Assembly (NCBI GenBank): GCA_034667725.1
Contig: JAXDQS010000003.1
Location: forward strand, 602,171-666,170
DNA length: 64,000 nt
Origin: Thermoplasmata archaeon
GTDB lineage: Archaea > Thermoplasmatota > E2 > JACPAO01 > JAHFTW01
Direction of reading: 5' to 3'
The notes below the pieces were generated by a model. It had not been told where the DNA came from, ran no database searches, and saw only the letters and a list, made by a program, of their open reading frames with translations. Below are positions 1-64,000 of this stretch, piece after piece; position 1 is the first letter of the stretch, and each line of letters begins with the position of its first letter. The position numbers and the translations under genes are program-made.

Positions 1-425
1 CCGACGGCGCGGCTGGCGCCGGGGCGGCCGATGAGGCGCGCGATGTCCTGGTAGCTGCGGGTCTCGCCGAACGGGATCTCGGCAAGGGCGCTCCAGACCT
101 TGCGCTGGAACGTGGTGCCGTCGAGGCGGACGGGGACGTCGAACTGGCGGCGGCGGCCCGCGGCGTACTCGACGAGCTGGGCGCAGGCCTGCTGCAGCAG
201 CGGGTCGCGCGGGTCCTCGTGGAACTCGACGTTGGGGTGGCGGTCGGTGACCTCGTCGAGGAAGCGCTCAGTGGGGGTGGTGGGGAGGGAGGTCTGCACG
301 ATGGCGCCGTCGAGGGCGGCGACGTGGAAACGGCCGAACGGGGTGTCGACGGCGCTCCAGGTGCCGACGTGGCTGCGCGCGGCGGGCTGGAGGGCCTTGC
401 GGGCGGCGAGGCGGGCGTCGGTCAT
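1..425 (-). CDS. ogt: Methylated-DNA--protein-cysteine methyltransferase, truncated by window edge
   Basis: Manual translation MTDARLAARK...GTTFQRKVWSALAEIPFGETRSYQDIARLIGRPGASRAVG; ATG overlaps the upstream gene's stop (ATGA). Confidence 0.9.
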   Translation of the reverse strand, partial: MTDARLAARKALQPAARSHVGTWSAVDTPFGRFHVAALDGAIVQTSLPTTPTERFLDEVTDRHPNVEFHEDPRDPLLQQACAQLVEYAAGRRRQFDVPVRLDGTTFQRKVWSALAEIPFGETRSYQDIARLIGRPGASRAV

Positions 426-1690
426 GGCAGCACGGGGCTGCCATTTCGTCGCAGGCTGATGAACCAAGCGATGAGGCCCGCGATCGCCAGGATTCCGCCC
501 AGGAGGAAGCCAGGGGAGGCGGGGCCGCCGGCGAGGTTGCCGCCCACCAGGAGGCAAACGGCAAGGTTGAGGGCCCAGAAGCTCCAGCGGGTGCGGCTGA
601 AGGGGGGCGGAGATTGGCCGCGGACGGCGGGGAACGACCGGGTGGCGTAGCCGAGCAGCAGGATGGCGACCCCGCCCAAGAGGACCGCGTGGACGTGGGC
701 AAAGGTGAGGGCGGCGCGCCGGTCGGCGAACAGGTCGGGGATGGCGTTGAGGAAGATGCCCAAAAGGACGCCCGCGATGAGCCAGAAGACGCCCGCGAAG
801 GTCCACGGGACGTAGGTGAACTCGGGGGTGACGCGCTGGGTGCGCGACTTGTTGCGCATGATGTTGGCGCCCAGGACGCCCATGAAGGTGAAGGCGCCCA
901 GGAACACGAACGCGCCGCCCGCGATCAGCAGGCCTTTCTCGGCGGCGAGGAAGCCGGCGGCCAAGAGCACGAGGCCGAGCATGGTGCTGTGCAGCTCGCC
1001 CTTGATGGCGCCCGCGGCGATGGCGGGGACGCCGGACAGCCGGGGGACGACGAGGTGGCTGACGCCGTAGGTGGCAAGCAGCGCGAAGCCGGCGAAGACC
1101 AGGTGGAAGCCGGCGAGGGCCAGGCGGCCGGCGTGCTCCCACGCGACGACGTAGGGCGCGTAGGCCGACGCCAGCAGCAGCAGGCCGGGGACGAGGAAGA
1201 AGTGCGCGAACTTGAGCTGCTTCAGGCAGGCGTCGTCGCCCTTGGTGAGCGGGTCGCGGGCCACGTCCACGACACTTTTGGGGATGAGGGCAAGGAGGGT
1301 CACGAGCTGCACCACGGCGGCGGCCACGACCCACAGGATGCCCAGGAAGGCCACGACGGCGAACAGGCCCGACGGCTGCAGCAGCAGGCCCGTGCCCGCC
1401 ATCGCAGCACCCACGGCGTAGAGGAGCGCCACCAGCCGCAGCCGGGACGGGGGCGCCGCCAGCTTGAGGTGGGCCTCGAGCAGGTGGAAGATCCAGAACG
1501 CGAGCGCCGGCAGCAGGAAGCCCACCAAGCCGATCCACAAGTGGGCGTGGCGGTAGCCAAGCTCCACGAACCCGAAGCGCTGCGCCGCGGCCATCCAGGT
1601 CCCGAGCGCCATGGCGGCGGCGAGGCTCCAAAGCGAGACACGCAGCAGGGGCCGGGGGCCGTCCACGGCGCGGCGACGGGGGCCACCCAT
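422..1690 (-). CDS. Multi-pass membrane protein, NnrS / heme-copper-oxidase-like fold
   Basis: About 12 hydrophobic segments with three His-containing repeats (HAHLWIGLVGF, FHLVFAGF, AHVHAVLLG); start estimated. Confidence 0.6.
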   Translation of the reverse strand: MGGPRRRAVDGPRPLLRVSLWSLAAAMALGTWMAAAQRFGFVELGYRHAHLWIGLVGFLLPALAFWIFHLLEAHLKLAAPPSRLRLVALLYAVGAAMAGTGLLLQPSGLFAVVAFLGILWVVAAAVVQLVTLLALIPKSVVDVARDPLTKGDDACLKQLKFAHFFLVPGLLLLASAYAPYVVAWEHAGRLALAGFHLVFAGFALLATYGVSHLVVPRLSGVPAIAAGAIKGELHSTMLGLVLLAAGFLAAEKGLLIAGGAFVFLGAFTFMGVLGANIMRNKSRTQRVTPEFTYVPWTFAGVFWLIAGVLLGIFLNAIPDLFADRRAALTFAHVHAVLLGGVAILLLGYATRSFPAVRGQSPPPFSRTRWSFWALNLAVCLLVGGNLAGGPASPGFLLGGILAIAGLIAWFISLRRNGSPVLP

Positions 1691-1730
1691 AAAACCGCGC
1701 CTTGAAGACGAGCACGCCATCGGCGGCCCC

Positions 1731-2843
1731 ATGCGCATCGGCGTCCTCAACGGCGGCGGCCCCGCGCCCGGCCTCAACGGCGTCATCAACGCCGTCACCT
1801 TGGCGGCGCGCGCCCGCGGCTGGAGCGTGGTCGGCATCCCGAAGGGCTACTCGCAGCTCATCAAGGGCAACACGGCCGCCTGCCGCGAGCTCACGGAGGC
1901 CGACGTGGCCGGCATCGAGGCGCAGGGCGGCAGCATCCTGTTCACGAGCCGCGCCAACCCGGCCAAGAAGCCCGAGGACATGGAGGCGGTGATCGCGAGC
2001 CTGCGGCAGCTTGGCCTGGACGCCTTGGTCACGATCGGCGGCGACGACACCGCCACGGCCGGCATGAAGGCCGCCGCGGCCATGGGCGGCAAGGTCCGGG
2101 TCGCGCACGTCCCGAAGACCATCGACAACGACCTGCCGCTGCCTGGGGAGGCGCCGACCTTCGGCTTCGAGACCGCCAAGCACCTGGGCGCCCAGTTGTG
2201 CCGCAACCTCCGCGTGGACGCAAGGACGACGGGCCGCTGGTACCTCGTCACCGCGATGGGACGCAGCGCCGGCCACCTCGCCCTCGGCATGGCCGTCGGC
2301 AGCGGCGCCGACCTCGTCGTCATCCCGGAGGAATTCCCCGCGGGCCCCATCCGCATGGCGCAGGTCGCCGGCAAGGTGCAGGCCGCCATCGCGAAACGCA
2401 AGCAGCAGGGCCAGGAGTGGGGGCTGGTGGTGCTGGCGGAAGGATTGCTGGACCGCCTCGACGCCCAGGAGCTGAAGCAGATCGTCCCCGACCTGGAGCT
2501 GGACGAGCACGGCAACCCGCGCTTCTCCGAGATCGACCTCGGCAAGGTCGTGCGGGGCGCCCTGAAGACGGACGCGGCGTTCATCACCAAGCTCATCGGC
2601 TACGAGCTGCGCTGCGCCGACCCCATCGCGTTCGACGTCCAATACACCCGGACCTTGGGGGCGGGCGCCGTCGAGTTCCTTGCGAATGGCACGGGCAACG
2701 CCTTGATCGCGGTGCAGGACGGCCAATGGGTCCCGCTGCGGTTCGAGGAGCTCAAGGACCCCGCCACCGGGAAAGTGCGGATTCGCCGCGTCAACGTCGA
2801 GGGCGCGATGTGGAAGGCGGCGGTGGCCCTGCAAGCAAGGTAA
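1731..2843 (+). CDS. pfp: Phosphofructokinase, probably PPi-dependent
   Basis: GGGPAPGLN, TIGGDDT (Asp typical of PPi enzymes), PKTIDND, MGR. Confidence 0.9.
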   Translation: MRIGVLNGGGPAPGLNGVINAVTLAARARGWSVVGIPKGYSQLIKGNTAACRELTEADVAGIEAQGGSILFTSRANPAKKPEDMEAVIASLRQLGLDALVTIGGDDTATAGMKAAAAMGGKVRVAHVPKTIDNDLPLPGEAPTFGFETAKHLGAQLCRNLRVDARTTGRWYLVTAMGRSAGHLALGMAVGSGADLVVIPEEFPAGPIRMAQVAGKVQAAIAKRKQQGQEWGLVVLAEGLLDRLDAQELKQIVPDLELDEHGNPRFSEIDLGKVVRGALKTDAAFITKLIGYELRCADPIAFDVQYTRTLGAGAVEFLANGTGNALIAVQDGQWVPLRFEELKDPATGKVRIRRVNVEGAMWKAAVALQAR

Positions 2844-2916
2844 ATGGCGCCATTTTGGCTGCGATTGAAACCGCATTAGCCAAAATCCCCAAATCGCCGC
2901 CTGCGGTTGATGCTGC

Positions 2917-3483
2917 ATGCACGGCCCCTACCCTGCTCTGCTCGCAAGCCTCGTCCTCCTGGCCGTCGCGGCTCAAGGGCAAGTGGGCCTGCCCCCGGAA
3001 ACCCAGGTGGGCCCGAACTGCCTCGGCGAGTCCCACCACGTGGAACTGGACTCCATCGTGGTGGACCTCAACCGCATCTGCGTCACGGTGATCCTCCAGG
3101 AGCCCAACGGCGACGACCCCCCTGCGCCGGACCCGGTGCCGTCCGGGATGGTGGCCGCCTTCGACCTGGCCGCCTGCCCTGGCGGCTGGACGGCGTTCAC
3201 GGCGGCGGCCGGCCGGAATGTCATCGGCGTCGGGGCCGGTGCGGGCCTCTCGGCGCGCACCCTCGGCCAGACGGGAGGCGAGGAGACGCACACCCTATCG
3301 GTGGCGGAGATGCCGTCCCACGCGCATGGCATCTACACGATTGCCGAAGGCCAATGGGGCGGCGCCGTGGGCAGGCCAGCCATGTCTGGCGGCATCGGCG
3401 GCAACACCGACTCCACCGGCGGTGGCTCTGCCCACAACGTCATGGATCCCTTCGTGGCGCTGCTGTACTGCAAGAAGCTCTAA
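2917..3483 (+). CDS. Secreted protein with phage tail-collar/short-fibre-like C-terminal domain
   Basis: Signal-peptide-like N-terminus; GQTGGEETHTLSVAEMPSHAH...HNVMDPFVALLYCKK. Confidence 0.65.
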   Translation: MHGPYPALLASLVLLAVAAQGQVGLPPETQVGPNCLGESHHVELDSIVVDLNRICVTVILQEPNGDDPPAPDPVPSGMVAAFDLAACPGGWTAFTAAAGRNVIGVGAGAGLSARTLGQTGGEETHTLSVAEMPSHAHGIYTIAEGQWGGAVGRPAMSGGIGGNTDSTGGGSAHNVMDPFVALLYCKKL

Positions 3484-4679
3484 GCGTCCCTGGACCGCTT
3501 CGGCGCCTTGCTCCTCGTGGCTGCCTTCCCCTCGATGGCCTGCCGCAGGTCGTCCCACAGGTCCTCGACCTCCTCGACGCCGACGCTCAAACGGATCAGG
3601 CCGTCCTCCAGTCCGGTCTTGCGGCGCATCTCGGGCGGGACGCTGGCGTGCGTCATGAGCGCGGGCAGCTGGATCAGCGACTCGACGGCGCCGAGCGACT
3701 CCGCGAGCTGCCAGATGCGCGTCGAGGTGACGCACGACTTGGCGGCGGCGAGGTCCTTGAGGGTGAAGCTCACCATGCCGCCGCCGCCCCGCGCCTGGCG
3801 GGCGTGGACGTCGCTGTTGTTGTGGGCGTCGAGGCCTGGGTAGAACACCTTGCCCACGAGCTTGTGCTCGGCGAGCCGTTCCGCGATGACGCTGGCGGAC
3901 TTGTCGTGCGCCTGCATCCGGAGGTGCAGCGTCTTGAGGCCGCGCAGCAGCAGGTAGGAGTCGAACGGCGGGCAGACGGCGCCGACGGCCAACTGGAGGA
4001 ACTTGACCTGCTCGCCCAGTTCGGCGTCCTTGGCGACGACGGCGCCGGCCAGGACGTCGCTGTGGCCGCCGAGGTACTTGGTGGCGCTGTGGAACACGGC
4101 GTCGGCGCCGAGGGCGAGCGGGTTCTGCAATGCCGGCGACATGAAGGTGTTGTCCACCACGAGGCGGGCGCCGCCGTCGTGCGCGACCTCGGCGACGGCC
4201 GCGATGTCGGACACTCGCAGCAGCGGGTTGGTGGGCGTCTCGAGGAGGACCAGCTTGGTCTTCTTGGTCATGGCCTTCTTGGTGGCCTTGAGGTCGCGGG
4301 TGTCCACGAAGGTGGTCGTGATGCCTTGGCGGGCGCAGACCCGGTTGAGGAGCCGGATGCTGCCGCCGTAGGCGTCCTCGGCCGCGACGACATGGTCGCC
4401 TGCGTCGAGGGTGCGCACCAGCGCGTCGAGGGCGCTGAGGCCGCTTGCGAAGGCGTGCCCGGAGGCGCCGCCCTCGAGGACCGCGATGGCCTCCTCGAAC
4501 GCCTGGCGGGTCGGGTTGCCGGCGCGCGAATAGTCAAACGAGAGCGGCTCGGCGGGGGCGGGCTGGCGGAACGTGGTCGAGAGCTGGATGGCCGGGTTGA
4601 CGGCGCCGTGGACTGGGTCGGGGTGGACGCCGGCGTGGACGCAGCGGGTCGCGAAGCCGTCGGTGGGTGAAAGGGCCAT
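3480..4679 (-). CDS. Cystathionine gamma-lyase/synthase (PLP)
   Basis: YSRAGNPT, LETPTNP, VDNTF, HSATKYLGGHSD, AESLGAVESL; ATG at 4679 overlaps upstream stop. Confidence 0.93.
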   Translation of the reverse strand: MALSPTDGFATRCVHAGVHPDPVHGAVNPAIQLSTTFRQPAPAEPLSFDYSRAGNPTRQAFEEAIAVLEGGASGHAFASGLSALDALVRTLDAGDHVVAAEDAYGGSIRLLNRVCARQGITTTFVDTRDLKATKKAMTKKTKLVLLETPTNPLLRVSDIAAVAEVAHDGGARLVVDNTFMSPALQNPLALGADAVFHSATKYLGGHSDVLAGAVVAKDAELGEQVKFLQLAVGAVCPPFDSYLLLRGLKTLHLRMQAHDKSASVIAERLAEHKLVGKVFYPGLDAHNNSDVHARQARGGGGMVSFTLKDLAAAKSCVTSTRIWQLAESLGAVESLIQLPALMTHASVPPEMRRKTGLEDGLIRLSVGVEEVEDLWDDLRQAIEGKAATRSKAPKRSRDA

Positions 4680-5716
4680 CAAGCACCCCGGCGGGCCTGG
4701 GCCTTGCGCAAGTACGCCGGCGCCTTCGTCAAGCCCTTCGCCTCCATCCAGTCGAGGTTGAACTTGCTGAGGTAGCGCTCGCCGGGGTCGGGCAAGAGCG
4801 TGACCACCAGCGCGGACTTCGGCAGCGACTTGGCGAGCTTGAGGGCCCCGTGCACGGCGGCGCCGGCGGACGAGCCGGAGAACAAGGCCTCCTCGCGGGC
4901 GAGCCTGGCCTGCATGAGGAAGGCGTCCTCGTCGCTCACCTGCAGGACGTCGTCGATCTCGTCCCACCACACCGTCGTGGGCATGAAGTCCTCGCCGATG
5001 CCGTCGATGAGGTACTGGTGGATGTCCTTTGGGAACTCGCCGGTCTTGTGGAAGTGGGTGTAGACGGAGCCGACCGTGTCGATGCCGATGACGGAGACTT
5101 CGCGTCCCGCCTTGGCCGCCGCCCGGTGCAGGTAGCGCCCCGTGCCGCTGATGGTGCCGCCCGTGCCCATGCCGGCGACGAAGTGGGTGACCTTGCCGTT
5201 GGTCTGCTCCCAGATTTCCGGCCCCGTCGTCTTGAGGTGGGCCTGCGGGTTGGCCTGGTTGTAGTACTGGTAGGGGAGGTAGGCGCCTTCCTCGTCCCGC
5301 AGCCGCTCGGCCTGCTTGTAGTAGGAGCGCGGGTCGTCGGCCTCGACGTTGGTGGGGCAGACGATGACCTCGGCGCCGTAGGCCTTCAGGAGGTCCTGCT
5401 TCTCCTTCGGGACCTTGTCCGGGAGCGTGCACACCATCCGGTAGCCCAAAAGCGACGCGGCCATCGCCAAGCCAAGCCCCGTGTTGCCGGAGGTGGGCTC
5501 GACGATGGTGCCGCCGGGCTTCAGCAGGCCCGCCTTCTCGCCGGCGCGGATCATGGGCAGCCCGATGCGGTCCTTCACCGAGGAGCCCGGGTTGAACATC
5601 TCCAGCTTGGCCGCCACCCGGGCGCCTTGGCCGCGGTTGACGGACGCGCGCAGCCGGTCCAGGAAGCACATTGGGGTGTTGCCGACGAGGTCCAGGACCG
5701 ACTTGGCGATGGGCAC
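4679..5716 (-). CDS. Cystathionine beta-synthase / cysteine synthase family
   Basis: KLEMFNPGSSVKDR, EPTSGNTG, GMGTGGTISG. Confidence 0.93.
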   Translation of the reverse strand: MPIAKSVLDLVGNTPMCFLDRLRASVNRGQGARVAAKLEMFNPGSSVKDRIGLPMIRAGEKAGLLKPGGTIVEPTSGNTGLGLAMAASLLGYRMVCTLPDKVPKEKQDLLKAYGAEVIVCPTNVEADDPRSYYKQAERLRDEEGAYLPYQYYNQANPQAHLKTTGPEIWEQTNGKVTHFVAGMGTGGTISGTGRYLHRAAAKAGREVSVIGIDTVGSVYTHFHKTGEFPKDIHQYLIDGIGEDFMPTTVWWDEIDDVLQVSDEDAFLMQARLAREEALFSGSSAGAAVHGALKLAKSLPKSALVVTLLPDPGERYLSKFNLDWMEAKGLTKAPAYLRKAQARRGA

Positions 5717-5756
5717 GCCCGCCGCACCCGGCCCGCCCTAGATGACCACTTCGCGG

Positions 5757-6377
5757 CTACTTCGCGCGGCCGTTGCTGCCGCCCTGCACGCGGGCCTTGA
5801 CCTTGTCGGCCTCGCTCTGGACGCGGGCCTGGGCCTTCTCGGCCACCAGGCGGACCTCCTCGACGACGCGGGGCGCGCGCTCGAGGACGATGCGCGACTG
5901 CTCCTGCGCCTTGGCGAGGGCCTCCTTGGTGGCGTCCTGGGCCTTCTGGCCGTACTCGGTGGCCATCTCGCGGGCAGCGCTCGCGATGCGGGCGCGGCCC
6001 TGCGAGGTCTTGGCCTCCTCGGCCAGCTCCTGGGCGGCCTTCTTGGCCTGCTCCTGCAGCTCGGCGATCTTCTTCTGGAGGAGGCCGAGCTCGGTGGCGA
6101 GGCGGTCCAGGCCGGCCTGGGTGGCCTCGCGCAGGTTCTTGTAGGCCTCCTCGGCGAGGGCGGGGACGGAGGCGGCGCCGAAGCCCTTGACGTCCTCGAC
6201 CAGGGCGAGGGCGGCGGCGCGCTGGCGGTACTCGCGCAGGCTGGCCTCGGCGATGCCGGTCTGGCTGCTCACGGCCAGCACGTCGATGCGGGCGAGCTGC
6301 TCGACGCTTGCGATGCCGGCGTCGCGGAGCTTCTGCTGCTTGGCGGGGCCGATGCCCTTGATCTGGCGGAGGTCCAT
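5757..6377 (-). CDS. Helix-hairpin-helix domain protein with Ala/Glu/Lys-rich helical tail
   Basis: DLRQIKGIGP...L..AGI.SVEQLA HhH motif; second KGFG motif. Confidence 0.7.
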   Translation of the reverse strand: MDLRQIKGIGPAKQQKLRDAGIASVEQLARIDVLAVSSQTGIAEASLREYRQRAAALALVEDVKGFGAASVPALAEEAYKNLREATQAGLDRLATELGLLQKKIAELQEQAKKAAQELAEEAKTSQGRARIASAAREMATEYGQKAQDATKEALAKAQEQSRIVLERAPRVVEEVRLVAEKAQARVQSEADKVKARVQGGSNGRAK

Positions 6378-6486
6378 GGAAGTCACCTTGTGTGGCATTG
6401 TGTCAGCCACAGGCTAGACCGTTCTAGCACAACGCCCTATATCGGGTTAGCGGTCGGGCCGGTTCAAGGGGCGTGCTCGCGGCAAG

Positions 6487-6858
6487 CTACGACTTCGGGT
6501 AGTCCTTCTCCAGGTCCGCCTTGAGCGCCTCGGCCTGCTTCTTGCCGTAGGCCTTCTCCAGCAGCAAGTCCAGCTTGGCCTCCTTGCGGTCGTCGCCCTC
6601 CTTGGACGACGGCGAGCCCACGTGCAGCAGCAGGGCCAGCCCGCCCACCTGCCACAGGAGCTGGAGGAACTCGGATTGCCAGTTCTCGAAGGTGTCCTTG
6701 AGGGTCTCGGTGACGTAGCCGCCCCACTCGAACGGCTCACCGTGCTGCCGCTGCTCGTTCTCGAAGAAGAAGTACGCCGTCACCCAGTGGCCGATGATGC
6801 TCACGACGAAGAAGCCGGCCGTGATCCAGGTGTAGCCATGCTTCCACTTGCGCGCCAT
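6487..6858 (-). CDS. DUF6766-like small membrane protein
   Basis: FENWQSEFLQL and GSPSSK motifs. Confidence 0.75.
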   Translation of the reverse strand: MARKWKHGYTWITAGFFVVSIIGHWVTAYFFFENEQRQHGEPFEWGGYVTETLKDTFENWQSEFLQLLWQVGGLALLLHVGSPSSKEGDDRKEAKLDLLLEKAYGKKQAEALKADLEKDYPKS

Positions 6859-6916
6859 GGCCCCGGGAAGCGAGGCGCGCGACTACAGGTGCACGGATGC
6901 CGGCAACGAGGCGGGG

Positions 6917-7300
6917 CTACGCGCTGAACGACTTGCCGCAGCCGCAGCCGGACTTCGCGTTCGGGTTGGCGATCTTGAAGCCGCCGCCCATGAGCTCGTC
7001 CGCGAAGTCGATGGCGACCCCGTTCAGGAGCGAGGCGTGGTCCGGGTGGACGAACAACTGGACGCCGTTGGAGCGCAGCGTGACCTCGCCGGGCTCGGCC
7101 TTCTCCGCGAACTCCATGCCGTAGGAGGCGCCGGAGCAGCCGCCGGGCTGGACGCTGACGCGCACGCCGACGGCGTCGAGGCTGCGGCCGCCGAGGAACT
7201 CCTGCAGCTTGGTGCGGGCGAGGTCGGTGACCGTCATGGAAAGCGTGGTCTGGATGGTGACCTGGCCGTCGGCAGGGGCGGCGGTGGCCGTCTGGGGCAT
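6917..7300 (-). CDS. A-type Fe-S carrier (IscA/ErpA/HesB)
   Basis: GGCSG and NPNAKSGCGCGKSF. Confidence 0.93.
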   Translation of the reverse strand: MPQTATAAPADGQVTIQTTLSMTVTDLARTKLQEFLGGRSLDAVGVRVSVQPGGCSGASYGMEFAEKAEPGEVTLRSNGVQLFVHPDHASLLNGVAIDFADELMGGGFKIANPNAKSGCGCGKSFSA

Positions 7301-7362
7301 GGGGACCTGCTGAGTGGGGGTTCTACTTGAGGGTTCGGACCTGCGCAGCCGCTCGGACCTGT

Positions 7363-7443
7363 CCACCGAACCCACCGAGGACACCGAACTCCGTCCTGGT
7401 GCACTGAGCAAGGCGTTTCGGTGGTCTCGGTGTCATCGGTGGA
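7363..7443. repeat. Intergenic palindrome with 9-nt period (copy A)
   Basis: CCACCGAAC CCACCGAGG ACACCGAAC ... TTTCGGTGG TCTCGGTGT CATCGGTGG. Confidence 0.8.
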
Positions 7444-7484
7444 TGGGTCGCCTTCGGTCACCAGTCCACTGAAAACTTGGGACG

Positions 7485-9290
7485 CTACGCCTTCTCCAGC
7501 CAGCCCATCGCCACCGCGTTCCGCAAGGTCACGGACTCCTGCACCTGGAGCGGGGTGAAGCGGGCCTCGTCGCCGGCGGCGTACTTGACGTTCGAGGTCC
7601 AGTCGGTGAACCGCTTCTTGACGACGTAGCGGTCGGTGGCGACGGCGGCCTTGCGGGCCTTGTGGAGGTGGCGGGTCGCGGTGAAGGTGCCGGGATACTG
7701 CTGGATGGCGCCGTTGTCCAGCACGGCGGTCTTCTCGGTGACGGCGTCCAGCAGGAAGCGGTCGTGGCTCACGACCAGCAGCGTGCCCTTGTAGGAGTTC
7801 AACGCGTTCACGACGACGTCGCGGGCCCACAGGTCCAAGTGGTTCGTCGGCTCGTCCAGGATCAAGAGGTTGGAGGGCTTGAGGATGCACTTGAGGAGCA
7901 TCATGCGCTGGCGTTCGCCGCCGGACAGGGTGCCCACGGTGCGGCCCAGGTCGGCCTCCGGGTTGAAGCGGAACCGTCCGAGCAGGGCCTTGACGTCGCG
8001 CTCCTCCAGGTTGGGCCGGGCGTCCAGCACCTCCTCCTTCAAGGTCCGCTTGACGTCCAGGTCGTCATGCTCCTGGCTGAAGAACATCCCCTTGACGCCG
8101 GGCGCCACCCGGATGTCGCCGCTGTCGGTCTTGAGGCGGCCGGTGAGGATTTTCAGCAGCGTGGACTTGCCGGCGCCGTTGCCGCCAACAAGGCCGACGC
8201 GGTCGCCGCGCAGCAGCTCCAGGTCGGTCCCCTTCAGCACCGGGTTGTCGTCGTAGGCCTTCTTGAGCCCGGTGAGCCGCAGGACCTCCAATCCGGTCTT
8301 CTCGACGCCGTCGAACTTGAGGCCGAAGCCGAGCTTCTCCAAGACGGGGTCGGGCGTGTACGCGAGGGCGGCCTGGTACTTCTCGAGCTGCTTCATGCGG
8401 CTGGCGTACTGGCCGTCGAACCGCTTTTGCTGGCGGAACTGGAGGATGACCTCCTTGGCCTGCTGCATCCGGTCCTGGGCCTTCTCGTGGTCGCGCCGGG
8501 CCCGGTCCAGGTTCTCGTCCCGCAGCCGCACGTAGTCCTCGTAGTTGCCCTGGTAGCAGGTGATGCGGCCGCCGGACACCTCGAACACCCGCTCGGCCAC
8601 GTTGTCCACGAAGGCGCGGTCGTGCGCCACCACCAGCACGGTGCCGATGTAGCGTTGGATCCACTCCTCCAGCCACTCGATGGAGTCGACGTCCAGGTGG
8701 TTGGTCGGCTCGTCCAGCACCACCATGTCGCCCGGGCGGGCCGCCCCCAGCACGCGCGCCAGGAACACGCGGGTCTTCTGGCCGCCGGAGAGCGACGCGG
8801 CCTGCTGCGCCATGTCGTCGGCGCTGAAGCCCATCTCGGCCACGATCGGCGTCTTCCAGGCGTCCGGGGCGGGCCGGGTCGCGACCTGGATCTCGCGCTG
8901 CACGGCGGCGTAACGCTCCAGCACGGCCTCGTAGCCGTGGTTCTCGTAGAGCGCCGGGTCCGAGATGCGCGCCTCCAGCTCGTCGTGCTCCGCCTGGAGG
9001 CCGGCCGGCACCGAGGCCGGCGCCGACAGCAGGTCGCGCACGGTGGCGCCGTCCGGGATGCTGGGGTGCTGGTCGAACCAGTGGGTCGCCACAGTCCCCA
9101 TCCGAAGCGTGCCGTGGTCGGTGCGCTCGCGGCCCGCGAGGACCCGCAGCAGCGTGGACTTGCCAGCGCCGTTCGGGCCGACGATGGCGATCTTCTGGCC
9201 GTGCTCGACCTGGAAGCTCGCGTCGTCGAACAGCTTCTTGCCGCCGTAGGACTTGCCGAGCCCCTCCGCAAGGATCAACGGCGCCGCCAC
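7485..9290 (-). CDS. ABC-F family ribosome-associated ATPase
   Basis: Two ABC domains (GPNGAGKS, LSGGQ, LDEPTNHLD twice), no transmembrane segment. Confidence 0.92.
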   Translation of the reverse strand: MAAPLILAEGLGKSYGGKKLFDDASFQVEHGQKIAIVGPNGAGKSTLLRVLAGRERTDHGTLRMGTVATHWFDQHPSIPDGATVRDLLSAPASVPAGLQAEHDELEARISDPALYENHGYEAVLERYAAVQREIQVATRPAPDAWKTPIVAEMGFSADDMAQQAASLSGGQKTRVFLARVLGAARPGDMVVLDEPTNHLDVDSIEWLEEWIQRYIGTVLVVAHDRAFVDNVAERVFEVSGGRITCYQGNYEDYVRLRDENLDRARRDHEKAQDRMQQAKEVILQFRQQKRFDGQYASRMKQLEKYQAALAYTPDPVLEKLGFGLKFDGVEKTGLEVLRLTGLKKAYDDNPVLKGTDLELLRGDRVGLVGGNGAGKSTLLKILTGRLKTDSGDIRVAPGVKGMFFSQEHDDLDVKRTLKEEVLDARPNLEERDVKALLGRFRFNPEADLGRTVGTLSGGERQRMMLLKCILKPSNLLILDEPTNHLDLWARDVVVNALNSYKGTLLVVSHDRFLLDAVTEKTAVLDNGAIQQYPGTFTATRHLHKARKAAVATDRYVVKKRFTDWTSNVKYAAGDEARFTPLQVQESVTLRNAVAMGWLEKA

Positions 9291-9314
9291 GGCTTCGCGA
9301 CCAAGTGCCGTGGT

Positions 9315-9515
9315 TCAGGCTTTTGGCCGGGGGCGGGAACCCGAGCGCCGGCTCTTGCCGATGCCCTCGAGGGCGTTCTTGGCGTGCCGGACGCCGCCCT
9401 GGAGGCGCCCCTTGCCCTGCTGGATGGTGCCCTTGCGCTCCAGGCTGCGGTCGCCGGTGGCGCGGCCGATGCTGCGCTTCGCCTTGCCGACGGCCTTGTT
9501 GAGGTATTCGCCCAT
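9315..9515 (-). CDS. CsbD family stress protein
   Basis: GKAKRSIGRATGDRSLERKGTIQQGKG. Confidence 0.75.
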   Translation of the reverse strand: MGEYLNKAVGKAKRSIGRATGDRSLERKGTIQQGKGRLQGGVRHAKNALEGIGKSRRSGSRPRPKA

Positions 9516-9529
9516 GGAGGGAAGCTCGT

Positions 9530-10219
9530 TCAGGGCTCCACTTTGGCCTTGCGCTCGCGGCTCGGGCGCCGGCTCAGGGTGCGGGCCTCCGAGGGCATGG
9601 GCGTCGTGGCCTGGAACGGCCCCACCAGCGACACGATGTAGGCGCGCAGCCGCTCGGTGCGGGCCTCGAGCATCAGCACCAGGTCGTCCATGCGGGCCAC
9701 GGCGGCGCGGGCCTGCGCGTCCAGCTCGGTGCGCTCGATGATCTTGGTGTAGTTCCGCAGCGCGGCCAGCAGGTTGCGCGACTCGCGGAACGCGGTGCGG
9801 ATCTCGCGCTCGACCTCGAGGCTGGCCTTGACCTCGGCGTGGCCGGGGGCGGGCCCCAGCGCGCGGCCCAGCAGGTGGGCGAGCTCCTCGTAGCCGAACG
9901 GCTTGGCGAGGTGGCCCCAGGCCTGGTGGCGCGCGGCCAGGGAGGCGAGCTCGATGCTGGCGCTGAAGAACGCCACCGGGATGCGCGCGGTCTGCGGGTG
10001 CAGCCGCAGGGCGGCCATGAGGCCGGCGAGGTTGAGGCCGGGCATCCGGACCTCCAACAGCACCAGGGCGGGGCGCTCGCGCTCGACGACCTCCAGCACC
10101 TCCGACGCCTCGGCCAGGCGGAGCACGGGGTAGCCCAAGGCTTCGATGAGCTGGCCCGTGCTTTCCAGCAGGTCGGGCTCGGGGTCGACGATCAGCACGG
10201 TCTTCGGTTCGCTCGGCAA
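9530..10219 (-). CDS. Atypical receiver-domain protein with degenerate HisKA-like C-terminus
   Basis: VLIVDPEP, LVLLEVRMPG, LAKPF; C-terminal RESRNLL helix. Confidence 0.75.
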   Translation of the reverse strand: MPSEPKTVLIVDPEPDLLESTGQLIEALGYPVLRLAEASEVLEVVERERPALVLLEVRMPGLNLAGLMAALRLHPQTARIPVAFFSASIELASLAARHQAWGHLAKPFGYEELAHLLGRALGPAPGHAEVKASLEVEREIRTAFRESRNLLAALRNYTKIIERTELDAQARAAVARMDDLVLMLEARTERLRAYIVSLVGPFQATTPMPSEARTLSRRPSRERKAKVEP

Positions 10220-10271
10220 TCACTGGAGACTCCAGCCTCAAGGGTCAAATAGGTTTCTTCGTGCGCCGCAG

Positions 10272-10304
10272 TCGTACCTTAAGCTTCGGCGTTCCGGCTA
10301 AATC
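10272..10304 (+). promoter_or_regulatory. Conserved upstream motif of GH-like paralog 1
   Basis: TCGTACCTTAAGCTTCGGCGTTCCGGCTAAATC, matches 12474-12506. Confidence 0.6.
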
Positions 10305-10386
10305 GTCGTTCGACTGGTTCGCGATGTTGTCAGTCCGTGGTTCCCGCAGGCCCCGGCTGAAGACTCCCCCGAAAACCGAGGTCATC

Positions 10387-12396
10387 ATGCGAACCACCCT
10401 TGCAATCGTCTTGACCGGCGCCCTTCTCGCCGTGCTTCTGCCCTTCCCCGCCGGCTCGACCGTCGAGCCCGCCGTCGGCTTCGGCATGGACGCCGGCTCG
10501 ATCGGCGCGCAGACCCAGGCCGGCGCCAAGCCCGACTACGGCACCTTCTGGGTCGGCCCCTGGACCCTCAAGTCCGGTTGGGGCGGCCCCGACGGGCAGC
10601 TTCAGGCCATGGCCGACGCCGGCGTGACCCCCGCGGTCCATCTCTACTACTGGGGCGACGACATCAGCCAGTCCTGCCTCACCAACGGCTGCTGGAGCAC
10701 GCTGCACAACGCCCAGAAGGACCAGGCCGGCTGGCAGGCGCTCACCGACCAGCTCGTCCAGCACCTCAACGGCAAGCTCCAGGGCCGCCCCGCGGTCATC
10801 TTCCTGGAGTCCGAGTTCAACAAGGCCGACGTCCAGGCCTGGGAGCCCCTGGACGCCATGCTCGCCGACAAGGCCAGCCAAATCCACGCCGGCTACCCCA
10901 ACGCCAAGGTCGTGCTGTCCTTGGGCAACTGGAACAGCGCCGCCTGGAAGACCTGGGACCGCGCCGCCGCCGCGATGGACCTCGCCGGCGTCCAGACCAT
11001 GCGGGGCAGCACCCGCGACTCCGTGGCCGCCTACGAGTCCGCGTTCACCGCGACCCTCAACGGCGCCAAGCAGCTCAAGGCGCTGTTCGGCAAGCCCATC
11101 ATCGTCCAGGACCTGGCGCTCTCCAGCCACCCTGAGCCCGACTACCTTGCCCGCCAGGCCGACACCTTGCAGGACTACTTCGACGGCCTGCCCAGCCTGC
11201 GCGCCGAGGGCGTCATGGCCATCATCTACCGCAGCTGGCGGGACGCGCCCAACATGGACCTCGCCAACTACTACGGCGAGGCCGAGCGCCACTGGGGCCT
11301 CGCCTACCCGAGCAACGGCGGCCTGAAGGCGGCCGGCCAGGTCTGGATCGACGGCGTCCAGGCGGAGCGCGCCCGCGCCGCCACGCCGCCCAACCAGCCC
11401 CCGACCGCCAGCTTCACGGCCACCTCCGACGACTTGGCGGCCTCGTTCGACGGCACCGCCTCCAGCGACCCCGACGGCGACGCCCTGGAGCATGCTTGGA
11501 CGTTCGGCGACGGCGGCACCGCCACCGGCGCGACGGCGACCCATGCCTACGCCGCCAGCGGCACCTACACGGTGACCCTGACGGTGTCGGACGGGGCTGC
11601 GGGCGCGGTGGCCACCCAAAGCGTGACGGTGGTGGCCAACCAGGCCCCGACCGCCAGCTTCACGGCGGCGGCCTCCGGCCTCCAGGCAAGCTTCGACGGC
11701 GGCGCCTCCCGCGACCCGGAAGGGGCCGCGCTGGCCTACGCCTGGAGCTTCGGCGACGGCGGCACCGCCACCGGCGCGACGGCGACACGGACCTACGCGG
11801 CCGGCGGCACCTACCAGGTGAAGCTCACCGTGTCGGACGGCAAGGCCTCCACGAGCACCACCCAGGCGGTCACGGTGACGGCGCCGCCGCCCCCGACCAA
11901 GTTCGTGGTGTCCACCAGCTCCAACGAATGGTGGATTCAGGTCAAGGTCGACCCCAACCCCACGAAGGTCGAGGTCAAGGTCGGCACCGGCGCCTGGCTC
12001 AACATGAACAAGCAGTCGTACGGCTGGACCCTCAGCACGCACGCCCCCAAGGGCACCCCCGTGCAGTTCCGGGCCACCGACGCCGCCGGCAAGCAGGTCC
12101 TGAGCGACCCGGTGCCGTGGCTCGGCGCCGCGCCCCCGCCGCCCGCCATGACGGCCACCTTCACCCCGAAGGCGGTCGGCAACAACTGGTGGGTCGAGGC
12201 CAGCGTGTCGTCCCCGCAAGGGGTCGCCAAGGTCGAGGCCCGCGCCAACGGCGGCGGCTGGGTCGCCTTGGGCAAGACCAACTGGGGCAGCTACGCCAAG
12301 TCGGTCTACGTCGCGCCGGGCGCCAAGGTCGAGTTCCGTGCCAGCAGCCCCACGGGCGCCACCGCGACGAGCCCCGCGTACACTTGGGCCAAGTAG
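10387..12396 (+). CDS. Secreted glycoside-hydrolase-like protein with two PKD domains and two Trp-rich binding domains
   Basis: Signal peptide; FLESEFN; two W(T/S)FGDG PKD repeats; NEWW and NWW domains. Confidence 0.75.
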   Translation: MRTTLAIVLTGALLAVLLPFPAGSTVEPAVGFGMDAGSIGAQTQAGAKPDYGTFWVGPWTLKSGWGGPDGQLQAMADAGVTPAVHLYYWGDDISQSCLTNGCWSTLHNAQKDQAGWQALTDQLVQHLNGKLQGRPAVIFLESEFNKADVQAWEPLDAMLADKASQIHAGYPNAKVVLSLGNWNSAAWKTWDRAAAAMDLAGVQTMRGSTRDSVAAYESAFTATLNGAKQLKALFGKPIIVQDLALSSHPEPDYLARQADTLQDYFDGLPSLRAEGVMAIIYRSWRDAPNMDLANYYGEAERHWGLAYPSNGGLKAAGQVWIDGVQAERARAATPPNQPPTASFTATSDDLAASFDGTASSDPDGDALEHAWTFGDGGTATGATATHAYAASGTYTVTLTVSDGAAGAVATQSVTVVANQAPTASFTAAASGLQASFDGGASRDPEGAALAYAWSFGDGGTATGATATRTYAAGGTYQVKLTVSDGKASTSTTQAVTVTAPPPPTKFVVSTSSNEWWIQVKVDPNPTKVEVKVGTGAWLNMNKQSYGWTLSTHAPKGTPVQFRATDAAGKQVLSDPVPWLGAAPPPPAMTATFTPKAVGNNWWVEASVSSPQGVAKVEARANGGGWVALGKTNWGSYAKSVYVAPGAKVEFRASSPTGATATSPAYTWAK

Positions 12397-12407
12397 CGCC
12401 CAGGTTC

Positions 12408-12429
12408 GTTTTCCCCCCTTTTTCTCCTT
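12408..12429 (+). terminator. Polypyrimidine terminator-like tract
   Basis: T/C-only run just after the stop at 12396. Confidence 0.45.
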
Positions 12430-12473
12430 GGCCCGAGCCTTCACGCTCTAGTAGGCGGCGGGGCGGCGCACCA

Positions 12474-12506
12474 TCGTAGCTTAAGGTTGCCCGTGCCGGC
12501 TAAATC
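12474..12506 (+). promoter_or_regulatory. Conserved upstream motif of GH-like paralog 2
   Basis: TCGTAGCTTAAGGTTGCCCGTGCCGGCTAAATC. Confidence 0.6.
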
Positions 12507-12570
12507 CGCGGAACCCAGACTAGTGCTCTTGCTTGGGCCGCGAATCCCGTGGCCTTGGCAGAGCTGACCC

Positions 12571-14112
12571 ATGAAAGCCATCCCTGCCCTCCTGACCGCC
12601 GCCGCGCTCGTGTTCGTGCTCATGCCCATGGGCGTTGGCGCGAGCACGACCCCCGCCATCCGTTTCGGGATGGACGCCGCCGGCGTGACGGACCAGACCA
12701 ACGCCGGCGTCAAGCCGGACTACGGCACCTTCTGGGTCGGTCCCTGGACGCTGTCGTCTGGTTGGGCCGGCCCCGATGCCGAACTCGCCGCCATGAAGGC
12801 CGCCGGCGTCACCCCCGCCGTCCACTTCTACTACTGGGGCGACGACATCAGCCAGTCCTGCGTGACCAACGGCTGCTGGTCGACCCTGCACGGCGCCCAG
12901 AAGACCCAGGCGGGCTGGAACACCCTGAAGGACCAGTTCGTCCAGCACCTCAACGCCAAGATGGGGGGCAGCCCCGTCCTGGTGTTCCTGGAGACCGAGT
13001 TCAACAAGGGCGACGTCCAAGCCTGGGAGCCGCTCGACGGCATGCTCGCGGACAAGGCCCACCAGATCAAGACGGGCTACCCCGCGGCCAAGGTCGTGCT
13101 GGCGCTCGGCAACTGGAACAGCGCCGCCTGGGGCACCTGGGACCGCGCCGCGGCCGCCAGCGACATGACCGGCATCCAGGCGATGCGCGGCAGCACCCGC
13201 GACTCGTCCGCCCACTACGACGACGCCTACGCCGTCACCCTGGCGGGCGCCAAGACGCTGCAGGCGCTGTTCCACAAGCCCATCGTGCTGCAGGACCTGG
13301 CGTTCTCCAGCTACCCGGAGCCGACCTACCTCGGCCGCCAGGCCACGGTGCTGAAGTCGTTCTTCACGGGCATCGAGGGCCTGCGCGCCGCCGGCGTGAC
13401 CGCCATCCTGTACCGCAGCTACCGCGACACCAACATGGACACGGCCAACTACTACGGCGAGGCCGAGCGCCACTGGGGCCTGGCCTACAGCAACGGCGCC
13501 AAGAAGGCCGCCGCCACCGTGTGGATCGACGGCGTCAAGGCCGAGCGCGCCCGCGCGGGCACGACCGTCCCCACGACGACCACCACCCCGACCACGACGA
13601 CCGGGACCACGTTCGCCATCGCCAGCAGCTCCAACGAATGGTGGCTGCAGCTCCAGGTGAGCCCGGCGCAGGCCAAGGTCGACGCCAAGGTCGGCGCCGC
13701 CGACTGGAAGCCCATGCAGAAGCAGAGCTACGGCTGGACCCTCAGCACCCACGTGGTGAAGGGCACCCTGGTGCAGTTCCGGGCCACGGACGGCGCCGGC
13801 AAGGTCGTCCTCAGCGAGGCCAAGGCCTGGTTGTCGACCACCACGACCACGCCCACGGCGGGCATGACGGCGACGTTCACGCCCAAGTCCGTCGGCAACG
13901 CCTGGTGGGTCGAGGCCGCCGCCACCTCGCCGCAAGGGGTCTCGAAGGTCGAGTCCCGCACCAACGGCGGCGCCTGGACCGTGCTGCCCAAGACGAGCTG
14001 GGGCACCTACGCGAAGTCGCTCTACGTCGCGCCGGGCGCGAAGGTCGAGTTCCGGGCCACCAGCCCGACGGGTGCCATGGCGATGAGCCCGGCCTACACC
14101 TGGTCGAAGTAA
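12571..14112 (+). CDS. Secreted glycoside-hydrolase-like paralog lacking PKD domains, Thr-rich linkers
   Basis: Long near-identical blocks shared with 10387-12396 (KPDYGTFWVGPWTL, YYWGDDISQSC, ANYYGEAERHWGLAY). Confidence 0.75.
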   Translation: MKAIPALLTAAALVFVLMPMGVGASTTPAIRFGMDAAGVTDQTNAGVKPDYGTFWVGPWTLSSGWAGPDAELAAMKAAGVTPAVHFYYWGDDISQSCVTNGCWSTLHGAQKTQAGWNTLKDQFVQHLNAKMGGSPVLVFLETEFNKGDVQAWEPLDGMLADKAHQIKTGYPAAKVVLALGNWNSAAWGTWDRAAAASDMTGIQAMRGSTRDSSAHYDDAYAVTLAGAKTLQALFHKPIVLQDLAFSSYPEPTYLGRQATVLKSFFTGIEGLRAAGVTAILYRSYRDTNMDTANYYGEAERHWGLAYSNGAKKAAATVWIDGVKAERARAGTTVPTTTTTPTTTTGTTFAIASSSNEWWLQLQVSPAQAKVDAKVGAADWKPMQKQSYGWTLSTHVVKGTLVQFRATDGAGKVVLSEAKAWLSTTTTTPTAGMTATFTPKSVGNAWWVEAAATSPQGVSKVESRTNGGAWTVLPKTSWGTYAKSLYVAPGAKVEFRATSPTGAMAMSPAYTWSK

Positions 14113-14156
14113 GGCGCCTCTTCCTTCTCTTTCCCTCGTTCCTTTTCTTGGGCCAA

Positions 14157-15119
14157 TTAGTGGCTCGCGGTGAGCCTGCTCACGATCTCCTTGAACGCCG
14201 TCCGCGCCGGCGTCTCCCCCGCCTGCAACGCGAACGGAGTGCCCGCGTCGCCGGCCTGCATGACGTTCGGATCCATCGGCACGGCGCCAAGAAACGGCAC
14301 CTGGAGCTGCTCGGCCATCGCCTTGCCGCCGCCGCGCTTGAACAGGTCGAGCACGACCGCGAACTGGCCGTTGCCGTCCGCTTGGGCGGCCACCGTGTCG
14401 GGGCCGGCGCGCAGCGTGACCTTCGCGTTCGGCGCCGTCGTGCCTTGCAGCGTGAGGCCGCTCATGTTCTCGACCACGCCCAGGATAGGGAGCTGGAGCT
14501 TCTGCACGAACTGGGCGGACTTGCGGACGTCGCCGACGGCCACGTCCTGCGGGGTGGTGACAAGGATGACGCCGTCGGCGTCCGGGATGTTCTGCGCGAC
14601 CGAAAGCGGCTCGTCCGAGGTGCCGGGCGGCAGGTCCACCACGAGGTAGTCCAATTCGCCCCAGGCGACGTCGCCGAGGAACTGGCCGATGATCTGCATC
14701 TTGATGGGGCCGCGCCACACCACGGCCTGGTCGGGGTCGCTGAGGAGGAACTGCATCGACACGCAGGAGAGGGTGGGCGTCAGCTGCTGCGGCTGGAGGC
14801 CGTCCGCGGTCTCGAGGAGCTCGCCCTTGTGGATCCCGAGCATCAGCGGCACGTTGGGGCCGGTGAGGTCCATGTCGAGGATGCCGACCTTCTTGCCCGC
14901 GGCGGCGAGGGCGGCGGCGAGGTTGACGGCGACGGTGGACTTTCCAACCCCGCCCTTGCCCGACGCGACGATGAACTTGTGCTTGATGCGCTTCATGTTG
15001 TTGATGATGCGCAGGCGCCGCTTCAGCCGCTCCGCGGCGCGCGGGTCCACGGGGCCGCCCATCGGCTGGGGGGCACCGGGGCCGGCCATCGGGATGGGGA
15101 TCGGGGTGGTCTCGCTCAT
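14157..15119 (-). CDS. Mrp/NBP35/ApbC family P-loop ATPase, atypical (no CxxC)
   Basis: SGKGGVGKST, WRGP, DLPPGTSDE, VTTPQ, VENMS. Confidence 0.9.
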   Translation of the reverse strand: MSETTPIPIPMAGPGAPQPMGGPVDPRAAERLKRRLRIINNMKRIKHKFIVASGKGGVGKSTVAVNLAAALAAAGKKVGILDMDLTGPNVPLMLGIHKGELLETADGLQPQQLTPTLSCVSMQFLLSDPDQAVVWRGPIKMQIIGQFLGDVAWGELDYLVVDLPPGTSDEPLSVAQNIPDADGVILVTTPQDVAVGDVRKSAQFVQKLQLPILGVVENMSGLTLQGTTAPNAKVTLRAGPDTVAAQADGNGQFAVVLDLFKRGGGKAMAEQLQVPFLGAVPMDPNVMQAGDAGTPFALQAGETPARTAFKEIVSRLTASH

Positions 15120-15174
15120 GCTGGGCGCGACTGGGGGGCGCTAGATGAGGGTGGTGCCGCCGGGCCGCCGGGCG

Positions 15175-16137
15175 TCAGCGTTTGGCGCTCCCCGCTAGCA
15201 CAAAGTGCGCCAGCAGCGACTCGATCTGGATCCGCTCGTTGGCGCCTTCGACCATGCGGAACTCAATCTCGCCCACTTTGTCCACCAGCTGGACCTTCAC
15301 CGGGTCGGGAATCGTCAAGTCGAACACGCTGCGGTGGATTTGGCGGATGACGTCCTCGCCCGACAGGCCGTACTCGATCAGGAGGTTGTCGAGCTTGTTG
15401 CGGGCCGCCATGAAGTCGCCGTCCAACGCGGTCTCCAGCAGCTTCTTGACCTCCTCGGGGCGGGCCGTGGCGGTCGTCTTGTAGATGGTCTCGGCATCGA
15501 CCTTGCCGCCCAACGCGGTCGCGACCTGGAGGGTGTTGACGGTCTTGCGCAGGTCTCCCTTGGCGACGAACACCAAGGCGTCGACGCCGTCCGGGGTAAC
15601 CTCGATGGCCTCGTTGGAGGCGATCTTGCGGATGAACTTCTTGACCTGGTCGACGGTGAGCGGGCGGAACCGGAACACGGCGCAGCGCGACTGGATCGGG
15701 TCGATGATCTTGGAGGAGTAGTTGCAGCTCAGCACGAAGCGGGTCGTCGCCGTGTACTTCTCCATCGTGCGGCGCAGGGCGGCCTGGGCGTCGTGGGTGA
15801 GCGCGTCGGCCTCGTCCAAAAAGACGATCTTGAAGCCTTGGGTGTCCGCCGTGCCGACGCGGGCGAAGTCCTTGATCTTGCCGCGCACGATGCCGATGCC
15901 GCGCTCGTCGGAGGCGTTGAGCTCCAGGAAGCGGCCGGCCCAGCCGTCGCTGCCAAACAGGTCGCGGGCCATCGCGATGGCGCACGTGGTCTTGCCCGTG
16001 CCGGGGGGACCCGCGAACATGAGGTGGGGAACGTTGCCGGTCTTGACGTAGGCCTTGAGGCGCTCGACCGCCTCCTCCTGCCCGACGACCTCCGACAGGG
16101 TGCGCGGACGGTACTTCTCGACCCAGACCTCGTTCAC
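15175..16137 (-). CDS. rfcS: Replication factor C small subunit
   Basis: WVEKYRP, GPPGTGKT, LELNASDERG, LDEAD, IQSRC; GTG start estimated. Confidence 0.95.
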   Translation of the reverse strand: MNEVWVEKYRPRTLSEVVGQEEAVERLKAYVKTGNVPHLMFAGPPGTGKTTCAIAMARDLFGSDGWAGRFLELNASDERGIGIVRGKIKDFARVGTADTQGFKIVFLDEADALTHDAQAALRRTMEKYTATTRFVLSCNYSSKIIDPIQSRCAVFRFRPLTVDQVKKFIRKIASNEAIEVTPDGVDALVFVAKGDLRKTVNTLQVATALGGKVDAETIYKTTATARPEEVKKLLETALDGDFMAARNKLDNLLIEYGLSGEDVIRQIHRSVFDLTIPDPVKVQLVDKVGEIEFRMVEGANERIQIESLLAHFVLAGSAKR

Positions 16138-16172
16138 GCCGCGGCGACCGGCGCGGGCGATATCAAGGCTGG

Positions 16173-16883
16173 CTAGCCCCGCAAATGGTCGGCGACGGCC
16201 TCCAGGCGGGCGGCGGGCACGATGGCCAGGAGGCGCTCCGACTTGGAGGAGAGCTCGCGCAGCTTGGCGGCCATGAAGCCCTCCCGGAGCTCCTCGATCT
16301 CCCGCAGCGGGCGCAGGTGGGTCTGCTCGCGGTCCCACGCCTCGACCAATTCGTAGGGGTCGCGGGCGTCCTCGAAGCGGGCCACCAGGAGCTTCTTCTC
16401 GCGCCGGTTGGAGCGCAAGACGTGGTGCATCTTGACGCGCTTGGTGTACACCTCGGCGTGGGCGTCGTCCGGGATGTCGATGGCGGTCAGCTCGGCGCCG
16501 TGGGCGGCGGCCAGGTCGTGGGCGGCCTCCAGATCAGGGCTCGGGACCTTGGTGGGGCCGAAGCGCTCCAGCAGGCGCAGCAGGTGCTCGGAGGCGAGGT
16601 CGGGCTCGACCAGCTCGGCCTTGGCGGCAGGGTCGGTGGCAAGGCGGCGCACGGCCTCCAGGTCCTCCGGCGGGACGCCGAGCGCGACCCGGTCGGGCCG
16701 GTGGCTGGCGAAGGCGGCCTGGACGCGGGCGGCGTCGGGGGCGAAGCCGGCGATGGTGCCCACGAGCAGGATGTCGCAGGAGCCCAGCCGGACGTGGGCC
16801 TCGGGGGGCGGCACGGGGCGGCCCAGCAAGCCCTCCGGCTTCAAGCTTGCCGGCACCACGACCGAAGGGATATCAAGCAACAC
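16173..16883 (-). CDS. Hypothetical protein (possibly TraB-like fold)
   Basis: Coding-like ORF between rfcS and a divergent gene. Confidence 0.55.
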   Translation of the reverse strand: MLLDIPSVVVPASLKPEGLLGRPVPPPEAHVRLGSCDILLVGTIAGFAPDAARVQAAFASHRPDRVALGVPPEDLEAVRRLATDPAAKAELVEPDLASEHLLRLLERFGPTKVPSPDLEAAHDLAAAHGAELTAIDIPDDAHAEVYTKRVKMHHVLRSNRREKKLLVARFEDARDPYELVEAWDREQTHLRPLREIEELREGFMAAKLRELSSKSERLLAIVPAARLEAVADHLRG

Positions 16884-16916
16884 GCCCCCTCACCACGACG
16901 CACACGGAGGCACAGC

Positions 16917-17321
16917 ATGAAGATCGACATCGGCTCCGAAGGGAAGATCCTGGGCACCAAGCGCGTGAGCCCGAACGGGCAGGTCTCGGGCCTGTCCGAG
17001 TACGCCGGCGAGGAGGTGCTCGTCATCTACCCCGGGCCGCGCGAGCCGCGCATCCGCAAGGACCCCGAGGACTACCTGCACGAGCTGGAGGCCGCCGTCG
17101 GCCAGCAGATGAAGGGCGCGTTCCGGCAATACAAGATCCTCAAGGCGAAGTACAAGGACGAGGCGGCGGCGACCGCCGACTTCATCCGCGCCAAGAGCCC
17201 CAAGCAGTGGGAAGGCCTCATCGACAACGTGGACGACTGGGTCAAGGGCCAGGTCGCCAAGGCGGAGAAGTCGGTGGCGCGGAAGCTGGGCGAGAACGAG
17301 GCTGGCGAGCAGGCCCTCTGA
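16917..17321 (+). CDS. Protein with AbrB/DUF2080-like N-terminus and helical C-terminus
   Basis: GGAGG upstream of ATG; GTKRVSPNGQVSGLSEYAGEEVLVI. Confidence 0.6.
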   Translation: MKIDIGSEGKILGTKRVSPNGQVSGLSEYAGEEVLVIYPGPREPRIRKDPEDYLHELEAAVGQQMKGAFRQYKILKAKYKDEAAATADFIRAKSPKQWEGLIDNVDDWVKGQVAKAEKSVARKLGENEAGEQAL

Positions 17322-17376
17322 CCTAGAACTAGCTGCATTGAGGACGTCGGCCAAGCGAAGGATAATGAACCAAGGT

Positions 17377-19182
17377 TCAATTAATTATTTTCTTTGCCGT
17401 CGCTGCGGTTGCCTTCTTAGTAGATTTGAGCCGGGCCACAGGCCTTGGACTCTCAAATCCACTGTCAACGGAGTCCGACGCGGCGCTAAATTCCCGAGTA
17501 GCGCGATTCAACATTTTGGCAAGTTTATAGAACTCTCGGAAGTCTTCTGTTGAAGGCCGAGCATTTAGCTTGAAGGCTTCCAAAAGCCTCTTTTTTATAA
17601 GGGCCTTAGCCTCGTTCCGAATCTCCGCATTTGCACTTGCAAGCTTGGCTACAATATCCGGGTTGGCGGCGTACACCGTGGATCGTATTGAAGCAGGAAT
17701 CAGACCTTCAATGTTCTCGAGTCCCTCTTGGTTAACCCCAATGAAGAAGCAGTCCTGACCCTCCTTGAATCCAAGTGACTCCAAGCACCTGGAGAGTTTT
17801 GCTTTGACATCAAGATCGGCGGTAACAATGAGTTTCCGAGACCGCTGCTTCAGGAAGCGAAGAAAAATGCCGGTTTGCAAATTCGTCCAGCCATCGTAAG
17901 CCATTATTGCCCCGGCCCATTGGAGTGCATTTTGCGCGTGGACCGGGCTCTTAAGTATTTCCAGATATTCCTTGTCGGTTGCGCCCTCCACGAGAATGAT
18001 ATCTTCTTTTGGTGAAGTGAAGAAGTCCTGCCAAGGCGCGAACGACTCCATCTCGAGTGCCAGCGTCTCAGCGTAAGGAAGCATCCAATTGTTGCCCTCC
18101 GCAAGGACCGGAACTGTTTCACGAACTTTTTTCCGGCGCAGTTGCCTTTGCAGCAGGATATTTGAACTAGGCATAGTGCGATTGAGCATGTAGGGACTGT
18201 GGGTCGTTACAATTACTTGAACGTCAAATTTTTCAGCCAATTCTTGAACCGTTCGGCCAAAACTCGCTTGACCACCCGGGTGTAGGAAACTTTCCGGCTC
18301 TTCAATGATGACTACCGGCGTTAGCTTTTCTGCGCCATGCGCAGCCTTCGAGAGTTGTTGGGCCCTGAATAAAGCTAGCAAAATGTGGGTGCGGTTTTTA
18401 GTACCGGAACCCCATTCGTGAAGTTCAACGTCCATCTTGCTGTCCCCCAAGCGCAACTCATACGGCAGATGAGTCCATTCGCCTCCACCAATCGTGAGTG
18501 TCACCTTCATATCGGTACCCAGAGACGATAGCAAATCTTCCACGCTCTCTTCCTGGTATCGAGCAATTTTGCTCATCTTTGAAGATGTGTATTTCCGAAG
18601 TGAGTCTAGTACTTGCCGACTTTCGGGTGTAAGTTCCCTGAGGGCGCCCTGGAAACGCAATGGATCCCAAGGCAAAGGAGGCTGCGTCGAGTTATGAAAA
18701 ATGAGGGCACTCGAGGTTCTGAACCTCTTGAAAACCTCCTCGGCGGCGGTACCCTGATAGTCCCGCCCCTTGCATTGGACCGTCTTTACGATGCCCGTTT
18801 TGGCGCTTTCCTGGTGGAGAGAAAGGGTCAACTCGATTTCCTCCACGTTCGAATCCAATTCGAGCTGTCGAACTAAGAATTCAAGCATTCCACTGTCGTG
18901 CGCCTTATCAAGGTGGAAATTTCCTTCAATCAGGATGGCCGTCCCATTTTCTGGATTGAGCCATCGGGGATAGTCTTCAGCCCAAAGCAAGTCTGCCCGA
19001 TGTTCAGTGAAACTACTGAAAATATCCTCCCGACGGTTTCCGACCAGCAGTCGAATTGCGCTGGTTATGTTGGATTTGCCACTATCATTTTTTCCGCATA
19101 GGGCGGTGTAGCTTTGGGTGAAGTCAATGGTGGCATTCTCCAGTGTACGGTAATTGCGCACCGAAAGGGAGGCAAGTCTCAC
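17377..19182 (-). CDS. OLD-family ATP-dependent nuclease (ABC ATPase + TOPRIM) in a lower-GC island
   Basis: VRNYRT, GKNDSGKS, IEEPESFLHP, TTHSP, LVEGATD, DLD; abrupt GC drop about 17325-19250. Confidence 0.85.
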   Translation of the reverse strand: MRLASLSVRNYRTLENATIDFTQSYTALCGKNDSGKSNITSAIRLLVGNRREDIFSSFTEHRADLLWAEDYPRWLNPENGTAILIEGNFHLDKAHDSGMLEFLVRQLELDSNVEEIELTLSLHQESAKTGIVKTVQCKGRDYQGTAAEEVFKRFRTSSALIFHNSTQPPLPWDPLRFQGALRELTPESRQVLDSLRKYTSSKMSKIARYQEESVEDLLSSLGTDMKVTLTIGGGEWTHLPYELRLGDSKMDVELHEWGSGTKNRTHILLALFRAQQLSKAAHGAEKLTPVVIIEEPESFLHPGGQASFGRTVQELAEKFDVQVIVTTHSPYMLNRTMPSSNILLQRQLRRKKVRETVPVLAEGNNWMLPYAETLALEMESFAPWQDFFTSPKEDIILVEGATDKEYLEILKSPVHAQNALQWAGAIMAYDGWTNLQTGIFLRFLKQRSRKLIVTADLDVKAKLSRCLESLGFKEGQDCFFIGVNQEGLENIEGLIPASIRSTVYAANPDIVAKLASANAEIRNEAKALIKKRLLEAFKLNARPSTEDFREFYKLAKMLNRATREFSAASDSVDSGFESPRPVARLKSTKKATAATAKKIIN

Positions 19183-19248
19183 GCGTCACTTCACATGCTG
19201 CCCCTTTGTGAACTTTGCCGCCTTTTCAAGAGGATGTTCCCATTTTGG

Positions 19249-19674
19249 CTACCGCTTCCACACATACTTGCACGCCCGGCACGAGTACGAGTTGTGTAGC
19301 AGGTGCATCTCGATGGACCTCGACTCGCAGCGGGGGCAGTGGAAGTAGGCGAAGCGGGCCTTCTCGGGGTTGCCGCGGCGGGTGTGCTTGGTGTCGCGCT
19401 TCTTGTGCTTCTGGCACGCCGAGTTGACGCAGTAGAAGCGCTTGCCGTCGTCGGTGAGGTAGCAGCCGAGGCTGGCGCACACGGGCGGGAGCTTGGTGCC
19501 GAAGAACTTGTCCACGTGCAGGCCGGGGGCGCTGCGGCTGGGGGCCTTGCCTTGGCGCTCCTCCTCGGCGCGGCGCAGCGCGTCCTGGATGATGCGGCGC
19601 GCCTTGGCCACCTTGTCCTCCTCCGTGGAGGGGCCGGGGTCGGCCAGCAGCACCAGGACCTGGGCCTGCCTCAT
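19249..19674 (-). CDS. Zinc-ribbon protein with four Cys pairs
   Basis: CASLGC, CVNSAC, CPRC, CRAC; ATGA overlap with rnz. Confidence 0.65.
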   Translation of the reverse strand: MRQAQVLVLLADPGPSTEEDKVAKARRIIQDALRRAEEERQGKAPSRSAPGLHVDKFFGTKLPPVCASLGCYLTDDGKRFYCVNSACQKHKKRDTKHTRRGNPEKARFAYFHCPRCESRSIEMHLLHNSYSCRACKYVWKR

Positions 19675-20594
19675 GCGCGCACCGGCACCTCGACGGCCAG
19701 GAAGTCGTCGGCGACCTGGACGTCCGGGAACACGGCCTGGGCTTCCTGCAAGAGTGGAGCGAGGTCCCGGTAGCGGGGGCTGATGTGGGTCAGGATGAGC
19801 TTGCGGGCCTTGGCCTTGGCGGCGATGGCGGCGGCCTCGCCGGCGCACATGTGGCGCACCTCGCGGGCCTTCTCCACCAGGTCGGCGGTGAAGGTGGCTT
19901 CGCACACGAACAGGTCGGCGTCCACGGCGGCCTCCAGGAGCCCGAGGCACGGCTGGGTGTCGCCGGAGTAGACGACGCGGCGGCCGGGGCGGGCGGGGCC
20001 GACCACCTGCTCCGGCGTGAAGGTGCGGCCGTCGCGGGTCGTGACGGTCTCGCCGCGCTGCAGCTTGCCGAACAGGGGGCCTTCCGGGATGCCGAGCTCG
20101 AGCGCCTTGGGCTTGTCGAAGAAGCCGGGGCGGTCGGCCTCCTGGAGCGCGAACACCAGGTTCTCGATGCCGTGGTCGCCCTGGAACACGGTCATGGAGT
20201 AGCCGTCCTTCCGCACGACGTCGCCGGGCTTGACCTCGGTGACGTGGATGGGGAACTCCTTGGGCCAGCCCCGGAGCTCGCGCCACGCCGCCACCATGCG
20301 GCCCAGCCCCTTCGGCCCGTAGACCCAGAGCGGCTTGTCGCGCTCGTTGAGCGCCATGGTCTTCAGAAGGCCGGGGACGCCGTAGCAGTGGTCGCCGTGG
20401 TAGTGGCTCAACCAGATCTGGGTGATCTGCTGGTAGCTGAGGCCGGACTTCTGGATCTGCCGCTGGGTGCCCTCGCCGCAGTCCCACAACAGCACCTCGC
20501 CGCCGCGCTTGACGGCGATGGCGGACAGGCCCCGTTCCGCGGTGGGGTAGGACGCTCCCGTGCCCAGGAAGGTCACGGCGAGGTTGGCGCTCAA
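19671..20594 (-). CDS. rnz: Ribonuclease Z
   Basis: FLGTG, DCGEGTQRQ, SHYHGDH, exosite GP motif, YSGDT, LTHISPRY. Confidence 0.95.
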   Translation of the reverse strand: MSANLAVTFLGTGASYPTAERGLSAIAVKRGGEVLLWDCGEGTQRQIQKSGLSYQQITQIWLSHYHGDHCYGVPGLLKTMALNERDKPLWVYGPKGLGRMVAAWRELRGWPKEFPIHVTEVKPGDVVRKDGYSMTVFQGDHGIENLVFALQEADRPGFFDKPKALELGIPEGPLFGKLQRGETVTTRDGRTFTPEQVVGPARPGRRVVYSGDTQPCLGLLEAAVDADLFVCEATFTADLVEKAREVRHMCAGEAAAIAAKAKARKLILTHISPRYRDLAPLLQEAQAVFPDVQVADDFLAVEVPVRA

Positions 20595-20647
20595 CGTCGC
20601 ACGCGACCCGAACGTTGGTCAATAGGGTTGCGAGGCGCTTTCCGCGT

Positions 20648-21700
20648 TCAGCCGTTGAACATCGGGTCGCGCTGCGACTTCCAGAACTCCAAGGGGTCGT
20701 CCTCGCGGTCGGGCTCGTCGCTCTCGATCAACCCCAGGATGGCCGCCTTCAGGGCCTCCATGCCTTCGCCGGTGTGGGTGCTGAACTTGAGGCGCTCCGA
20801 CGCGCTGCGGTGCAGGTCCACCTTGGACTCGGCCACCAGGAGGGGAACGCCGCTCATCTCGCGCTGCACTTGCGCCAGCAGGTGCTCCTGCTCCTCGACG
20901 GTGTAGCCGGAGTTCTCGCCGGGGTCGATCAGGAACAGCACGGCGTCGGCGGTGTGGCGGAGGGCCGCGACGGCCTGGCGCTCCACCAGGTTGCGCTTGG
21001 CGTCCGGGCGGTCCAGCAGGCCGGGGGTGTCCACGACCTGGACGTACGAGATGGCGCCCTCGGGGGTCTTCATCTCGATGTGGCCGACGTTGGCGGCCTT
21101 GGTGGTGAAGGCGTAGGCGGCGATCTCGGGCCGCGCGCTGGTCCACGCCGCCATCAGGCTCGACTTGCCGACGTTGGGGAAGCCGGCGATGACGACCGTC
21201 GGATACCCCGGGTGGACGGTGGGGAGCATCCGGACCTTGTCGCGCACGTCGCGCAGGAACACGAGGTCCTTGTCGATGGCCGCCATCAGGCTGCCGCAGC
21301 GGCCGGAGAAGCGGCGCTTCTGCGCCTGGATGCCAAGGATGGTGCGCTCGCGCCGCATGGCGGAGGCGACGTCGCCGTAGACGGTGGCGATCTTCTCGCG
21401 CGTCCAGTCCAGGTGCGACAGCGCCTGCTTGAGGCCGTCGAGGCCCACGAGGATGTCGAGCACCTCGCGCTCGTAGCTGGAGGCCCGCTCCAGGTTGGGG
21501 AACGCCTTGACGTAGCGGTCCAGCATCTCCTGGCAAGTGTCCGAGACATGGCGCATCTGGGCCTCCTCGGTCTTGCGGACGCGGTGGTACTTGTCGGGGT
21601 CGGGGACCTCGAGCTTGTTCGCCTTCAGGAACGCCTTGTCCAGGATCTCCGAAGCGGAGAGGATGGTCGGGACGTTCTCCAGCACGAAGCTTTCCCACAA
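20648..21700 (-). CDS. NOG1-like GTP-binding protein
   Basis: GFPNVGKSS, YAFTTK, DTPGLLDR, SKVD. Confidence 0.9.
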   Translation of the reverse strand: MWESFVLENVPTILSASEILDKAFLKANKLEVPDPDKYHRVRKTEEAQMRHVSDTCQEMLDRYVKAFPNLERASSYEREVLDILVGLDGLKQALSHLDWTREKIATVYGDVASAMRRERTILGIQAQKRRFSGRCGSLMAAIDKDLVFLRDVRDKVRMLPTVHPGYPTVVIAGFPNVGKSSLMAAWTSARPEIAAYAFTTKAANVGHIEMKTPEGAISYVQVVDTPGLLDRPDAKRNLVERQAVAALRHTADAVLFLIDPGENSGYTVEEQEHLLAQVQREMSGVPLLVAESKVDLHRSASERLKFSTHTGEGMEALKAAILGLIESDEPDREDDPLEFWKSQRDPMFNG

Positions 21701-21758
21701 GGGGGTGCTATATCATGCCGCCGGAGGGCGCAAGTAGGGCGGGCCCGGTCGCCTGCCG

Positions 21759-22136
21759 ATGAAGGCGACGCAGCAGCCGGTCGTGCAAGCCTTGGGGATC
21801 GGCGGCGTGTTCTTCCGCGCCAAGGACCCGCAGGCGCTCGCCGCCTGGTACCACCGGACCTTCGGCATCGCCGGCCCCGGCGACGGCGAGGCTTGGCAGA
21901 CGGAGGCGGGCACGACGGTGTTCTGCCCCTTCGAGGCGGGCACCGACTACTTCGGCTCGCCGCGCCAGTGGGCCATGCTCAACTTCCGCGTGGCCGACCT
22001 CGACGGCGCCGTGGCATCCCTCGCGCGCGCCGGCGTGCCGCTTGCCAAGCCGGCCGAGGAGATGGCGGGCATCGGCAGGTTCGCGTGGGTCGCGGACCCC
22101 GAAGGCAACCGCATCGAGTTGTGGCAGCCGGCCTAG
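21759..22136 (+). CDS. VOC/glyoxalase family protein
   Basis: GIGGVFFRAKDP, LNFRVADLD, DPEGNRIELW. Confidence 0.88.
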   Translation: MKATQQPVVQALGIGGVFFRAKDPQALAAWYHRTFGIAGPGDGEAWQTEAGTTVFCPFEAGTDYFGSPRQWAMLNFRVADLDGAVASLARAGVPLAKPAEEMAGIGRFAWVADPEGNRIELWQPA

Positions 22137-22193
22137 AAAAGCAAGGGAAAGGGAAGGAGGAGGCCGGGACAGGGTCCCGGTTGCGCCGGACGC

Positions 22194-22382
22194 CTAGCGG
22201 GGCGTGCGGGGCGGGGCGTGCTTGGGGTAGCAGTCCCGGCAGTACACCGGGCGGCCCGCCGACGGCTTGAAGGGGACCTGGGTCTTCTTGCCGCAGTCGG
22301 CGCACACTGCGTCGTGCATCTCGCGAGGTCCGTCGCGGCCGAAGCCGCCCCCGCCGCCACTCGGCCTGTCGTTGTATGCCAT
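22194..22382 (-). CDS. CxxC-x17-CxxC domain protein
   Basis: REMHDAVCADCG...VPFKP...PVYCRDCY. Confidence 0.9.
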   Translation of the reverse strand: MAYNDRPSGGGGGFGRDGPREMHDAVCADCGKKTQVPFKPSAGRPVYCRDCYPKHAPPRTPR

Positions 22383-22516
22383 GTTGGTTCGCTCAAGCGC
22401 AGGCCCTTGCGGGACTGCACCTTGCGAGGAAGCCGAAAGGGGTGCATAGGGTTGCCGACCCGATGCCGCAAGCGAAAAAGCGAGAGAAAGGGAAAGAAAA
22501 GAGCGGACGGCGGCGG

Positions 22517-22750
22517 CTAACACACGCCGACCATGATACAGACGTAGGCCTGGGTCCGGTCGATCTTGTTGCCCACGGTCGGCGTGTCGTACACCATGTC
22601 CACCGTGTACTGGCAGGTCTGGTAGGTGGCTTCGCTGACGACCGACTGCGGTTCGGGCTCCTTGCAGTAGATGGCGGTGGCGGGCTGCGGGGCGAGGACG
22701 AAGGCGCCGAGCAGCAGGAGGCCGGCGGCGATCAGGGGGCGGGCAAGCAT
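22517..22750 (-). CDS. Small secreted Cys-containing peptide
   Basis: Signal peptide ending PATA; four Cys in mature part; pyrimidine tract after stop. Confidence 0.65.
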   Translation of the reverse strand: MLARPLIAAGLLLLGAFVLAPQPATAIYCKEPEPQSVVSEATYQTCQYTVDMVYDTPTVGNKIDRTQAYVCIMVGVC

Positions 22751-22834
22751 GGCGGTGACCCAGAGGCCTGAGCCCAGCGCCTCTAGAAAAAGGAAGGCAG
22801 GGGGAAGGAGGGGAAGAAAACGGCAGATCGGGGC

Positions 22835-23929
22835 TCAGTGGGCCTTGGTCGCCGCGAGCAGGATCGAGTGCGCCTTGGCCTCGCCCGTCTTGACGCCGCC
22901 CATGACCGGCTTCGCGCCGACGCAGACGGTCTCCAGGATGCAGCGGGTGACGCGGTAGGGGTCCATGTTGGCGGCGGGGCGGCGGTCTTCGAGGTAGCCT
23001 TGGCCGGTCTGCTGGGCCGCAAGCGGGATGCGGATCGACGCGCCCCGGTCGCTGACGCCGTAGCGGAACTGGTCGATGCTGCAGGTCTCGTGGCGGCCGG
23101 TGAGGCGCTCGGTGTTGTGGGCCCCGTACTCCGCGATGTGGTCGTAGTGGCGGCCGCCGAGCTTCTTGCAGGCGTCCTCGATGACCTTCAGGCCGCCCTT
23201 GGCGCGCATCGCCTTGGTGCTGAAGTTGGTGTGCGCGCCGGCGCCGTTCCAGTCGCCCTTGACGGGCTTCGGGTGCAACGTGGCGGTGATGCCGAACTCC
23301 TCGCCGAGACGGTACAGCAGCCAGCGGCCGACCCAGATCTGGTCACTGCACTCGAGCGGGGGGAGCGGGCCGATCTGGAACTCCCACTGGGCGGGCATGA
23401 CCTCGGCGTTGATGCCGCTGATCTTCAGGCCGGCGCCAACACAGGCTTCCATGTGGGCCTCCACCAGCTCGCGGCCGAAGACCTCGTCGGCGCCGACGCC
23501 GCAGTAATAGGGGCCTTGGGGCGGGGGGAAGCCGTTGTCGGGCCAGCCGAGCGGCTGCATCCCGCGGAACAAGGTGTACTCCTGCTCGATGCCGAACCAC
23601 GGCTCCTCCTTCTTCACCTTGTCCGCGACCTCCCGGAGCTTGGCGCGGGTGTTGGTGGGGTGGGGCGTGCGGCCGTCGGCGAGGAAGACCTCGCACATCA
23701 CGAGGACGTGGGGCCAGCCGCGGATCGGGTCGTTGTAGAAGCCGACCGGGTGCAGCGCGCAGTCCGACTTGTCGCCGGGGGCCTGGGCGGTGCTGGAGCC
23801 GTCGAAGCCCCACACGGGCAGGTCCGCGACCGACTTGACCTCGTCGGCCTCGATGACCTTCGTCTTGCTGCGCAGCTTCTGCGTGGGCTGCGTGCCATCC
23901 ATCCAGATGTATTCGGCGAACACGACCAT
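22835..23929 (-). CDS. glnII: Glutamine synthetase type II
   Basis: AEYIWMDG, LRSKTK, WGFDGSST, PWFGIEQEY, QGPYYCGVG, NAEVMPAQWEFQ, YLEDRRP; 364 aa. Confidence 0.93.
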   Translation of the reverse strand: MVVFAEYIWMDGTQPTQKLRSKTKVIEADEVKSVADLPVWGFDGSSTAQAPGDKSDCALHPVGFYNDPIRGWPHVLVMCEVFLADGRTPHPTNTRAKLREVADKVKKEEPWFGIEQEYTLFRGMQPLGWPDNGFPPPQGPYYCGVGADEVFGRELVEAHMEACVGAGLKISGINAEVMPAQWEFQIGPLPPLECSDQIWVGRWLLYRLGEEFGITATLHPKPVKGDWNGAGAHTNFSTKAMRAKGGLKVIEDACKKLGGRHYDHIAEYGAHNTERLTGRHETCSIDQFRYGVSDRGASIRIPLAAQQTGQGYLEDRRPAANMDPYRVTRCILETVCVGAKPVMGGVKTGEAKAHSILLAATKAH

Positions 23930-24078
23930 TGGGCATCCCCTCCCGGGGTTGGAGCCACCCAGCCAGCATCCGGAGATAAGGGTTCAGTTGCACCAGGAAC
24001 ATGGGTTGCAAGGAGTCGTTCGACCCGTCATTCGCATTCAACAGGCACAAATGTACCGATTGCTTGGCGGCCTTCGCC

Positions 24079-24555
24079 ATGGATGGCACAACCGTTCCGC
24101 GCCCGGCCCCTGACCACGCCGACCGGCTTCTGCTCGACGAGCTGCTGCGGGACGGCCGCGCCAGCCACCGCGACCTCGCCGAACGCACCGGCTTGAGCCT
24201 CACCACCGTGAACCGCCGCGTGCGCCAGATGGAGGAGGACGGCACCATCCGCGGCTACACCGCCCTCGTCGACCCCGAGCGCGCCGGCTGGACCCTCACC
24301 GCCGTCATCGGATTGCGCATCGACAAGGGCTTTGTGCGCGCCGTCCACGAGGAAATCAGCAGCGACCCCCGCATCTTCGGCGTCTACGACATCACCGGCG
24401 AATGGGACGGCCTGGTCTTGGTGCGGCTGCGCGGCCGCGAGGACCTGGACGACCTCGTGAAGACCACGCTGTCGCTGCCGCACATCCAGCGCACCAACAC
24501 CATGGTGGTGCTCAAGACCGTCCTGGAGAAGGCGGTCGTCGGGCTGCCGGCGTGA
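24079..24555 (+). CDS. Lrp/AsnC transcriptional regulator
   Basis: HTH (LLRDGRAS..DLAE..GLS) plus RAM domain YDITGEWD. Confidence 0.9.
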   Translation: MDGTTVPRPAPDHADRLLLDELLRDGRASHRDLAERTGLSLTTVNRRVRQMEEDGTIRGYTALVDPERAGWTLTAVIGLRIDKGFVRAVHEEISSDPRIFGVYDITGEWDGLVLVRLRGREDLDDLVKTTLSLPHIQRTNTMVVLKTVLEKAVVGLPA

Positions 24556-24624
24556 AGCAACATGCCGGCTGGGTTTGCAGCCGAGGGCCAAGGTTTTGAG
24601 CCCGACCCGAGTCGCGCGCCCTAC

Positions 24625-24697
24625 GCTCCGTTAGTCTAGCGGCCAAGGATTTAGGCCTTTCAAGCCTGCGGCACGGGTTCGAATCCCGTACGGAGCA
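24625..24697 (+). tRNA. tRNA-Glu (TTC)
   Basis: GCTCCGT/ACGGAGC acceptor stem, anticodon loop CTTTCAA, TTCGAAT T-loop. Confidence 0.93.
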
Positions 24698-24704
24698 CTT
24701 CCAT

Positions 24705-25145
24705 TCAGGGCTGCATCCAGGCCCTGCTGCGCGACCGCAGCTCCGCCGTCCCATGCCCGTGGATCAGCCCAGCCGCCGCCGGCACCGTGTAGTGCTGCAC
24801 CGTGCGCACCTGGGCGAGCGCGTTGGCGCGGATCGCAGGCGGCGCGGCGCGCACGCGGGCGAGGTCGATGGCGAAGCCGCCCGGCCGGCGGGTGGTGAGG
24901 CCGTGCTGCGCGAGGCGGGCGTCGAGGCTCTCGAGGGCGCGGTCGATGTGCGCCAGCATCTGGGCGGCGCGGGGGTCGGCGGCGCGGCCGTCCCACTCGG
25001 CGCGCGGGATGAACACCTCGCCCTGACGGCCTTCGAGGATGGCGGCGCGGGCCTCCTGGAGGCGCTCCTGCTGGGTGCCGACGGCGTGCAGGGCGGGCAG
25101 GAGGGCCGCCATGGGGGCCGGGTCCTCGCGCTGCGTTCCTTGCAT
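24705..25145 (-). CDS. Hypothetical protein
   Basis: Coding-like ORF only; start uncertain. Confidence 0.5.
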   Translation of the reverse strand: MQGTQREDPAPMAALLPALHAVGTQQERLQEARAAILEGRQGEVFIPRAEWDGRAADPRAAQMLAHIDRALESLDARLAQHGLTTRRPGGFAIDLARVRAAPPAIRANALAQVRTVQHYTVPAAAGLIHGHGTAELRSRSRAWMQP

Positions 25146-25206
25146 GGACCGCGCCAAGGCGGGCGGGCGCTGTTCTAGATGTCGCGGAGGAGCCGTTCTG
25201 CCGAAG

Positions 25207-26241
25207 CTACGTGTGCACGGCCGGCGGGCCTTGGCGGCGGCGGGCGGCGTCGAACTCGTCGTGAATCTCGCCCACCAGCTCCTCGACCAGGTCGTCGGCG
25301 GTGACGATGCCGAGGTTGCGGCTGCCTTCCTGGATGACGGCCATGCTGCGGTGCTCGTGCTGCATCCGGACCAGGAGGTGGTCGGCGCGCATGCTGCCGG
25401 GCACGCGCAAGACCGGGCGGATGGCCAAGGTGACGGGCAGCCGGGCCAGCTCGGCGTCGGTGTAGCGCAGCAGGTCCTTGATGTGGACGAAGCCGAGGAT
25501 CTGGGTGAAGCCGGCGTCGGCGACCACGATGCGGCTGCGGCGCTCGCGGGCCGCGATGCGGATGGCGTCCTCCAGCGTCGAGGTGGGCAGGAGCGACTGG
25601 ACCTTGTCGGCGGCCGTCATGACCTTGGAGACGGGGGTCTCGGTGAAGTCGAACAGGTCTTGGATGACCTTGTGCTCGAAGTGCTCGACGTGGCCTTCCT
25701 GCACGCCCATGCGGACGATCATCTCGATCTCGTCGGTGGTCAGGAACGGCGCCTTCTGGACGGGCTTGTCGCCGCCGAGGCGCGCCACACCGCGGGACAG
25801 CGCGGTGAGGAAGTCCACGAGGGGCTTGAGCATCAGCTCGACGACGCGCAGCGGGCGCGCGACCCGGAGGGCGACCTTGAGGGAATGCTGCACGGCGAAG
25901 GTCTTGGGGATGATTTCGCTGAGCACCGTGACCAGGACCGCCATGGCGCCGGTGGCGATGAGGGCGCCGCGGCCGCCGAAGACGCCGAGGGCCACCCAGG
26001 TGGCGAACGCGGTGGCGCCGATGTTGACGAGGTTGTTGCCGATGAGCACGGTGGTCAGCACGCGCTCGGGCTCGTCGAGCATCCGGTCCAGCAGGCGGGC
26101 GCGGCGGGAGCCTTTCTGGGCGAGGTCGCGGACCTGGACGCGGGGGACGCCGATGAGGGCGGTCTCGGACGTCGAGAAGAAGGCGGACAGGCCCAGGAGC
26201 GCAAGCAGGGCCAGCATCTGGAGGGGGAGGACCGGGTCCAC
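25207..26241 (-). CDS. CNNM/CorB family protein (DUF21 + CBS)
   Basis: SAFFSTSETAL, LIGNNLVN, EIIPK, EELVGEIHDE. Confidence 0.9.
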   Translation of the reverse strand: MDPVLPLQMLALLALLGLSAFFSTSETALIGVPRVQVRDLAQKGSRRARLLDRMLDEPERVLTTVLIGNNLVNIGATAFATWVALGVFGGRGALIATGAMAVLVTVLSEIIPKTFAVQHSLKVALRVARPLRVVELMLKPLVDFLTALSRGVARLGGDKPVQKAPFLTTDEIEMIVRMGVQEGHVEHFEHKVIQDLFDFTETPVSKVMTAADKVQSLLPTSTLEDAIRIAARERRSRIVVADAGFTQILGFVHIKDLLRYTDAELARLPVTLAIRPVLRVPGSMRADHLLVRMQHEHRSMAVIQEGSRNLGIVTADDLVEELVGEIHDEFDAARRRQGPPAVHT

Positions 26242-26323
26242 GGGGGAAGCGGCGATGGACGGCTGCCTCTTGGCCCTGCCGCCAGCGTCGGCAAAACTTT
26301 CACGGTGCTCGCCGCCCTCGCCC

Positions 26324-26629
26324 TCACGGGAAGCTGGTGGCGGCGCCGCACGCCTTGCACGCCCGCCGCGGCTTCAGGTTGAAGTGCCCGCACGCGCAGG
26401 TCGCCCCCACCGGGCAGCCGCCGCCGGCGCCGTCCTCGCGCGCCGTGCGCCGCAGGGTCCACGCCGCGTTCGCCCCCACGATGAGGACGACTCCCAGGAC
26501 CAGCAGCAACGCCGCGATGCCGTAACGCGGCCCTTGCGCCCAGCCGTCGGCGCCGGGGACCCAGCCGAAGGCCACCGCCAAGCCCGCCACGAGCCACGCG
26601 AGGCCCCAGACGAGGGTGGACAGCTTCAC
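26324..26629 (-). CDS. Small two-TM protein with C-terminal zinc ribbon
   Basis: Two hydrophobic helices; CACGHFN...CKACG. Confidence 0.6.
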   Translation of the reverse strand: MKLSTLVWGLAWLVAGLAVAFGWVPGADGWAQGPRYGIAALLLVLGVVLIVGANAAWTLRRTAREDGAGGGCPVGATCACGHFNLKPRRACKACGAATSFP

Positions 26630-26788
26630 GCCGCGCGCACCGGGTCCCGTTTGTAAGGGTTCGCGGCACGGGCGGCGGACCCGTCAATCAAACCCATTAT
26701 CCAGACGGCTCTTGAAGGCGGGACGGGAGGTTTGGGGCTCCACGCCGGACGGCGCGCTCAAATCCAAGGCCCCTGTCCGACAGGGCAC

Positions 26789-26862
26789 GGGACCCTAGCT
26801 CAGCCTGGTAGAGCAGCGGGCTCATAACCCGTCGGTCTCCGGTTCAAATCCGGCGGGTCCCA
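26789..26862 (+). tRNA. tRNA with CAT anticodon (probably Ile2, otherwise elongator Met)
   Basis: GGGACCC/GGGTCCC acceptor stem, loop CTCATAA, TTCAAAT T-loop. Confidence 0.9.
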
Positions 26863-27124
26863 TTCACTTCCCTGTCCAACTGGTTTTGTTCTGGGGCTAC
26901 TTCCTCCTGTTGCCATCAAAAATGCCCGTTGGCGGCGCTGGCTGGACGAGGACCCGGAGGTGCGCCTAAGACGGCCCCGGTCCCGCAATCGTGCTAGCCG
27001 ATTTTGAGGTTCGTCGCGTACAAGCCGTCTTTCAGTAGGACGCGGGCTTTTGCTCGCTTCTTGGGTCGTGAAGTGGGCGAATACTGGACTTCTCGCCTTG
27101 TTTGCTGCCGGGAGGAGGGAAGGA

Positions 27125-27565
27125 TCAGCCGCCGCCGAACGCTTTCCTGACGAGCGCCGTGAGCTTGGCCTCGTCAGCCGCCGAGGGCTTGACGACCGCG
27201 AACGACGTCGCCCACATTCCGCCGTCATCGAGCTTGGCGGGCGTGTTGAAGCCGAAGGTGCAGTAGCGGTCCTTGAACTTCGCGCCGGGCTTGAAGAAGC
27301 ATACGACCTTGTCGTCCATGCAGTAGGCCGGGAAGCCGTACCAGGTCTTCTGCTCGGCGTTCGGGACCGCGGCGACAACGATGTCGTGGATGCGTTGGGC
27401 AAGGGTGCGCTCCGCGGGCACCATGGCTGCGATGGCGGCTTTGAGGTCTGCCGGCCCGTTTCCCTTGCCGCGCTTGCGCTCCGCCATGAGATCCTTCATG
27501 GCAGCCTTCTCTCCGGCGGTGAGGCCAGTCGTCTTGGCGGGTTTGGCGGTTTTCTTGGCAGGCAT
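27125..27565 (-). CDS. DUF1801/YdhG-like protein
   Basis: KTWYGFPAY, VVCFF, KFKDRYCTFGF, LDDGGMW. Confidence 0.8.
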   Translation of the reverse strand: MPAKKTAKPAKTTGLTAGEKAAMKDLMAERKRGKGNGPADLKAAIAAMVPAERTLAQRIHDIVVAAVPNAEQKTWYGFPAYCMDDKVVCFFKPGAKFKDRYCTFGFNTPAKLDDGGMWATSFAVVKPSAADEAKLTALVRKAFGGG

Positions 27566-27571
27566 GGAATT

Positions 27572-27700
27572 TCAGCTCCTCGTTGGCATCGCCGGTTGCA
27601 GGGCGAAGGGGGTGCCGTCCGGGTCGGTGAAGTACACCGCCTCCACATATGGCTGCCCCTTGGCTTCGGCCTTGAGTTTGAGGCCGCGGCCCTTGAGGTC
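27572..27700 (-). pseudogene. 3' fragment of a VOC/glyoxalase gene
   Basis: DLKGRGLKL...VYFTDPDGTPFALQ with an in-frame stop just upstream. Confidence 0.55.
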
Positions 27701-27904
27701 GCAGCGTCACGCTGAAGGCCAGACCCGACGGTTCGTGGACGTTGAAGAAGCGGCGCTAACAGGATTCCCTACCGGAACCTCTCGTTCAATCTTCTATCGC
27801 AATCCGGCGGGCCCCACTTCACCCCGCGCCCTGCAACGCCTTGCCTGGCATCCCTTAAGTCCCCCCGCTGGCCTCCTTGGCCGGGTTTCCCCATGGCTCA
27901 AGCA

Positions 27905-28117
27905 ATGACCTATGCCGCCGCCGGCCTCCTCGTCCTGTGCACGCTCGCCGCCCTCGCCCCGGTTGCCGCCGCCAATCCCGTCGGCGACTGCAACGGCGTC
28001 GTCGTCAACAGCCAGTTCACGGGCGTCTGCGTCATCCACAACTGCATCTCGTCGCCGAGCGGCACCGGCCTGGTCGTCTACGTCAACGGCAACCCTGGTC
28101 GCTGCATCGGGATTTGA
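27905..28117 (+). CDS. Small secreted Cys-containing peptide
   Basis: Signal peptide ending PVAAA; four Cys in mature part; CTTAAG upstream and pyrimidine tract downstream. Confidence 0.65.
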   Translation: MTYAAAGLLVLCTLAALAPVAAANPVGDCNGVVVNSQFTGVCVIHNCISSPSGTGLVVYVNGNPGRCIGI

Positions 28118-28149
28118 CGACGCAGCCCTCCCCTCTTTCCTTCCGTTTC

Positions 28150-28260
28150 TCACTCCATCCAGGCGCGGCACTGGGCGCACTTGGCGTCCCAGCCGCAGTA
28201 AGGGCACCAGTCGGTCGCCCAGCCGGGGGCCTTGAAGGCCATGATGTTGTCGTGGGTCAT
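28150..28260 (-). CDS. 36-aa CPxCG-type zinc-finger microprotein
   Basis: MTHDNIMAFKAPGWATDWCPYCGWDAKCAQCRAWME; GC3-rich codons. Confidence 0.55.
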   Translation of the reverse strand: MTHDNIMAFKAPGWATDWCPYCGWDAKCAQCRAWME

Positions 28261-28357
28261 GTCAGGTGGGAAAAGGTTCCGCGACGCCACAAGGCTGCCG
28301 CAGGGAGGCGCGAGATTCTATAGAGAACAGAAGGAGGGAAAAGGAGCCAGGACGCGC

Positions 28358-28513
28358 TTACTTGGCGCGCTCGGTGTGGCCGCACTTGCCGCAGTGCATG
28401 CGGTCTTCGTGGGCGGCCATGAAGACGCCGACGCCGCACTTGGGGCACTGCTTCTTGGTGCGCACCAGCTTGTTGCCCTGGATCTCGTACAGCTTGGAGG
28501 CGGAGCCGGCCAT
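28358..28513 (-). CDS. rps27ae: 30S ribosomal protein S27ae
   Basis: [37 protein letters not shown]. Confidence 0.93.
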
Positions 28514-28515
28514 GC

Positions 28516-28836
28516 TTAGGCCTCCTTCTTGGGGGCTTCCTTCTTCTTGGGCTCGACGTAGAGCGCGTTGCGCTTGAGCATGTGGACGCGCTCGGTGGCG
28601 CGGGCGGCGTCGGCCGACTTGTAGGCGCGGGCGGTGCCGGTGGTGGCGCCCATGCCGTAGCTGGACTCCATCGAGTCGATGACGACGTTCTCGGTCTTGG
28701 TGCCGAGCTCGGAGGCCACCAGTTGGCGGACCTGGGTGCGGCTGGGCGTGGTCTCGCCGTCGTGGCGGAGCGCGAACTTAACTTCCTTGCGCGCGAGGAG
28801 GGCGTTCTCCTTCGCTTCCGTGATCTTGAGTTCCAT
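28516..28836 (-). CDS. rps24e: 30S ribosomal protein S24e
   Basis: [14 protein letters not shown]; adjacent to rps27ae. Confidence 0.92.
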
Positions 28837-28942
28837 GGATTTCACCTTCGGCAGCCCCGGAGGGGTGCGTCAAGGCCCTTGCGGGCAGGTGGGCCGACCC
28901 TTGGACGGGGATAAGGCTTGCCGAGCGGACCAGGGTCGGGGG

Positions 28943-29008
28943 GTTCGGTGTCCTCGGTGGAAGTAGGGTTCGCCCACCGATCCACCGAGCCCACCGAGGG
29001 CACCGAAT
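28943..29008. repeat. Intergenic palindrome with 9-nt period (copy B)
   Basis: TTCGGTGTCCTCGGTGG ... CCACCGAT CCACCGAGC CCACCGAGG GCACCGAA. Confidence 0.8.
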
Positions 29009-29019
29009 GCTTGGGTCCG

Positions 29020-30054
29020 TCAGCCTTGCCGCTGCACGACCACCGTGAGCGTGTAGTCCTCGACGGTGACGCCGTCCTGGACGGGTCCCGTGATGGCGGT
29101 GGTGAACTCCCATTGGCTTTGTTGGGCGTAGGGGCCGTCGGCGTTGTTGGCGACCTCGATGTAGTAGGTGCGGGTGTTGCCTTCGGTGGCGTCGGGCTCG
29201 ACGACCTGGAAGCTGCGGCCTTCGGCGCCGTGGTACGCCAGCGCGATGCCGGTGACGCCGTTGGTGACGGTGAGGGTGGCGATGACGACCTCGGCCTCGG
29301 GGGGCACGATGGTGCCGTTGGCGGGGACGTGGACGCGGCTGCAGGACAGGCCGTCGCAGCCGCCGTCGCCGGGGTCCTGGAGGTAGGCCATGCTGTGCGT
29401 CTCGTCCAGGAGGGCGACCTCGTTGGCGCCGTTCCAGCGGTCGGGGTGGCCGGGGTACAGCGGAATCTCCAGGCCGCGCACCGCCTCGACCTTGGCGTGG
29501 ACGATGGCCTTGAAGCGGAGGCTGCCGAGGGTCGGGTCGCTGGAGGCGTGCAGCTCGACGACCCAGGCGGACAGCAGCTGGTGGGGGAGGTCGTTGTCGT
29601 TGTTGCTGGTCGGCACGGCGACGGTCTGGCCGGGCTCGATGGGGCCGACGAGGCGGGCGGCGCTGTCGGCGGCGGACTTCACCCACAGCGTGGGCGCGGC
29701 GTAGAAGTCGGTGTCCTCGGGCGTCCAGGCGAACGTGACCTCGACGGCGGCGGTGCCTTGCGGGACGACGTGGCCGGAGTCGGGGCGCCAGGCTTGGATC
29801 AAGGTGTCCTCGCCGCCGCCGAGGCCGGGCTGGGGGTCGGCGCCGTCGGCGTCCACGACCACCAGGCGGTCCCCGCCGCCCCAGTAGTCGTGCAGGTGCG
29901 GCTTGCTGGCGTTGTCGCCGGTGGAGTTGCCGTAGTCGTCCGGCCGGGTCACGACGATGGGGCCGTCGGTGCTGGACGAGGAGGAGCTGGGGCCGGCGGC
30001 GCATCCGGCCAGCAGGACGGCCAGGCAGAAGACGGCGCAAGGCGCAAGGCGCAT
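29020..30054 (-). CDS. Putative lipoprotein
   Basis: LLAGC lipobox, Ser-rich linker, acidic beta-rich body. Confidence 0.7.
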   Translation of the reverse strand: MRLAPCAVFCLAVLLAGCAAGPSSSSSSTDGPIVVTRPDDYGNSTGDNASKPHLHDYWGGGDRLVVVDADGADPQPGLGGGEDTLIQAWRPDSGHVVPQGTAAVEVTFAWTPEDTDFYAAPTLWVKSAADSAARLVGPIEPGQTVAVPTSNNDNDLPHQLLSAWVVELHASSDPTLGSLRFKAIVHAKVEAVRGLEIPLYPGHPDRWNGANEVALLDETHSMAYLQDPGDGGCDGLSCSRVHVPANGTIVPPEAEVVIATLTVTNGVTGIALAYHGAEGRSFQVVEPDATEGNTRTYYIEVANNADGPYAQQSQWEFTTAITGPVQDGVTVEDYTLTVVVQRQG

Positions 30055-30158
30055 GCCGGGCCAGCAGGGGGTCGCCTTCTTGGGGATTGTGGGACCTCGC
30101 GCCGGTATTTTGGCGGACCTAAACCTTAAGTCAAAGCGGCTTTAGGGGCGCCGAAACC

Positions 30159-32468
30159 ATGGCGTCCGTCGACCCTGCCGCAGCACTCATCGGCCTGCGC
30201 GAAGGCCTCGAGGCCCTCCTGGTCCTGGGCATCCTCCTGGGCCTGGTGCGCCGCTTCGGCCACCCCGAGAAGCAGGCCCTCCTGTGGATGGGCGCGGGCG
30301 CCGGCGTGGTCGCAAGCATCGTCGTCGGCCTCCTGGTGGCCCGCTTCGCCATGGGCTGGTTCGAGGACGCCGGCGGCGCGGCCCTGTTCGAGGTCGTCGT
30401 CGCGCTCACCGCGGTGGGCATCCTGACCTACATGATCGTCTGGATGCAGCAGCACACCACCGAGCTCTTGGGGAAGGCCAAGCGGGCCGTGCAGGACGCC
30501 GCCACCGGGGGCCGCTGGATGGTGCTCGCCGCCCTCACCTTCGTCACCGTGTTCCGCGAAGGCCTGGAGACCGTGCTGTTCTACGCCGCCCGCAGCAGCG
30601 CCGTCTCCTGGGGCGACCTCCTCCTGTCCGGGGCCGTCGGCTTCGGCGCCAGCGCCCTCATCGCGGCCTTGGTGTTCGGCTTCACCGTCAAGGTGGACCT
30701 GCGCAAGTTCTTCGGCGTCACCGGCGCGTTCCTGATCCTCATCGCGGCCGGCCTGCTGATCCACGTCGTGCACGCCGCCGCCGACCTCGGCTGGATTCCC
30801 CACGGCGCCGCCCTCTGGGACACCTCCGGCGCCCTGCCCGACCACGACCACTGGCTCGGCGGCCCCTTGCACGCCCTCATTGGCTACGAGGACCAGCCCA
30901 CCGCCCTCGGCCTGCTGCTGTACCTCGGCTACATCGTCGGCGTCGGCGGCTGGTACCTCTCGCGCATCGTTGCCAAGGAGCGCCGCGCCGCCGCCCGCGC
31001 CACCTCGGCCGCGGTCTTCGTTGCCCTGCTGGCCGCGTTCGCCTTCACGGGCGCCCTGCCCACGGGTGCTGGCGACCACGGGCACGGCCACGACGACGAC
31101 CGTTCGCGCGACGCTGACGAGGCCGTCGCCAGCCAGCTTGCCCAGGCCGCCGGCGCGGCCCTCGCCCGCATCGAGGCGGAAGGGCTGCGGGTCGGCGTGC
31201 TGGTGCGGGCGCACGGCGAGCCGGTCCACTACAACGCCACCACCTACGCGTCGTTCAAGGCGTTCGTGGACGGCGTCTGGCCTTACACCGGCCTGCCGCC
31301 CGAGATGCTGCTGGTCGACCAAGGCACCATCCTGCTCGACGACGCGCACCCCTTCGCGACGACGCCCCAAGCGGACGCCAGCTTCGTGGACGCCTGGCTC
31401 CGGTCCTACACGCTTCCCGCCATCCCCGTCACGGACCCCGCCGGCGCCGCCGACGTCGACGAGGAGCTTGCGGGCGGCCAGTTCTACCTCGCCCCCGGCG
31501 CCGGCCCCGGCCTCGGCGAAGGCGACGTGTACGAAGTCCTCGGCCTCGGCACCTACCGCACCTGGCTCAAGATGGAGAACGCGAGCCCGATGCACGGCGC
31601 CGTCGTCACCGCCTGGGACTCGGTCGAGCGGCAGGCGCAGGCGGTGTGGGGCGACCGCGTCGTCGTCGCCTTCGCGCACCACGTCGACCCCAAGATGGAC
31701 CCCACCAAGACCATCGAAGCCGCCGCCCGGACGCTGGCGGACGCCGGCGTGGACCTCGTCATCGACGCCTACATGTCGAGCGTCCACAGCGACGCCATGG
31801 ACACCTGCATGATGCGGCCGCACACCGAGCACGCGCTGCGCGCCGCCGGCTACACGGGCCCCATCGTCGCCGCCGGCATGGCCGGCACCACGCTCGCCTG
31901 GGCGCAGGCCACCGCCGACCGCGTCGTCCAACTCGTCGCCGAGGCTCCGGCCGGCGCCAAGGTCAGCGTGTACCTCGCCCAGCACGGCGGCGACCCCGCC
32001 AGCACGAACCCCTGCGGCGAGGGCGCGGACCAGTACCACGCCAACGCCGCCGCCGAGTTCGCGCTCGCCCAGGCCGCCATCGCGGCCGAGCTGGGCGGCA
32101 ACGTGACGGTGCGCCAGGTCTACGGCCAGGGCGCCAGCGCGGCCGGCGGCCCGCTGTCGCCGGACGAGGCCTTGGCGCTCGACCGCGCGGCCGGCGTCGG
32201 CCACGTCGTCGTGCTGCCCTACGAGTTCTGGGGCAACGCCATGGACAACCTGGTGCCGCTGCGCGAGTCGTTCGGCTACACCGCCGACGACCTGCCCTAC
32301 TACGGGCCGGGCCACGAGACCCGCCTGACGCGCGGCGGCGTCGACGTCCGCATCGCGTCCGCCGAGCACGGCACCGACGCCAAGGCGGGCGCGCTGCTGC
32401 TGCGCATCGCCGAGGCCATCGCGGGCGAGGCGGCGGCCGGGGCGCCGGCCGACCACGCCCACGACTGA
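30159..32468 (+). CDS. FTR1-family iron permease fused to a ferrochelatase-like domain
   Basis: REGLEA and REGLET motifs; His-rich linker; AHGEP, QHGGDP..DQY, VLPYEFWGNAMDNL. Confidence 0.8.
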   Translation: MASVDPAAALIGLREGLEALLVLGILLGLVRRFGHPEKQALLWMGAGAGVVASIVVGLLVARFAMGWFEDAGGAALFEVVVALTAVGILTYMIVWMQQHTTELLGKAKRAVQDAATGGRWMVLAALTFVTVFREGLETVLFYAARSSAVSWGDLLLSGAVGFGASALIAALVFGFTVKVDLRKFFGVTGAFLILIAAGLLIHVVHAAADLGWIPHGAALWDTSGALPDHDHWLGGPLHALIGYEDQPTALGLLLYLGYIVGVGGWYLSRIVAKERRAAARATSAAVFVALLAAFAFTGALPTGAGDHGHGHDDDRSRDADEAVASQLAQAAGAALARIEAEGLRVGVLVRAHGEPVHYNATTYASFKAFVDGVWPYTGLPPEMLLVDQGTILLDDAHPFATTPQADASFVDAWLRSYTLPAIPVTDPAGAADVDEELAGGQFYLAPGAGPGLGEGDVYEVLGLGTYRTWLKMENASPMHGAVVTAWDSVERQAQAVWGDRVVVAFAHHVDPKMDPTKTIEAAARTLADAGVDLVIDAYMSSVHSDAMDTCMMRPHTEHALRAAGYTGPIVAAGMAGTTLAWAQATADRVVQLVAEAPAGAKVSVYLAQHGGDPASTNPCGEGADQYHANAAAEFALAQAAIAAELGGNVTVRQVYGQGASAAGGPLSPDEALALDRAAGVGHVVVLPYEFWGNAMDNLVPLRESFGYTADDLPYYGPGHETRLTRGGVDVRIASAEHGTDAKAGALLLRIAEAIAGEAAAGAPADHAHD

Positions 32469-32479
32469 AACCGCGGCGG

Positions 32480-34237
32480 CTAGACCGCCGTGACCGCGAC
32501 CCGCCGCGGCAGCGTGAAGTAGAACGTGGAGCCCCTGCCGTTGCCCTCGGAATGCACGCCGATGGTGCCGCCGTGCGCCTCGATGATGCCCTTGCAGATG
32601 TAGAGGCCGAGGCCGGTGCCGGCCTTGATGTCGCGCGGCTCGCCGACCTGGCTGAACGGCTGGAACAGCTTGCCGGCCTCGTCGCGGGCCAGGCCGCGGC
32701 CGGTGTCGCGCACCAGGAAGCGCACCGTCTCGGGGTCGCTCTCGACCACGACGTTGACCTTGCCGCCGGGGGGCGTGAACTTGAGGGCGTTGGAGACCAG
32801 GTTGAACAGCACCTGGGTCAGGCGGTCGGGGTCGGCCTCGACCCGCAGGTCGCCGGCCGGCACGTCGGTGCGCAGCTCGAGGCCGGCGGCCTGGGCCGAG
32901 TGCCCGAAGGCGTCGGCGCAGTCGGCCACCAGCAGGCGGATGTCCACGGCGGCGGGCGTGAGACGCAGGTGGGCGCTCTGCAGGCGGGCGACGTCGAGGA
33001 CGTTCTGCACCAGGCCGGAGAGGCGCTCGAGGTTGCGGTCGAGGATCTGCACGGAGCGGCGCTGCGGCTCCGTGAGGGGGCCGAGCTTGGCGTCCCGCAG
33101 GGCGCGCAGCTGGAGCCGGAGCGGGGTGAGCGGGGTGTTGAGCTCGTGGCCGGCGGTGTTCAGGAGGTCGGTCTTGAACTGGTTGACCTCCTCGAGCCGC
33201 TCGATCTCCATGAGGCGCTGGCTGGCCACGACGCGGTCCTGCTCGGCGCGGCGGCGCATCGTGACGTCGCGGAAGCTCCAGACGCGGCCGACGATGCGGT
33301 CGCCCATGCGTTGCGGCTTGGAGGTGCGCTCGAACACGCGGCCGTCAAGGAACTCGACCTCGTCCTCCGACTCGGCGGCGGGGTGGGCGTAGAGGTCGCG
33401 GACGCGGGCCAGGAAGGCGTCCGGGTCCTGGATCTGGCCGATGACGCTTGCGAGGGCGCGCTCGTCGACGCCGGAGCGCAGCACGTCGTCGGGGATGCCC
33501 CACATGGCGGCGAAGTGCTTGTTGTGGCTCGTGATGCGGCCGTCCAGGTCCACCACCAGGATGCCGTCGGCGGTGGCGTCGAGGGTGGCGCCGAGCTGCG
33601 AGGCGGTCTCCTGCAAGGTGTGGTTGGCCTCCTCGGTCTTGAGGCGGGCCTCCTCGCTGAAGCGCCAGGCGGCGATGGCGGCAGCGCTCGCGCACAGGAT
33701 GAAGAAGGCGTGGACGCCCGCCCAGGCCCAGGGGTTGGCCAAGGCGCCGGGGTGGTTGTAGACCGCGTGCGGGTCGAGGGCGCCGACGACGCCGTGGTGG
33801 AACGCGACGAAGGCGATGGCCATCAGGAACGGCCGCCAGTCCTGGTAGAGCGCCATGGTGGCGACGACGACGAAGAAGTGGAAGTGCATCTCGATCAGGC
33901 CGCCCGACAGATGCACCAGGATGGCGGACGAGGACACCAGGCCCAGGCCCGTCAGAGTCGCCCGGGCGGAGCGGTGCCAGCCCTCATGGCCGATGCGGGC
34001 CGGCCAGAGGCGAGGCAAGGCGGCGGCCAGCGCCACGGTGGCCACGATGGAGGCCTCCAGCAGGCTGTGCAGCAGGCCATGGCCCGTGAACATCCCGTAG
34101 CCGACGATGATCGGCACGTGGAACGCCAGCAGGCCCAGCATGACGTTATGGCGGTTCTGCCACTCCATGGCCGGCAAGGCCACGCCCCGCGGCAGCCAGA
34201 CCGGCAGCCATCGATGCGCAGGATACGCGTGGCCCAC
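32480..34237 (-). CDS. Membrane PAS sensor histidine kinase
   Basis: TM region with HFHFF, PAS domain, HELNTPL, NLVSNALKF, DTGRG, GTGLGL; start uncertain. Confidence 0.9.
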   Translation of the reverse strand: MGHAYPAHRWLPVWLPRGVALPAMEWQNRHNVMLGLLAFHVPIIVGYGMFTGHGLLHSLLEASIVATVALAAALPRLWPARIGHEGWHRSARATLTGLGLVSSSAILVHLSGGLIEMHFHFFVVVATMALYQDWRPFLMAIAFVAFHHGVVGALDPHAVYNHPGALANPWAWAGVHAFFILCASAAAIAAWRFSEEARLKTEEANHTLQETASQLGATLDATADGILVVDLDGRITSHNKHFAAMWGIPDDVLRSGVDERALASVIGQIQDPDAFLARVRDLYAHPAAESEDEVEFLDGRVFERTSKPQRMGDRIVGRVWSFRDVTMRRRAEQDRVVASQRLMEIERLEEVNQFKTDLLNTAGHELNTPLTPLRLQLRALRDAKLGPLTEPQRRSVQILDRNLERLSGLVQNVLDVARLQSAHLRLTPAAVDIRLLVADCADAFGHSAQAAGLELRTDVPAGDLRVEADPDRLTQVLFNLVSNALKFTPPGGKVNVVVESDPETVRFLVRDTGRGLARDEAGKLFQPFSQVGEPRDIKAGTGLGLYICKGIIEAHGGTIGVHSEGNGRGSTFYFTLPRRVAVTAV

Positions 34238-34362
34238 GCCGTCCTTTGGGAGTTGACCCCTATTTGGGCTGGCGGGGCCAAGGTTTAAGACCCCAGGCCG
34301 CGGACCCGCGACTTCCACGGGCCTCCGATGCCTCTATGGGGGACATCCGCTGGCGCCCGCCC

Positions 34363-36333
34363 ATGGGCTTCGAGGTCCTCGACCGCGCCGCCGCCGGCAG
34401 GCTCGGACGCTTCACGACGCCCCACGGCAAGGTCACCACCCCCGCCCTCATGCCGGTGGTGAACCCGAACCTGCAACTCTGGCCCACGGCAGAGCTGCGC
34501 AGCCGCTTCGGCGCCGAGATGGTCATCACCAACGCCTACGTCATCCAGAAGCACCAAGCCCTGCGGGACCAAGCCCTCGCCCAAGGCGTCCACAAGATGC
34601 TCGGCTGGGACGGCGCCGTCATGACCGACTCGGGCACCTTCCAGATGTACATGTACGGCGACCTGCAGCTCGACAACGCCACGGTCGTGGGCTTCGAGCG
34701 CGACATCCAGGTCGACGTCGGCACCTGCGTGGACCTGTTCGTCACCCCCGACATGGGCCGCCCCGAGGCCGAGGCCGCCGTCCGCACCACCATCGAGCGC
34801 ACCAAGGAGGCCGCCGCGATGCGGGGCGGCATGATGGTCAACGCCACCGTCCAAGGCGGCGTCCACTACGACCTGCGGAAGTCCTGCGCCGAGGCCTACC
34901 GAAGCCTGGACGTGGACTACCACACCATCGGCGGCGTCGTGCCCGTCATGGAGCGCCAGATGTACCCCGAGCTGGCCGAGATGATCCTCTGGAGCCAGGC
35001 CGGCCTCCGCAAGGACCGCCCCGTCCACCTGTTCGGCGCCGGGCATCCCCTCGTCTTCCCGCTCGCCGTCGCCCTCGGCTGCGACCTGTTCGACTCCTCC
35101 AGCTACGCCAAGTACGCCAAGGACGGCCGCATGATGTTCGAGTGGGGCACCGCCCACCTGGCCGAGATGAACGAACTGCCCTGCAGCTGCCCGCCCTGCG
35201 CGAAGCACGGCGCCGACGGCCTCAAGGCGCTGCCCCCGAAGGAGCGCGAGCAGGCGCTCGCCGAGCACAACCTCCACGCCTGCTTCTCCGACCTGCGCCG
35301 CATCCGCGTGGCCATCCGCGAAGGAAGCCTATGGGAACTGGTCGAGCAGCGCGCCGCCTGCCACCCGCTCTTGGCCGCGGCCACCCGCAAGCTCGGCGAC
35401 CCGACCTACCAGCATTGGCTGGAGATGCGCGAGCCCGTCTCCGCCACCCGCGCATTGCGCTACACCGGCTCGCTCACGCACCAGCGGCCGATCTTCCGCC
35501 GCATCCGCGAACGCCTCCAGAGCCGCGTCGTGCCCCAAGGCGAGCCCATCACGGTCGAGGCCGACGGGCCCTACGCCAACGCCGGCGAGTCGCGCATCGA
35601 GCTGGGGATGCACAAGGAGCCGGACAACAAGCCCTACGGCGGCCGCCTGGGCAGCCTGGACCCCGAGATGGACCACGCCGTCATCTCGCCGCTCGGCCCC
35701 GTCCCCCTCGGCCTGGACGAGGCCTACCCGTTCGCCCAGTCGGTGCTGCCCCGCCTCGACCTCCTGGACCGCGGCCACATGGGCTGGGTCGGCGAGACCA
35801 AGGACCTGCTCCTGCAAGCCCACGGCTTCGTGCCCGCCATCCCCGGCCCCGGCGGCAAGCACGGCAAGGTGGACCTGGACCGCCTCCGGGTCGTGCGCAC
35901 CGCCGACTGGCAGTTCGGCGCGGGCGCAGGCGCCGCCCTCACGGCCGGCGAGCTGCGCATCGAGAAGTCCGCCAACACCGAGAAAATCCGCACCGTCCAC
36001 CTCGACGGCAAGCACGTCCTCAGCCTGCGCGCCCACGACGGCTTCTGGACCTTGAAGCTGGCCGGCGCCGAAATCCTGCTGCGGACGTTGCCCGCCCCCG
36101 CCAACCGCGTCGTCGTGAAGGCCGACTCCGTGCCGTTCAACCGCGCCGGCAAGTCGGTGTTCGCCCAGTTCGTGGCCGCCATGGACGAAGGGCTGCGCCC
36201 CGGCGACGAGTGCCTGGTGGTGACGGAGGCCGACGAGCTGGTGGCCGTCGGGCAGGCCCTGCTGGTGGCGGAGGAGGCGGCGGACTTCCAGAACGGCATG
36301 GCCGTGAAGGTGCGGGAAGGGAAGGCGGCGTGA
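34363..36333 (+). CDS. tgtA: Archaeosine tRNA-guanine(15) transglycosylase
   Basis: TPALMPVVNP, MTDSGTFQ, HLFGAGHP, GCDLFDS, CSCPPC, C-terminal PUA. Confidence 0.93.
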   Translation: MGFEVLDRAAAGRLGRFTTPHGKVTTPALMPVVNPNLQLWPTAELRSRFGAEMVITNAYVIQKHQALRDQALAQGVHKMLGWDGAVMTDSGTFQMYMYGDLQLDNATVVGFERDIQVDVGTCVDLFVTPDMGRPEAEAAVRTTIERTKEAAAMRGGMMVNATVQGGVHYDLRKSCAEAYRSLDVDYHTIGGVVPVMERQMYPELAEMILWSQAGLRKDRPVHLFGAGHPLVFPLAVALGCDLFDSSSYAKYAKDGRMMFEWGTAHLAEMNELPCSCPPCAKHGADGLKALPPKEREQALAEHNLHACFSDLRRIRVAIREGSLWELVEQRAACHPLLAAATRKLGDPTYQHWLEMREPVSATRALRYTGSLTHQRPIFRRIRERLQSRVVPQGEPITVEADGPYANAGESRIELGMHKEPDNKPYGGRLGSLDPEMDHAVISPLGPVPLGLDEAYPFAQSVLPRLDLLDRGHMGWVGETKDLLLQAHGFVPAIPGPGGKHGKVDLDRLRVVRTADWQFGAGAGAALTAGELRIEKSANTEKIRTVHLDGKHVLSLRAHDGFWTLKLAGAEILLRTLPAPANRVVVKADSVPFNRAGKSVFAQFVAAMDEGLRPGDECLVVTEADELVAVGQALLVAEEAADFQNGMAVKVREGKAA

Positions 36334-36614
36334 CGGACTTCGCGGCCCGCGTCCACGCCTTCGTCCAAATGGTCCCAAAGGGGCGCGTCACCACCTACTC
36401 GGACGTCGCCCTCGCCGTCGGGCGCCCAGGAGCAGCCCGCGCCGTCGGCCGCGTCATGGCCGCCACCCCCGCACGCTCGCCCACGCCGTGCCACCGCGTC
36501 GTGCGCGCCGACGGGCGCGCCGCCGACGGCTTGGCGGGGCGGCTGCGGCGCGAGGGCGTGGCGGTCGACGCCGCCGGGCAGGTGCGCGGCTTCGCGGCGC
36601 TCCGGTGGCCTTAG
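36330..36614 (+). CDS. Short MGMT-family protein (DNA-binding/active-site domain only)
   Basis: VPKGRVTTY, ARAVG, PCHRVV; GTGA overlap with tgtA. Confidence 0.82.
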   Translation: MTDFAARVHAFVQMVPKGRVTTYSDVALAVGRPGAARAVGRVMAATPARSPTPCHRVVRADGRAADGLAGRLRREGVAVDAAGQVRGFAALRWP

Positions 36615-36623
36615 GGCTGGAAG

Positions 36624-36694
36624 TGCGCGATACGGGATTTGAACCCATGCTGCTGCCTTGGCAAGGCAGCGTCCTACCACTAGACTAATCGCGC
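36624..36694 (-). tRNA. tRNA-Gly (GCC)
   Basis: GCGCGAT/ATCGCGC acceptor stem, loop TTGCCAA, TTCAAAT. Confidence 0.93.
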
Positions 36695-36767
36695 GTTTCT
36701 CGGAGGCACCGGTCGCCCGGAACCGCCGACGGGCCGGGCCACAGAAGGGTGCTATTTAGGCACGCCG

Positions 36768-37019
36768 GTGGACTTTCACTTGCCTGTCGCGAAGGGCCAC
36801 GACGGCCTCGCGTTCTGCTGGGCCGTGCAAGGCTACGTGGCATGGGTCATGCAGTTTGGGACGCGGCTGTTCTGCAAGGACCGCGGGCGCGACGAGTGGA
36901 CCGACCGGTTCCTGGACGCCGAGGTGATTCCGACGCTGCACGAGGCGACGCAGGCCGCGGCGCGCCGGCACGGCGAGGTCGAGGCGTGGCGGGACGCCTA
37001 CATGTTCGAGGCGTCGTAG
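36768..37019 (+). CDS. Small hypothetical protein
   Basis: ORF with host-like codon usage. Confidence 0.4.
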   Translation: MDFHLPVAKGHDGLAFCWAVQGYVAWVMQFGTRLFCKDRGRDEWTDRFLDAEVIPTLHEATQAAARRHGEVEAWRDAYMFEAS

Positions 37020-37278
37020 GAGAGTGGGACCCGGAGCCAAGGGCCATTGGGTTGGTGTGTCGGGGTGCGCGCGCTGGTGAACAACTCGACGCGCTGGCTC
37101 CGGGTGCCTGGCGATCGCCAGGCGGGCCCCGCACTGCGCCGCATCCGTGCCGGCTTGAAGCCCTGGAGCCTTCGGCACGGACGCGGCACAAGTGCCGAAA
37201 TGCGCGCGCCTCCATAAAGGCTTCAGCAATGCTTTCTTGAAGGGTGGGGGCGTCGTGCAGGGAGGTCGAGGTCGAAAA

Positions 37279-37554
37279 ATGCCCAACGAGACCCTGGCGT
37301 CCGTCAGCGTGCCCAAGGAACTGATGGAGCGCGCGGACCGCCTCATGGAGAAGTTCCCCGCCTTGGGGTTCCGCTCCCGCGGCCGGTTCACGGCGGCCGC
37401 CCTGCAAGAGTACCTGGCTGTCATGGAGCAGCGGGCCTACCACATGATGATCCTGGAGGGGCCCAACGCGGACGCGGGGGCGCCGAAGGGTGCCCTGGAG
37501 AGCCTGCGCGAGCCGCTGCCGGACGCGGGCCGCCGCCGCAAGGCGCGCCGCTAG
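37279..37554 (+). CDS. Ribbon-helix-helix (CopG-like) protein
   Basis: SVSVPKELMERADRL...GFRSRGRF..AALQEY. Confidence 0.65.
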   Translation: MPNETLASVSVPKELMERADRLMEKFPALGFRSRGRFTAAALQEYLAVMEQRAYHMMILEGPNADAGAPKGALESLREPLPDAGRRRKARR

Positions 37555-37558
37555 CCGC

Positions 37559-39154
37559 CTACGCCACCGACGGGTCGCGGTCGTCCGAGGCCGGCAGGCT
37601 GCGGCCGCGCAAGGGGGCGAACACGGGGTTCCGCAGCTCGCGCTGGCACACGGCGGGCGCCTCGGCGCTGGCCGCCTCGCACCACAGCCACGCCTCCTCC
37701 AGGTCGCCGAGGCGGACGCACGCCTCGGACAGGAGCATGGCGGTGGCGGCGCGGTCCTGCGGCGACCCGAGCCGGGACTGGACGGACGACAGGCAGCGCA
37801 GCACCTCGTTCCAGCGCTCCATCGAGTGGAACGCGAGGCCCTGCATGAGGCGGTGGTCGAGGATGTGGGGCCCGAGGCGTTGCCCGTGGATGGCGAGGCG
37901 CAGCGAGGCGCGGTGCCAGCCGAGGTCGTGGCAGCGGCGGGCCATCGCCCAGTAGCCCATGGCGCGCCGTTCGCGGCGGTTCTCAGGCTTGTGCAGGCCC
38001 AAGAAGCCGCGGCCGGACTGGAGCTGGCGGTAGTACCACGGCGGGAACATCCAGGCGCCGATCCCGAAGCCGAGCAGCAGGATGGCGCCGGCCAGGAGGG
38101 CGGCCAGCAGCAGGTCAGGCTGGGCGGGCAGGGCGGTGGGCGCGGTGGGCGCGTCGACCAAGGCTTCGCGGCCGTCGGCGAACACGGAGGGGATGGCGCC
38201 GCCGAGGTGGGCGCGCAGCCGGTGGCCGGGCTGCTTGGCGACGGTGAAGTCGAGGGCGCCGGAGACGACCAGGGTGTCCGCGCCGATGGGCTGGGGTGCG
38301 CCGATGCCGCGCAGCTCGCCGGCCGCCTCCGTCAGGGTGACGCTGCCCTGGGTGGCGTAGGCGGCGTCCGGGTCGATGTAGAGGCTGGCGCCGCGCAACG
38401 GCGCAGGCCAGGTGAGGGTGCCGTTGCGGACCAGGAGGAACGCCTCGGTGCGCTGGATGACGACAGGGAAGCTCATCCCGGTGGGGTCCGAGGCGCTGGG
38501 GTGCTGCCCGGTGCGCAGCTCGGCCGTTTCGGTCGCGTTGGCGACGCGGGCCGTGATGTCCCACAGGGTGAGCAGGAAGTCGCCGTGGACGGTCACGAGG
38601 GCGCTGCCGTCGCAGTCGGTCCACGCCACCGCGGTCTCCGCGCCGACGCGGAACGGGGGCCGCTCGGAGGTCACCACCCTTGGCAAGCGCTCGACCATGT
38701 CCTCGTCGGCGGGAGCAAGGCCGAAGCAGGCCCCGGCGGCCGCCACGCGCGGGCCGTCGCCGCCGGCCAAGGCGAACACCATGGAGCGGTGGTCCTTGCC
38801 GTTGGACAGCCCATCGACGGCCACGTCCTGGTAGAAGGCGGGGGGCGGGCCTGGGTCCTGCGGGGCGCCGGCGTTCGCGGTGCCGGCGTTCTCGGTGTCC
38901 AGCTGCACCTCGATGGCGTTGGCCTCCAGGTGGAACCCTGGCGCCGGCCGGCGCCCTTCGAAGCCGTTGGCCTCCAGGAGGAACGCGCGCAGGCCGCCTT
39001 CGAGCGTGTTGGTGCCCACCGCCTTGGCGCTGGCGGCGCCCAGGTCGAGGCTGGGCACCGCCGCGGCGGGGACGGCCAGCAGGACCAAGGCGAGCAGCAG
39101 GACGGCAGGCTTGGCGCCGCGGGGCACGTTGCTGGCGGATGCGTTGCCCGCCAT
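37559..39154 (-). CDS. Single-pass membrane protein with extracellular domain and cytoplasmic TPR-like tail
   Basis: Signal peptide, beta-rich body, TM LLLAALLAGAILLLGFGIGAW, helical repeats; start uncertain (39127-39169). Confidence 0.65.
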   Translation of the reverse strand: MAGNASASNVPRGAKPAVLLLALVLLAVPAAAVPSLDLGAASAKAVGTNTLEGGLRAFLLEANGFEGRRPAPGFHLEANAIEVQLDTENAGTANAGAPQDPGPPPAFYQDVAVDGLSNGKDHRSMVFALAGGDGPRVAAAGACFGLAPADEDMVERLPRVVTSERPPFRVGAETAVAWTDCDGSALVTVHGDFLLTLWDITARVANATETAELRTGQHPSASDPTGMSFPVVIQRTEAFLLVRNGTLTWPAPLRGASLYIDPDAAYATQGSVTLTEAAGELRGIGAPQPIGADTLVVSGALDFTVAKQPGHRLRAHLGGAIPSVFADGREALVDAPTAPTALPAQPDLLLAALLAGAILLLGFGIGAWMFPPWYYRQLQSGRGFLGLHKPENRRERRAMGYWAMARRCHDLGWHRASLRLAIHGQRLGPHILDHRLMQGLAFHSMERWNEVLRCLSSVQSRLGSPQDRAATAMLLSEACVRLGDLEEAWLWCEAASAEAPAVCQRELRNPVFAPLRGRSLPASDDRDPSVA

Positions 39155-39282
39155 GAACGTATTTGCCATAGTCGGGAACGCTCCGAGGGTCCCCAGGCGG
39201 CCCAGGTTCCTTACTCTATTGGATAATGCTGGCCAATGCGCCAAGGACTGGGCACAAGGATCGGGCCAGGAAACTGGGTCCG

Positions 39283-39888
39283 TCAGACCTTGTCCAGCAT
39301 GTGGCCCATCTTGTCCCGCTTGGTCGCCATGTAGCCGCGGTTGTCGTCGTTGGGCGCGACCTCCAACGGCACGCGCTCGATGCACTGGAACCCCAGCACC
39401 CGCAGCGCCTCCACCTTGGCCGGGTTGTTGGTGAGCAGGCGGAGCTTCTGGACCCCCAGGTCGGCCAGGATGTCCTTGGCGGCGTCGTAGGTGCGCGCGT
39501 CCACCGGGTGCCCGAGCTGGAGGTTCGCCTCCACGGTGTCGAGCCCCTGCTCCTGCAGCTCGTAGGCCAGGATCTTGTTGGTGAGGCCGATGTCGCGCCC
39601 CTCCTGCCGCAAGTAGAGCACCAGCCCGCTGCCGGCCGCCTCGATCTGGCGCAGCGACTCCTGGAGCTGGGCGCCGCAGTCGCACCGCCGGCTCGCGAAG
39701 ATGTCGCCGGTCAGGCACTCGCTGTGGATGCGCACCAGCACGGGCGCCGCGCCCTGGACGTCGCCCTTGACGATGGCGGCGTGCTCCTTGCCGGTCGGCA
39801 CGTCGCGGTAGACGTGGATGCGGAAGTCGCCGAACGCGCTCGGCAGATGCGCGGAGGCGGCGTGCACGGCAGTGGGCCGGCGGGGCAC
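39283..39888 (-). CDS. ribA: GTP cyclohydrolase II
   Basis: RIHSECLTGD..S.RCDCG.QL, YLRQEGR, LLTNNP.K; start estimated. Confidence 0.92.
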   Translation of the reverse strand: MPRRPTAVHAASAHLPSAFGDFRIHVYRDVPTGKEHAAIVKGDVQGAAPVLVRIHSECLTGDIFASRRCDCGAQLQESLRQIEAAGSGLVLYLRQEGRDIGLTNKILAYELQEQGLDTVEANLQLGHPVDARTYDAAKDILADLGVQKLRLLTNNPAKVEALRVLGFQCIERVPLEVAPNDDNRGYMATKRDKMGHMLDKV

Positions 39889-39991
39889 GGCCGCGCCAAG
39901 GCCGGCGCCGCTATGTCCGTATGGGTCCGCGCGGACGGTCCGCGGCGCGACCCCAAACCCCCATCTACCGGGCGTCCGTGCCGATGCCGAC

Positions 39992-40939
39992 ATGGCCAGC
40001 TGGCTGAAGGAGAAGGCGCCCGGGCTCCACCACTTTCTCACCCGCAAGGACAAGCCTTGGCGCATGGTGCGCGAGGTGCTGGGCTTCGTGCTGGCCATCG
40101 CCGTCTTCGTGGCGCTCTTGTTCGGCCTCACCGGCCAGCCCCTCTCCGGCGGCTACCCCGTCGTCGTCGTGACCACGGGCAGCATGATGCACTGCGAGGG
40201 CTACTTCCCCGACAGCGCCGGCCCGCCTTTGGGCAAGGACTGCGACGCCACCTCCTACGGCCGCGTCGGCAGCATCGACCCCGGCGACCTGGTGTTCGTG
40301 CAACGGGTGGACGCCCGCGACGACGTGACCCCCCACGCCTCCGCCGACGCCGGCGGCAACTACGGCAAGGACGGCAACGTCATCGTGTTCCGCCCGCACC
40401 ACTTCCTCGGCATCGACAAGCACGCCACCCCCATCATCCACCGCGCGCTGTTCTGGGTCGAGTTCCACGACGACGGCACCTACTCCGTCCCCGAGCTCGG
40501 CCTCGCCCACGTGACCCGCCTGGACGCCAAGGGCGGCGGCATGGCCGGCTGCCCGCTCGCGTTCGACAACTTCCGCCACGGCAGCGCCGTCCCCAGCCCC
40601 GCCGACTCCGGCTTCATCACCCGCGGCGACAACAACGGCCAAGCCGACCAGTGCGGCGAGACCGACCCCGTCCGCGTCGAGACCATCCTCGGCGTCGCGC
40701 GCGGCGAACTCCCATGGATCGGCCTCGTGAAGCTGTTCTTCGACGACGTCACCGGCGGCGGCAGCAACTTCGGCAACGCCGGCGGCGACTCCAAGGTCAT
40801 GCTGGTCGTCGTGCTGGTGGTCGTGCTCGCGACCCCGTGGCTCGTCGACGTGCTGGTGGTGCGCAAGCGGCGGGCACGGCTCGCTGCGCAGGAGAAGACC
40901 CAAGGGGACGAGACAGAGCCGGGCGACAAGAAACCCTGA
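39992..40939 (+). CDS. Signal peptidase I (S26, Sec11-like)
   Basis: VVTTGSM, PIIHRA, FITRGDNN. Confidence 0.85.
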   Translation: MASWLKEKAPGLHHFLTRKDKPWRMVREVLGFVLAIAVFVALLFGLTGQPLSGGYPVVVVTTGSMMHCEGYFPDSAGPPLGKDCDATSYGRVGSIDPGDLVFVQRVDARDDVTPHASADAGGNYGKDGNVIVFRPHHFLGIDKHATPIIHRALFWVEFHDDGTYSVPELGLAHVTRLDAKGGGMAGCPLAFDNFRHGSAVPSPADSGFITRGDNNGQADQCGETDPVRVETILGVARGELPWIGLVKLFFDDVTGGGSNFGNAGGDSKVMLVVVLVVVLATPWLVDVLVVRKRRARLAAQEKTQGDETEPGDKKP

Positions 40940-40983
40940 CAAAAAAGAGACGGTCTTATCCCGCGGCCCCAAGTTCGGACCGC

Positions 40984-41490
40984 GTGGCTGAACCAGACTT
41001 GTCGTGGCTCATCGGCCCCGGCGGGGTCGCCTTCGTCGTCCTGTGGGTCTCCTTGGCGCTCGCTGCCGCGCTGTGGCCGTGGCTGCTGCTTGGGGCGTTC
41101 CGCCGCATGGCCCGGCAGCAGGAGGCGATGGCGGTCGCCATCCTCGAGGTCGCGCGGGCGTTGCGCTCCCCCGGCGCCACTTTCACCGGCCAGAAGCCGC
41201 GCGGCCCCGATGAGGCGATGGCCGTGCTGGCCGCGCAGGAGGCGCGCATCCGCGAGCTGCAGGCACAGCAACGGCCGAACCCGATGCCGCCCTTGCCCGC
41301 GGAAGGCCTGAGCGCCGCCGAGATTGTGGGCGGAGGCCTCGTGGGCTTCGGCGTCCTCGGCCTGCTGGTCGGCCTCCTCTACGGCTGGGTCCCCGCCCTG
41401 GTGGGCCTGCTGTTTGTCCTCGGAGGCGTCGCTGCGATGTCGTCCGGCCGCAGCGCGCGCAAGGCTGCGCGGCGCCGGCGCGGGATGTAG
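40984..41490 (+). CDS. Hypothetical membrane protein
   Basis: N-terminal and two C-terminal hydrophobic helices. Confidence 0.5.
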   Translation: MAEPDLSWLIGPGGVAFVVLWVSLALAAALWPWLLLGAFRRMARQQEAMAVAILEVARALRSPGATFTGQKPRGPDEAMAVLAAQEARIRELQAQQRPNPMPPLPAEGLSAAEIVGGGLVGFGVLGLLVGLLYGWVPALVGLLFVLGGVAAMSSGRSARKAARRRRGM

Positions 41491-41494
41491 GCGG

Positions 41495-43141
41495 CTACGC
41501 CGCCGCCACCGGCTCCGGCCCCTGCACGAGCCCCTTGGCGGACAGCGCTGCCTTCACCAGGCCGACGAACAGGGGCCCCGGCTTGTGGGGCCGCGAGTTG
41601 AACTCGGGGTGGAACTGGCCGCCGATGAAGTAGGGGTGGACGTCCCTGGGCAATTCCATGACCTCCATGAGGGGGCGGTCGGGGATGCGGCCGCTGAACA
41701 CGAGGCCCTTGCCCTTGAGCTGGTCGACGTACTCGGGGTTCATCTCGTAGCGGTGGCGGTGGCGCTCGGTGATGACGGCGGCGTTGTAGGTGTCCGCCGC
41801 CAGCGAGCCGGGCTCCAGGACGCATTCGTAGGCGCCGAGGCGCATGGTGCCGCCCAGGTCGGCGACGCCGCCTTGCTCGGGGAGGATGCAGATGACGGGG
41901 TGGACGGCGTTGGGGTCCATCTCGGTGGAGTAGGCGCCCCGGAGGCCGCATTGGTTGCGGGCGAACTCCACGATGGCAAGCTGGAAGCCGAGGCAGATGC
42001 CGAGGAACGGGACGCCCTTCTCGCGGGCGTGCTGGACGGCGCGGATCTTGCCCTCGGTGCCGCGCGAGCCGAAGCCGGGCCCCACCAGGATGGCGTCGGC
42101 CTCCCGCAGCTTGCGCCAGGCCTCGCGGTCGTCGGCCTCCAGGTCCTCGCCCTCGACGTAGGCGATGCGGACCTTGGTGTCGAGGCTGGCGCCGGCGTGC
42201 CGGAGCGCTTCGTTGATGCTGAGGTAGGAGTCGCTGAGGTCGGTGTACTTGCCGACGAAGGCCACGGTGACCTCGTGGCTCGGGTTGAGGATGCGGTCCA
42301 CCAGGTCGCGCCAGGCCGCCATGTCGGGGGCGTGGGGCTTCATGTGGAACCGGCGCAGGATGTAGTCCGGGACGCCCTGCTCCTCCAGGATGACCGGGAC
42401 CTCGTAGATGGTGCGGGCGTCGTGGGCGCTGATGACGGCGGCCTCGTCGACGTCGCAGAAGCTCGCGATCTTCTCGCGGATTTCCGGCATCAAGGGCTGC
42501 GTGCTGCGGCAGACGATCATGTCCGGGTGCAGGCCGATGGCCTTCAGGTCGCGCACCGTGTGCTGGGTCGGCTTGGTCTTCTGCTCGCCGACGGCGCCCA
42601 CCACGGGCACCAGGCTGGTATGGATCAAAAACAGGTTCTCGTGGCCGACTTCGCGGTGGAGCTGGCGGATCGCCTCCAAGAACGGCGCGGACTCGATGTC
42701 GCCCACCGTGCCGCCCACCTCGACGAGGCAGATGTCGGCGCCCGACTTCTTGGCCACCCGCTTGATCCAGTCGCGGATCTCGTTGGTCACGTGCGGGATG
42801 ATCTGCACGGTCTTGCCGAGGTAGTCGCCGCGGCGCTCCTTGTCGATGACCGCCTTGAACACCTTGCCCGTCGTGATGTTGTTCTCGCGCCCCAGCGGGA
42901 TGTCGAGGAAGCGCTCGTAGTTGCCCAGGTCCAGGTCGGCCTCGCCGCCGTCATTGAGGACGAAGACCTCGCCGTGCTCGAACGGGTTCATCGTGCCCGC
43001 GTCCGAGTTCAGGTAAGGGTCGATCTTCACGGCCGTCAACGACACGCCGCGGGCCTTCAGCAAGGTCCCGATCGAGCTGGTCGTGATGCCCTTGCCAAGC
43101 CCGGACAGGACGCCCCCCGTCACGACGATGTACCTCGTCAT
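41495..43141 (-). CDS. pyrG: CTP synthase
   Basis: [37 protein letters not shown]. Confidence 0.97.
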
Positions 43142-43175
43142 ATGCAACGGGAATTCCCCTACGCGGGGGCTCCAT

Positions 43176-43925
43176 TTAGCCTGATGGGGATGGCGCCGCC
43201 GCCAGCCACCGCGCCACCCACTTCGGCGGGAAGTAGGCCAGGAGCACCGTGCCCGAGGTCAGCAGGCCCAATCCGACGATGGTGAGGAACTTGGTGAGGG
43301 CGGAGCCGGCGACCTGGCCCGCGAAGCCGCCGACGACCCAGATGAGCAGGCTCAGGCCGACCAGGAGGACGCGGTAGCGTTGGGCGCGGTCGACGCGGGG
43401 GGCGAGGCTGACGTAGGCCACGCCGCCGACCACCAGCGGCAGGCCGATGGAGGCCAGGACGGCGGTCCAGAGCGGGCCTTGGACGGGGTCGGCGTAGTCG
43501 AGCACGAGGCCCCAGTCGGTGGCGCGGACGGCGATCGGGCCGTGGACGTGGACCGAGTAGGCGTACCCGATGGCGGCGGCCTCGTAGTACATCGCGAGCG
43601 GCAGCAGCAGGTGGCGCGTGCCGAAGTAGACGAACAGGATGTGGTAGGCGAGGCAGGCGGCCGCGAACGACAGGAGCGGGCCGGAGGCGTAGCGGGCGGC
43701 GAGGTAGGCGGGCAGCGACGTCCAGCCGGTGGAGCCCGCGATGGCGAAGGCGCCCTCCGTCGCAAGGTAGGCGGCCATGGCCCACCACCACAGCACGAAG
43801 GCGATGTTGGCGCCGCGGAGGGTCGGGCTCACGTCGCGGCGGCGCAGCCGTTCGCCCACGGCCACGAAGGAGGCGGCCGTGAGCAGGTGGACGGCGCCGA
43901 CCGCCAATAGCGTGAGCGTCCCCAT
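43176..43925 (-). CDS. Stand-alone 7TM membrane protein (paralog of 50437-51195)
   Basis: Seven hydrophobic segments; shared F.LWW and [11 protein letters not shown] motifs. Confidence 0.7.
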
Positions 43926-44014
43926 CACACCCTCCGCGAGGGCAGAGGCCTGCGAGGAGATAACCTGCGACCTCGGCCCCCACCCTTTTCCCTCAAGGCC
44001 GCTTCGTGGCGGCC

Positions 44015-44461
44015 ATGCACGTGACCGGCATCGTCCTGCGGGCGCTCGAGGCGCGCCGCTTCCAGGACCCTGTCCCCAACTCCCAGATTCGCATCGACCA
44101 CAACTCCACCATCACGATGGTCGCGAAGGAGGCCCCCGACCGGCTGCGCGTCGAGTTCGGCTACACCACCTCCTACGGCCCGCTCGGGCTGGTGAAGGTG
44201 GAGGGCGCCTTGTCGCTCGTGGACCCGAACGCCGGCGCCGCGGCCGACGGCTGGGCGACGACCCGCAACCTGCCGCCCGAGATGGCGCAGGCGGTCCACT
44301 CCGCCATCATGGCGCGCGCCGTCCCCGAGGCGGTCGGGTTGGCCAAGGACCTCAACCTGCCGCCGCCCATCCCGTTGCCCCAGATTCAGTTCCAGGGCCA
44401 GAAGCCGGCGGCCGGCGCGGCGGTGGCGGCCAAGGACGCCTGGTCGCCCGAGACGGCCTGA
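44015..44461 (+). CDS. Conserved hypothetical protein (possible SecB-like fold)
   Basis: IRIDHNSTIT, YGPLGLVKVEG, LNLPPPIPLP. Confidence 0.6.
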   Translation: MHVTGIVLRALEARRFQDPVPNSQIRIDHNSTITMVAKEAPDRLRVEFGYTTSYGPLGLVKVEGALSLVDPNAGAAADGWATTRNLPPEMAQAVHSAIMARAVPEAVGLAKDLNLPPPIPLPQIQFQGQKPAAGAAVAAKDAWSPETA

Positions 44462-44534
44462 GGGCGGCCGGTCGCGGAAGACAGGACCGGGACGCTTAAG
44501 TGGCGCCCTCCTGGTGGGCTCGCAAGGGGAGCCC

Positions 44535-45338
44535 ATGGCATCGTCCGTCGAGCGTCGCACCGTCACCACCCGCACCCTCCGCACCGAGGGCACGGACCAG
44601 ATCAAGACCAACCTGAGCCGCGTCTCGGAGGAGATTTCCCGGGTCCGCGACCGCGCCCGCGAGGAGGTCAACTCCTTGGAGCGCATCAAGGGCATGCTCG
44701 ACGTCGGCTACCTCAACGACCTGATCAAGAGCATCGAGCAGCTCGAGGTCCGCATGGAGACCCTCGAGACCGAGGCCCTCACCTCCGCCCGCGACGTCGA
44801 CGAGACCCGCGCCGAGCTGCAGAAGGAGCAGGAGCGCCTCGCCAAGCTGTGGGAGGCCTACAAGGCGCAGGAGGACGAACTGACCCAGCTCCGCCGCGAC
44901 TCCCCCCTCTTGCAGGAGCGCGTCACCCAGGCCGAGCGCCAGTCCGAGTCCCTCAAGCGCGAGGTCGCCCGCCTGGAGCCCCTTTCCCGCTACAAGTCCG
45001 AGTACGACGCCGTCGTGCGCGAGAACCAGACCCTCCGCGTCGAGGTCGAGTCCCTGAGCCGCGAGGCCCGCCGCTCCCAGGACGAGCTGCGCGCCGTCCA
45101 GGGCGAGCTGGTCACGCTGCGGGAGGAGGGCGCCTTCAAGGGCCGCGCCGCCGAGCTGCAGAACCTGCTGGAGGAGGAGCGCGAGCGCCTCGCCAAGCTC
45201 TACAAGGTGTACGAGGAGCAGGCCGAGGACCTCAAGTCCGCCCGCGCCCGCCTGGACGCCTGGGAGGCCTGGGTCCAGAAGGTGCTGCCCGCAATGGACA
45301 CGCTGTGCCGCCACGCCGGCAGCGCGCCCCGCGCCTAG
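44535..45338 (+). CDS. Long coiled-coil protein
   Basis: E/L/R-rich heptads; ERLAKL repeated. Confidence 0.75.
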   Translation: MASSVERRTVTTRTLRTEGTDQIKTNLSRVSEEISRVRDRAREEVNSLERIKGMLDVGYLNDLIKSIEQLEVRMETLETEALTSARDVDETRAELQKEQERLAKLWEAYKAQEDELTQLRRDSPLLQERVTQAERQSESLKREVARLEPLSRYKSEYDAVVRENQTLRVEVESLSREARRSQDELRAVQGELVTLREEGAFKGRAAELQNLLEEERERLAKLYKVYEEQAEDLKSARARLDAWEAWVQKVLPAMDTLCRHAGSAPRA

Positions 45339-46372
45339 GCTCGCTCAAGCACCACGAAGTGTCGCGTCAGGCTGCGGTGCGCCGGCTCGGCGTGCTGCTC
45401 CGCGACCGCGAGGCCGAAGGCCGCGGCGTCGGCGAGCAGCTCGGGCCGCGCGTGCCCGACCACGGCCCGCCCGCCCGGCGACAGCAGGCGCGCGAACGCG
45501 GCCAGCGCGCGGCGGTAGAGCGCCCCGACCTCCTCGCCCTCGGTGCCTGACGCCCGCCCATAGGGCAGGTCCGTCACGATGCCGTCGACGCGCTCCACCA
45601 GCTCCGGCGTGTCCCCGATGTCGGCCACGAAGCAGTCGGCGTCCACCGGCTCCGGCCCCGCGTCCGCCAGGGTCTGCAGCGTGCCCTGCACCATGAAGGC
45701 GTCCAGGTCGGAGGCGAGGACGCGGTGGCCGTCGAGCGCCGCCTCCAGCGCGAGGGTGCCGGTGCCGCAGAACGGGTCGTAGATGGTCCCGCCCGGCGGC
45801 ACGCGCGCGAGGTGGACGAGGCTGGCGGCGCGGCGCGGGTGCATCCCGACCGGGCTGAAGTGCTCCCGCCGCTCGGCGACGCGCGCCTCGAACCGGCTCC
45901 GGTCCGCCACGCCGCGGCGCAGCACCGCCCAGAGCCGGCCGTCCAAGAGCCACGCCGACAGCACGACCTCCGGCGCGCGCAGGTCGATGGCGTGGCCGGC
46001 GTCCCGCAGCGCCGCGCCGAGGGTCCGCTCGACGGCCAGGCTCGAAAGCGACTTGCCGTGGCCGCGCCGCTCGGTCCAGACGGCAGCCCGGCCCTTGCCG
46101 TCCGTCCGCTGCCGCACGACGGCGGCCAGATGGGCGAGGCCGGCCGCGTCGTCGGGCGCGTCGCCCCACGCCTCGCCCCACTCGAACAGCAGGGCGGCGC
46201 GGGCCAAGGCCGCGTCCGTGCCGGCGGGGTCGGCGGGCGTGACACGGGCGACCAGGCCGGCGGTGGCGAGCGTGGCGCCGGGGTCGTGGACCGCGAGCAG
46301 GGCCGCCAGCTCGGCGCGCGGCAAGGTGGGATGCTCGCCGCTTAGCAAGGCCAGGCGGTCGGGGGCGTCCAC
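45335..46372 (-). CDS. tRNA (guanine-10,N2)-methyltransferase (Trm11/Trm-G10-like)
   Basis: LSGEHPTLPRAE, FSPVGMHPR, DPFCGTG, TDLPYGR. Confidence 0.82.
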   Translation of the reverse strand: MDAPDRLALLSGEHPTLPRAELAALLAVHDPGATLATAGLVARVTPADPAGTDAALARAALLFEWGEAWGDAPDDAAGLAHLAAVVRQRTDGKGRAAVWTERRGHGKSLSSLAVERTLGAALRDAGHAIDLRAPEVVLSAWLLDGRLWAVLRRGVADRSRFEARVAERREHFSPVGMHPRRAASLVHLARVPPGGTIYDPFCGTGTLALEAALDGHRVLASDLDAFMVQGTLQTLADAGPEPVDADCFVADIGDTPELVERVDGIVTDLPYGRASGTEGEEVGALYRRALAAFARLLSPGGRAVVGHARPELLADAAAFGLAVAEQHAEPAHRSLTRHFVVLERA

Positions 46373-46418
46373 GGCGGCGCGAGTCCAGCCCGCGTCATGG
46401 CGCTTGCCCCTGCCCAAA

Positions 46419-46476
46419 CCACGGATTGCACGGATGGCACGGAACCAAAGGTCCGTGGAATCCGTGCAATCCGTGG
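46419..46476. repeat. Intergenic palindrome with 9-nt period (copy C)
   Basis: CCACGGATT GCACGGATG GCACGGAAC CAAAG GTCCGTGGA ATCCGTGCA ATCCGTGG. Confidence 0.85.
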
Positions 46477-46488
46477 TTGGTAGGGCGT

Positions 46489-47610
46489 CTAGGCCTGCAC
46501 CGCGATCTGCGGCACGGCCACCGGCGGCGCGTCCATCGTCATGATGCGGCGCACGGCCTGGGTGGTGGTGAGCAGGGTCTCCTTGCCGCGGCGGACCTTC
46601 TCCAGCACGCCGACGCCGACCAGCTTCTTGACGTGGAAGCTCGCAAGCGCGGGGCTGATGCCGAGGCCCTCGGCCATGGCCTTCTGGGAGGTCATGGGGT
46701 GGCTGGCGACCCATTGGGTGATCTGGTGGGCGGAGTCGCTGCGGACGGCGCTGGCGACCTGCATGTCCTGGCTGCTGACCTTGCCGCCGTCCTCGAAGTA
46801 GCACTTCTGGTTGTTGACGCGGCGAGTGGTGACCAGCTTGCCCTTCTCCAGCTTCTCCAGGTGGTGGGTGATGGTGCCCCAGCCGGCGCCGACCTTGCGG
46901 CTCAGTTCGCTGGCGTGGACGCCGGGGTTGGACTGGATGACCTGGAAGACCTGGGCCCGCATGGGGTGGTCCAGAAGCTCGGTGTCCTGGATGCGGCTGA
47001 AGCCGGCCACGGGGGCGGCGAGCCAGGCGAAGCGGCGCACCAGGGTCCAGAGGCCCCAGCCGGCGGTGGCGGCGCCGACCGCGGTGCCGGTGGCGGCGAG
47101 GGCGGTGAACGCGGGCGCGGGCATCTGGCGGGGGCGGAGGCCGAGGACGAAGCCGGAGTAGAGCGAGGCAAGGGCGCCCAGCTGCGCGGCCAGCCAGAGC
47201 GCGGTCGCGGCCAGGAGGTCCGCGGCGGCGTGGCTGCTGAAGCCAAGGAGGCCGCCCATGGCGGCGGCGCCGTCGAGGCCGAGGCGGGCGGCGCCCAGGG
47301 TCACGGCGGACAGGCCGTCCGCGACGGCGAGGCCGGCGGCACCCATGCCGGCGGCGGCGCCGAGCACCATCTGCTGGAGGAAGCGGCCGACGCCGCCGAC
47401 GGTGTCGCCGAGGCCGGGGCCCTTGCCGCCGACGACCTGGTCGACGGGGCCGGCGGCGCCGTCGAGGCCGCCGGTGACGTCGTCCACCAGCTGGTTGCCG
47501 GTCTGGACGGTGTCGTTGGCGAGCTCCTCGGCGGACTGCGTCGGCTGGCCCGCGGCGACGGCGGACAGCAGGAGGGCAGCGAGCGCCAAGGAGGCGGCCA
47601 GGGTTCGCAT
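46489..47610 (-). CDS. Membrane-anchored double winged-helix transcription regulator
   Basis: Signal peptide, Gly/Ala-rich hydrophobic region, FSRI...LDHPMR...NPGVHASEL...HHLEKLE, second HTH. Confidence 0.8.
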   Translation of the reverse strand: MRTLAASLALAALLLSAVAAGQPTQSAEELANDTVQTGNQLVDDVTGGLDGAAGPVDQVVGGKGPGLGDTVGGVGRFLQQMVLGAAAGMGAAGLAVADGLSAVTLGAARLGLDGAAAMGGLLGFSSHAAADLLAATALWLAAQLGALASLYSGFVLGLRPRQMPAPAFTALAATGTAVGAATAGWGLWTLVRRFAWLAAPVAGFSRIQDTELLDHPMRAQVFQVIQSNPGVHASELSRKVGAGWGTITHHLEKLEKGKLVTTRRVNNQKCYFEDGGKVSSQDMQVASAVRSDSAHQITQWVASHPMTSQKAMAEGLGISPALASFHVKKLVGVGVLEKVRRGKETLLTTTQAVRRIMTMDAPPVAVPQIAVQA

Positions 47611-47659
47611 ACGCCAGGGACGCGAGTTTCAGGCTATATGAGGTTATTGGCGGAGCGCC

Positions 47660-48232
47660 TCAACTGTCGAGGGAAACCGCCGGGTCCGCCAGGCGCGCAA
47701 GGAGGGCGGCCACCTTGGCGCGGAAGGCGTCGAGGGTGGCGTCGTTGACCAGCATCTCGTCGGCCAAGGCGATGGTGCGGGCGATGCCCCAGCCCATCTC
47801 GCGCTCGTCGCGGGCGCGCATCACCTCGGCGTCCGGCGAGTCGTCGGCGCGCTTGCGGTTGCGCATCCGCTCGAACCGGTGCATCTGGTCGGTGTGGATG
47901 GCGATGAGGACGAAGTCGGCGCCCAGCTCCTGGCGGAAGGTGGCGACCTCCTCGTGGCTGCGGATGCCGTCGATCAGGATGACGGGATGCGCGCGGGCCA
48001 CGACGCGGACCCGGTCCACCGTGCGGCGGCTCCAGACGTCGGCGCCGTGGCTCTGGCGCATCGCGTTGGCGACCTGCCCGACGTTGTGCGCGTCGCGCGG
48101 CAGGCCTTGGCGGTCCACTTCCTCCCAGATGAGGTCGCCCATGCGGACGACGGGGAGGCCCATGCGCTTGGCGACCTCCATCGCCTCCGACTTGCCGCTG
48201 CCCGGCATGCCGGTGAAGCCCAGGACGCGCAC
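47660..48232 (-). CDS. P-loop kinase, UPF0200 / dephospho-CoA-kinase-like
   Basis: TGMPGSGKS, MGD, IDGIRS..E, RDERE. Confidence 0.82.
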   Translation of the reverse strand: MRVLGFTGMPGSGKSEAMEVAKRMGLPVVRMGDLIWEEVDRQGLPRDAHNVGQVANAMRQSHGADVWSRRTVDRVRVVARAHPVILIDGIRSHEEVATFRQELGADFVLIAIHTDQMHRFERMRNRKRADDSPDAEVMRARDEREMGWGIARTIALADEMLVNDATLDAFRAKVAALLARLADPAVSLDS

Positions 48233-48261
48233 GGCGGCGCGACGGAGCGGGGCTAGAAAAC

Positions 48262-49155
48262 CTACGGCTTCTTGCCGAAGATGAGCGGCTGCGCCTTCGG
48301 GGCGCTGGGGACGTTCGGGGTGCTGGGCGGCGCTGGCGGCGGGGCCTGCCCGGCCTGCCCCGGCAAGGTCATCCGGTCCAGGTCCGGCGGCACGCCGACG
48401 ATGCTGTAGCCGGCGTCGACGTACAGGGTCTGCCCCGTCACGCCGGAGCCGAGGTCCGACAGCAGGAACAACGCGGCCTTGGCGACGTCCTGCTGCGTCA
48501 CGTTGCGGCCGAGCGGGGCGCTGTGGCGCATCCAGTCGAGGATGTTGGTGAAGCCCGGGATGCCGGAGGCGGCGAGCGTGCGGATCGGGCCGGCGCTGAT
48601 GGCGTTGACGCGGATGCCCTTCTCGCGGCCGCAGGTGAAGCTCAGCTCGCGCGTCAGCTCCTGCAAGGCGGCCTTGGCGGCACTCATGACGCGGTAGCCG
48701 GGCACGAAGCGGTCGGCGCCGAGGTAGGTGAGGCTCACGATGGCGCCGTCGCGGCCCATGTGCGGCGTCGCGTGGCGGGTCAGGCGCACCAGCGAGTAGG
48801 CGGACACGCCCAGCGCGACGTTCCAGTCGGCCTCCGTGGTCTTGACGACCTCGTCCTGCAAGGCGGTGGCGGGCGCGAACGCGATGCAGTGCACCATCAT
48901 GTCGAACGGGCCTTTGGCCTCGGTGAAGAACTTGGCCACGGACTCCTCGACGGCGGCGTCGCACTCGAACGAGCCCTCGATCCACGGCTTGTCCTTGAAT
49001 AGCCCCATGATGCGGCTGAGGAACCGCTTCTGGTAGCCCATCGTGACCTTGGCGCCATGCGCCGCCAGTTCCTGCGCGATCGCCCACGCGATCGAGTCCT
49101 CGGAGGCGACGCCGAAGACGAGCGCGCGCTTGCCGGCTAGGCTGAAGCTGGACAT
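48262..49155 (-). CDS. fabI: Enoyl-ACP reductase FabI
   Basis: GVASEDSIAWAIA, HCIAFA, SAYSL, LTYLG, YRVMSAAKAAL, ISAGPIRTLAASGI, YVDAG. Confidence 0.92.
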   Translation of the reverse strand: MSSFSLAGKRALVFGVASEDSIAWAIAQELAAHGAKVTMGYQKRFLSRIMGLFKDKPWIEGSFECDAAVEESVAKFFTEAKGPFDMMVHCIAFAPATALQDEVVKTTEADWNVALGVSAYSLVRLTRHATPHMGRDGAIVSLTYLGADRFVPGYRVMSAAKAALQELTRELSFTCGREKGIRVNAISAGPIRTLAASGIPGFTNILDWMRHSAPLGRNVTQQDVAKAALFLLSDLGSGVTGQTLYVDAGYSIVGVPPDLDRMTLPGQAGQAPPPAPPSTPNVPSAPKAQPLIFGKKP

Positions 49156-49234
49156 CGCGGTCGGCGACGGACTGGTTGGATGAAGCCTTGCCGGGCCGAA
49201 GCCTTCAACCGAGGGAAGCCGTTGGACCGGTGGC

Positions 49235-50437
49235 GTGGTTGTCCGCTCCAAGCGCACCGTGGGCCTGGACGCCCGGAACCTTGAGGACGCCCTCGACCTC
49301 GCGCTGCTTGGCGTCTGGACCTGGGAGCCGGACACGGACAAGGTGGTGGTCAGCCGCCAGGTGGCCAGCCTGTACGGCCGCTCGGTGGCCGAGCTGGCCG
49401 ACATGGACAACCTGAGCGAGCCGGTCCTGCCAGAGGACCGCAAGGCGCTGGAGGACGCCGCGGCCGCGACGCTGGCGGGCGGCCCGCCCTACTGCGTCGA
49501 CTACCGCGTGCGGCGGCGGGACGGGGAGCTGCGCTGGCTCCAGGCGCGCGGCCGGCTCGTGCCCGGCAAGCCGCGGCTGATGACCGGCACCATCCAGGAC
49601 GTGACCGACCGCAAGCAGGCGGAGCAGGAGCGCGACGCCGCCGCCACCCAGGCGCACGAGGCCGAGCGGCTGCGGGAGCTCAACGACTTCAAGGCCCGCT
49701 TCATCAACATCGCCGCCCACGAGCTCAAGACGCCGTTGACGCCGATGCGCATCCAGCTGGCCCTGCTGCGGGACGTCGGCGGCGCCAAGCTGGACGACGT
49801 GCAGCGCCGCTCGCTCGACGTCATCGCGCGCAACCTCGACCGCCTCAACCGCCTGGTCGAGGACGTGCTGCAGGCCGCCCGCGTCCAGGCGCACAGCCTC
49901 AAGCTGCTGGTGCGCCCGATGGACCTGTCCGAGGTGGTGCGCACCGTGGTCGAGTCGTTCCAGGCCGGCGCCGAGCAGGCCGGGGTCCGGGTCACGACGG
50001 CGGTGCAGCCGGACCTGCGCATCGAGGCCGACAGCACCCGCATGGAGCAGGTCGTGTCCAACCTGTTCACCAACGCCGTCAAGTTCACGCCCGAGGGCGG
50101 CACCGTCCACGTCGAGGCCTACAAGGAAGGCAATGAAGTCGTGCTGGCCGTGCAGGACACCGGCATCGGCATGGACGGAGACCAGGTGGGCCGGCTGTTC
50201 GTCCCGTTCTCCCAGGTCCACAACGACCCTAGCCAGCGGCTACGTGGCACCGGACTAGGGCTGTTTATCTGCAAAGGCATCGTTGAGGACCACGGTGGCA
50301 GCATCAAGGCGACGAGTCCCGGGCCTGGAAAGGGCGCCCGCTTCGAGGTCCGCATGCGCGGCACCCGCAAGGAGGTCGCCCCCACGCCGCCCCCTTCTCG
50401 ACCGACGGCCGCCAAGCGCTTCCGGGAGCTGATCTGA
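49235..50437 (+). CDS. Cytoplasmic PAS sensor histidine kinase
   Basis: PAS/PAC, HELKTPL, NLFTNAVKF, DTGIG, GTGLGL. Confidence 0.92.
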   Translation: MVVRSKRTVGLDARNLEDALDLALLGVWTWEPDTDKVVVSRQVASLYGRSVAELADMDNLSEPVLPEDRKALEDAAAATLAGGPPYCVDYRVRRRDGELRWLQARGRLVPGKPRLMTGTIQDVTDRKQAEQERDAAATQAHEAERLRELNDFKARFINIAAHELKTPLTPMRIQLALLRDVGGAKLDDVQRRSLDVIARNLDRLNRLVEDVLQAARVQAHSLKLLVRPMDLSEVVRTVVESFQAGAEQAGVRVTTAVQPDLRIEADSTRMEQVVSNLFTNAVKFTPEGGTVHVEAYKEGNEVVLAVQDTGIGMDGDQVGRLFVPFSQVHNDPSQRLRGTGLGLFICKGIVEDHGGSIKATSPGPGKGARFEVRMRGTRKEVAPTPPPSRPTAAKRFRELI

Positions 50438-51195
50438 TGGACCCCGCCATCCCCGTGATCCTGGCCATCAGCACCCTGTCCGCGTTCGTGTTCCTCGTCG
50501 TCGGCCGCGCCGTCACCCGCCGCGCCGTCAGCCCCGAGCTCAAGAGCGTCCGCGACGCCTTCGGCCTGTGGTGGTACGGCCTCGGGCTCACGAGCCTGCT
50601 CGGCGTCCTGCAGATCGCCGTGTTCGTGCTGCGCGGCAACGACATCCCCATGCTGAACACCATCGGCATCGTCTCGATCCTGGCCCTGTGCGCCGCGCTG
50701 TGGGGCCTGCTCTCCTACCTCGTGTTCCTGTTCACGAACTCGCAGCGCTACCGCTGGCCGCTCGCCATCGCCTACGGCCTGTTCTTCGTCTTCATCGTCT
50801 ATCTCATCGAAGTGCTGAACGTGCAGGAATACCATCTCAAGGGCTACCAGTTGACCTCCGACGAGGGCGAGTCGCTCCAGGGCAGCGCCCTCGCCTTGGG
50901 GTTCATCGTGGCGCTCCTGCTGCCCCAGATGCTGGCCGCCCTCGCCTACCTCTCGCTCTACCCCAAGGTGCAGGACCCGGTGCAGCGCCGCCGCGTCCTC
51001 CTGGTCGGCCTCAGCATCCTCATCTGGTTCGGGTCGGCCTTCCTCGGCCTCATCGAAGCCCTCGCCGACTCCCCGTGGTGGCAGCTCGCCTCCCGCCTCA
51101 TCGGCCTGGCCGCCGCCGGCGTCATCTACTACGCCTACACCAAGCTCGGCAGCACGGGCCGCGGCGCCCGCCCGGAGGTGGGCCATGCTGGTTGA
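50437..51195 (+). CDS. Stand-alone 7TM membrane protein
   Basis: Seven hydrophobic segments; TGATG overlap with the kinase. Confidence 0.75.
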   Translation: MDPAIPVILAISTLSAFVFLVVGRAVTRRAVSPELKSVRDAFGLWWYGLGLTSLLGVLQIAVFVLRGNDIPMLNTIGIVSILALCAALWGLLSYLVFLFTNSQRYRWPLAIAYGLFFVFIVYLIEVLNVQEYHLKGYQLTSDEGESLQGSALALGFIVALLLPQMLAALAYLSLYPKVQDPVQRRRVLLVGLSILIWFGSAFLGLIEALADSPWWQLASRLIGLAAAGVIYYAYTKLGSTGRGARPEVGHAG

Positions 51196-51580
51196 GTTCC
51201 GCCGCCGCTCCGACGGCGGCCCCCCGACCGTCCTTCTGGTCGACGACGAGCCCGACATCCTCGAGAGCCTGCAAAGCTACCTGCAGGCGACCCTCCCCGG
51301 CGTGCGCATCCTGGTCGCCGCCAACGCCGCCGCCGCCCTGCCCCTCGTGTCGCAGGCCGACGTCATCGTGAGCGACCTGCGCATGCCCGGCATGGACGGC
51401 CTGGAGCTCCTGACCCGCGTCCGCCGCAAGTATCCCCTGGTGCGCCGCATCCTCATCACCGCCTTCCAGGAGCCAAGCCTGGAGGACCGGGCGGCCCAGG
51501 CCGGGGTCGGCGCCGTGCTCCGGAAGCCGTTCGAGCTCAACGAGTTCCGCGAGACGGTGACGGAAGCGCTGGGCTCGTAG
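51185..51580 (+). CDS. Single-domain response regulator (receiver)
   Basis: LVDDEP, VSDLRMP, ITA, LRKPF. Confidence 0.9.
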   Translation: MLVEFRRRSDGGPPTVLLVDDEPDILESLQSYLQATLPGVRILVAANAAAALPLVSQADVIVSDLRMPGMDGLELLTRVRRKYPLVRRILITAFQEPSLEDRAAQAGVGAVLRKPFELNEFRETVTEALGS

Positions 51581-51603
51581 CTCGCCTGGCGCCCGCCAGC
51601 CGC

Positions 51604-52866
51604 TCAGCCTTGCAGCTTGTACCGCAGCAGGGCCACGACGCCTCCGAAGGCGTTCATCAGGATGCCGCCTTCCTCGGAGTTGGGGCTCACGATGTGCACC
51701 TCGGCGCCGGAGGCCTCCGCCAGGTCGCTGAGGTCCTCGACGAGGTCCTTCTTCTGGGTCTCGACGTTGTTGCCGCCCCACAGTTTCGCTTGCTGCGCCA
51801 GCGTGTCCTCTAGTTGGAGGTTGGGGACGGTCTTGTGGACGATTTCGCCGGTCTGGCGGTGCTTGAACGTAAGGCGCCACTTCCGCAGGTTCTCGGACAG
51901 CAGCAGGTGCTCGACGGCGCCGGCCTCCAAGGCCTTGCGGACCTCGACCTCGCCGTAGGTGCCGAGGCCGGCGTCGGGCTTGGCGGTCTCCCGGAGGAAC
52001 CGTTGGACGAGCTTGCGGTCGTCCAGCATGGTGATGCCCTGGATGGCGGCGCCGGCGGCCTCCACCAGCTCCTTCAGGCCTTGGTCGTCGTCGGTGTAGC
52101 CGGTGTCGAAGTAGGTCGGGTGGAGCTTCTTCATGAGCTCGTGGTGCAGGTAGCCTTCCTTGGCGAAGAACTCCTTGGTGGCGCCCGGCCCGCCCAAGAG
52201 GACGGCCTTGACGTCGGCGGCCATGAAGATCTCGTTGGCGCGCTCGCCGCTGTGGGTGAACCACTCGTGGGCGGCGATCTCGATGAGGCGCTCGAAGCGC
52301 TGCGCCGACTGGCCGCCGCGGCCGTGCTTGCTGGGCACCTGGCTTTGGCGGTTGTAGACGGCCTGGATCGACTTGCCCCGGAGGAACCCGATGCTGCACT
52401 CCTTGCGGTCGATCACCATGAGGCCGTAGACGTCCTCGATCGACCCCAGGTTCTTCAGCGGCTCGACGTTGAAGGTGGACTCGCAGCGGTACTGGTACGT
52501 CGCGATGGGCACCGGCGGCTCGATGAGGTGGGCCACGAACTCGGTCTTGTTGGCGCCGACGTTGACGTCGCCGACGAAGATGGCCAGGCCGTTCTTGGGC
52601 GTCTCGCGGTAGTTCTTGAGCCGCGCCAGGATCGAGGTGAGCGCCCCCGTGACGGCGTCCTGGGTGGACTTGGACTTGATGTTGGAGGCCTGCCCGACCT
52701 CGTTGCGGACCATCTGGGCGACGTCGGAGAGCTGCCGGGTGGGTGGCACGTAGAGCGTCACGAGGGTGGTGCCGACGCCGCGGTACTGCTCCAGCTCCTC
52801 GAGCGTCCGCTTGAAGACGTATTTCTGGCGCTCCGTCCACTCGACGGGTTTAGCCGGCGCCGCCAC
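51604..52866 (-). CDS. prf1: Peptide chain release factor aRF1
   Basis: NIKS, YRC, KHGRGGQSAQRF. Confidence 0.96.
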   Translation of the reverse strand: MAAPAKPVEWTERQKYVFKRTLEELEQYRGVGTTLVTLYVPPTRQLSDVAQMVRNEVGQASNIKSKSTQDAVTGALTSILARLKNYRETPKNGLAIFVGDVNVGANKTEFVAHLIEPPVPIATYQYRCESTFNVEPLKNLGSIEDVYGLMVIDRKECSIGFLRGKSIQAVYNRQSQVPSKHGRGGQSAQRFERLIEIAAHEWFTHSGERANEIFMAADVKAVLLGGPGATKEFFAKEGYLHHELMKKLHPTYFDTGYTDDDQGLKELVEAAGAAIQGITMLDDRKLVQRFLRETAKPDAGLGTYGEVEVRKALEAGAVEHLLLSENLRKWRLTFKHRQTGEIVHKTVPNLQLEDTLAQQAKLWGGNNVETQKKDLVEDLSDLAEASGAEVHIVSPNSEEGGILMNAFGGVVALLRYKLQG

Positions 52867-52899
52867 GGGCGCGGCGACGGAAGCGGGCTATTTGAAACG

Positions 52900-53456
52900 C
52901 TACAGGGACGCCGTGCCGCCGCCGCGGGTCGAGCCGGCGTCGCAGTCGGGCATCCGGTCGGCGTCGGCCAGGCAGAACACGCCGCGCAGGCGGTAGCTGC
53001 CCGCCGGCAGGGGTTGGCGCTCCGTGCAGCCCCACTCGTCGCGGACGCATTCGTCGCCGTCCCAGTGGAACAGCGTCACGGTGGCGCCGGGCGCGAGGGC
53101 GGCGTAGGACACCAGGTCGCAGTGGGTGCCGGGCGGGACCAGGACTGGCGTCCCGTGGCGGTGTGGTAGGTGAGGTCGCAGGCGGCGTAGGGGGCGTTGT
53201 AGTGGAAGGTGCGAGTCCCGAGGTTGCGCGCCTGGACGGCGCCGTCGGCCAACGACAGCTCGACTTCGAGCGGGTCGTCCAGCGGAGGCACCGGGCACCC
53301 GTCGGTCCAGGGGCACGCGCCGCAGGAGGCGGGCTCGAACTCGACGCTGGTGCGGCACTCCCGGGTGGCCGTCGTGCTGGAGGTCGAGGCCTTGCCGTGG
53401 CCCGGCGCGGCGCAGCCGGCCAGGAGCAGGACGGCGACGAGGGCGGCGGCGCGCAC
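52900..53456 (-). pseudogene. Cys-rich lipoprotein split by an apparent frameshift
   Basis: LLAGC lipobox in one frame; coding-like continuation LVPPGTHCDL...GSYRLRG in another frame from about 53150. Confidence 0.6.
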
Positions 53457-53562
53457 GGCTTGCACGCGGCCCGAGGGGCCGGGGCGGAGTTGAGCCTTCG
53501 CGCAGGCGTCTGCCTGCCCAGCTCTTTCAAGGCTTGCGTGGGCTCCGCCTCGGGTCAAACCC

Positions 53563-53772
53563 ATGCGCACCACAATCATCCTGCTGCTGGCCGCCGCCAT
53601 GCTCGTCTCGTTCGTCACGCCCGCCTCCGCCGAGGAGGTGGGCGGCCCCTGCAACCACACGGGCTTGCTGTGCGACTACGAGGACTGCCACCCCACCATG
53701 CCGGAATGCGACCCCAGCGTCTGCGAGTTCTACTTCCACGGCCACTGCTACTACGACCTGCCCATCAACTAG
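53563..53772 (+). CDS. Small secreted six-Cys peptide
   Basis: Signal peptide ending PASA; six Cys; long pyrimidine tract after stop. Confidence 0.7.
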   Translation: MRTTIILLLAAAMLVSFVTPASAEEVGGPCNHTGLLCDYEDCHPTMPECDPSVCEFYFHGHCYYDLPIN

Positions 53773-53865
53773 GTGGCCTCCGTCCCTCTCCCCTCTGACC
53801 CTTCTTCCTTCCCTCCCTTTTCTGGTTCCGCGCCATCTAAATTGCCACCGCCTTTGGCGGGCCCG

Positions 53866-54576
53866 ATGGAACGGGTCGCGATGGTCTTCGGCGGCAGCAT
53901 CCTGTCGCCGGCCGAGCTGGACGCGGGCTTCCTGGCCAAGGTCGCCGAAGGCCTGATGGCGTGGAGCAAGGAGCGCCAGCTGTTCGTCGTCGTGGGCGGC
54001 GGCCACCCGGCGCGCCGGCACATCGAGGCGGCCCGCGCCTGCAAGGTGAGCGAGGACCTCTTGGACCGCATCGGCATCCAGGCCACCCGCCTCAACGCCC
54101 AGACCCTCGCCTGCATCCTGCGGAAGTTCGGCGCCAACGTCAACCTGGAGATCCCGCACACCACGGCGCAGGCGCTCCGGCTCGCCACCCAGCACGACCT
54201 CGTCGTCATGGGCGGCACCGTCCCCGGCCACAGCACCGACTACGTCGCCGTGGAGCTTGCCGTCGAGGGCAAGTGCGACCGCTTCGTCAACGCCACCAAC
54301 GTGGACGGCGTCTACACCCGCGACCCGAACAAGCACCGCGACGCCAAGTTCCAGCCCAGCCTCAGCTTCGAGGACCTGCTGGGCATCATCGAGGAGCGCG
54401 AGTGGAGCACCGCCGGCGCCCCCGGTGTCATGGACGGCCCCGCCACCGTGATGCTGGCCCGCAACGCGGTCCCGACCTGTGTCGCCCGCGGCACCGACCT
54501 CGACAACCTCGCGAAGGCGGTGGCCGGAAAGCCCTTCCACGGCTCGAAGATCGAGGGCGCCAAGGTGATGGTTTGA
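53866..54576 (+). CDS. pyrH: UMP kinase (archaeal type)
   Basis: GGS, VVVGGG..AR, D.IGI.ATRLNA, PGHSTD, TNVDGVY..DP. Confidence 0.92.
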   Translation: MERVAMVFGGSILSPAELDAGFLAKVAEGLMAWSKERQLFVVVGGGHPARRHIEAARACKVSEDLLDRIGIQATRLNAQTLACILRKFGANVNLEIPHTTAQALRLATQHDLVVMGGTVPGHSTDYVAVELAVEGKCDRFVNATNVDGVYTRDPNKHRDAKFQPSLSFEDLLGIIEEREWSTAGAPGVMDGPATVMLARNAVPTCVARGTDLDNLAKAVAGKPFHGSKIEGAKVMV

Positions 54577-54800
54577 CCTTCCCGATCGCCCCGACGGCCC
54601 AAGGGGTCGCGGAGCACAAGCACTGCGAGGCCTGCGGCAAGTCGATCGGCCTCGAGGGCCGCGTCTGCAGCACCGAGTGCGTCGCCCGCATGGAGGAGGC
54701 GCTCAAGGCGAAGAAGCGCAGCGTCTACATCATGATGGGCATCATCCTGCTCACCTTGCTGTTCACCCTCTACGGCAAGGGCCTCTTCGGGGGCGCCTAG
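54573..54800 (+). CDS. DUF2116-like zinc-ribbon membrane protein
   Basis: HKHCEACGKSI...CSTEC plus C-terminal TM. Confidence 0.8.
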   Translation: MTFPIAPTAQGVAEHKHCEACGKSIGLEGRVCSTECVARMEEALKAKKRSVYIMMGIILLTLLFTLYGKGLFGGA

Positions 54801-54804
54801 CCGC

Positions 54805-56322
54805 GTGGTCGCCCTCAGCCTCGCCGAGCGCCGCCTCATGCTGGCCCTCCCGGAGGACGGCGCCGCGGTGGCCGCCGCCAGCCTGGTGCCGCGGCCGTTC
54901 GCGAGCGAGACCGAGGCGTTGCAGGCCACCGGCGCCCCCGAGCGCCACGGCCTGGTGCGCCTGGAGGAGGCCACCGACACGCTGCACTCCCTGACCGCCG
55001 AGGGGCTCGACCACCAGCAGGCCGGCCTGCCCGAGCGGCGCGCCGCCGAGGCGCTGCACGCCGCGGGCGGCCGCCTGCCGATGGCGGAGCTGCCCGCCAA
55101 GGCCGGCCTCAAGCCGGCCGAGGTGCCGGTGGCGCTCGGCTGGCTCAAGCGCAAGGGGTGGGCGACGTTGGAGAAGGGGACGGTCGCGCTCACGGCGGGC
55201 CGCCCGGCCGCCGGCGTCGACGAGGAGGTCCTGCTGGGCCTGTCGGCCATCCCCCAAAGCGGCCGCGAGCCGAACGCGGTGGCGCAGCTTGCCGCGCGCG
55301 GCATCGTCACGGAGACCGTGCGGACCCGCCGCAGCATCGCGCTCACGCCCGAAGGGCGGCGCGTGCGCGCGGGCATCCCGGCGGACGAGGCGGACGCCAC
55401 CGAGGTCAGCCAGGTGACGCCGGAGCTGGTGGCACGCTGGGCCGCGATGGGCCGCGACGAGCGCGCCCGCACCCGGCTGCGGCCGTTCGAGTTCGACCTG
55501 GCGGTGGCGCCCCAGCATCCCGGCAAGGCGCATCCGCTGACGCACATCCTGACCGAGATTCGCGGCATCTTCTGGAGCATGGGCTTCGCGGAGATCGCCG
55601 GCGACTACGTCGAGTCCGCCCATTGGAACATGGACGCGCTGTTCATCCCGCAGGACCACCCGGCGCGCGAGATGCAGGACACCTTCTACCTGGAGACGCC
55701 GGCGGCGATGCCGGTGTCGAAGTGGGAGCTGGACCGCGCCGAGTCCGTCCACGTCCAAGGCGGCGGCACCGGCAGCACGGGCTGGGGCGGCAAGTTCGAC
55801 CGCGCCGTCAGCCAGCGCGCGCTCTTGCGGACGCACACCACCAACACGACGATCCGCTACCTCGCGCAGGCGTTCAACCGTCCCGAGCCCAAGCCGGTCC
55901 ACAAGGTGTTCGGCCTCGGCCGCGTGTTCCGCAAGGAGACCATGGACGCCACCCACCTGCCCGAGTTCACCCAGATCGAGGGCATCGTGGTCGAGCCGGG
56001 CGCGACCTTCAACACCCTCATCGGATTGTGCAAGCACTTCTTCGCCCAGATGGGCTTCCCCGAGGTCCGGTTCCGTCCCGCCTACTTCCCGTACACCGAG
56101 CCGAGCATGGAGATTGAGGTGTTCTACAACGGCCGCTGGATGGAGCTGGGCGGCTGCGGCGTGTTCCGCCCCGAGGTCACCCACCCCATCGGCGTCCGGG
56201 ACAACGTGCTGGCCTGGGGCTTCGGGCTGGAGCGGCTGGCGATGATGCGGCTGGGCCTGAAGGACATCCGGGACCTCTACGTCTCGGACCTCCAGTGGCT
56301 GCGCGAGACGCCAGTGCGCTGA
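54805..56322 (+). CDS. pheS: Phenylalanine--tRNA ligase alpha subunit
   Basis: WNMDALFIPQDHPAREMQDTFY, LRTHTT, FRPAYFPYTEPS, AWGFGLERL. Confidence 0.96.
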   Translation: MVALSLAERRLMLALPEDGAAVAAASLVPRPFASETEALQATGAPERHGLVRLEEATDTLHSLTAEGLDHQQAGLPERRAAEALHAAGGRLPMAELPAKAGLKPAEVPVALGWLKRKGWATLEKGTVALTAGRPAAGVDEEVLLGLSAIPQSGREPNAVAQLAARGIVTETVRTRRSIALTPEGRRVRAGIPADEADATEVSQVTPELVARWAAMGRDERARTRLRPFEFDLAVAPQHPGKAHPLTHILTEIRGIFWSMGFAEIAGDYVESAHWNMDALFIPQDHPAREMQDTFYLETPAAMPVSKWELDRAESVHVQGGGTGSTGWGGKFDRAVSQRALLRTHTTNTTIRYLAQAFNRPEPKPVHKVFGLGRVFRKETMDATHLPEFTQIEGIVVEPGATFNTLIGLCKHFFAQMGFPEVRFRPAYFPYTEPSMEIEVFYNGRWMELGGCGVFRPEVTHPIGVRDNVLAWGFGLERLAMMRLGLKDIRDLYVSDLQWLRETPVR

Positions 56323-56366
56323 CGGGCCGACCGACCTTTCAAATCCGGCGCACGGCTCGGCGCGAT

Positions 56367-57104
56367 GTGCCAAGGGAGTCCAAGGCGGCCCGCCGCGACC
56401 GCCTCCTGGCCATCGACGACGCGCTCCGGGCCGCCTACCCGCGCTCGACCTGCGCCCTCGACCACCGCACCCCGTTCCAGCTCCTCGTGGCCACCGTCCT
56501 CTCCGCCCAGACGACCGACCTCGCCGTCAACAAGGCGACCCGGACGCTGTTCGCCAAGTGGCCAACACCCCAGAAGCTCGCGCAGGCCGACGTCGACGCG
56601 GTGGGACGGACCATCGACTCCATCGGCCTATGGCGGGCGAAGTCGCGGAACCTCGTGGCGCTCTCCCAGCAACTGGTGGACCGCTTCGCCGGCGAGCTGC
56701 CGCGCACCGTGGCGGAGCTGACGGAGCTGCCAGGCGTCGGCCGCAAGACCGCGACCGCCGTGCTGGGCACCGCGTTCGGGATCCCTGCCGGCGTCACGGT
56801 GGACACCCACATGCTGCGCATCCACGCCCTGCTGGGCACGAGCCGCCAGGCGGATCCTGCCAAGATGGCGGCGGAGCTCGAGGGGCTGCTGCCACCGGAG
56901 CGGTGGGCGGGGCACACGCACCGCGTCATCGACCACGGCCGCCTGGTGTGCGTCGCGCGCCGGCCGCGCTGCGGCGTCTGCCCCGTGGCGGGCCTGTGCC
57001 CGTCGGCGTTCTCCCCGAAGGCGGGCTACAAGCCGGCCCACGACGCCAAGGAGCCGGCGAGCGCCGCGGGACTGAGTTGGCTGCGGCTGGAGGCGGCGCG
57101 ATGA
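56367..57104 (+). CDS. nth: Endonuclease III
   Basis: LLVATVLSAQTTD, LPGVGRKTA, VDTH, C-x6-C-x2-C-x5-C. Confidence 0.93.
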   Translation: MPRESKAARRDRLLAIDDALRAAYPRSTCALDHRTPFQLLVATVLSAQTTDLAVNKATRTLFAKWPTPQKLAQADVDAVGRTIDSIGLWRAKSRNLVALSQQLVDRFAGELPRTVAELTELPGVGRKTATAVLGTAFGIPAGVTVDTHMLRIHALLGTSRQADPAKMAAELEGLLPPERWAGHTHRVIDHGRLVCVARRPRCGVCPVAGLCPSAFSPKAGYKPAHDAKEPASAAGLSWLRLEAAR

Positions 57105-57568
57105 CGAACCCGGTCGTCCGCCCGTGCCATCCGGCGGAGCGGGGCGACGTCGTCCGGCTCTTGGAGGAAGCGGGGCTGCCGCTCGACGGCCTCGACGCGG
57201 CGCAGGACCTGTGGGTCGCGACCGTGCTGGGGCGGGTGGTCGGCGCCGTCGGCTTCGAGCGGCACGGCCGCGTCGGCCTGCTGCGGAGCCTGGTCGTGGC
57301 CGACGACTGCCGCGGCATGGGCATCGGCGGCCGGCTCTTGGAGCGCGGGGTGCGCTCGATGCGGGGCGCCGGCCTGACGGACGCCTACGGCCTCACCACC
57401 ACGATCCCCGCCCTGCTGGCCAAGAAAGGGTGGACCGAGCTGCGGCGCGACCAGGCCCCGGCGGCGCTGGCAGCGTCCGCGGAATCGCAGGGCGCGTGCC
57501 CGGCCTCGGCCCGGCTGTTCCACCTGCATCTTGCCGCAATCCGTGCATCCGACGAGGGGACACGCTGA
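57101..57568 (+). CDS. GNAT acetyltransferase (ArsN2-like)
   Basis: LLEEAGLP, GLLRSLVV, RGMGIG, LTTT, CPASA. Confidence 0.8.
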   Translation: MTNPVVRPCHPAERGDVVRLLEEAGLPLDGLDAAQDLWVATVLGRVVGAVGFERHGRVGLLRSLVVADDCRGMGIGGRLLERGVRSMRGAGLTDAYGLTTTIPALLAKKGWTELRRDQAPAALAASAESQGACPASARLFHLHLAAIRASDEGTR

Positions 57569-57649
57569 CGATCGGCCCGTTGGGGCCTAATCTCATTATC
57601 GCCGCGTGCATGGGAGCGGATTCCGACCCGCATGGGTCAAGTGAACCGC

Positions 57650-57856
57650 ATGAACCCCACCACGTTGGCCATCCTGACGATGGCGCTCGCCACGATGATG
57701 ATGACCCCGGCCGCTGCCGCCGAGGACGCCCAGGTCTTCCTGTCCGCCACCGGCTGCGTGCCGCTGGAGACCGACACCACCAGGATGCCTCCGACCGCGC
57801 GCGTGACCCCCGAGTGCATCAAGGAGAAGACCGATCTTCTGGTCCCAGACCTCTAA
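57650..57856 (+). CDS. Small secreted two-Cys peptide
   Basis: Signal peptide ending PAAAA; Cys pair in mature part. Confidence 0.65.
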   Translation: MNPTTLAILTMALATMMMTPAAAAEDAQVFLSATGCVPLETDTTRMPPTARVTPECIKEKTDLLVPDL

Positions 57857-57880
57857 GAGGCCCCACGCCTTCGGGCGCTC

Positions 57881-59221
57881 GTGCCCCGCCTGGGAGCGGC
57901 CGCTGCCGCCCTTCTCCTTCTCCTGCCTTTTGCCCTGCCGCTGGCCGCCGCGGCCGAGGCCCCCGTGGTCCGGACGGTGCAGGTCGCGGGCACGGCCGCC
58001 GTCGAGGCTGTCCCCCAGTTGCTTGACGCGCGCGCCGGCCCCGGCCCCAACGCCAGGCTCGAGATGTCCGCGCGCCGCTGGACCGTGGTCGCCGTCGAGC
58101 GCGCCACCATGAACGTCGCCGACTTGTGGCGCAACGACGAAAGCGACCCCCGCACCACCGCCAGCACCTGGGAGGGCGACTTGGAGGCCGTGCCCTGGAT
58201 GGACGGCGCCCGGCTGTTCGTCACCGCCCTGCCCGGCGGCGCGTCGCTCGCGGGCTCGTTCCAGTCCGCCCACGTCGGGCCGCCCGAGTCCGCCTGCATG
58301 GCCCGCCCCAGCCACTTCCTCGGGCACGATCCAGGCCCCTGCGTGCCGCTGGGCCCGACCCACGTCGTCGAAAGCCTCGACGAGGTCCTGTCCCTCCGCT
58401 GGACCGGCCCCGTGCGCGTCCAGCTCTGGGGCTGGAACGTCACCGGCGAGGCGGGCGCTTCCTGGAGCGGCGCGGCTCAGCGGCCTTGGCAGCCGGGCGT
58501 CCCCGCCTACGACGAGACGGTGCGCGTCGTGACCCTGATGGCCGACCAGGCCGAGCTCCGCTTCACCCTCCCCGGCCACGACACCAGCATGGCCTGGCTC
58601 GCGTCGGACTGGGACGTCACCGGCACCATCGTCGTGGAGGACGCCTTGGCGGGCACGGTCACGCAGCTCACCGGCGACCACGCCATGGCCTTCGGCGCCC
58701 GCGACGGCGACGCGCTGCCGCTTGCCTTCGCCGCCCCGGCGCGGCCGCCGGACGGCCTGGCCGCCTCCGGCTGGACGGGGCTCGGCGCCACCGTGCTCGT
58801 GCTGCTGGGCACCCTCGCCGCCGCCCTTGCGGCCTGGCGCCGGAGCCGCCCGCGCACCGACCTGGAGGACCTCCTGGACGCGCCCGACCCGGCCACCGCC
58901 GCCGCCCGCGCCGGCCACAGCCCGCGGGCCGGCAAGCAGGCGACCATCCTGCGCACCATCGCCTTCATCCGCTCCCGCCAGCCCGACGCCGCCGAGGCGG
59001 TGCTGCAGGCCCAGCAGGGCGCCGACCCGCTCGACACCGCGGACCACGCCTTCCTGCTGGCCTGCATCCGGGCGCTGCAAGGGCGCGCGCAGGAGGCCGC
59101 CGCCGCCGTCCGGGCCTGCCTGGCCGCCTCGCCGAGCTACGCCGTCGAGGTGCGCGGCACGCCCATCCTGCGCGGCCTCATGGAGGCCGGCGCGCCCGGC
59201 GACGCGGAGGGCTACGCATGA
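57881..59221 (+). CDS. Single-pass membrane protein with extracellular domain and cytoplasmic TPR-like tail
   Basis: Signal peptide, beta-rich body, TM followed by RRSRPR, FLLACIRALQG..QEA...CLAASP. Confidence 0.7.
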   Translation: MPRLGAAAAALLLLLPFALPLAAAAEAPVVRTVQVAGTAAVEAVPQLLDARAGPGPNARLEMSARRWTVVAVERATMNVADLWRNDESDPRTTASTWEGDLEAVPWMDGARLFVTALPGGASLAGSFQSAHVGPPESACMARPSHFLGHDPGPCVPLGPTHVVESLDEVLSLRWTGPVRVQLWGWNVTGEAGASWSGAAQRPWQPGVPAYDETVRVVTLMADQAELRFTLPGHDTSMAWLASDWDVTGTIVVEDALAGTVTQLTGDHAMAFGARDGDALPLAFAAPARPPDGLAASGWTGLGATVLVLLGTLAAALAAWRRSRPRTDLEDLLDAPDPATAAARAGHSPRAGKQATILRTIAFIRSRQPDAAEAVLQAQQGADPLDTADHAFLLACIRALQGRAQEAAAAVRACLAASPSYAVEVRGTPILRGLMEAGAPGDAEGYA

Positions 59222-59718
59222 TGTTCTTCATCCGCGGCCCCAACCGGCTGTCCGAGGGCACGCGCCAGGCCATCGCGCGCGCCTTGGGCGAGCATCCCGG
59301 CGCCACCGAGAAGGAGCTGGTGGACGCCACGGGGCTGGCGCGGGGCTCGGTCGCGCACCACCTGCGCCGCATGGCGGCCCAGTCCGGCGTGCGCGTGGTG
59401 CGCCGCGGCCGCGCCGCCTACTACTTCCTGCCCACGGTGGGCACCTCGTACCAGCACCTCATGCGCCTGGTGCGCGACGACCACTGCGCCGCCATCCTGC
59501 GCACCCTCGAGCTGAAGCCGCGCACCGGCATCCAGGACCTCAGCAGCGAGCTGTCGCTGTCGCGCAAGATCGTGCGCCGCTACCTGACCGAGCTGGTGGA
59601 CTTCGGCCTGGTGTCCCGGAGCGCCGACTACCGGCCGCGCTTCGAGCTGACCCGCGAGACCACGGCGTCGCTGCGGGAGGTCCTGCGCGACGACGACAAG
59701 GGCCTCACAAGGCCGTGA
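59218..59718 (+). CDS. Soluble double winged-helix transcription regulator
   Basis: HPGATEKEL..TGLARGSVAHHLRRM; second HTH DLSSELSLSRKIVRRYL; ATGA overlap. Confidence 0.8.
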   Translation: MMFFIRGPNRLSEGTRQAIARALGEHPGATEKELVDATGLARGSVAHHLRRMAAQSGVRVVRRGRAAYYFLPTVGTSYQHLMRLVRDDHCAAILRTLELKPRTGIQDLSSELSLSRKIVRRYLTELVDFGLVSRSADYRPRFELTRETTASLREVLRDDDKGLTRP

Positions 59719-60340
59719 TGTCGAAGCGGTCCACGACCTCGTCGGCGGCGCGGACCTCCAGCCACTGGTGCGGGCCGTGGGCGTAGGTGCGGAACCAGAC
59801 GGGCCGCAGCCGGGCGGGGGCGGGCGCGTCGCCGTGCTCCTGCACGACGTCGCTCCAATGGACCCGGTACGAGGCGCCGCCCGTGCGCAGCGACAGGTCG
59901 AGGCCGACGTACTCCCCGAGCGCCAGCGTGCCCAGCAGCCCGTTCTTGCCGTGCAGCGGCAGCGGGCTCAACGGCTCCAGCGCGCCCATGAGGTCGGCCG
60001 GGGCCTCGGCGGCCAGTGTCGGCGGGAGGCGGAACACGTCGCTCTCGCCGTGGGCGCCCGCCAGCACGACGATCTCCGGCGGCCGCGACTCGGGGTGGAA
60101 CTCGGCGACCCACGCCCCCTCGTCCGGCGGCAGGGCCTGCTCGACGAAGCTGCCGGTGGGCAAGAGCGCGAAGCGGCGGCGGTGGCCGGCGGCCTCCACT
60201 TGAAGGTCCACGCGGCGGCGCCGGCCGCGGCGGACGGTGAGGCCCGAGCCCCGCTCGCCTGTGAGGACGTAGCCCGCGGAGCCTTGGCCTGCGCCGCGGC
60301 GCACCAGATGCTCGTACGCGACCCGCAGGTTTTGCTCCAT
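59705..60340 (-). CDS. Hypothetical protein
   Basis: Coding-like ORF only. Confidence 0.5.
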   Translation of the reverse strand: MEQNLRVAYEHLVRRGAGQGSAGYVLTGERGSGLTVRRGRRRRVDLQVEAAGHRRRFALLPTGSFVEQALPPDEGAWVAEFHPESRPPEIVVLAGAHGESDVFRLPPTLAAEAPADLMGALEPLSPLPLHGKNGLLGTLALGEYVGLDLSLRTGGASYRVHWSDVVQEHGDAPAPARLRPVWFRTYAHGPHQWLEVRAADEVVDRFDITAL

Positions 60341-60484
60341 CACCCGTTCACCAAAAGCATCCCCGGCGGCGCTCGGCGCGCCCATCGCGCGATGGCCCCC
60401 GATGGGTCATGTTCTCTTTGGGCGCCGGCGGGACAAAGGGGCGCGAGGGGCAGGCTTAAGGCGAGCCGCCGGAGGTGCGCGAAC

Positions 60485-61492
60485 GTGGCGGCGCCGCTGG
60501 AGTGGGACACCCGGGAACTCCTGGGCGCCTCGTTCGCGTGCCTGGAGGGCTGCGGCTTCTGCTGCACCTTCCCGCCCGAGGTCGCCCACGACGAGCTGGC
60601 CCGGCTGCGCACCCGGTTCCCGCGGCTGCCGGTGGCTCGGCAAGACGGCGGCGGCCTCCGCCTGGCGCTCCAGGGCGGCTGCGGCGGCTGCACGCTGTTG
60701 GCGCGGCGGCGCTGCACCGCCTACGAGGAGCGGCCACGGCACTGCCGCTACTTCCCGTTCCATCTCTACTTCGGCCGCCGCACCGAAGTCTACGTCAACC
60801 GCACCTGCCGCGGCGTCGAGGCCGGCCAGGCCGCCGGCGACCTGTCGGGCGCGTTCGCCGCCCAGGTCCTCGGCGTCGCGCGGCCGCACGAGTGGCAGGA
60901 GGCCGAGCGCCAGGCGCGCCGGGTCCACGCCCGCTTCAGGCAGGAGGCCGAGGCGGCGGGGGCGTGGGGCGACGTGGACGCCGCCACCCGCCGCATCCTG
61001 GCCGACCCGGGCGCGGCCCAGGCGTCGTGGAGCCAGCCGGCGGCGGCCGCCGACGCCTGGGCGCCGTTCGCCGAGGAGGAGGTGCTGGCGCGGCCGTTCC
61101 ACCTCACGGCCGACCTGCGCTGGCTCACCTTCGCCGCCGACGGCGACCAGTTGCAAGTGCTGGAGATGCAGGAGACCGGCGAGCTGGCCCCGGGCGCGCG
61201 GCTCGCGTTGGCGCCCAACCAGGCCGGCGACGACGCGCTCGTGCTGCCCGAGCTGCGCCGGCTGGCGGGCCGCGACCTCTGGGCCGGCACCGTGTTCGAC
61301 GTCGTGGACGCGGCCGGCTACGCCGTCGGCGTCGAGGCGGCGGCCGCGGTGCGGGTGGCCGCCCAAGGCGCCGACCTGCGGCTGCGGCTCCGGGTGCTGC
61401 GCGCCCTCGGCCTGCCGGTGGACGCGGCCGAGCTGGCCCGGTTCGCCGACTCGGCGGCGCTCGACACGCCCACCATCGGGGGGTGGCTCTAG
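60485..61492 (+). CDS. YkgJ-family cysteine cluster protein
   Basis: FACLEGCGFCC, CTLL..RRCTAYEERP.HCRYFPF. Confidence 0.82.
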   Translation: MAAPLEWDTRELLGASFACLEGCGFCCTFPPEVAHDELARLRTRFPRLPVARQDGGGLRLALQGGCGGCTLLARRRCTAYEERPRHCRYFPFHLYFGRRTEVYVNRTCRGVEAGQAAGDLSGAFAAQVLGVARPHEWQEAERQARRVHARFRQEAEAAGAWGDVDAATRRILADPGAAQASWSQPAAAADAWAPFAEEEVLARPFHLTADLRWLTFAADGDQLQVLEMQETGELAPGARLALAPNQAGDDALVLPELRRLAGRDLWAGTVFDVVDAAGYAVGVEAAAAVRVAAQGADLRLRLRVLRALGLPVDAAELARFADSAALDTPTIGGWL

Positions 61493-62157
61493 TGGCGCGC
61501 GCACCGGTCGCCGTCCTGGCCGTCGTGGCCTTCGGGGCCATCGCCGCCCTCACGCTCGCGGGCGCCATGCGCGGCCCGGACCACTTCGTCCACGCCGCGG
61601 TGCGCGGCCTCGGCCACTGGGACGGCGAGCCGCCCGCCGGCAACGACACCGACCCCGACGTGCGCGGCCGCTGGCACGGCGACCTGCCCGGCGCCGAGCA
61701 CGTCGGCGCCCTCGGCGACTGGCGGTCCGCCCTCGGCGCCGCCGCCGTGCTGGCCGCCGCCCTGTGGGCGGCCGGCCGCAGGCGAAGCGCCGCCGTCGCG
61801 CTGGCCGGCGCCACGGCCAACGGCCTGGCCACGGCGATCCTGCAAACGGCCTTCGAGCCGTTGGCGGCGCCGTTGCGGGCCGGCGCGGCCGGGCCGTACC
61901 CGCAGATGTTCCCCAGCGGCCACACCTTGGGCGCGCTGTTCACCGCCGGCCTGGCCGCCGGCCTGTTGGCGCGCCGCGTCGCGGGCGCCGCCGGCACCCG
62001 CGTGGCGTGGTGCGCCGCGGCGGGCGCAGGCCTCCTGGTGGGCTTGGCACGGATCCTGGGGGGCCAGCACCTGCCGAGCGACGTGCTGGCGGGGGCCGCC
62101 GCCGGCGCCGCGCTGCTGGCCGCGACCTTGGCGGCCGATGCGCGCTGGGGCGGCTAG
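61492..62157 (+). CDS. PAP2-family membrane phosphatase
   Basis: FPSGH and ARILGGQHLPSDVLAG. Confidence 0.8.
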   Translation: MARAPVAVLAVVAFGAIAALTLAGAMRGPDHFVHAAVRGLGHWDGEPPAGNDTDPDVRGRWHGDLPGAEHVGALGDWRSALGAAAVLAAALWAAGRRRSAAVALAGATANGLATAILQTAFEPLAAPLRAGAAGPYPQMFPSGHTLGALFTAGLAAGLLARRVAGAAGTRVAWCAAAGAGLLVGLARILGGQHLPSDVLAGAAAGAALLAATLAADARWGG

Positions 62158-62900
62158 GGGCCCGGGTTGTCGAGGCCCTCTTGCGCCTCCTTGCGGCGGC
62201 GGGCCTTCTCGACGGCGAGCTTGTGGATCAAATCGGCGCGGCGCGGGTCGTCGCGCAGGTCGCGGACGCCGGTGCCGGAGGGCTCGCGCGGTGCCGCGGG
62301 CGCAGGCGAAGACGCGGGCGCGGCCATCGGCAGGTCCGCCAGCACCTTCGGGGCAGGGGCGAGGCCGCCGGCGGCGAACCGCTTGCGAAGCTCGTCCTGG
62401 GCCTGCTCGAAGGTGTTGGTGCCCTGCAGACGGTGGGCCGTGCGGGTGGCGGCGTCCCACCGCCACAGCTCGACGCCGGAGGTGGTGAGGATGCCGACGG
62501 CCAGCGGGTCCGGGTACTCCTCCTCGAACACGACGCGCTTGATGCCGCAGTTGGCCACCATGCGGCTGCATTGCGTGCACGGCTGCGTGGTGCAGTAAAG
62601 GTCCGCGCCCTCGATCGACACGCCCGTCGTGGCCGCCTGGATGATGGCGTTCTGCTCGGCGTGCAGGCACGGGCAGATGTCCGCGACCATGCCGCGCGGG
62701 ATGTGCAGCTCGTCGCGCAGGCAGCCGACGTCGATCGGGTGCGGGAAGTTGCGCGGCGCGCCGTTGTAGCCCGTGGTGAGGACCCGCTTGTCCTTGACGA
62801 TGACCGCGCCGACGGTGCGGCGAGGACAGGTGCCGCGCGCCTTGACGAGGTGCGTCATGTCCATGAAGTACTGCTCGACGGACGGACGGTCGGCGGACAT
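62154..62900 (-). CDS. dCMP deaminase family protein
   Basis: RGTC.RR.VGA, TGYNG, HAEQNAI, PCTQC. Confidence 0.9.
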   Translation of the reverse strand: MSADRPSVEQYFMDMTHLVKARGTCPRRTVGAVIVKDKRVLTTGYNGAPRNFPHPIDVGCLRDELHIPRGMVADICPCLHAEQNAIIQAATTGVSIEGADLYCTTQPCTQCSRMVANCGIKRVVFEEEYPDPLAVGILTTSGVELWRWDAATRTAHRLQGTNTFEQAQDELRKRFAAGGLAPAPKVLADLPMAAPASSPAPAAPREPSGTGVRDLRDDPRRADLIHKLAVEKARRRKEAQEGLDNPGP

Positions 62901-62965
62901 CGGCGCCGCTTGGACCCGCGGCGCAGGCTTCAGCCTTATGGGAGCGTGCAGCCTCGCGCCGCCCG

Positions 62966-63715
62966 ATGGACAAGGAGGCCCAGAAGCGCGAGGCCGGCGA
63001 GGCCGCCGCCGCGCTGGCGCAGGACGGCATGGTCGTGGGCCTCGGCACCGGCTCCACCGTGCGCTACACCATCGAGGCCTTGGGCCGCAAGGTCGCCGCA
63101 GGGCTGCGCATCGTGGGCATCCCGACGAGCATCCAGTCGGAGCAGCTCGCGCGCAAGGTGGGCATCCCGCTCACCACGCTCGACGAGCATCCGGTGGTGG
63201 ACCTGACCATCGACGGCGCCGACGAGCTCGACGCCCAGCTGCGCCTCATCAAGGGCGGCGGCGGGGCGCTTGCCCGCGAGAAGGTGGTGGCCCGCGTCAG
63301 CCGCCGCATGGTCGTCGTCGCGGACGCGGCCAAGCAGGTCGAACGGCTCGGCTCCACCTTCGCGCTTCCGATCGAGGTGCTGCCGTTCGGCGCGCGCCCC
63401 GTGGCCGACTACGTCGCCTCGCTCGGCGCCCGCGTCACGCTGCGCACGGCGCCGGACGGGTCGCCCTACCGCACCGACAACGGCAACGCCATCCTCGACG
63501 CGCGCTGGCCCGCCATCGACGACCCGGAACGGCTCGAAACCCAGCTCGAGACCTACCCGGGCGTCGTCACCTGCGGGCTCTTCCTTGGGCTCTGCTCGGA
63601 GGCGTTCGTGGCCGGGCCCGGCGGCGTGCGGCGCGTGCAGGCAGCGCCTCGCAGCGCACCAGCCACCGCGCCTGGGCGGGGGGCAGGGTCCGGAAGCGGG
63701 TGGGCATCTACTTGA
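62966..63715 (+). CDS. rpiA: Ribose-5-phosphate isomerase A
   Basis: GLGTGST, DGADE, IKGGGGA..REK, TDNGN. Confidence 0.95.
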   Translation: MDKEAQKREAGEAAAALAQDGMVVGLGTGSTVRYTIEALGRKVAAGLRIVGIPTSIQSEQLARKVGIPLTTLDEHPVVDLTIDGADELDAQLRLIKGGGGALAREKVVARVSRRMVVVADAAKQVERLGSTFALPIEVLPFGARPVADYVASLGARVTLRTAPDGSPYRTDNGNAILDARWPAIDDPERLETQLETYPGVVTCGLFLGLCSEAFVAGPGGVRRVQAAPRSAPATAPGRGAGSGSGWAST

Positions 63716-64000
63716 GCCGCTCCTTGAGCACCTGAAGCGCCTCCTGGTACTCGGCCAGGGTGCGGCGGCCCTGCTCCTCGTAGTGCTTGCGGATGGTCCG
63801 GAGCGGGACCGAGAGGCGGTAGACGTGCATCGGACGGCCCTTGCCCTTGCGGGGATGGGTGCCCTCCTCGATCCAGCCGCGGTCCCGCAGCAGGTGCATC
63901 CCGGTCGAGACCTCAGGCTGGCGCAGCCCCGTCTTGGCGACGATGTCCTTGGTCTGCAGCGCCTCCGTGGTGGTCAGCGCCGCCAGCAGCGAGGCCTCGA
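63708..64000 (-). CDS. Archaeal winged-helix transcription regulator, 5' truncated by window edge
   Basis: KTGLRQPEVSTGM..LRDRGWI...KGKGRP.HVYRL. Confidence 0.75.
   Translation of the reverse strand, partial: EASLLAALTTTEALQTKDIVAKTGLRQPEVSTGMHLLRDRGWIEEGTHPRKGKGRPMHVYRLSVPLRTIRKHYEEQGRRTLAEYQEALQVLKERLK

Follow-up and report, generated by a model that had tools for sequence, protein, structure and literature searches.

Receptors of the RRNPP group (Rap, NprR, PlcR, and PrgX) are cytoplasmic proteins in which long arrays of tetratricopeptide repeats (TPRs) bind a peptide re-imported by an Opp-type transporter and are fused to an HTH or phosphatase domain. The TPR is a tandem helix-turn-helix repeat of about 34 residues that serves as a scaffold for protein or peptide binding. 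In the RseB-RseA-sigma E system, an anti-sigma/ECF sigma pair is combined with a periplasmic modulator. Apart from two-component systems and a small number of fused membrane regulators, little is known of how archaea pass signals across their membrane. In Bacillus subtilis, secreted SdpC acts on the membrane protein SdpI, which sequesters the ArsR-type autorepressor SdpR at the membrane (PMC2910880). Transmembrane transcription regulators, including ToxR/ToxS, TcpP/TcpH, CadC, and archaeal ArnR, carry a transmembrane (TM) region and a DNA-binding domain in one protein (PMC10269533).

In this study, we analyzed a 64,000-nucleotide stretch of a Thermoplasmata archaeon contig (the window), in which three co-oriented, tightly coupled genes, designated A, B, and C, occupy positions 57650-59718 of the forward strand. 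A reading of the sequence alone had described them as co-oriented and tightly packed, and all three open reading frames were recovered at these positions. On balance, we consider it probable that this cassette encodes a split transmembrane transcription regulator, in which three proteins would pass on a signal without a kinase through binding steps that we infer. The cassette region has a GC content of about 73%, at which long spurious open reading frames are common; nevertheless, genes A, B, and C are all frames backed by homology. The sole run of five or more A/T in positions 57000-60500 was TAATCTCATTAT (57588-57599, + strand). It lies inside the 81-nt gap before gene A, downstream of the stop codon of a GNAT gene (57568) and 33-51 nt upstream of the two candidate ATGs of gene A. 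The position of this TATA-like, AT-rich element fits where an archaeal TATA element is expected, and we take it as the putative cassette promoter. The promoter region yielded no convincing operator, and its only repeats were short direct repeats, GA[AC]CCGCATG, present twice and of doubtful meaning. The 5' neighbors are an endonuclease III gene and the GNAT acetyltransferase gene, which overlap each other and end at 57568. On the other side, a convergent gene for a 226-aa protein with no family match overlaps the end of gene C. No transporter gene was found within 56295-60385, no protease gene lies inside the cassette, and no maturation or export genes adjoin it. PADLOC defense models gave only generic winged helix-turn-helix (wHTH) matches. 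The PheRS gene of the window pointed to an uncultured member of Thermoplasmatota with relatives from sand, soil, and groundwater.

Gene A (57650-57856, + strand) encodes a putative small secreted Cys-loop protein of 68 aa, as judged from its translation and from similar proteins at the same position in relatives. An alternative in-frame ATG at 57632 would give a protein of 74 aa. It adds MGQVNR, and with it an Arg in the n-region of the signal peptide, so this ATG may be the true start. The product has a hydrophobic signal sequence and a cleavage-like site between AAAA and ED; its mature chain, about 44 aa long, contains two Cys residues 19 residues apart, which delimit a C-x19-C loop ending in PPxxxVxPEC. 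The start codon of gene B follows 24 nt after the stop codon of gene A. Translation and coordinates thus agree with the sequence-only reading, which had placed a 68-aa signal-peptide protein with one Cys pair 24 nt before the receptor gene.

Members of the Cys-loop family, as defined here, carry a signal peptide, have a Pro-containing C-x(9-28)-C loop at the C-terminus, and are encoded directly upstream of a receptor; gene A of the window has these three descriptive features. Scored alone against a loop HMM built only from other genomes, the window protein gave 6.5 bits on PPxxxVxPEC, a score that was reached by 3 of 2000 shuffled sequences. In a search of all 23,648 open reading frames of the genome, the same HMM ranked the two open reading frames upstream of receptors on another contig, contig 10, first and second (E 2e-5 and 6e-3), and gene A of the window was not among the matches at E up to 5. 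No ortholog of gene A was found in 32 genomes of the window organism's family, and no small gene lies upstream of the two closest full-length receptor relatives (L002 and L012). The same GNAT neighbor is present at one of these two loci. The contig of the only close ortholog (L096) ends before the gene A position. Gene A of the window is probably real, given that its location, signal peptide, and Cys pair are as expected and a promoter-like element precedes it. It is nevertheless the weakest of the three parts and a weak, divergent candidate for the Cys-loop family, with no ortholog in those genomes.

Gene B (57881-59221, + strand) encodes a type-I single-pass receptor of 446 aa with a GTG start and the C-terminus EGYA. 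Its product comprises a signal peptide (57881-57955), an ectodomain (57956-58774), a TM segment (58775-58846), and a TPR tail (58859-59188). An AF2 model from an alignment of ten relatives reached a pLDDT of 59, and one from an alignment of 136 sequences a mean pLDDT of 86.9. In the latter, a signal helix (residues 2-18) is followed by long beta strands (29-283), a TM helix (301-322), and eight tail helices (327-436); there is a single TM helix and no DNA-binding domain. The model supports the receptor layout that had been read from the sequence, namely a signal peptide, a beta-rich ectodomain, and one TM helix. No Pfam or NCBIfam family was over threshold for the gene B protein. The ectodomain gave no sequence match in the PDB and no recognized fold or ligand site; the beta-rich Foldseek rows (aerolysin-type toxins, flavivirus E, and secretins) all had TM-scores below 0.1. 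Whole-model fold searches were dominated by matches to the TPR tail. The Cys pair of the ectodomain, C139/C154, is unlike the Cys-loop motif.

The tail of the receptor (residues 325-438) superposed on three-repeat TPR domains (Hop, CHIP, SGT, and designed CTPR) with Z of about 12 and an rmsd of 2.5-3.1 A over 108-112 residues, and the top 50 rows of the fold search with the gene B model were all TPR proteins. A Z of 12 is not decisive alone for helical repeats; however, the profile of the receptor family also matched consensus TPR proteins with E values of 4.7e-17 to 1.5e-9 at positions 365-454. In Pfam, gene B alone gave a sub-threshold match to TPR_16 (E 0.013), and TPR_19/TPR_14 were matched at 5e-5 in 2 of 10 relatives. 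By family profile and modeled fold, the tail is therefore a three-repeat TPR domain, as the sequence-only reading had suspected when it called the cytoplasmic tail TPR-like.

The penultimate residue of the receptor is Tyr in 84 of 136 sequences, most commonly in the form Gly-Tyr-X. Among receptors with a coupled wHTH gene, 30 of 38 have Tyr or Phe at this position, compared to 4 of 12 of those without one, although these relatives are not independent. The Tyr is also kept in L009, which has no ribosome-binding site, and in AYT, VYA, and AYV variants. Since the EGY motif overlaps the GGAGG site and the spacer of gene C, nucleotide constraints account for part of it. The penultimate Tyr may be part of a handshake with the wHTH factor, a result of spacer composition, or a likeness to proteasome-docking tails. 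The idea of a carboxylate clamp, in which the TPR domain would bind the receptor's own C-terminus, was dropped because the family consensus has no conserved Lys/Asn clamp residues.

Gene C (59218-59718, + strand) encodes a soluble double wHTH regulator of 166 aa, with wHTH1 at about 59248-59439 and wHTH2 at about 59464-59658. Pfam HTH_24 matched it in two stretches (6e-11). Residues 15-74 matched PF24266 (HTH_HVO_0163_N) at 8e-10, with 39 bits against a cut-off of 31, and residues 83-147, the second wHTH, were matched by HTH_IclR, HTH_5 (ArsR), and MarR models. All 25 best Pfam families for gene C were wHTH families, and its product has no TM helix. By these matches, gene C is a PF24266-type double wHTH protein, with an N-terminal wHTH over the cut-off followed by a second wHTH. 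Its start codon overlaps the stop codon of gene B as ATGA (59218-59221), and a GGAGGG ribosome-binding site (59206-59211) lies within the last codons of the receptor (EGYA), 6 nt before the ATG. The double wHTH protein overlapping the receptor stop that had been proposed from the sequence was thus confirmed by coordinates and Pfam. The junction between genes B and C had the form GGAGG-N6-[AGT]TGA in 8 of 11 loci compared, and a ninth (L003) has GAGGG before ATGA. These results indicate that translational coupling of the receptor and wHTH genes is conserved. The 2.3-Mb genome of the window organism holds 36 copies of the PF24266-type double wHTH, often fused to the C-terminus of membrane proteins, as at positions 46492-47610 of the window. 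This number and the frequent membrane fusions suggest a DNA-binding module that is habitually run from the membrane in this organism.

In a first search of 41 related genomes, receptor relatives were present in 11. A gene C homolog was directly downstream on the same strand at all 11 of these loci, and likewise at a paralog that the window organism carries on another contig. At most of them, a gene for a signal-peptide protein was directly upstream of the receptor gene, often overlapping its start or within 4 nt of it. The upstream proteins end in a Cys-closed loop with a consensus of approximately [YW]P-x-C, 6-8 residues, PP, 6-8 residues, and P-[ED]-C-[LI]; they are either about 65 aa long or 130-200 aa long with an FN3-like body and one or two loops. 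Metagenome contigs with independent gene calls showed the same order of an upstream gene (64-66 or about 190 aa), the receptor gene, and the wHTH gene. The upstream gene was present in 5 of 5 places, and the wHTH gene in all 4 contigs that reached far enough. These results agree with the expectation that the gene order would recur in related genomes with variable peptides, as the three genes are syntenic and the upstream Cys-loop gene recurs with variable sequence. Because the gene order recurs in relatives and in metagenome contigs, and the sole AT-rich run precedes gene A, the arrangement is beyond chance.

A fresh test was performed with 40 further loci picked by receptor match alone. A double wHTH gene was found within 100 nt downstream on the same strand in 24 of these loci, that is, in 24 of 35 with a TPR tail and 0 of 5 without one; the remaining 11 tail-bearing receptors had no adjacent wHTH gene. 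An objective Cys-loop criterion was applied to the same loci, which required a hydrophobic stretch and a terminal C-x(9-28)-C containing Pro, with the last Cys no more than 12 residues from the end. It selected 19 of 94 adjacent upstream open reading frames compared to 14 of 2434 other open reading frames. A secreted Cys-loop protein was encoded directly upstream in about half of the 40 loci, and a few more were seen by eye. Some receptor homologs that have no tail also have a Cys-loop gene beside them, in one case by the objective criterion (L129) and in two by eye only (L126 and L143). This argues that the Cys-loop gene is tied to the ectodomain and not to the output.

A profile search of 1.84 billion cluster representatives returned 2599 receptor relatives at E up to 0.001 and 238 at E up to 1e-30. 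Word-index homology searches with the gene B protein and with the 136-sequence alignment returned essentially self only, and a related-locus search with the gene B protein alone returned nothing. The phylum was sampled evenly with 401 genomes, of which 23 carried the receptor family. The receptors occurred in 17 of 18 genomes of the window organism's own family, in the only genome sampled from a sister family, in 3 of 9 from a third family (f15), and in one from a fourth (f33), and in none of the other 358 genomes searched. Within Thermoplasmatota, the receptor family is concentrated in the window organism's own family. The genome of this organism encodes about 8 receptor paralogs with divergent ectodomains, resembling in this respect families of sensors. 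One of them lies in the window at 37562-39169 on the - strand without a wHTH partner. An archaeosortase-family gene is located beside one paralog cassette. Between the window receptor and its L096 ortholog, identity was 47% in the ectodomain, 64% in the TM helix, and 89% in the TPR core, and the wHTH proteins were 78% identical. Across the family, mean identity was 27% for the tail and 19% for the ectodomain. A sensor whose output partner stays constant would be expected to show this pattern, with a fast-changing outer domain and a fixed inner one.

This study established how the genes are ordered and translationally coupled, the domain folds, the size of the family, and the conservation pattern; we infer both binding steps, the direction of regulation, and the signal. 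In the proposed mechanism, the product of gene A would be exported, and its disulfide-closed loop would associate with the beta-rich ectodomain of the receptor, where it would serve as a co-receptor subunit or as a ligand made by the cell itself. The receptor would cross the membrane once, and its cytoplasmic three-repeat TPR domain would hold the cognate double wHTH protein at the membrane. A change in the ectodomain would alter the hold of the TPR domain, so that the wHTH factor would be freed or be recruited away from its DNA sites, which probably include the promoter of the cassette itself. The sequence-only reading had proposed a kinase-free relay of ligand, receptor, and transcription factor. 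Since synteny is kept, the upstream Cys-loop gene recurs, and the tail is a TPR domain, such a relay is the best-supported reading; the accompanying analogy to RRNPP receptors did not hold in detail.

A co-receptor subunit would explain the tight coupling of genes A and B and the long FN3-like variants of gene A no less well than a diffusible signal would. It is rather unlikely that the cassettes form an archaeal cell-to-cell or self-sensing system, in which each diverging disulfide-hairpin protein would be a private diffusible signal for its own receptor and the TPR tail with its x-Tyr-x end would gate the wHTH factor, as a kinase-free, multi-channel analogue of peptide quorum sensing. We also weighed a toxin/immunity unit like SdpC-SdpI-SdpR. 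Here, gene A would encode a secreted antimicrobial (an archaeocin) and gene B its membrane neutralizer, whose loaded form would sequester the wHTH autorepressor and so raise immunity. In its parts, the cassette matches the Bacillus system, which combines a secreted signal protein with a signal-transducing immunity protein in the membrane and an autorepressor of the ArsR type (PMC2910880). Moreover, the sequences of gene A vary quickly, gene C gave a weak match to the SdpR subfamily (E 0.0014), and the top Foldseek rows were aerolysin-type pore formers, though at the low TM-scores given above. However, maturation and export genes are absent beside the cassette, and gene A is often an FN3-like protein of 130-200 aa with one or two loops, unlike a bacteriocin. 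Receptor paralogs number about eight per genome, no match of the receptor to the SdpI family was found, and the coupling of A and B suggests a fixed stoichiometry. We regard this explanation as rather improbable.

The adjacency of genes B and C in one operon is, taken alone, also compatible with a plain autoregulator. In this case, A and B could form a structural or adhesive complex at the surface that sends no signal across the membrane, and the TPR domain would anchor the complex to cytoplasmic partners other than the wHTH protein. The elongated beta structure of the ectodomain, the FN3-like domains of gene A variants, which are typical of surface proteins, the archaeosortase-family gene beside one paralog cassette, and some receptor homologs that have no tail or wHTH gene and still keep gene A would all fit such a complex. 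It does not account for a tail that is far more conserved than the ectodomain, for the coupling of the wHTH gene to tail-bearing forms only (24/35 vs 0/5), or for a C-terminal Tyr that tracks the presence of the wHTH gene, and we consider it distinctly unlikely. The same Tyr bears on regulated proteolysis. In that reading, the receptor tail would dock through its x-Tyr-x end on the ring of a proteasome or AAA unfoldase, or else the receptor would undergo intramembrane cleavage, and the bound factor would be freed or destroyed as in anti-sigma degradation. Its presence in 84 of 136 receptors, its retention in L009 without a ribosome-binding site, and the AYT, VYA, and AYV variants, which fit hydrophobic-Tyr-X, are consistent with docking. 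However, Gly-Tyr-X is the form seen most often. Moreover, nucleotide constraints account for part of the motif, given its overlap with the GGAGG site and spacer, its presence goes with the coupled wHTH gene and is not general, and the cassette contains no protease gene. Regulated proteolysis is, in our judgment, very unlikely.

In the literature that we searched on HVO_0163 and on membrane-tethered archaeal factors, the cassette is not described, in agreement with the earlier statement that no archaeal system of such a layout was known to have been described. The cassette is a defined and abundant unit, whose metagenomic relatives number in the thousands and of which a genome can carry up to about eight copies, and its three small parts are suited to expression and testing. 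It brings a new family of receptor ectodomains and a new family of secreted Cys-loop proteins. Should sequestration of the factor by the tail be borne out, it would give archaea their own independent equivalent of control by anti-sigma factors or of the SdpI type.

The likeness to RRNPP systems lies in the TPR domain, the small exported peptide encoded beside the receptor, and the transcriptional output. The analogy fails on topology. Unlike in RRNPP receptors, the TPR domain of the cassette is a tail of about 110 residues and three repeats behind a signal peptide, an ectodomain, and a TM helix, and the HTH belongs to another protein. It is the ectodomain that the exported protein would meet, and no importer gene lies nearby. 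The TPR domain is thus a short, membrane-anchored output domain and not a cytoplasmic peptide receptor.

Anti-sigma/ECF pairs resemble the proposed arrangement more closely. There, a single-pass membrane protein holds a small two-domain factor via a helical cytoplasmic domain, a hold that is proposed here for the TPR tail. An exported partner acts on the outer domain, again as proposed here, ATGA overlaps are frequent, and a genome has many paralogous pairs. However, the topology is inverted, as the cassette receptor has an N-terminal signal peptide and a C-terminal cytoplasmic domain. The holding domain is a TPR domain and not an anti-sigma domain, and the factor is a DNA-binding wHTH protein and not a sigma factor; the partner in such pairs is of the sigma-70 family, with regions 2 and 4, and the 25 best Pfam families of gene C place it outside the ECF sigma factors. 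To our knowledge, archaea have no sigma factors.

Like SdpC/SdpI/SdpR, the cassette consists of three proteins without a kinase, with the membrane protein and the regulator in one operon (PMC2910880). Unlike the cassette receptor, SdpI is polytopic (3-12 TM), has no large ectodomain and no TPR, and is not homologous: gene B had no match to the SdpI family in Pfam or NCBIfam at E up to 1, and its model has a single TM helix. SdpC requires SdpAB, and the SdpC gene is located in a separate operon. Gene C scored 18.5 bits against NF033789, the SdpR subfamily model, with a cut-off of 100, and shares only the general ArsR-like fold. It also differs from SdpR in having two wHTH domains, and the cassette is archaeal and multi-copy. 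Since membership in the SdpI/SdpR and anti-sigma/ECF families fails on their defining proteins, the likeness is one of working and not of homology.

As proposed for the cassette, no phosphorylation is involved when the transmembrane transcription regulators relay a signal from their outer domain to the DNA-binding domain, which acts at the membrane (PMC10269533). ToxS and TcpH are small, co-transcribed partners of the outer domain of the sensor, a likeness to gene A. Because the TM helix is encoded by gene B and the DNA-binding domain by the separate gene C, the cassette falls outside the definition of these regulators (PMC10269533). In the cassette, the DNA-binding part is a separate, soluble protein, and its position in the membrane protein is taken by a TPR domain. 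The fused paralogs in the window organism's genome, such as that at 46492-47610, are true transmembrane regulators with the same double wHTH, so that fused and split forms of membrane-run transcription factors can be compared within one genome. By analogy with these fused proteins, it looks as if the TPR domain replaces their covalent link in the split form.

The gene at 46492-47610 of the window (minus strand) encodes a membrane protein fused to a double wHTH. A signal peptide, hydrophobic segments, a juxtamembrane FSR motif and the double wHTH follow one another in a single polypeptide, and the wHTH pair is of the same PF24266 type (HTH_HVO_0163_N, the family of the first wHTH of gene C) as that of the cassette. 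The product is a true transmembrane transcription regulator. The whole 2.3-Mb genome of this Thermoplasmata archaeon has 36 PF24266 matches, 23 of them over the cut-off, and many of these modules are located C-terminally on long membrane-protein frames. Double wHTH modules have expanded greatly in this genome, and the expansion is lineage-specific.

A second receptor paralog of the window, with 536 aa, is located at 37562-39169 (minus strand). Its signal peptide and its ectodomain, which carries the GDF..W.D motif, are followed by a TM helix and then by a helical tail. Its C-terminus reads PSVA, lacking the penultimate Tyr that is frequent chiefly in receptors coupled to a wHTH gene, and no wHTH gene adjoins it.

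The ectodomain of the cassette receptor (P0002) contains a Cys pair at residues 139-154 (58295-58342). Such a pair, 13-15 residues apart, is peculiar to this receptor subfamily and absent from the others. The two relatives that have the Cys pair are the closest full-length ones, at L002 and L012, and the upstream small gene is missing in both. Residues 32-54 of the small secreted protein (P0001) gave the same weak 23-residue match, with 52% identity, in several genomes of the family, as 60-aa open frames at loci L098-L101 (G021, G324, G013 and G017). This match may be due to chance in GC-rich DNA.

The last 14 nt of the wHTH gene also belong to a convergent 226-aa gene (59705-60385, minus strand), for which no Pfam match was found and which is retained at the same position in the close ortholog contig L096. 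Elsewhere in the genome, an exosortase/archaeosortase-family gene (contig 10, 174567-175469; L104:2668-3570; PF09721, E 2e-11) adjoins a paralogous three-gene cassette in divergent orientation. The proteins of that cassette showed no sorting signal.

Soluble wHTH partners frequently begin with a short hydrophobic peptide, as in the window (59218-59240) and at the receptor-relative loci L002, L012, L003 and L006; examples are MMFFIRG, LLVLFASRG, AVLFGHRG and PFFFAGW. This peptide could dock onto the TPR tail of the receptor, and it is reminiscent of the FSR motif located after the TM helix of the fused forms.
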